64,000 nt of DNA from Trichoplax adhaerens. Lineage: Eukaryota; Animalia; Placozoa. The DNA lies in the NCBI RefSeq assembly GCF_000150275.1, contig NW_002060943.1, positions 11,780,878-11,844,877 on the forward strand. The letters run 5' to 3'. The translations under genes were made by a program, and so were the position numbers. Of this stretch, positions 1 to 64,000 are shown one piece after another. The first letter of the stretch is position 1; every line of letters begins with the position of its first letter. Below the pieces are notes generated by a model. It had not been told where the DNA came from and made no database searches. It saw only the letters and a program-made list of their open reading frames with translations.

Positions 1-13827: not shown

Positions 13828-16800
13828 ATGAACAAGTTTTTTACTAAATTGTTTACATTCAAATGGCTAGAAGATAGTTTAGTCGATGTTGTCAAATGGC
13901 GCTATGCGCTAGTGGCGATGGGAGTTTTGGAAGCTCTTTTATTTTGTGGAATAACTTTTGGTTGGGCAAATTTAGTTTATGTCCTCAAAGCAGAAGGATT
14001 TTGGATTGAACTGTGCCCTGAACTCAACGTTACTTTTCATGCTCATGAAATGATCAGTTCAAATATCACTTGCCTTCCACAAAGTGAAATACTGCAAGCT
14101 GTTTTTACTGTATCGGTCTTTGTCCCGAACGCTGTCTTGGTGATCATTGGCTTTTCTATAGATCGATTTGGTCCACGTAATATGCGCTTTATTGCGAGGT
14201 AATAATGAATGTTCATGATATTTATTCATGATAGATACGCTATTTTGCTGTCTTACCTCGGCTGTATTTTAGTTGTAATTCAAAGATTATAACGACAACA
14301 TTTAACAAGTAGTTATCAGACAATCTCTAAGCTTATTATTATAATTTTAATATCCCGCTACGATGTTTTTTGTATGTAACATTTTATATATGTGCCATTT
14401 TAAGGTCAATTATATTTATTGTAATACCACATAGCTGGAAATTATCTATATCATTCACGTAATCTAATGGTCGCTATTTTTTATTGCAACGTCCCATCCG
14501 CAGTAAACATTTGAGTTAAATAGTACTTATTGAAGCCTCAATTATACTATCTAGTCCTGGCCTCTAGAGAAGTTTATCGTTAAGTAGATCTATTCGAACA
14601 GTCACATAATTGTATTTATACTACAAAATCATTCACTGAAATCGGCTTCTACGTATCATAATAAATAAATTACCAATCCTAAGTTGGCAGCGCTACATAA
14701 TATCACTAGCTTTCCTGCTAAACGGATTCCAATTTAATTTAAAATTAATAGAGCCAAATGATGAAACGGTGGCACAGATAATACCTTGAGCTATTTTCTC
14801 CTTAAGACCCTCCCAATTACCTAGCAGACAATAGTTACTAACCTATAATGCGTCTTAGTTGTGTCTATGAATTATTTCTATTCCCCACATCTGTCAAAAC
14901 AATATAGTATTATTATTGTAACATAGCGAAAATTGAAATCGATATTTTTTATATTATCACAAAGATCTCACTTTACTAGTGTAAAACGCCAATTCTCATA
15001 AACTGTTAATAATGGACGGCTACATTATATCTGCCTAGCAAGTGTTTGCTTCTTATTAGTGCTACTACTGGAGTACCTTCATATACTTTTTTGACACCTT
15101 TAATAATAAACATGTACACTGGAATCTCTAATCCGCGCACTAGAAAGAATATTAATACAGTTTTTATGGCAAAGACTTTTCGGATTCAATCATACCGCTC
15201 ACTTGCTATTAATTGCTACTTTTGGTTAATCATAACTTCTTACTCAATTTCTAAAATTTGTCTAATTTTACGCCAACATACAAATACATAAAAATAGGAG
15301 TACCTGTTCGGCAGTAGCGCCACTGTAGGCTATTCGCTATTGGTATCTTCTTCTGCTATTACTGATATCAACGTTTAACATAAAGCTCCTGTTTATAATT
15401 TGTTACAACATTTATAGTATAATTCTGTAATTATACCAATGAATTTTCAATATTAACTGTATGGCTTATACTTATTTCAGCTATTTTATGCAGTTAAATT
15501 TAGAGCTTACTTTAATATGAAGACGTTCCTGTTTGCCGACAATTTAAATAAATACTCACATCATATTCATCACCAACTTGCTATTGACTCAATGAAATCT
15601 GCACACTTTTTATTATAAAAATATCACGATTTATACATGATAAAAATTACCAAATATCCACTAACTCTAATTATGCAATGATTTCATATCCTCAATATTG
15701 TTTTCTTCTTATCTGATAGTATTCTATTGATGAGTTCCTTCCTTATGCTTGCGTTAGCAACTAGAGGTATGATATTAATATCATTTCTAAATTATTACAG
15801 TACTACTAGCCCTAAATCATACTGTGTATCCTAAGATACCTTTATTTAATCTTGGATATCGTTCATTCTCCTTTTACTCTGTAATATAGATTCTCCATCA
15901 CTATTATTTCCTGCACTATCTTTATGCAGTACAGCTGGTATGTACTTCCTTCTATCTCTGTTTCAGGTAAGGCATAGCTGATTTATCTTACTGTAGTAAT
16001 CCTTACTACATACAGGCAATAAATTACTGTATTAGTTAGCAATACTTCATCTCATATTGTACGAATATTAATATTATAGACGTGACATCACAATTATATC
16101 TGTAGCTTCTATAAAGATGGTGATGGTAAAAAGTCAGTTCTTCAATAACTAACAGATAGTTCGTAAAATGGTTTTTTAATTCAGTAATTTCATGTCGAAG
16201 TCTGATGACTATAATTTTATCTCTCGTGAATACTGATGTTTATTTTAATGTAGTATCATATTATGATAATATGTATAAGTACATATGTTAATAAAAAGCA
16301 ATGTTATGATCCGTACACTGAATTTGCATTAACTAGCTTATTATAGCAAATTAACATCGAAGTCCAATAACTGTAATTTTATATAGAATGTAATGTTTCT
16401 AAGCTTATTTCGTCAATCTGCTGTATCGGCCTGAAACTGTAAATCATAGCACAGCATTAATGCTTTTATACTAATAGATTTTATATCTGCTTTTCTTATT
16501 AAGATTGGCAATCTGTTCAAGACGAAAAGATCTACGGTTATTAGTATCATTAATGGGAGTTTTGATGCATCTGCAGCTATCTTTCTATTCTTTCAGGTAG
16601 GATACTACACTTTACTAATATCGTTGAAGCTATAACTAGGTGATGATTTCTACGCTTCTTTTCTAGCTTAACTCAATCTAAACAGATAGTTGACATCAAT
16701 TATATATATATATATATTGATAGAGCTCATCATTAAAATATAGCCAAATAATGATTATTTTCATTTTTAATTTAAAAAATGAAACAATTTAGCTCATTTA

Positions 16801-19800
16801 TGATGTTGGCATAAGCAGAAGTACTCTATTCTTGATTTGGACTGCCTTGTCTTTTATTACAGTGATTAATACAATAGTCTTTATTCCAGCAAAACCTATT
16901 TTACCACCTGATGCAGAATATAACAGTATTACTAGTGGTATCCTTGGTAATTATTATTATATCTTTCATGCACTGGAGGTTGTTAATGTTAGCTTATTGG
17001 GAATCCATTCTAAAACAATCAATCACATGAACAAACCTAGTCAAAACGTCAGCAGACGCAGCAGACTTTTTGATTCCGTTTCCGTCAGTTATGATATGAC
17101 CGAATACTTTAAAGAGGATCTTGCAGATAGTGATCAAATCAAACGCAGTTGTAGCTATTTAAGCGTATCGCATTCGATCAATTTGAGTGATAGCTACCCT
17201 CCTAGTGATATAGTTAAAGAGGATAGCGATCCTAGTATCATCAATTACGAAATTTTGGAACCTAAAAGTATCGATAATGAGACTATTATCAGGAGTAGTT
17301 ATGCTCAAAGTATGAATTTACCAGTCATCAATATTCAGGATACTGATAATATGACGACTAAAGTTGGATTTAAAAATGAAAATCATCGAGATTTTGGTTC
17401 AAAGGATCAAAAGTTTAGTGACTTAAACGCACATCGACTGTCAAGAAGAAGTTTAAGCGTTGATGCTGATCCACTCTATTTAGTTAATCCTAAAGATGTA
17501 CTGGCTAATTTACAAGGTCGTCAACAATCTACCGAGACAAACGATTTTGAAGTAGATTCTTTAGCAAGAGATGGCCGCGTAGCTCTACCTAACAGTGAAT
17601 CTAACAATTGCTTTGAGTGTGAAGAAGAAAACAACGATGCAATATCAATCCATTCCTTGACCATCGATCCATTTGAACGCCAACCTACCAGAGACAACGC
17701 TAATGATCAAAAAAGTTTACCAGCGTCACCAGCTGGCAGCAATGGCTCAGCAGCAAGTAGTGTATCCGCTTATAATTTAAATGCGCTATTCTTTGAGGAT
17801 AATTTTACAGATTATACTATCCAAGAATCCCATCCAACAAACGATCTAAATGTACAAGCTCAAAACTATACGGCACCCTTACAAAGTGTTAGTGTGACTA
17901 TTACTAATGCTGAAGATGGAAATATAGCTAATGCCGATGATAGCGGCGATGAGAAGAGCGATAATGGATCTGTTTCATCGGTTGTCCTTGCTAACAAATT
18001 CTTTAAAGAGCAACTCAATCATAATAATAATCGATCCAGTGTCTCGAACGGTGCTAGTAATACAGGATATCGAAGCTGTCCACAGTCGCCAACAGGAAGT
18101 GTTGTTTCAAATGGTAGCACTATATCTGCTTATAACTTAAATGCATTACTATTCGGTAGCAACAAGGCAAATAAAAAAAGCAAAAGAATGACTGTAGATG
18201 ATGGAGCATTACTAAAATCGACATCGAAACATACTCAGACAACTTCTCATGGAGGATTTCATAGCAAAATAAAAGCAAAAAGTCAACCAGCGTCTCCGGT
18301 TGGAAGTAACAGTTCTGCCTGTAGCAGTATTTCGGCATATCATCTTAATTCGCTATTTGACAATGAAAAATTTCGCGAAAAATTCTCTAATACAGAAGTC
18401 GACAAGAGTGGTATTACAGAATGGATTACAAATCAAGAACAATATTTACCCTTACGCCAAAAACAATCAGATCCAAATGACAACACTACAGCAAATTCCG
18501 AGAACAAGGATATTGATAACCAAGCCATAAAAGCAAAAGATCTAAAGCAAGATTCAACCGATGAGAGTTATTGTCGAACTGAAGCTTGGCTATCGAATAA
18601 CCAGCTTCAAGGGTTAGAAGATATTAATCAAACTAGTCAACAGACTGAAGTGGGATTAATCAATACTCATCAAAATAATGATAACCAAAAGGTGGTGGCT
18701 AAAATACAGGAAAATTATAACATGTCAGGTGATGGGATTTCAGAAGAAGATCTAAAGAACTTGTCGTCACTGGCTAATAGTGATAGAGAGCTAAAATCTT
18801 CGCCTTTTACTCTTCGCAAAGCTACAATTTCTACCATCGCAGAAGAACAAGATTCCTATGCTATTCCTGATATTACTGTTACAAGAGCCAATAGCGAAGA
18901 AGATCTGAGGGTATGTATATAGCAAATTCGTTACTCTCGATGTATTGGGTTAATCTAATATTATTCAATCGCTTTTACCTCTTTAGACTGAATCTTGCCA
19001 GGAGAGTGATGACCAACATGGTGCAATTGGTCATAGAACTAGATCGAATACCTTAGCGCAATTACTACGACAAGATAGTAAAGAATCAAGTCGACGACGC
19101 TCATATATTCCAACGCGAAGAGACAGTAATTTTGCCGCTAATGATGATATCGAATTACCTCAGCTCAAATTACCTCGTTGCATGACAGACAGCAGGGCCA
19201 ACTATTCTCGCTATAATATCTATTCTTTAGGAAACGCGTTTGCAGTTCCAGCTACTCATACAGCTAGATTAAAGACAATTTCTGAAGCTAATAGAAAAAG
19301 AGAGATGAGACAGCGTGCACGTAAATTTCGTAGCGATTCTGTTAAATCCAATACAGATTCCAATCATAACCCCAAGCTGCAACGAGAGGTATCTCGCAAG
19401 AAGAGATCTATTCGGCGAATACGTAGTGATAGCAGTTTATCAGTTAAAAGTGATTATATGCTCAACTGGAAGGCGGCTATAAGATCGCCTTTATTTATCT
19501 GCCATTGCCTGTATCTTGGTCTCATTCAGCTACGTCTTGTTTTCTTTATTGGATCACTTTATTCATTTTTAGATTATTTAACCGATAGTCAGCCAGATGT
19601 AGGTAAGTTAAGATTTCCACTTCCTTTTAATGATCAAAGTATGCCATCTTTGAAATACGTAGACATTATGTTCCCTAATTTTGGGGGATATTTAAAATTA
19701 CGTACAAGTAGGATCTTAGTCTCATTTTACTAGTAGAAAGAATTAGCCAACCCCTTAGGATATACTCAATTGATATTATGTTAAATTATATACCATATTC

Positions 19801-21776
19801 AGAGATTATGAAATAAAATTATGACTAACGTAAGATTATTAAAATATGTCGTGCTCGAGTCATATTCGCTAGAATCATAAATTGTAAGAAGTTAACAACT
19901 AAATGGTATTATGAGACACTAAATTATATCGTAAGCAACAGTAAGTCTGCAAGTACCCATTCCTTAATAGAACACTATCTATAAATGAATATTTTAGTAT
20001 TGATTACCAATGTAGTAATTTTACTACAAATATAAATTGACTATCCCAATATCTATCAGTAGGTATTATTAATACCCAGTTTTTCCCATTAAATTATTCC
20101 ATTATAAATAACAATCTCATACCCTAAGACGTGCCGATTGGACATAGTTAAGTATTACAATACAAAACTGTTCCTAAACCGTATAGAAATATTAGCTAAT
20201 TGTTTCTAGGCAATATTGAAATCGTATAGAAATGATTACTCAATATTTCTAAAGATTATAAAGAAATAGCAAACATGTTGAGGCCTTTACATATATGTAT
20301 TTATTACTAACATATGGATATGGAAGGAAAAAATATTTTTTCTAATTATCAACCTTAAATATTGCAGTTACTGCCTACACAAACGCTTTCGGCTGGGTCC
20401 AAATGTTTGGTATGATTGCATCTATTGGCATTGGCTTACTTATGGATTTTAAGTTAAGTGAATCCAATCCAGTGGAAGTAGTTCAAATGACGTCGTCAGC
20501 AATCGCTTATTTTATTATAAATACTATGACTGTTTTATTTGGAATTGTCACCGTTATTCCGGTCTTAGAACTTCAGGTAAATATGGATTAGACTTATATT
20601 TGATTCCTTTTTTTCTAAAATGAAGCAACAATTTTCCATTTAATTTCTTTTTCTGCATATTTTTATGTTGGAATAATATATCCGCGTAAAGACTACCTTT
20701 TAATAATATTAAAAATAACTAATTATCAATGTTCAATTTTGCATTTTAAATTATAGTACATTTCATTTTTACTACACACTATCATCAGAGCGTTTATCTA
20801 TTCGGCGAATTCTAGCTTTATCGCCATCGCGTAAGTTAAATGTAATCATTCCATCTCTATTCTATCAATACATTAGCTTGTAATCTGATCAATAAATAAT
20901 GATTAACTAAGTAATCACTAGCAGTAAATTTATAACAGAGTCTATTTGAATGTTATAATCTAATTTATTATAAATGAATTTTTTGTATTTCAAATAGATT
21001 TCCAATTGAACATCACAGCACGCTTATTGGAGTCTCCTTATTTGTGGCTGCTCTCTTTAGCCTCTTACAGTTTCCTTTATTTATTCTAATCCGGGTAAAC
21101 TTGGGAGGAGATCCTTTCTGGGTAAGTTAACCATTATTAGCTAATCAAAATAAATCTAATTAATGAACATATCTTAATTAGACCAAATATCTGTATACTA
21201 TGACGTAGTGGACACGTATAATGTGTCCATATGCTTCTGTTACATACACCCTAAAGTGAGTAAGTAATCTTTGTAAAGACTATCGGATTCTTAACAAAAT
21301 ATAATTTCACGTATTCAGTGGTTTAACAAGCTTGGCTATACTATCAACTCATAAAGATAAAAGGATTTCATTCAATAAATTGAAACTTGTTATTTAGCAG
21401 TGTACTAGACCAAGAGATAAATTATATCGCACATGTTAGATACAATATCTTTATGAAATTGGGAATAAGTTAGATGCTGTAGCCACATACTAGCTACGCT
21501 ATTAGTATCATCAATAAATTTAAATCATAATATCGTGATATTCGATTAAATTTAGACTAACTTTTCATATGGAATTTATTCTAGCCTCTAATTGTATCTA
21601 CAATTATTATCTAGATCAACATTGCATTGTTTATTGTCAGTATCATTGCTTATGGTTATCCATTTCTAATATGGCATGAGAGCAAGAAATTGGAAGCAGC
21701 GATGACTGATACAGATGATGACGCTATATCTACAATTGAGTACAATCGAAGCGCTAGTACTGAGCCTATTGCATAG
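13828..21776 (+). CDS. SLC43A: SLC43-family MFS transporter (LAT3/LAT4/SLC43A3-like), ~1296 aa, 10 exons: 13828-14198, 15720-15766, 15890-15966, 16504-16596, 16793-18910, 18987-19602, 20368-20576, 20757-20830, 20998-21121, 21615-21776
   Basis: Family motifs: LEALLFCGITFGWANLVYVLKAEG, DRFGPR, GNLFKTKRSTVISIINGSFDASA, QLRLVFFIGSL, YTNAFG, PVLELQYISFLLHTIIRAF, FSLLQFPLF, GGDPFWIN. All introns are GT-AG and phases join into one 3891-nt ORF. Confidence 0.9.
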
Positions 21777-24700
21777 TCTTTCTGTATACTGTAGATATCC
21801 TACTAAATGCTCTAATTGTATTTTCAATAATCTTGAATTTGATGGCCGAAATATGTTCACACTTTCCAGAATAAGCTTTCTTTTTATTTTAAATTTAAAT
21901 AATATCTAACATGTATATTGTTATATTAAACAATCCTAATATCAAGGGAATAGATTGCATATAAATTTTTCAGTATTAAATGATCAAATTACATTGTTGT
22001 CCGAGCATCATATTATGCGATCCTATATTTTCTTTCGTCATACCTATATAACAATTAATGATGATCTCTAAGAAGATATCATAAACTACTGTAACTTAAA
22101 GTCATCCGTAAATTTTATTCTAATGAAGTATAAGAAAGTGTATGGTAACATAGAGATATATGCTAATACCATCGAAGACTTCATAATTGATTAATGGAGT
22201 TTTTAAATTATATAAAAGTGCCGTATTTAATACATCATTGTAAGGCAATCTATAGCTTGTGATAACTAAATTACTTTTGGTACTTGTAAGCTTTAAAATG
22301 TAAGATTTAAAGCCTGTGAAAATTTTGTTCTAGTAAGTTTAATCCATGATCATGGTGTTTGTCTCTTTCTTATATCAACTACTATTACAGCCCAAAAATT
22401 GCATGACATAATGTATTTTATCCTATTATAAGCTTAATCTTATACTGCTATGTTGTTTAATGATTTTATGTTCTTATTATACTGTCATTAATTCATTATG
22501 ATGAATAAAGGAGCTAAAAGATAAATTTTGCTACTTAAATTACAACTTTAATGCAAGAATCGATTTGGTAAAGTGTTAGCCAAGTCTATCAACATATTTA
22601 GATTGTTCTAAAATTATTTGACCGTATGTTGTTGCGGTATTCTTATTACTTAGAAACGCCAGGTAAACTAGATAAATTCATAGTATATGATATTAAGTAT
22701 CATAAGCTTTACCATCTACTTGCAGAGTTACATTACAGCTAAGCGTGGGGATAATTAATATTTTATTTATCGCTAATTACCGCAGTCTTTAATTTCTAAC
22801 ATATCAATATATTACTATTGTCGCTAGAAGGAGCTAGAGAATACCGTAGCTTGACTTTCACCTATTTCATGCTCGACGGTAACTAAATAAGCTAATAATG
22901 TTTACAATACGACAGATAGAGTCAATAAGCGTACGTGATAATTTACAAGTGTGAAGATATGGAAATGTACTGGATTTGTCCATCCCTGATTTTCTAGTGA
23001 TCGGAAGTTAAGAGTATTTACCGTGATGTATAGTATATTGATGATTTGTAATTCTCAGAGTATTATTTTCATTGCATAGCAAATATACAATTTCTCATCA
23101 AATAGCACAATTACTCAATTCGTATTTATAAAGTGTAGTTAAAAATGTACTCAACTTATTTCGCCTTAATTCTTCCAGATTTAAGAATAATCCGTAAACT
23201 AGAAATAAGCTAACTATTGATTGATGAACGAACTAACGCAATCTATATCAAGTACATATGCATCCAGTTAAAGGAGTAGGTAGTATATAAAAATGATACA
23301 TACTGCATACATTAGCTCAGACTGTAGTAAAGTTATGGAAATTGGAAATGATGTGGGAATGCTCATTCATGTCTTCAATTATTTATTATTGTAAGAATAA
23401 ACTCTGTAACTTTGTCTATGAACGGATTCACACTAAATAGTTAATAACCTGTTACCTATTTTTGACTAGTTGCACCAGTATATCACGATTTAGCGCTAAC
23501 CTTATTATCACGTTACTTACTTTAATAAATTCAATGAACTAATATTATGAGACGATTTTACTTTTACCTTAATTTCGAAATAGTAATAAAGTTCCATTTT
23601 TTTCCGGTAAAGTGCTATAGTTATTTAGTAATTTTATTATTATGTGTATGTCGTATTTTATACTATTGCTATATTTTAGATGTGATCACTTCTCCGTATT
23701 TGATAGATTGGTCATATATTATATATTGTTGTTATTGTAGGTTTACTTCTTATAGTATACAATAACATTGATTTGTTAGTGTCATATTAGAATATGTTTT
23801 TATGATAATCATTGTTACTTGAGGGATCATCCACAAGATAGATCTTGGGCTTCATTATGAAATGGTCGTACTAAGTTATTAACCTTGTCTCTCATAGTAA
23901 TCTGTAGGTACCTTAATCTGTTTACGCTAAACTTGTTTACTTGTCGACAGGATAAGAGAGTGCTATATAAATGAGCGCATTTCTTACCCTAATAGTGATT
24001 TTTTCCCCGCTGTTGCCTCTGACTATTGTCTATGTTGTTTAGATTTAAATAAACGTAGTCGTTCAATTTCTTCTCGACCATGTTCTCTGAGGTTTACCCT
24101 TGTTACAAATACCGACGTTTTGTGACAGTGCCGTATGTCAATCAACATTATCATGTGAATACATCCTACTGCGATTACAGTAAAGAATTTTGTATAGAGA
24201 TGAAAATTGTTATGATATAATTATCACTAGGGTAATGACGATAATTATCCATGGGGATTCCTCTCCGGTACGACTATAATTTTTGAAGTTAAATGATAGA
24301 AGCAAGAGAGTTGTGATAGTTATAATGTTTGCTATCCGCGATAGAAATCTGTCTTAGATATTTATGCACCCAATAATTCTTAGAATGCTATAAAAATCAA
24401 TCTTCCTTATAAAATGACGATAACTAAAAATTAATTTACTAGAGAATAGCTTTTCTAAAGTAATTACTATACTAACAAAGATTTACAGTAATAATAAGAA
24501 CGTAATAATTACAAAACTTTACTCCTCTTTTCGGTGGGCCAGATGAAAATTTCATGTATTCACAGACTTGATCAATAATGTTAATAGAAGAATTACTGTA
24601 ATATGTCAAAGTTATTATTTCAGATAACTGTATCTCATTCGAAACCATACATGATAAATGTAATCGTGAAACATGTTCAAGAACAATATTCACTTAAAAC

Positions 24701-25380
24701 TCAATTGCAAATGATGCCCAGATGATTTCTTAACTGTGCTTGCTAAAGTAAAATAACAACTACACTTTGTAGCGATATCGTGAGAGTTTTGTAGACATGT
24801 TCCGAAAAAATTGGCTTAAAGTTCTGAATAAAATAATTTGCAATTTCTTTTTCTGAGTATCAGATACCTATGATTTAGCAATTACATGATGATTCTTATA
24901 GCAATGGTAGAAAACGTCTAAATTTCAATATATTAAGCTTACTAACGAGGAAAATAACTTTCAATTTGGTTCCCCAATATTGGGTTTGATGAATTATTGA
25001 GGATTTGGGAATTTGAATTATTTCAAATTACAAGCTAAGACATAAAAATAAGCAATGGAAAAACAATTCAACTTTTCCCCTACTTATAATTATTGACCTT
25101 AGAATTGGATATTTAAATTATATACTCGTAATAGTTCTACGCATCTACAAGAAGAATTAAGAAAGATATTAAAATAGGAAAAATTAATTCAATTCCCAAA
25201 TTAAATCACAAAACCCTGATGTTTACATTTACGCGTGCAAACTGTACAAATAAATAAAATTCTTACTGCGACCTGTAATGACGGAGGAACAGTCTCCTGC
25301 TATTACTGTGGGTTAATTTACTTACCCAAAATTTGAATCAAGAAAATAGAGTAATTTTCTAATGTGATACACGAAGGTCT

Positions 25381-25476
25381 TTCCTAGAAATAGTACGTGG
25401 GCGCTATCTCATCCTATTAGCTACCTACCGTGCTACTACCATTAGCTGAAATCATTACACGATCATATATAAAAAG
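25381..25476 (+). promoter_or_regulatory. Proximal promoter of beta-trefoil gene A: GAS (STAT) site, HRE-like core, TATA
   Basis: TTCCTAGAA 25381-25389; TACGTG ~25394-25399; TATATAAAAAG 25466-25476; ATG at 25526. Confidence 0.5.
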
Positions 25477-25525
25477 GGAACAGCTTCTATTTGTTCAAGT
25501 CTGCTATCATTTTAGTACTTTAATA

Positions 25526-27580
25526 ATGGATCGCACAAGTGAGGATAGAAAGCGCTTCTTGATAGAAATAAATATTGAAGATTCTGGTGATGTTGTTGAT
25601 TGTCCAAATGAGAAGGAAGACCTTAAGCAATACACTTATCAGTTATACTGCAAACGAGCTAATGGATATTTAAGCGTTGAATCATGCCCAACTGACGATT
25701 GCGAATCATTCAAAGTAGTTTGTAAAGAAAATCGTGGAGCTGGTTACGGTAAGATGCATTTTAAAAACACTCTATTACATTGATACTATGAGCAGTTAAG
25801 TGACATCGTTTCGATCATTTGACCTATATCTACGTTTTAAGTTTATTAATCTTATAAAAATGACTTTTACAGAGCTAGCTTTTTTTCTCGCATTTAATTC
25901 TCTCATCGTCTTATCTGTTGAATTTTGTACATTTACCTTTTAGTTGATTCTATAAAATATTAGTCAATGCTAACCTTCTACCATAAGCTAAGTGATACCG
26001 CCGCTTAATCTATTAATTTTTGTGATTTTTTACTTTGATTATTCTTATGAAGTCATCCAAGACAAGGATAATTAAGTTTCTCAGACTTGAGTAATGTATC
26101 ATTGAGTTACTGAGGTATATGCACCAAATTAGGATATTTAAACCGTAAATTTTGCTTTCCGGTTCGAATTTCTTAGACACAAAGATTTTCATCCAATTTT
26201 CTGCACCTTAATGTGATCTTTGTAACATCGATTTTCATAAAATTAACTTCTTTATCAATTAGTATCGCATTTTACATTTTTATTGATGCATTACCTTATT
26301 GTGTTCAATAAAGCAAACGTACAGAAACGTTAACTTTCTTAGTCTAATGCTAAACAAAACCTAGTTAAATGAATTTTATAACATCATCTGTCCTGTACCC
26401 TAGTTTAATCCTATGAAGTGATTTTACTAAGTGCAAATACCAACTTTCAAAGATCTAGATATTACTTGTTTTATCCGATTTTCCATATCTTCGGCTTTTA
26501 ATCTCGTCGATGCCAATTAAGTAACGCTAGTAATATTCGCTAGTCCCTGTACACATAATATGCATAGTAATAATTTTCACAGGTAGTTACACAATACTGC
26601 TTCCAGAGTTTGATATTAAAGAAAATTAAATTTATTTGATGTAAATTATCATAAAATAGTCTTGCTGTGTAGAGAGATGAAAAAATTAATTATCCAGTTA
26701 CCGATATTTAATAGTATAAAGTCTAACAAAATGATATTTTAGGTAAGCTTGAACGATTTTTATATTATTACGTGGCCAGGGTATAAATAAAATCTCAAAT
26801 AAAATATAACCTAGCAAGCTAGATTAATTTTGATTACTATCCCTTATACTCACAACTACCAAGATCATTTCAAAATCACCGATGCGAAATCTCTATCTAA
26901 CACGAGTGTAAATGTTCTTCGATTGGGGTATAAGATTGGGGAAGACATCGGATATTTTCTCGCCGGCAAGTTAGCAGATGGAAAGGACGCTCAAAGTGTT
27001 AAATATGATACATCAATTCGTATGGAGGAGGTTGAACTGCTTTTTGTGGTACGTTAATAGGCTCGAATAATTTTTAAATCTTATCAAATTCTTGATGCAT
27101 CTAAATAAAATTTTATACTGTAATTGTAAATGATATCGTTGAATGCAGAATCACGCTGTAATATCTCTGGGTGATTCTTGATATGATTACTCACATGATC
27201 ACGTTGTGATCATTCTATAATACTTTTATTAAATTAAATTTCTATACTATTTCCTGACCGAACTGTTAAAAATTTTTTAGTCTAAAAAATTCTACAAGAA
27301 GGAAGAGAAATTTCTCTCGAATTATTTACCACTGATGGTCAAATTTGTTGATGGTGACGTATGTCTATTTTTAGAACGTTCCGAAAATTATGGTACAGAA
27401 ACTAAATGTGCCATTTCAGTAACTTCTAGAGATAAATTTACTTTAGATTACCTAGATTGCGTTCACAGCGTACCCTACGAATCTTCATGCCATCCTGTAC
27501 TTTCTAAAGACCCAAGTTTTATTTCTAGTTCTAGCACTGAAAATCATACTAAAATCGAGCACCCAAATATTAATGCTTAA
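25526..27580 (+). CDS. Leaderless FGF/IL-1-like beta-trefoil protein A, ~235 aa, exons 25526-25748, 26864-27048, 27281-27580
   Basis: Three ORF-track pieces join in frame via GT-AG introns (phase 1 then phase 0). Motifs: YQLYCKRANGYLSV (FGF strand 1-2 type), D|HFKI, GYFLAGKLADGK, CLFLERSENY (cf. FGF1 CLFLERLEENHYN). No signal peptide. Gene structure is solid; the fold assignment is inferred. Confidence 0.65.
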
Positions 27581-29189
27581 GCCTTTTATAATTGAGTAAT
27601 CTTAAGTTTAGTAATATTTGCGTTGCATTTAATTATAGCTTTCATTTACGCTACTATCTTTTCGCTAAATATAATTGAATGAGTATAATTTTAATTTTAT
27701 TACTTTTTACTGACTATTGAAGATTGCTACTGCACTATGATGGTACTTACTTATCTCTGCTTCATAAATAATCCAATTTACTGACCTGTTAATTGTTTGA
27801 CGTTAAATCAAAATTATTAATTTTAAATTTTTATAGATATAAATCTAGCTAATAATAGTAATAATTGGTATCATCAAACGTCCAGAAGTTTATTACTAAT
27901 TTCTTGATTGGCTCATTAAGCCTGTATTGAGAAGAATAAAATATTCGATATTGTTAGGGACGATGATATTCAAATTTAAAATGGATCTGTTTACTTAAAT
28001 ACTATTTTAAGTATAATGCATTTGCCAGACCTGATTACTATTGAACTAAGGAAATTGAAATTTTATTCCATTTCGTCGACATGACGAATATTAATCCTCA
28101 TAAATCAAATTTAACTAGATTAGAATGATTCCAGATACTTACGCGTTATTCATTAATGTGCCATGTGCATTATTGCAATAAAACAAGAAACGGCGTTCAT
28201 TGGCCTAATTTTCGCAATTTTTCCTTGCTACCTTTTTATGCATCTGTAACAAAACCTGTTCTGCTAATGGTAGTTAGAGTGTAGATCACACAAGTAATTT
28301 TATATAGCAGATTTTATTACTGATTCTCTATCGATTGAGATACTACATAATATACAACAAGCTCTGACAGACAAGGAAAACTTCCTAAGACGGCAGATCT
28401 TAGAAAAGAAGGACTAAGAACAACATTAACAGAAAAGCGTAGCTGCTTAAATACGTTATCTAACTTGTTTACCACATAACAATTGCGAAAAACATCACTT
28501 AACACTTACAAAACTTAGTATGAGAATAAAATTGTATAATTAGTATCATTCTTTGAAGTTGAAATCAACATACTTGAATTATCACAAACATTACTTATAT
28601 ACTCGTATACCTATTATTGACAACAGCCGTAGATTTTGGTATTATTTTTAAGCTATATCTAATTCACTTCTACATAACATGTTGGCAACAGTAGCTTATC
28701 TAGTAGCTTCACTACAGTATCACGGACTTCTAGAGCCTCTAGGTGCTCCAGCATTTCGTGAACATGCCATGTAAGTGAAAATGGAAATATATTGAATATA
28801 AGTAATTTACTAGTAGGATATTAAAATCGATGAGGTTGCATCGGGTAATATAGAATACTGGTTTATCTTAACACTGTAATAAAATTTGATAAAAAATGAA
28901 CTTAAACACCGGTACGATCAACTATTTTCTGATTTGGATATCGATATTTGATCATATTCAGGAAGCAAACGTATTTTAGCGATACAGATTTGGATATAAT
29001 CATCTAAGCTGGCTAAATAACATATTAATTACAATAGAAGCAGAGTAAAGCAGAATATATAATTTTTCTAATACGGCTTCAGATCCTTGTTAAACTGGAT
29101 AATTTTGCTTAGATATGATTGGATGAAGTACATTTAAGATGAGGATTTCATTCGTGCTAGTTTACGTTTCTACTAGTATAGTATTGACT

Positions 29190-29497
29190 CTATTACGGCC
29201 AAAACCAGTAATGCGGCCGTTACCGGTATAGGATTCCCAGTTTCATACTAATTCCTGTTAAATAACTTACATGAAATGTTTGTAAATATGTAATAGTGAA
29301 AGGCTACTATAACGATGTATTTAGCATGCAAGTACATATATCCTATTGTCCGTAACAAGTTTTTCAGCTTTTACTACAGACCTTATTTTGCAGTCTTTTG
29401 CCCCCATTTTAAGGCTTGCCTACATAAAAGATAAATCGCGAAAACTTACAGAATTTACTATGAAATTGGCCGTAACAACTCTACTGGTATAGTAATA
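29190..29497. mobile_element. Degraded inverted-repeat (MITE-like) element
   Basis: Left TTACGGCCAA...CCAGTTTCATACTAATTCCTGTTA versus reverse complement of the right arm TTACGGCCAATTTCATAGTAAATTCTGTAA; imperfect match. Confidence 0.35.
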
Positions 29498-32400
29498 AGC
29501 AGTCGATTGATATTGGATAAGCAGTATATGATTGATTGCCAATCATTTCCATTATTGCTAGATTAGATTAAAGATTGTATGAACATTTGTTTAAATATAC
29601 TAACTACTTCTTGCTAGTTACCAGTATACCATTGGCTATTTAATATTGATTCTACAATGTAATAGAACAAGACCGAGACATAGTAAATGTGTACTTAACA
29701 TTCATATTTCGATGCAACTAATCATTGACGTCGTTAATACCAGATTGTGCTAGGTAAAACTAGATAGCGTAGTTTTTATTTAATTAATGTTATACACTTG
29801 TACTCAATATTTAGAGCATGGTTAACTGTTTGCTCTTCCGGAATTTTCACTATTTCCATATTAATTTTAATTTTATTTAGAGCTCAATATGACTATTTCG
29901 TTATTTTGTACGTTGGTTAGTTTTATTATATTGTGAACCGTAATGTAAGAGGTATTTATTAATAATTTTACCAGACCTTTAACTCTTATCCTTGCTCTTT
30001 TTTGATAAATTATTACCATATAAGGAAATAATCTATAATGATCACATTATCATTTTACAATTTCAATGGAATTGATTGTATTTATAGACTAGTTGACAAA
30101 GCAAATTAGGGATACTAATTGAATGCTGTCTGTGAGGTTGATAGAGAGAACTAGACAATAGCGGCTTATTTTATTCCATTTTACAAATTGTAATATTGAA
30201 TGAATATAATTTAGCGATTGTCAGTCAATCAACAGGTTTATTATTGCTACAACACAATTTGCGTATAAGAAATAAAAGTAAAACGGAACGGAAATATGTA
30301 ATAAACAAGCTAAGCGAAATGATATTTAAACCATCTCCCTGATACGAATAAATACCCCTATACTGTGCAGCAACAATGATAAGACAATAGTTAGACGATG
30401 GGTTATATTCAATCATTTATCAACCAAAATTATTTCCTGACCCTGCCCAGAGATGATTAGCAATACAATATATTTTAATTATTGAAATTTAATGTATAGA
30501 ATGATTTTCTACTTACTTACTCCAAATTTAATATCGTTCAAATTCTTAGTATCTAAATTTAGAAATGTATGATGAAATAACATTAGAAGCAGCGTTAGTG
30601 TAACGTTAATTTATTTATTATATTTCAGCTCGAATTCAGTGTATATAATAATGGATTCACATGGATACATTACTCATTCCGTTAGTGAGCTAATGCTTCG
30701 TTGATGATCTGTAATAGTAGGACCCTCGGTTTAGTAGATATGGACTGATAATTAACATTTTGGCTTAGATAAATTTTTGTTAGCCAAGTTAAAGTTAGAT
30801 TTTCAATGATTGTACAAAGTGCAGGTATCTAATTTTTTACAGTTCACATAACTTATATGCTATGATTCCTTAGTAGTTTACATTTCGCAAAAATTACTGC
30901 GATAATTCATAATTATGAGCTTTAATAATAAATTTATAATATCGGTTGTGACAGTTATTGATCTGCAAGGAAGTAGACGTATAGTGTGTATTGATATCTC
31001 GAAACTATTAAAATTTCGAGCTAGCTTGTTGCATATTGTATAATCGTCTACTTCATTTATTGCTTTAAGAATATTTCCGTCTTCAGAAATCCATCAGAAA
31101 ATTAGTCCTAAGACTCTTAGCGTGCCTACCTATAATATGCGCGCAATTAAAGTGATTAGTTGCTATAGCTCAAAATAACAAAAATATAGCCATCCACATC
31201 ATATAAGTAAGTGATGATGGTTAACAATAGTCATTTAAGCCAGTAATTACGATGCCGATTTTTAATTTAATGTCATAGTAGAATAATTTACAGTTAAATT
31301 ATCATTTGTTGTTTGCTAGTAATTCTCTTCTATTGTTTGCTAGGTGAATAGCTTATTATTTAGTTTAAGAATTAAAAATAATGATGATATTAGTCATCAA
31401 CTTAGAATCGATGGCCTAGTATAGCGTATTTGTACACTGTACTATCGTAGTCGATTTATAAATTATAGCGGCATGAGAGACACTTCTAAAGCATAATAAT
31501 TATATAATTAATCATAAAAGATTAATAGCAGTTGTTATTGTCGCGATCTAATCTAGGGAATGTGAAGGAGTACGCTGTGGGGTCAGTGTAAATCAAAACC
31601 ATTAATTCCTTTTTGTTTCCCCTTTCATTGCTAGATATTGTTATTAGACACCAGGAAAATGTGTCGTACTGACTTACCTTTTTATCTTTAATTAAATATC
31701 ATAGCCGATAAGATTATACAAGAAAAGAATTAAAGATATAGCTCGAATTGTTTTTCTAAGGTAACTACAGGGTGTGTCTACTTAAATCTTACGGAAACAA
31801 CTAGTGCATAAGTCATGCAGTTAATGCCTTTCTGCTTGATAAACATTTGATCAAAGTAGAAATTGCTGTAATCATGACATCATTGTAACGGAGTCATTTT
31901 GGCGGAATAACCAAACATATTTTCGGTTTATTTTTCACCTTTTGACAAAAATGATGATAACGTTAAATTTTATGATCAAACATGACACAGCTTTATTGAC
32001 ATTTATTTCCATCCATATCATTAGTTATTAAGTTATAGAGTGCCAAAGTTGGTATATTTGCACATTCTTTTATTTCTCTACTTGCATAAGTATGTACGCT
32101 ATTAATTTAGGGATGGTTCTACTTACGCTCCAACCTCTATCCTATCTATCACGAATAAGATAAATAGTTTACTTTATTTTACTATGGATAGTATAAACTA
32201 GAATAATATGCTCGTATATTAGAGATACGGTATCATGCTAAGTCCTAAATATCTATCAGTCTTAATAATTATTGGCGTATGCCAGTTAATGCACCATACT
32301 AAATTAATAAGATTTCAATCTATCATATTTATTTCAGATTCTAATAACAAAACAAATATAATTTGACTACTTTGTAGCCTATAAAAAACCAATGATTGAT

Positions 32401-32643
32401 GATCTAGTTAGTAGTTAGTATACGAATATATGTACAAATTTACCGGTTTCCACGAAATAAAATGTATTATTTGAGTTACAATTTACAAGGCCGTAAATCA
32501 TTACGGCATTACAGATAGAAAGTTTTTTCAGCATGAAAATTATTTAATTTTCTACAAGTTCGAGAAAGGCGGCTACATTGTTATCAGTCGTATTTACAGC
32601 TATATATATATACGTGTGCTAGAATCTTTTGTGACTTATTTTT

Positions 32644-33763
32644 TCACAAGATATGATCGTTGATTCTTTTTATTAAAACCAAGGCTAGTAGTGTTTCGGG
32701 TGGGTTATATTGAATACTGGGATTTATTAATGTAATATTTCCGTCGTGATTGAAACAGAGTGCTTGCAATTCACTTTGTTTATCGACAATCTCCAGCATA
32801 GCTGTTGTAGTCGTTTCGTTTGGATGATACAGTGGGATGATAAATTGCCATTTGAGATCTTGAGCATTGGTGATTTCACTGGTAAGATTGTGAAGGTAAT
32901 TGAACATATTCAGACGGTCTAGATCGTTATCCAACTTTGTATCCTTGAATGAACAATAATGTGTTTAGAATACATTTATGGTCTTGTATCAAAACTTTCA
33001 CTAATCACGAAGCGGTACTGTATCACTCCAAATTTTCGAACTTACCAAGAATATCGCTTTAAAATTAGCTTGATCTTTTATTTTAGTAATGCCTAGAAGT
33101 GCTTTTGGTATATAAGCTCCTTTTTGCTTGGACATTAGGAGTATGATTGATTTATTCTTATTTATCTTTCGAATTTCAAAATGACCTGAAAGAAAATGAT
33201 TACGATATAATTCATATGGTAGTCTTTATCTATAGTTTTCAATGTTTTTATTATCATCTACTGATAAAGGAGTTATTAAGTATTATTAACGAGCTGATTA
33301 AAAACGGAATTGTTTTTAATATATTATTAAGATGACAGTCATTTTAAGGGATATTCTATTTCGAGTTATTGGAAATGATTACTAGCTATCTATCAAACAA
33401 AATAGTTAATCATAAATCCTTACTAAAATCCTCTATATTCACATCTACTTCGTCGAGACCAGATGGAAAGGCTGCTAGATGGGCGGTAAGATTTCCAACT
33501 TGAATGGTTTGATTACTGCATGCAATGTAGTAATCTCTAGCCCTTAGAGCTAGCACATCTTGGATAAGATCTAAAATGTAATTAATATGATAACTTAAGA
33601 TCAATATGAATTCTTCCGTTGTAAATTATAATTGATACTTTGATTAATGAACATTCTTGTGTATAGTCAGGGTGCCTTCCTTAAGCAAATATAGAGTTTC
33701 TCTTACACTTTGGTCGTTTGCATACCGTTACACTTATTACTTACCATTTTTTGCAGGAGCCAT
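32644..33763 (-). CDS. Leaderless FGF/IL-1-like beta-trefoil protein B, ~201 aa, exons 33745-33763, 33424-33570, 33046-33185, 32644-32943
   Basis: Strong start context gcgATGG. Four exons join in one 606-nt frame via GT-AG introns (phases 1,1,0): MAPAKND|LIQDVLALRARDYYIACSNQTIQV...DEVDVNIEDFS|HFEIRKINKNKSIILL...AIFL|DTKL...ALCFNHDGNITL...PETLLALV. Alternating beta-strand pattern; LCFNHDG resembles the FGF YLCMNxxG hairpin. Confidence 0.6.
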
Positions 33764-33934
33764 CGCGCTTGTAATAGGTTTAGTAGAGTAAACTTGATGT
33801 AGCTTGAGAGTAACGTCTTGAATAACGGGAAGTTAGGCAGGAAGATATCTACTGTCCTGTATACAACACGATTCTAAATTATCTGGAGCTCAATAATTAG
33901 AACTAATGTCAATTAAAATGATGGCACAGGCCGA

Positions 33935-33993
33935 CTTATATACACTTGGGCCTCTATTCATGCATGTAATTATCAATTGTTCTTTTCTCGGAA
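33935..33993 (-). promoter_or_regulatory. Proximal promoter of beta-trefoil gene B: TATA and GAS (STAT) site
   Basis: Minus-strand TATATAAG 33942-33935; TTCTCGGAA 33985-33993; no upstream ATG seen in the leader from ~33900 to the start at 33763. Confidence 0.5.
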
Positions 33994-36050
33994 AATTAAT
34001 AACGGGATTTAACCTTAAAATAGCAGCAGCCATACGTAATGTAATGGATGTAGCATCATTACAGTACACAACGGACCGTATTACCCTTTAATATTGTACT
34101 ATTGTTATTTCATCATGGGATCAAAACCACGTGAGGAAACCGATGTATTGCTATCATTGAATAAATAAATCATTTATATACTGTATATAAGAATATATAA
34201 TTAATCGATAAATTTAATCTCTCATTTTACTAATCATTAAGATCTTCTGCGGCAACTTAGTGATTTTATTGTATGATAGGCTAGCCACATACTGCTATCT
34301 AACGAGCCATTACAGCATGATTCTAAATGAGTTTAAAGAAATTGTCATTAATTTTGATCTAGTGAGACATTCTCGTGACTAAAGTGTTGTATGATTACCG
34401 GTACTTAACGTACTTTAACATGGTTGCATTATTTAATTTAAATAAAATTCAAGATAACGAAACTATCATATAGGTGAAAATGAAGTTATTAAAATACTAC
34501 AGTATTTGCAACTTGGTTCGTTCATTTGATTATAGTCGTTAATTAATTATAGTTATTGAATCAAATACGAAAAAATCACCAACAGCAACAATTATTGGAC
34601 TACAGTCATTACTTCAGACATACCGAGCATTCATGTAGGACGGTCAACACAGCATAAGCCCTAGAATTGCTGCTCTGACAGTTAACATGAAGCATAGAGT
34701 AACTAATAGCTATAGATAACTTGAAGATTATTGAACGATAATAATTTATAATATGAACATGTAGTACAGGGCTCAAAATAGCGTAATCGATTGCAGAAAG
34801 TCGCTAAGTGATATATCAAAATGTAAGATTGACACTGTATGTGCGAGATTGTAGATTAACTGAAATCAGGAGATTGTGTTAAGTGCGTATCCGTGTTAAT
34901 AGTTACAGTAAATATTATAGCTTTAATTAAGAATATCTTATTTAGATTGGACATCAGAGATTATGCAAGTAATTTAATACTAGATTAATCAGAAGTTATA
35001 GATGTAAGCAGGGCTTCATCATGATATATATGAGCGGGAAATTTCTTCTCCCAGAGTTAGTTAGTCTTGTTCTTGGTTGAAGAAGTAGTTTATACAATAA
35101 AGTGAACTTAATAAGTTATGGGATTTCAATCATTTCTGATTTTGAGACACTTGTCACATACCAGCAAAATTGAAATCCCTGATCTTGTCCGCCATAGCAT
35201 TACATGCAGCGGCAAGGTAATTACGTAATATCAAACGAGATGTACTGTACTGTAGAAAGAACACTGGATGTGATATAATGGATTCCTTGTCTGTATTTTA
35301 AATTTAATTTAAATTGAAAGTATAAATAGATTAATTCAAGACAACTAGTTGTTTTGCATTATGTTACTTGAATTGCACTTTGATTCTGCGCCCGAGGTCA
35401 TAAATTTTATTTTATTCAAAGCTTTTACAGGGGTTACATAATCCCTCCCATTTTTGTCGTTTCTTTCCCCTCCAAGGCGCGGAGCTTTAATTTACCTTAT
35501 ACACCATACTGCTTGTGCTGATATTTCTACTGACATTTCAGAAAGTAAGTGCAGTATGACTCAGCACACAGAATAGCTCTGCTATTTAGGAAATCCAGAA
35601 TGATACCACTGCTTTGTAGTAATATTTTGAAAGTTGCTAAGATTAGTGCAGTATCTATGATACAGAATGCCTACCTACATATATAAGGATCATCGGGAGG
35701 AAACTGTATGGTTAGGACAGGGACTCTTCAGACAGACGGATATTTTCAAAAATCTCGAAAAATTGACTTACTTACAGTAGAAAACAGTAGTTCTTGTGCA
35801 TCTACTTTTCTTAATCATTGAGCATAATTGTAATTTAAGAACATTCATGACTTTATTTAACTGTTTTGAAGCAGATGTTGATAAAATAGAATAGATTCGA
35901 TTTCAATTGAATATTACTTAATTTAGAAAAAACAAGCGAATTACAGAATCGAGCAACCGCTCATGGACATTATCACAAATAGAAGTGTTTGGAACAGCAT
36001 TATATGGTCCTGTACTGTACACTGTACACTGTACAGTGTACTGTACGGTA

Positions 36051-36312
36051 GGCCCAGCAATAATAACCCCTAATACTCAGATACTCAGCGTAAATAGCTT
36101 AAACGATGATACATTATTCTAAGAGTAGGAAGATTTACGTAAGTCAGAAAAAGTTTTTAGACGGTAGTACCTAACTTTCATTGCGTTGGTGCAACGTCTT
36201 ACTCTTTGAATACTCGCATGAAATTTGAGGTACAGACTCTTAGAATAATACATCATCGTTTAAGCTATTTACGCGGAGTATCTGAGTAATCGGGATTATT
36301 ATGGCTGGGGCC
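36051..36312. mobile_element. MITE (~262 bp) with ~75-bp terminal inverted repeats, flanked by TA
   Basis: Left GGCCCAGC...TACTCAGATACTCAGCGTAAATAGCTTAAACGATGAT..ATTATTCTAAGAGT mirrors right ACTCTTAGAATAAT..ATCATCGTTTAAGCTATTTACGCGGAGTATCTGAGTA...GCTGGGGCC. TA at 36049-50 and 36313-14; no ORF. Confidence 0.8.
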
Positions 36313-37002
36313 TACTATACACTATACAGTATAGTATACCGTGCTACATGAGGTCGTAATGTCCGACTGTCCGAACAGTGTCCATCATATCTGTACTGTA
36401 CTCTACAGCAACATTACTTTCGTATCAGATATTTTAGCAGATATTGCTATAGACTACTGTATTCGCACGTTAATTTTAGTTTCATTTTTTCCCAGTTAAA
36501 GTATCTAAAATGAAATTAAAGGCGCTGTACAATTCCATATTGTACTCCATGCACTGTCAGGGTCCTCTGGATAATAAAGTAACTAAAAGAGATATTGTGC
36601 AGTATACTCTAGATGTACAGCAGATTGCTGTCTTGTATACTAATGTATATTGTATAGTCATAGAGTTACTTCTGTCTTACGGTACAGTACAGTACTGTAA
36701 CAAATTCCAAATTTCTGCAACGTACTGTACGGTACAGTGCTATACAATGTCTCTATCAATTATAAATTTCTATACTGTATACAGTATTGCACAGTCCGCA
36801 GTGGAATTGTAGGACAATGTAAAGACTGTACCTACAGTACTATAGCTATTATACTGTAGTTTTGGGCTCAATAATAAAACTTGATTTGGCAGCCCTCTTA
36901 ATTAATTTACCTGCACACACTAATATTATTATTCTGCCTTTATTTTACTTCTGTACACTTTCATAGGAGGTCTAGATTATACATACATTGGCTAAGATAT
37001 CA

Positions 37003-40000
37003 ATGTCAGCCACTGATTATAAACGAGTTCGAATCCAAGAGTTTTATGGCTCATCGGAATCGCGAACTTATAGTCTAACTAGTAGTAAAAATGGCACCAA
37101 GATAAATGTGATTAAGAGTACAACACCCCCTACCAGTGTTCAATTTTTTAAGGTATTTTTTGTAATCTTACATGTTTAATGTTGCTACAGGAGCAGTGGA
37201 TGAGTTCACCAAATGATTCTTTATATTACCTTCGAATCAAGAGAGACTTGCTTTTACTATTGATGAGATATGCTATATTTGGGTTTGTCTTCCTTCGTTT
37301 TTGTCATTTTTGAAATACCGTAAGCGCATATAAATCATACATAAAGGTATACAGTACGTACTGTACGAGTATATGTTTTAACATAAAATCAAATCGATAC
37401 AGTAGATGATACATTTAAAACACTGCAAGTACTAGCTTAAAATTTTGCAGAAACTACTATCCAGTGATATACAATACGTACTGAACTATTTAATTGAATA
37501 GGAAATCCTTGACCTATTCTCGTTAATTTGTTTACTGTTGTTCATTTCTTAGTCAGTTTTTCTGCCTCAAGGCTATCCTGAAAGTGTTAGCGGTGATTAC
37601 TTGACATATCAGCTATGGGATACTCTTCAGGTATGTGATCCTCTACTTGCCTACAAATATATTGCTTTTTTATATTTTTGAAGTCGTATAAGGAAATACA
37701 GTACTTTCAAGTTTCAAGCTTGTGATATACACTGCCTTGTATTCTTTAGCAAATTATAATGTCTTCTAAACTATTTTATCCTTCCGCGAATATGCGTATG
37801 CAATTTTGCTATTGGTGTTTGAAATCGATTCCTTAGCAGTAGTAATATACAGTATGAAAGATAACGTATATCTTTATGTGAATAGTGTGCACCTGCAATA
37901 TAGTAAATGATTTAATTAGAAGCTAAATAATTAAATTGCTTCGTAATGCACATATGGTTATTAGGCGTGGAATACGATTTGCAATAATAGCTATTTGTTT
38001 CATAATTTCCTAGTTAATTAGATAGTTTACGTCGGCTGACATACGAATAGGTTATGATGCTAATTTAATTCTGTACTACTATTACCCTTTACGTAGTTGG
38101 AACTTTACATAGCAAGGATTTGACATAACAATAGATAGTAGATACATTTTTAATTTACTTTATACATTAGGCATTTTGCTCATCTATTACCGGTACGCTA
38201 GCAACTCAGGCTATATTAAAAGGTGTTGGAGTTGGTGATGAGAAAGCTACTGTTGCCGCAGCTGCAATGACATGGATGTTAAAAGGTCTGATTATTATTT
38301 GCATGTGATACATGTATTCTATTCCTATTTATAAGAAGTCATAATTGTATGATGAAGTATACGTATTAATGTAAGAATTTGATACGTTATTACTATACTT
38401 AAAGTGCAAACAACTAATTTAATTGGGTCTATATATTCTATTTGTCAAGATGGAACGGGAATGATAGGTCGAATATTATTTGCGTGGCTTCGAGGGTAAG
38501 CGATAGTATGATCTTTCATCCTGATGAAATATAGAGTGACAGTTACTGCACAGTATGGGCCTAATATCGAATCTAATTTGCGTTTAAATGTTATTTCCAA
38601 TTTATTATTTCAGAACCAGTCTGGATTGCGATGCTAAGAAGTGGAGGCTAGTTTACAAAAAATACTGACTTTGATATAGCATGAATTTATTAAGATACAA
38701 TTTGTATATGTTCCACAATATTCTCAGTTATACCTAAAGGATGCTTATATTTATATCATATAGATTATTTGCTGATTTCTTAAATGATGGAGCTTTATTC
38801 ATTGAAATGATAGCTCCGAATTTTCCCCATCTGTTTACACTATTATTATGTGTGGCTAGCGTTGCTAAGGTAGTTGTTATAAAAAAGCTCTAAGTGTAGT
38901 TAATCTAATATTACAGTAGTAATTGTTCATCTTTAAATGTTAGTCAATTGTTGGTGTGGCTGGAGGAGCTACAAGAGCCGCTTTGACAATGCATCAAGCA
39001 CGAAGAAATAATATGGCTGATGTATCTGCTAAAGATGGTAGCCAGGTAGTACAGATTCTACGGTAAAAGTAAATGGATGTATAGAGTTTATTACTTTTAC
39101 TGTCGTTAAATATTTGAAACCTAGGATAGATATTAGAAATAAGTTTTGCCCTTATTTCTTGATATTAGATAGTTTATTAGCGTTATAATATATTGTCTTT
39201 GCATGCAATTGGAAAAATTATGAATTATGTTATCGTACTGAGTAATAATTTATAAAGTTTGTAATCTTATCATAGGAAACTTTGGTAAATCTCTCTGCTC
39301 TAATAGTGGGCCTATTCTTATTGCCTGCAGTGACTGGAAATGCTAGGTGGAGATCAATTTGCCTGTATTTTATGGCGCATATTAGATAATTCTAATGCAT
39401 TGTTACTCACTCTAAATATAATAAAATTTCTTACTTTTGAATAGTGTAACCTTTACGTCTGTACTACAGCTCAACACAATTGTCATATTTTACGACTGTT
39501 TAGGATTATCTGGACGCTGTTTTTTATGTTTACTATGCTACACCTTTACGCTAACTACAAGGCCGTTAGTTCTGTAGTTATGGAAACGTTAAACAGAGAA
39601 CGTTTGCATATTCTTGCTTATAATTTTTTTCGATATGGCTCAATCTTGTCCCCAGCTGAAGTTTGTCAGAGAGAGTCGGTTATAATTATGAAAGATCAAT
39701 ATAAATTGCGTATGATTTTAGGAGCTGAATTTAAAGAATCAATTTCAAGGTAGTCTAATAACGCTTTTCCTAGATTTCATTAGGCGAAATTGTATTTAAA
39801 ATTTATGCTTGCTAATGTAATGAAAAATATTTTAGTGAAGACTGCTTCACAGCTTTCGGCAATCAAGAGAAAAGGAAATATGCACTCACGGTGCATATTG
39901 GCAGTAGATCAAGAAAAGGTTAGTAGATAAATCATCTTGAGTATCTTAATAATAAGTAATGAATGATATATTTGTATGATCAGTGCAAGTTTGTAATTAG

Positions 40001-40824
40001 TTTAGTTTTACATAGTTTTTACTTTCATGAATAGTGAAAGGTCAATTAATTACTCATAGTCTACGCGTATATTAGCAATTTTTGTCAAGCGTTTAATTTT
40101 ATATTTTTAATTTCGATGCGTATGATAACGATAGGTACCATATATATCCTTTTATATCGTCAGTCATCTGCTGAAGATATTATTAAGGCTTGCTTTCATG
40201 CTGAACTGCTACGGTGGTGTTACGACAACAATGGCTATGGAGCTTCTATGGTTAGTTAGTGCTTAGCAATATAAGAGTAGCTATAATACGTATGCTACGT
40301 CCGCTAATCGCAATAGTATAGCCACTTGCTGAATGCTGGCTTATGCTATTTTGTTGACGTTTCAAGAAGATACACGTAGTTCTTCATCAGACATCCCAAA
40401 CGATTATATTAGAATAGCCAAGTTATTAAAATTCTTATAATCATACTAACTATAAAGTTTTTTAACTATTTAGACTATTGGTTTTGAGGAAATGACGGAT
40501 TTGTCGAAGACCTTAAGAGAAGGTACTAGTAATTATACTTTGATCAATTCCGGCTGCTTTTAGGTACTAGTTCTTACTTAGATTAGGTGATTGTTAAAGT
40601 TGTATAATGATAGCAATTTTGCTCGCTTGATATGTACAGAGATACAGGTTCTGAACTGTTCAGGCAAGGCAGAAGGAAAACTCATTCATTCTGTTGCACA
40701 GTCTTACTCTATTGCCGATACTTTGTTCCCAAGTTTTGTAAATTTCCTTCGGAGCTCAGGATGGGTGACTAACTATAACATGCTGGGAGCAGATGAATGG
40801 AGAATTACTTGCGATCTCGAATGA
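37003..40824 (+). CDS. RUSF1: RUS family member 1 (RUS1/C16orf58, DUF647), multi-exon
   Basis: Exons encode VFLPQGYPESVSGDYLTYQLWDTLQ, AFCSSITGTLATQAILKGVGVGD, DGTGMIGRILFAW, LDCDAKKWRLFADFLND, GVAGGATRAALTMHQARRNNMADVSAKDGSQETLVNL, LHLYANYKAV..ETLNRERL, and C-terminal GW...LGADEWR. Confidence 0.93.
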
Positions 40825-42220
40825 TCAACTGTAGTGATAACACAATTTGTAAATGATGGCTTTTGGTTTATTAAATGAAAAGTGCGGTATTATACAGTAC
40901 ATTGCATCGTCATGGTTTATAATAAAAACGGATTTGATTCCTGTTAAAAAGACGACATAACTTAAAATCAATGGTTACCAGGTAACCGTACTATAGTATT
41001 GAGTGCTCGGTTGGTAAAAGTAAGACGTCTTAATAGGTAGCTGGCAGCAAGTAATGGATTTCCTCAGCACTGCAAATACTGAAACCATTCTGTTTATCAT
41101 ACGTACACGCTAATGCTTTGCCATCGATAAAATTCAGCAACAAACTACAGTATATCTATGCATCGTGATGAGCCATAAGCATATAACACTACAGTGCAGT
41201 TTTGCAAGGAAAGTATTCTACACTCTACTGTTGTTCTTTATTCCTTTCTACTATTCCAGTCTATTCGACAATAGTTAATGTAACGGTGCAACAAATGTTT
41301 TTCCTGATAATACTGCTTCTTACAAATTGACGAATGTGAGCGACATGGTATAGGTCAGCTACAGCGTCGTTGTATACGAAAGCAGAAAATTTATTGATGA
41401 TACCATGCTGTGTTAACGTACTGTTTAGTATCTCAGACTTTTTTAACGTATTGTACGGTGAAATCCTGTATTTTCCCAACAGCTATTTTTGTTGGATTGT
41501 CGACGCAATGCCAACAAATGGTAATAAATATTCTAAAAAAAAGTGAATCTAACAGCATTCTATCAATCGTACTGCCTTTTTATCTAGTGTGTACAGTTAC
41601 TACAATAAGTGCTGCATATGGTATAGATGAGATACAGACAGAAAAACAAACCAAGCACAAGAAAACTAACTTGTATTAATAGCTATCAAAGATAACTTTG
41701 TAAAATTGTCTTCTATTTTAGGACTAAACAACAGTGTTTAGCTAAGATACATATTAACCTATAAGGGAATTAAAAAGTATGCTAAATAATGTTAACCTAT
41801 CATACTACCAACATGTTACTATCCAAAGTAAAGCGCTCACACACAGTGATTGCTTTAAATGTCCTTTTTAGCACGTTAAGAGCTTAAGGCATTTGGTAGC
41901 TACAAAGTTCACACACAGTGGACAAGGTAGTGCTAATATATATCCTAATGTTATCGCTATTACGTTAGAAGAAATGTCGATAATAGCGACAGTATGACAT
42001 AGTATCATGGCCGTGGAAACATTAATAGTAATCGTAATTTACAAGAAAAAATTTCCCTTTACCGTTACTGTCTAGATGCAACACAAAAGCATGATAGCAT
42101 GAGTGAAAGATAATTTAATCATGTCGAAACACCGGTACATTTATAGCATCTAAAAGTAGTACTATTAATTCTTAACATTCAAATTACATAAAACACGTAC
42201 GTTATAGTAAACTACCGCAT

Positions 42221-45489
<3,269 letters not shown>

Positions 45490-45579
45490 GTTGCTTCTTT
45501 CGGTACAAAAAAGCCGTTCTTTTCTAAATGTATCGTCGTGATCTCGAATATGCCTGTCTTAAAAATGTCGTGTTGCTAC

Positions 45580-45700
45580 AGTAAATTGGCCTACGGTGTT
45601 GCGGGCGACTACTCGTTCTTTGATTGGCTGGCGTTAAGGAGGAAGACCATTGTGAGCATGTGCTAATTGACGTCATCAGCCCCAAACAACGCCGATTGGT
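45580..45700 (-). promoter_or_regulatory. Calmodulin proximal promoter: three CCAAT boxes and a full CRE
   Basis: ATTGG at ~45586, ~45623, ~45694; palindromic TGACGTCA 45668-45675; locally GC-richer sequence 100-200 bp upstream of the ATG. Confidence 0.6.
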
Positions 45701-45764
45701 AATCGGCGGGTCTTTAGTACACAGTTCACAGTCCACGATGCAATAAGGTGTTAGCAGTTATCAT

Positions 45765-46895
45765 TTACTGTACTGTATTGTACTGTACAGTACTGTACGA
45801 GTGTACTGTACATACAGTACTGTACAGTGTAGTCTGACACTCTGATTCTGAGCATCGCTAGTACAGTCCTGAGGACTGTACTTCTACAGTACTGTACTGT
45901 ACTGCACTACCGTATAAGAAAGAGGAATTTTTCAGCAAAAAGTCGTTGGTACAGCTTGTACTGTACTGTACTGTACGTACTGAATGGTACAGACGTACAG
46001 TGTGACAGATGACTTTAAGTTTAAATTTCAATTTAATTTTCATTTTTACTTACAGTTACAGACTTACAGTATTCACGTTTTTTATATTCATGAGTAACTT
46101 TTGCCAGTGAACTACAGTACAAAAGGCTAAAGGCAGTACTATACTGTATAGTTAATTGACTTTTTCAAGATGCATTGATACCATAGACATGGTAGTTACA
46201 GTACAGCTTAATTTTACAGTCAAGTTTACATCAAGTTGATCCTTCTGCGTTCCGCGTAAATGAGACATTTACTGTATGCATTTATCGTATCATTTTTTGC
46301 TATCCTCATCGAGGCGCACCAGTGAAAAGAAATTGTTAGACCCATCCGTATCTGGCTACCGAGTGACACCAATAATAATTTAGATAGATTTACAATGAAT
46401 TCATTCGAATGGAGCATTAACAGTAAACAACTCAGTTACTACTATTTAGCCTGTAGACACTGAATTGGCTGTACTATGTTCAGTGAGACGCGGGACTCGT
46501 AGAGAAGAAAAAACGAATCCCCGAAAATCCCATGTCTATCACGTTGCTAAGCCGACGGTAGGATTGGATGGCTTAGAAAATAATTACAATCACGTAATCC
46601 TGCATAGGCATGTGAATGAATAATAATACAGTAATTATTTATTGTAATTACAGTGTCATCATCACGGTTAATGATAAAAACGGCAAGCACAGTAAAATTG
46701 ACGCCATGTCGCTAGCGAAGAACCACAGATCATATAGCACGCTGGGAAGCGGGGGGGAATGATCGCGACTACCAACTTTAGAAACCATGCTGTTTAAACT
46801 GGACTAAATGCATTAATTAATTATTAATTAATTATTTTGCAATCCATTACGTACAGTACAGTACAGTACAGTACTGTACTGTACAGTACAGTGCT
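45765..46895. repeat. (CAGTA/TACTG)n pentamer clusters in the CaM-BROX divergent intergenic region
   Basis: Examples: TACTGTACTGTATTGTACTGTACAGTACTGTAC (~45766) and GTACAGTACAGTACAGTACAGTACTGTACTGTACAGTACAG (~46851). Confidence 0.8.
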
Positions 46896-47098
46896 AACTT
46901 CCCCTAACAGTAACAAAGATACCGAAAATAAATGGTAGTCATTGCCCATGCTCAGCAAAGAGGAAAACAATGAATCATCGAAAATAAATCATTACGTAAT
47001 TATCAACATTTACCGTGTGTACTAGACACTGTATGCTACAGTATACTGTAGTGATCAAGGACTGTACATTGTACACTTACTCAAGATTGAATGTTGAC

Positions 47099-50000
47099 AT
47101 GGCGGACCAGTGGTTCCACCGAAATCCCTTGAAGGCCACTTCTACTTTGAAATTCGATAACGCAAAGAGAGTTTGCAAGAATAATGATGCTTTTAAGCTA
47201 TTTGAGTAAGATTATAGTTCGCTTTTTCATGTTAGATGCTTGTTGAGAGTGGATTGACGTGATGATCATTTCTAAATGAGCTCTGCTTTACAGTACAGAT
47301 TGCTATTTGTCACCTAATGGACTTGTTCAACAGTAGTGTAGGCAAAGTGGGGAAATGGCTGTTCCATGTTAGTGAATAGCATCGATTTCGCCTTGCAGTA
47401 GATATTCAGATAACTTGACCAACTAATACAGAATCCAGTAACAGTATAATGAAATAGTTTGAACTGCTGTTGACGCTGTAATGCGAGTTTATACAAGGGG
47501 TAGGCAATTGTAGGCATGTCTTTAGTCAGATTGTATCGCTGTTTCTTCTCAAATGTGTGATGATCTATTTTTCATGAATGAAAATACCCTTCTACGCGGT
47601 AAAATGACTCAATCAAATGATTGAATATCGGTAATACTTTAGTGAGTAGATTTGCAATTAGGTGTAGTTCTAAAATTTGCCTACGCAATATAATACTGAC
47701 CATTGCGGTATTTTTAAGAATTACTGTATATATACACTCTAGAAATAGTAATGAATTCATTAAGTTCTGAAAAATATCCCATCAAGGATATCATCATTTA
47801 CAAATTCATACATACATCAGTGATACTTCAGTCAACAGTGTAGGATTATATATATTTCTACAATTGTATTATGCAATAAGATATTGTGACAGCGATAATG
47901 AGCAGCGATACAACGAAATTTTAAGAATGCCTTGTACAGTATTAGGCTAATATTGACTAGTGGGTCATGTCCTATCAATCTCCTTCAGTATGTAGACGAT
48001 ATGCCATATTTTACATGTTTATAGTTGTTTTAATCAACCTTACTTGTAATGTAGACTAATAAAAATAGATAGATATTATTAGTAGCCTATGCATGTGCTT
48101 TGATGTTGGATGTTATACAATGGTTTATTACATCCTTCCGTATTGACACAATCGGTGGATCGTAATTCGTAGATAACTTTCAAATACTATAAGTACGGTA
48201 TATTTTCAATATCTTTTTCTCCTGTCACATAGTACAGCAATTTAGCTTATATCAGTACAGTCATTATAAAAGTGCTATGATGCAATTAAATCAAATTTAC
48301 CCACTTTCTATGCTAGTGAGGATAATAAACTATTAAGGGTTTTAACTACGATCTGCAATGTGTACTATGGATTACAAATTAAATGGTAAAATAAAATAAT
48401 GCTAACGAGTAGAATAGAAACATTTATAATAGTGTTAGTAGCATGGCAGTCAATGTTATTACAATGGGGTATCTTAAGAAACGATTCAAAGTTATACTTC
48501 TGTAATGCACTCTAATTAAGTCTTACTTTGCAATGTTTTTTCACACTTGGTAGAAAAACCAACGAAGAAAGAAAAAACCTACTCAATATCCTCAAAAATC
48601 CACAAAATGATATGAAACTTATCGAAACATCCTGGCAAAAATATTTTGCACTATATCTAGGCTTTGTTTTCAATGCCCACAAACCTGGACAAGACAGTCC
48701 TTTGCGAAATTTAGTACCAGTCCATTGGACTCAATCGTTGACTGGTAGAATAACAGTGTGAGTAGTATGTAGCTGTTATTCACCGTAATCTATACACATA
48801 ACAAAATTGAATACGGCACCCATATTTTACGAATTTGATAAATTTTTCTTTCCAAATATACCGTAGTACAATCTGTCCTATAAAGTCATAATTACTTATC
48901 TATTTATAATTCTGTAAATGCAAACAAATTCTGCTGTGTTAACTGACACAGCATTGCTATAACGTAGATTTCCTTCTAAAATGGTTATTCTAAAGTTCTA
49001 AAATGATTAAATATTTTATACGCATTTTTAGTTAAGCGTTTTCTTTATTCTCGATGTTACAGTAATACCTCTGACGGAATCTTTGAGCTAGCATCAATGC
49101 TAATCAATGTAGCTATTTGGCACATGAAACGCGCTTCATGTTTAGCGGAATCAGGGAGGTAAGCCTGCATCAGGAAGTAATGCAACTTACTGTACAGTAA
49201 TAAGATGATGATGTTGGATCGAAAAATTTTTTTACTGTACGTTATTGCTATTGTGAATAGTTTAATTCATCAGTTGATAATGCATACTTTAGTAATCAGA
49301 ATCTTAAATATATTATAGATCCTTTTACACTGAATACAGTATTTATGATGTATCATAAAGGAGATTACTGATTAATTATACTTTGTTAAATAACTAGCCT
49401 AACTATGGATGATGCCAAAGACATTCATAAATCACTTCGTATAGCTGCTGGATTATTTCAGTTTGTAAAGGTGATACAGAAATGATTTTGTATCGGTGTA
49501 AATATAACTGGCCTGATCTTAACTGCATATAACGTTCTAATTTATCCCCGCTAACAATAGGAAAACTATGCAGCTTCTTTAACTTCGATCACTGGATCTT
49601 GTAAAGATACCGAACAGCAAATATTAGAAGCATATTATACGCAGTGTATTTCAGAAGCTGAAGAAGGTGGGTATTATTCCGAGATACTATAACGCGAAAT
49701 TAATTGCCTATTGTGGCTAACTATATGCTATATTTCCATACCGACAGCAGCTTCAATCTTGTAGATTAGCGTAATTTTTAATTAATATTCAATGGTTGTA
49801 ATTACATCAACTACACCAAAAGAACTGTCTTATATTTTATCTAGTTACCGTTGCTAGAGCTATAGAACTAAAGCACCAGGCGTCTGTCGTTGGTGGCTTA
49901 TCTTATGAAACTTCCAAGCACTTTCAAGCTGCTGGTAACACAACCAATCTAAACTTCAGATAAATCGTGTATCATTACCGTTTCTAAAATATTTCATAAT

Positions 50001-51079
50001 ACACGTTATTATCATCTAAGAAGTAATATTGTAATAAAATGACTATGATTAGTTATACTAATTTATATTTGTTGACTTTAGCAACTTTATTATCATCTGT
50101 AAATGTAAATTATGCGGGCAAATGGAAGAAATACTTAGTTTTGAAATCCGTTTTTTATAAAGCATGCGTAAGTGCCCGTAGTCTATGATTGTAGTTAGAA
50201 TTATTATTTAAAGTCCTAGATAGACTTACAATTTGATGATTTCTTAGGCCTACGGGTGTTATTCAGAAGTTTTATTACAAAAAGATAAATGCGGTGAAGC
50301 AGTCAAGTTTGGACAAGAGGCTTTGCAGTGTATGTCAGCAAAGATAGTTGTATAGTTTGTAACGGAAACGTTAACTTAGATTTGATAGCATCCTGTACTA
50401 GGTTACTGGTTTAAATTCTTGGCTAATGACTAGTATATCCTATTTCTAGTATATAACAGTATTGAAAGTGCCTGCAGAGAGTATCTGCGTTTTAAAGGCG
50501 AAGGTAAAGCTGCCAGAGTTATTGATCACCAATTTTTTAGAAAAGTTGGAACAATGATCAAGCGTAATCTGGATAAAGCTAACAGAGAAAATGGCTTTAT
50601 GTAAATTTTTAAAATTAAATTTTTCACTTTTGGTAGTTTATCCATTACACTCAAGTATTGCATTCTTTACTGAAAATTGTAGATATCATCATAGAGTGCC
50701 TGCAGAATTGCCTCAACTCGATTTAGAAGCAAAGTACGGAATCGTACAACCTGAAAGTATTACTATGCCGCCTGCTGATGAAGGATGGACAGAACAAATT
50801 TATGCTTCGATTGATGCCCACGCCTATGCTACAACGGTACTGCTGATATCAACTATCTATAATATTTTAAGATCATCTATACTTACCTAGCTACCTTGTG
50901 CACTAAATATAATTTGTTACTACTCTTTGTTCATTTAAGTTGCCCATCTAAAATTTAATTTTAATTTACAGGCTGCACAAAAGGATACGGAAGCAGTTAA
51001 GGAGTTACCTGCTGTGGCGGAAGTACCAGGCAAGCAACAAAGCCAGAAATCAGGAGATTCGTTATGCATTATTTCGTAG
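47099..51079 (+). CDS. BROX: BRO1 domain and CAAX motif-containing protein BROX, multi-exon
   Basis: N-terminus MADQWFHRNPLKAT; internal WTQSL, FELASMLINVAIWHMK, IHKSLRIAAGLF, AEEVTVARAIELKH, KWKKYL, RENGFIYH; C-terminal CAAX CIIS*. Confidence 0.93.
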
Positions 51080-52333
51080 TTCCTGAAATCAGTTTATTCT
51101 CGCATGGTTATATATGTCCATATAATATTTTGAGATTCGCTCGCGAACACAACTTCGTATCTACTTTCAACAATCGTATTAATATTGCTGTTGCCTCAAT
51201 GCATATCTATGTTACATGCTTGACGAAGATACAGCTGACTATCTGTTTCTTGTTGTATTTCGTAAGTTGTATGCTACTGTATCATTAACTTAATAGATTT
51301 AAAAACGTAGGTTAAAATATCAATGTGACTGGCATAATACAGACGGTAATCTTGTACAGGTTAAAAATATTAGGCTGCTTAAAAATTACGAGTATGTCAT
51401 AATTATTTTATAATTTTTATTTGAATGATTTCTTTATCCTTAGCTACATTTTAATTGATAAAATGTTACTGGATTGTATATTTGTACAACATGTGCTATA
51501 TTGGCGTGTTTCATGTATATTTAACATAGTAGATAAGCAGTAAAACGTTATGATACAATTTTCAATGTATGCGTCCTTTTAGTATAAATCGAAATATTTA
51601 ATCACCTTGAAAAATCATAACCTATTTCGTACGCTGAGGGTTCATAAGGAAAGTTCGTCAGGAGGTATTTATTATAAATAGACTTTTAAGGTGAGCGGGT
51701 ATCCAATTGTCAGATGTATAACTCTTTCAGTAAATATTACAATATCTGTTGCTTCCTGCACCAATAAGAGTATAACTGTTGGATTTCCGCAACGACAGTT
51801 ATAGGATACAAGTATAGTACTTTAAAATCTATGTACATTTCATAATAGTCTGTAAATTATAAAAATATACGGGTTATAATGATATTTTAAATATACTATA
51901 TTCCGTGTTATCATCGGTAGTAAAACAAGAATTTCATTAGAATTAGGCGGTAAAAGAGGGTAACAAAATACTAGCACAATCCTACGTAAATGATAATTTA
52001 ATTAATGGATCAAAGGAAAAGAGAATTTGCACTTTATGCCGTTAGAGAATCGATAATGTCAATGTTAGTAAATATTTTTTTTATCTAAATTATTGCATTC
52101 GAAATTGCGTAAGTCATAAAATAAAGACTGCGATACCGCATTATTATATCGAAATAGATATATTCGATAGTAACTTATAGCGATAATAAAATCGTTTTAA
52201 TTCAGCTTGAGGAATAATTTGTTTATAAAAAAGTAAAATAAATACAGTAGCGGTAGTAAATAATAATTAGTTTCGACAATTTAAATTAATTGAATTAAAT
52301 TTATTACAGATACAGTAAAATTTCGAAGTTACT

Positions 52334-60334
<8,001 letters not shown>

Positions 60335-60711
60335 ATCGATCTTGAATCGATTGCAAAGAGAGAGAGAAAAAATGGCTTGGATGAGTTCGATGACTAAACT
60401 TGTTTATCTCGTCGTTTTACTCAACTTTTATGGGTAAACAGAATCACAGTGTACAGTACTGTGCACTGTACAGAGGTCAGATTCAATACTGTAGTGGACT
60501 TGGCTAGAGCGTGTCAAGCCTCTACTATCCTTATATGGATTAGTATGGATTTCAGGCATCCTAGACGATCCATAGGCAGTTTGGCCACGCAAAAGGAATA
60601 TACTGTACTTTCCGAGGACAGGAAGATTCAGTGTTGGACAGACAGATAGATAGGATCGGTCGACAGATTTAGTACGGTACTCTACTGTCTAGTACAGTAC
60701 AGTACAGCACC

Positions 60712-61165
60712 ATCAACTACTGTACCATAGGTCTTGATGGAAACAAGCAACTACTGCATTTTGAAAAGGACTTGTCAAATCTCAATCATCAATCTACCCC
60801 TAAAATCGGCCCATTTCAAAATGGTAATCAAGCGAGAGGGACATTAACAAATGGTAATCAAGAGAGAGGGACATTATTTGCTCTGTCAACTACTGTACCA
60901 TAGGTCTTGATGGAAACAAGCAACTACTGCATTGAAAAGGACTTGTCAAATCTCAATCATCAATCTTACCCCCTAAAATCGACCCATTTCAAAATGGTAA
61001 TCAAGCGAGAGGGACATTAACAAATGGTAATCAACAGAGAGGGACATTATTTACACTGTAAGATCGTTTCCAGTCGCTCTCTCTTGATTACCATTTTGAA
61101 ATTGGACGATTTTGTGGGTGTGATTGATCATTGAGAAGTCCCTGCTATTGAATGTGTACAGTACT
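60712..61165. mobile_element. MITE-like element with duplicated left arm (two ~175-bp direct copies plus an inverted copy)
   Basis: Near-identical units at ~60713-60879 and ~60886-61051. 61075-61140 is the reverse complement of the CTCAAT..AAAATCG..ATTTCAAAATGGTAATCAAG.GAGAG part. Confidence 0.65.
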
Positions 61166-61934
61166 GTATAGTGTAGAACCGTATATACTGTAAATATCAG
61201 GTTGGAGAGGAAGATCTCCATTTTCTCAATGTTACTACCAAATGAATACCAAATGACCTCAGAAATAAAGTCGGTTGAAAATTTGGATTCACACTTTATA
61301 GGATAGCCTATTACATGTCCATCGTAGCAGTACGATCTCATTTACTTTCGATTTAAAATCCTTCCCCCCCCCCCAAAAAAAAGTAAATTACGCTATAATA
61401 GATATACAGTATACGTATAGTGCACGGTTGTGCATAAATACTGTACATATACAGTATATATTATATATCATAACTATAGAATGGCATATTAGTAAATTAC
61501 TGAAATTTCCAATGGTATATTAGTAATTATGAAATTATACTGTGGCAAATCAGTAATTTAGTCTATATTATATTATTATATATACAGTACACATCGCTAC
61601 AGCCTGTTAGAAGGGTTTAAAAGGTGCCTATCCATGGCCCAGACTACCTTTTAGCCTTAAAATACCCATGAGAATGCTTCTCATAATCCTGAAATCCCCT
61701 CTGCAGCAGGGGTCAACAGAGGGTAATTGAATGCACATGTTGTAAAATACCGCTGCATACTCCAGTTTTACCTCAATCATGCAACATAAAATTATTGGAC
61801 GAATATTGATTGTGCTGTAGTCTGCGACCCGCTGTCAAAGCAAGTTGTTTGACAATTTCTAGTTGATGTCACTCCATTACTGACTTTGTACTATAGTAAT
61901 AAGCAAGGCAGTCTGTGCTACACGAATAAACGAA

Positions 61935-62085
61935 TTAATTAATGAATGAATTTATTACACAAACACACACGATAGTCGCTAACTCTACTCAAAAGCAATC
62001 AAGTTAAATGAATTAATGAATGAATGAATTTATTATACAAACACACACGATAGTCGCTAACTCTACTCAAAAGTAATCAAGTTAT
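61935..62085. repeat. Near-perfect ~78-bp tandem duplication
   Basis: AATGAATGAATTTATTA.ACAAACACACACGATAGTCGCTAACTCTACTCAAAAG.AATCAAGTTA occurs twice. Confidence 0.85.
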
Positions 62086-64000
62086 TAGCCTAGCACAGAG
62101 ATATTACAGCTTAAACTGCTTGATTATACATTACATGAGCGTATTCATCCGATCATACACAACATATTGATTGGTTATAATCCATCGCGCTATATTCCAA
62201 TCAAGTGCGAGAACATGAACGAAGGAGGAAGTAAAAGAGAGTTGAACGAGTAATATTGATGTCATAGCTACAGTGTACAGTACAAAGGAAGTCTATAGTA
62301 CACTCCAGTACTGTAGCATAGTGGAAGAACGGTACTGGTGGCTTCCCCTGTGCACAGCGTTTACACTAGATAGACCTGTCAATAAAAAGACCTTTTTGAA
62401 TAAAGTAGTCTACAGTACAGTATAGTTCGTACAGTGTATAGTACTGTAAACCATACTGGCCTGCAGACTGCAGTTGAGCTGAGCAACTTGATTGCAATCA
62501 TGGAGAGCAGTGTGGAAGACGCTGCAGAATGATCAATTTAAATAGTCCACTGTCCGTTAATTTGCAATTCAATCCATGAAATAAATTGTATTCAATTCAA
62601 GCTAATCTTAGTTAGAACTTGAATCTTCAACTATTTTATCCTTATACAATACTTGGCATAAGATGATGATACGCTCCAACATTCTCAACTTGGTGACTCC
62701 GAAAATTGCACAGGTACACCGCCGACTGCATGAAGAGTCTGTTAGAATAGTTGTATATCACAAGTAGACGAGATATTCTTGTGCAGTGAGATTGATAGCT
62801 AGAGCAATACTAAACTGTAAATGCATCATTACCATGTAACAAACGATGAATTGATTAGATCATACTGTACGCGTATAGAGTACAATTTTATGGTGATATA
62901 CCTTTCAGCAGCAATGTACAGTAGAATTTCTTTCTGTCTCTTAATATTGCGATTGACGTCATTATCTTAATCTAGTTTGGCCTTTGGCGACCGCCACTGT
63001 TGCTGCGGCTTTTTTCTTCTAGTCAAGTCAATTATTTCGCCAAAAAGAAATCCAAGGAAGCTAAAAAGGTATATCTTAACTTATTCTGGAGTATTTGAGA
63101 TGTTTTACCAGTAGACTGCCTGTACCATATTATAATGCGGTATCAATGAATGAATCGTTTCTCTTAAGTCAAGAGTGTGTATTGCATATCCATTTAGTTA
63201 TCGTCAACACAAATCCTACTACGCTCTAACATGAGCCTTCTCCAGTTTGCAAATGAAATCAAGGTAGAGCCAGGTAAGATTTCTTATTCTCTTTAAAATT
63301 ATCAGAACCGTCAAACTGCTAACTGCAGTATTGAGTTCGCCGTAATGCTTATGCTTATTATTAAGTCTACAACTTTCTTGATCGATATAATTGCATGTGT
63401 ATCTTATATTTGCCTCTAAGTTTATGCTCAAACTGAAATGATTCATGAATTGAAACTAACTATATGATACAAATATCCGTGCAAAATCCTTTAAAATTAT
63501 CTACAATATACCTACATCATTCCTTTCAGAAATTTTATGCCGAAAACTGCAAGAGTTAGATGATACCAATCAATACAAGATGGATACAAGTAAGCATTAG
63601 TCGTGCCTTCGTACAAGATCTCACTACAGTTTAAATATGTTACTCACTGTTCCAATTGCAAACTTATCAATTTCATTAATCGAATTCCATGGGTATATAC
63701 TGTAGTAAAGTCGTATGAGGTGCAGTGTAGAATGATAAAACGAAAATCAATTGACTTTTAGTATTATCCTTTACATGATGAGATGCTCGCCTAAGTCATT
63801 GAAAATTGGGTTGATTTTGTTAATATCCCTATTCTAGTCTTAAGTAGAGATCTGCAAGATTTACTATTATTAGAATATAATATAGCAGCTGACGAAATAT
63901 CTCACGGTACATCCCCTAGCAGGTAATGTTAATATGATTTCACCATCGATATGTTGTTATGGATGCAATTTGGTACATTGTTTAATGGACGTCTAATAGT

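Follow-up and report, generated by a model that had tools for sequence, protein, structure and literature searches.

Many cytoplasmic and lectin-type beta-trefoil proteins have no signal peptide, and some of them form lineage-specific expansions. The genes of FGFs have three coding exons, separated by a phase-1 and then a phase-0 intron, with a middle exon of about 104 nt, and the vertebrate IL-1 genes form a cluster. FGF and FGFR are held to date from the cnidarian-bilaterian ancestor, and placozoans are reported to be without FGFR and FGFR docking proteins (PMC7260276, citing Bertrand et al. 2014). In Trichoplax sp. H2, no transmembrane TIR protein was found (PMC6321704). If a placozoan had a true relative of FGF or IL-1, two major signalling families of animals would have to be given a different origin. 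Such a relative is not supported by the evidence from the locus described here. What remains is a leaderless, probably trefoil-shaped tandem family that is placozoan-only and has no Pfam family and, next to one of its members (gene B), a fast-changing, cysteine-rich single-copy gene (gene A).

Both genes lie in the window, the whole stretch of 64,000 nucleotides of Trichoplax adhaerens DNA that was analyzed. A (+ strand) and B (- strand) converge tail-to-tail, with a stop-to-stop gap of 5,063 bp. Gene A has three coding exons with a 708-nt open frame for 235 aa and GT..AG borders at both introns, which are in phases 1 then 0. Exon 1 (25526..25748, +) starts with the ATG and stops at a phase-1 donor, and RNA contigs start at 25513-25529. 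Exon 2 (26864..27048, +; 185 nt) opens with (D)HFKI and is followed by a phase-0 intron, and both of its joints are present in RNA. Exon 3 (27281..27580, +) is covered by RNA contigs, carries CLFLER and includes the TAA stop. The 3' UTR (27581..28203, +) has an AATAAA near 28178 and reaches the position where the longest spliced contig (run X7) stops. Gene B comprises four coding exons of 606 nt in total, encoding 201 aa; its three introns all have GT..AG borders and are in phases 1, 1 and 0. Its exon 1 (33745..33763, -) is 19 nt long, encodes MAPAKN and ends in phase 1, and exon 2 (33424..33570, -; 147 nt) is bordered by phase 1 at both ends and is matched by an exon of a paralogue. Exon 3 (33046..33185, -; 140 nt), with a collinear paralogue match, opens with (S)HFEI and is followed by a phase-0 intron; in exon 4 (32644..32943, -; stop included) both LCFNHDG and the family motif F..DG.v.L.N....P.E occur. 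The two intact tail-to-tail genes of about 235 and 201 aa that the first-pass annotation had described could be assembled with GT-AG introns, and both models contain the proposed phase-1 intron directly before HFxI (HFKI in A, HFEI in B) with a phase-0 intron next. The motifs it had named, YQLYCKRANGYL, GYFLA and CLFLER in A and LCFNHDG in B, occur in the translated models. Its impression that the genes were unannotated did not hold: identical proteins, TRIADDRAFT_52712 (XP_002108340.1, P0001) for A and TRIADDRAFT_52713 (XP_002109062.1, P0009) for B, are annotated in Trichoplax adhaerens, both as uncharacterized. The orthologues of A and B lie side by side in Trichoplax sp. H2 as well. A search for literature on the locus tags or UniProt ids of the genes found none.

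A Kyte-Doolittle scan found neither a leader nor a membrane-spanning hydrophobic stretch in A or B (12-residue maximum <=1.07 in the first 50 aa, 19-residue maximum <=1.22 anywhere), in agreement with the earlier description of both genes as leaderless. Judged from their sequences, both proteins are small, beta-rich and without a secretion signal. The splicing predicted for A was borne out by RNA, as the joints 25748|26864 and 27048|27281 were both found in spliced contigs of runs X7, X15 and X19, which come from three studies. Run X5 was left out of this support because its contigs span the exon 1 donor and sit inside intron 1, resembling DNA or unspliced RNA. At its 5' end the longest contig of A has 24 bases that do not align and that adjoin an acceptor-like ttttag at 25510-25515, and therefore a further upstream exon is conceivable.

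B is one of six paralogous genes whose exons are collinear, and local tblastn with the spliced model gave a collinear match at a paralogue locus. The other five genes form a head-to-tail tandem array on another scaffold, and every mapped member has four exons and the conserved intron phases 1,1,0. No Pfam family was found for any member tested, and the ESM Atlas gave no usable match for B. The B family is placozoan-only and tandemly expanded. Gene A is not part of it. Alignment of A with the B-family profile by hhalign gave a probability of 0.15%, so that A and B are not one family, contrary to the earlier view of a single divergent ligand family.

The AlphaFold model of B is of low confidence (pLDDT 44.7, pTM 0.44), and Foldseek found no match to it in the PDB at E up to 0.001. 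Among the best 50 structural matches of this model, however, about 45 were trefoils in one search and all 50 in a second. These trefoil matches span residues ~10-195, but every Z is <=4.8, and matches with Z <5 may reflect merely a common arrangement. The equally poor model of A served as a control and gave no trefoil-dominated list, unlike B. The top matches of B, with 110-148 residues aligned, are cytoplasmic or lectin-type trefoils such as ricin-B-like lectins, the Agaricus mannose-binding protein, fascin/FRG1, the C-domain of the silkworm 30K lipoprotein and clostridial Hcc; the silkworm lipoprotein, the Agaricus lectin and clostridial Hcc reached Z 4.1-4.8. IL-1beta was aligned end to end at Z 3.8-4.1 (128-137 residues, rmsd 4.3-4.6). 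Its distance from the best matches is at most 1 Z unit and thus counts as a tie, so that the fold search cannot separate IL-1beta from lectin, toxin or storage trefoils. The model also contains a predicted 16-residue helix at 112-127. The most likely fold of B is a beta-trefoil with an inserted amphipathic helix. The trefoil fold that had been proposed for both genes received weak support from the low-confidence model of B, which matches almost only trefoils, and from the language-model neighbours of A.

For A, the AlphaFold model (single sequence, no alignment) reached a pLDDT of 32.6, and its structure search returned a mixed non-trefoil list with only a local four-strand meander and, as for B, no Z of 5 or more. 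Its language-model neighbours with a Pfam family all belong to the beta-trefoil clan, at borderline scores of 0.90-0.92, in a setting where one third of shuffled proteins also yield ten same-clan matches and chance alone produces a first match of at least 0.9 in 4-10% of cases. The named neighbour families are RicinB_lectin_2, MIR, I66, fascin and CDtoxinA, which are trefoils of the cytoplasmic and lectin type like the top matches of B. The fold of A may, by these predictions, be trefoil-like too. Sequence similarity to such families is absent in both A and B. Assignment to the ricin-B-type lectins was rejected, as there is no QxW, no match to PF00652 or PF14200 and no internal three-fold repeat in the B profile as examined by self-alignment.

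The reading we favour, if by a narrow measure of confidence, is that the locus holds two independent, convergent placozoan-only genes that encode lineage-specific, leaderless, trefoil-like binding proteins. By analogy, A and B would be binding modules that work inside the cell or are released by an unconventional route, for which cytoplasmic ricin-type, fascin-type or storage-protein trefoils could serve as models. A role is possible in defence or in how the animal interacts with its environment; such roles are common among tandemly expanded, lineage-specific, fast-evolving families. A function as ligands of an FGF- or IL-1-type receptor is not likely, given that placozoans are reported to be without such receptors. 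Gene A and the B family are reasonable subjects for structure determination and cell-type expression mapping in Trichoplax.

For A alone, it is also conceivable, though improbable, that the gene is a young or weakly constrained orphan, which is transcribed and spliced but whose product has no conserved fold or function, so that the FGF and trefoil hints arose by chance. With exon 3 as query, 1.84 billion cluster representatives contained no relative of A outside placozoans, nor did 5.8 billion clustered proteins searched with the full-length protein; a search for contigs that encode P0001 gave no record. In its own genome no paralogue was found, which makes A single-copy. Together with the failure of AlphaFold to yield a structure, these blanks are what such an orphan would show. 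Strain differences comprise six nonsynonymous and one synonymous substitution (pN/pS ~1.6). These counts fit neutrality (P = 0.56) and are unlikely at omega 0.2 (P = 0.03), but they are very small. In H2 and in run X15 the stop codon is missing, which adds 5 residues; several strains nevertheless keep an intact open frame and every splice site, and RNA is present in three studies. Nine cysteines, a strand-like pattern, and neighbours in language-model space that, where they bear a Pfam family, consistently belong to trefoil families, also speak against an orphan without a fold. A is best described as a single-copy, cysteine-rich, fast-changing gene restricted to placozoans.

The first-pass annotation had read A and B as divergent leaderless beta-trefoil cytokines of the FGF/IL-1 type; on such a reading they would be released unconventionally and act on a receptor. 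We consider this very unlikely. The absence of a leader in both proteins agrees with it, and A shares with FGFs, besides this absence, the colinear LYCK...GYL, GYFLA and CLFLER in FGF order and introns of phase 1 then 0. Such phases are estimated to occur by chance in ~1/7 of genes. The middle exon of A measures 185 nt instead of the 104 nt of FGFs, large insertions separate the motifs of A, with ~37 additional residues from the DG motif to CLFLER, and in B, with its four exons and phases 1,1,0, the third exon measures 140 nt. CLFLER itself varies among Trichoplax strains, as R169 is replaced in another strain to give CLFLEH. C-L-F-L-E-R alone is common to A and the FGF signature region, and a six-residue identity corresponds to an estimated 18-19 bits, of which thousands are expected in a PDB-sized search. 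The FGF PROSITE-type pattern around the C-x-F-x-E strand was unmatched in A, B and the paralogues, even in a short core version. With E allowed up to 10, neither PF00167 (family cut-off 24 bits) nor PF00340 matched the three exons of A, the three long exons of B, or full-length P0001 (A), P0007, P0004, P0005 and P0006, and a six-frame scan of the whole genome with PF00167 was blank. Other Pfam matches were at chance level only (Sina_TRAF, E 0.075; YcxB, E 0.12; PH_ULP, E 0.046). PDB sequence searches with the exons, P0001 and the B-family profile, taken as far as E 10, retrieved neither an FGF nor an IL-1 chain. The chance-level matches in these searches were fetuin-B, CAND1, titin, CD2, NKG2-D, SHMT, the mannose-6-phosphate receptor, the v-Src SH2 domain and trans-sialidase. 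Brief motif identities and equal intron phases are insufficient to call FGF homology, and the proposal of an FGF-type ligand is left with no Pfam, PDB-sequence or signature link.

On the IL-1 side, the B family resembles its counterpart in being leaderless, about 150-200 aa long and encoded by a tandem gene array, comparable to the vertebrate cluster. The whole IL-1beta chain also superposes on the trefoil-like, low-confidence model of B at Z about 4, but lectin, toxin and storage trefoils match this model equally well or better, and its helix 112-127 is absent from IL-1. A six-frame scan of the whole genome with PF00340 gave no match; the control genomes were likewise blank, and this genome negative is therefore weak. 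The IL-1 signature pattern was unmatched in A and B. An IL-1-type ligand thus finds no PF00340, signature or PDB-sequence match. Both versions of the cytokine interpretation are further opposed by the lack of relationship between A and B and by the reported absence from placozoans of FGFR and of a transmembrane TIR receptor (PMC7260276, PMC6321704).

A related proposal sees the six genes of the B family, perhaps together with A, as released, leaderless trefoil signals that share ancestry with IL-1 and/or FGF; in our estimate it has very little probability. If it were true, the origin of the ligands would predate the cnidarian-bilaterian ancestor and the known receptors, and the question would arise what such ligands bound before receptors existed.

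It is similarly doubtful in the extreme that A, instead of a trefoil, has a divergent mannose-6-phosphate-receptor-homology (P-type lectin) domain: its best PDB sequence match by phmmer is the cation-independent mannose-6-phosphate receptor, with two collinear stretches that include VDGDxC...C...DC with three aligned cysteines, and the spacing of its four C-terminal cysteines recalls these domains, but E is 0.28 for the whole sequence and 64-68 per stretch, the receptor-homology Pfam families have no match in A, such domains act in the secretory pathway whereas A has no signal peptide, and its language-model neighbours are trefoils.

The stretch between A and B gave no match in an Rfam search. 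It contains a dispersed repeat of ~360 bp (28241..28600, no strand assigned), which lies outside both genes and has at least 40 copies in the genome at 78-88% identity. Deep, mismatched RNA contigs map onto this repeat.

Gene models were joined by script from open reading frame fragments of the window sequence (G000:C1414:11780878-11844877, from the Trichoplax adhaerens assembly of 105.6 Mb in 1414 contigs). Gene A comprises three exons on the forward strand (25526-25748, 26864-27048 and 27281-27580) encoding 235 amino acids, and gene B four exons on the reverse strand (33763-33745, 33570-33424, 33185-33046 and 32943-32644) encoding 201. GT..AG borders were present at every intron, with phases 1 and 0 in A and 1, 1 and 0 in B. 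Both spliced models harbor a phase-1 intron directly 5' of HFKI (A) or HFEI (B), and every motif quoted in the first-pass annotation was located in them. The genes are convergent as described there, with 5,063 bp from stop to stop. They had also been described as unannotated-looking, which is wrong, as both carry the annotation "uncharacterized protein". A search of 1.84 billion cluster representatives with exon 3 of A recovered P0001 (TRIADDRAFT_52712), a protein of 235 amino acids that is identical to the spliced model letter for letter. The B protein was reached stepwise: its last exon gave weak six-frame matches on contig C1389, a profile of these matches recovered annotated paralogues, and a second profile recovered P0007, a protein of 201 amino acids from Trichoplax sp. 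H2. The cluster of P0007 also contains P0009 (TRIADDRAFT_52713), which the four B exons match exactly on mapping. The orthologues of A and B are adjacent in Trichoplax sp. H2 (TrispH2_004078 and TrispH2_004079). A literature search found no mention of TRIADDRAFT_52712 or TRIADDRAFT_52713. A and B are real, annotated orphan genes and ordinary in that respect.

The proposed splicing of A was confirmed by RNA, with junctions 25748/26864 and 27048/27281 present in spliced contigs of runs X7, X15 and X19 from three studies; gene A is real. The contigs start at 25513-25529 and end at about 28203, approximately 20 nt downstream of an AATAAA, and the stretch from the contig starts to 25526 is free of ATG codons. 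At the 5' end of the longest contig, 24 bases beyond 25519 are unaligned, beside an acceptor-like ttttag at 25510-25515, which is a caveat on the absence of a leader in A. A simple start site is more likely, because a TATA-like tatataaaaa (25466-25475) precedes the contig starts by about 40-50 nt. Adapter sequence is present in other contigs of the run that gave the longest contig. X7 and X19 also contain contigs that match just 25406-25461 (or 25406-25444) and are flanked on both sides by long unrelated sequence. Immediately past the 3' end of A lies a dispersed repeat of about 360 bp with defined ends (28241-28600), which has at least 40 copies in the genome at 78-88% identity and no match in Rfam. 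The RNA contigs lying on it are very deep, mismatched and loose-ended.

The last-exon profile located seven places in the genome: B, five loci on C1389 (at about 149.5, 156.1, 164.8, 170.3 and 175.3 kb) and one on C977. On C1389 all five genes are on the reverse strand and arranged head to tail, 5-9 kb apart (C1389:149000-176000), the copy at about 164.8 kb being the most divergent. C977:412-660 and C1389:156123-156371 have equal scores and share the same internal TAG, and C977, a short contig, is apparently a redundant duplicate of a C1389 segment in the assembly. Exon 2-like and exon 3-like pieces are collinear upstream of the last exons, and the mapped structures of P0004 and P0006, two annotated paralogues, equal that of B, with a first exon of 19 nt and phases 1, 1 and 0. 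Family members are 28-40% identical to one another and have in common Y..S, GL.E, F.F, KI..y..IF, an amphipathic stretch, W.F and F..DG.v.L.N....P.E. No relatives outside Trichoplax were found in the clustered protein collection; since this search depends on shared five-residue words, distant kin could be missed. Each of the three exons of A matched only itself in its own genome. The view of A and B as one ligand family was not borne out, as comparing the profiles of A and the B family gave a probability of 0.15%. Positions 14-46 of the B profile (window about 33430-33530, reverse strand) resemble the C-terminal half of the v-Src SH2 domain (E 1.5), reading GGFYI....L..L.AYY....GL, with KKFLVRS in one paralogue. 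As a whole SH2 domain would not fit in this N-terminal segment, the resemblance is probably due to chance.

AlphaFold modelling of B used a paralogue alignment of ten rows, and confidence in the resulting model is low (pLDDT 44.7, pTM 0.44). The model comprises six strands, then a helix at 112-127, then a further pair of strands. Foldseek returned no match to it at E up to 0.001. An exhaustive structural alignment produced a highly uniform list, in which about 45 of the 50 best representatives were beta-trefoils, covering residues 10-195 approximately with 105-145 aligned; among them are ENF-binding protein, CdtA, clostridial Hcc, BinAB, Agaricus mannose-binding protein, silkworm lipoprotein, ricin-type lectins, Kunitz inhibitors, FRG1, IL-1alpha, IL-33 and designed trefoils. 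On a second look, the Foldseek list consisted entirely of trefoils (50 of 50), including IL-1beta end to end. All matches have Z 3.5-4.8, below the level where a match exceeds a common arrangement, and gaps of less than 1 are ties. The equally poor model of A, used as a control, matched a mixture of propeller blades and small sheets. This indicates that the trefoil signal is a property of the B model and not of poor models generally. A trefoil fold, as suggested by the model, is plausible for B. Judged by the refutation rule of the first-pass annotation, lectin and toxin trefoils come out best, not FGF or IL-1, but these data do not permit such a ranking. For A, AlphaFold without an alignment yielded nothing (pLDDT 32.6). 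The sole fold hint comes from language-model neighbours: those having a Pfam family all belong to the trefoil clan (RicinB_lectin_2, MIR, I66, fascin and CDtoxinA), with scores of 0.90-0.92 that are borderline by the tool's statistics. A trefoil fold is possible for A. P0001 weakly resembles the cation-independent mannose-6-phosphate receptor in two parts, at residues 36-72 (window 25631-25741) and 154-203 (window 27332-27481), with E 0.28 and three cysteines aligned; the resemblance is probably fortuitous.

A and B are most likely lineage-specific, leaderless trefoil-type binding proteins. The absence of a leader had been noted before and was upheld by simple hydropathy: neither A nor B nor three paralogues showed a stretch resembling a signal peptide or a membrane span. 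A deep relationship of A and B to IL-1 or FGF retains a small probability. The first-pass annotation was correct on the gene pair, but its interpretation as FGF/IL-1-like genes at a candidate ancient cytokine locus fails every sequence test, and the receptors are reported to be lacking. Pfam searches at E up to 10 detected no FGF, IL1 or other trefoil family in the six exon pieces, in full-length A, or in P0007 (the H2 orthologue of B) and three paralogues. Six-frame scans of the whole genome gave no match with PF00167 (FGF) or PF00340 (IL1), the latter blank being weak because the IL1 control was silent everywhere. FGF and IL-1 chains, which are numerous in the PDB, were absent from its sequence matches at E up to 10 to the A exons, full-length A, the last exon of B and the B-family profile. 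The FGF and IL-1 signature patterns were unmatched. CLFLER of A is a six-residue identity with human FGF1. Such an alignment is estimated to score about 18-19 bits, which a PDB-sized search should reach thousands of times, and another Trichoplax strain has CLFLEH (R169H). To match the spacing of the look-alike motifs in FGF2, A would have to accommodate about 9, 6 and 37 additional residues between them, and its middle exon has 185 nt whereas that of FGF has 104 nt. By estimate, chance alone gives the phase order 1 then 0 to roughly one gene in seven. According to one study, FGF/FGFR signalling originated in the cnidarian-bilaterian ancestor, and FGFR docking proteins are missing from placozoans (PMC7260276). 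In a survey of Trichoplax sp. H2, 0 of 16 TIR-domain proteins had a transmembrane segment (PMC6321704), and therefore no IL-1-receptor-like protein was found.

Between the window and Trichoplax sp. H2, B differs from its orthologue in two residues and A in three, with loss of the A stop codon (240 amino acids in H2 versus 235). Relative to X15, A shows six nonsynonymous changes against a single synonymous one, and the stop is lost as in H2, TAA at 27578-27580 being AAA in X15. The pN/pS of about 1.6 versus X15, although based on tiny counts, is compatible with neutrality and makes strong constraint unlikely (P = 0.03 at omega 0.2). The stop codon of A has moved between close lineages.
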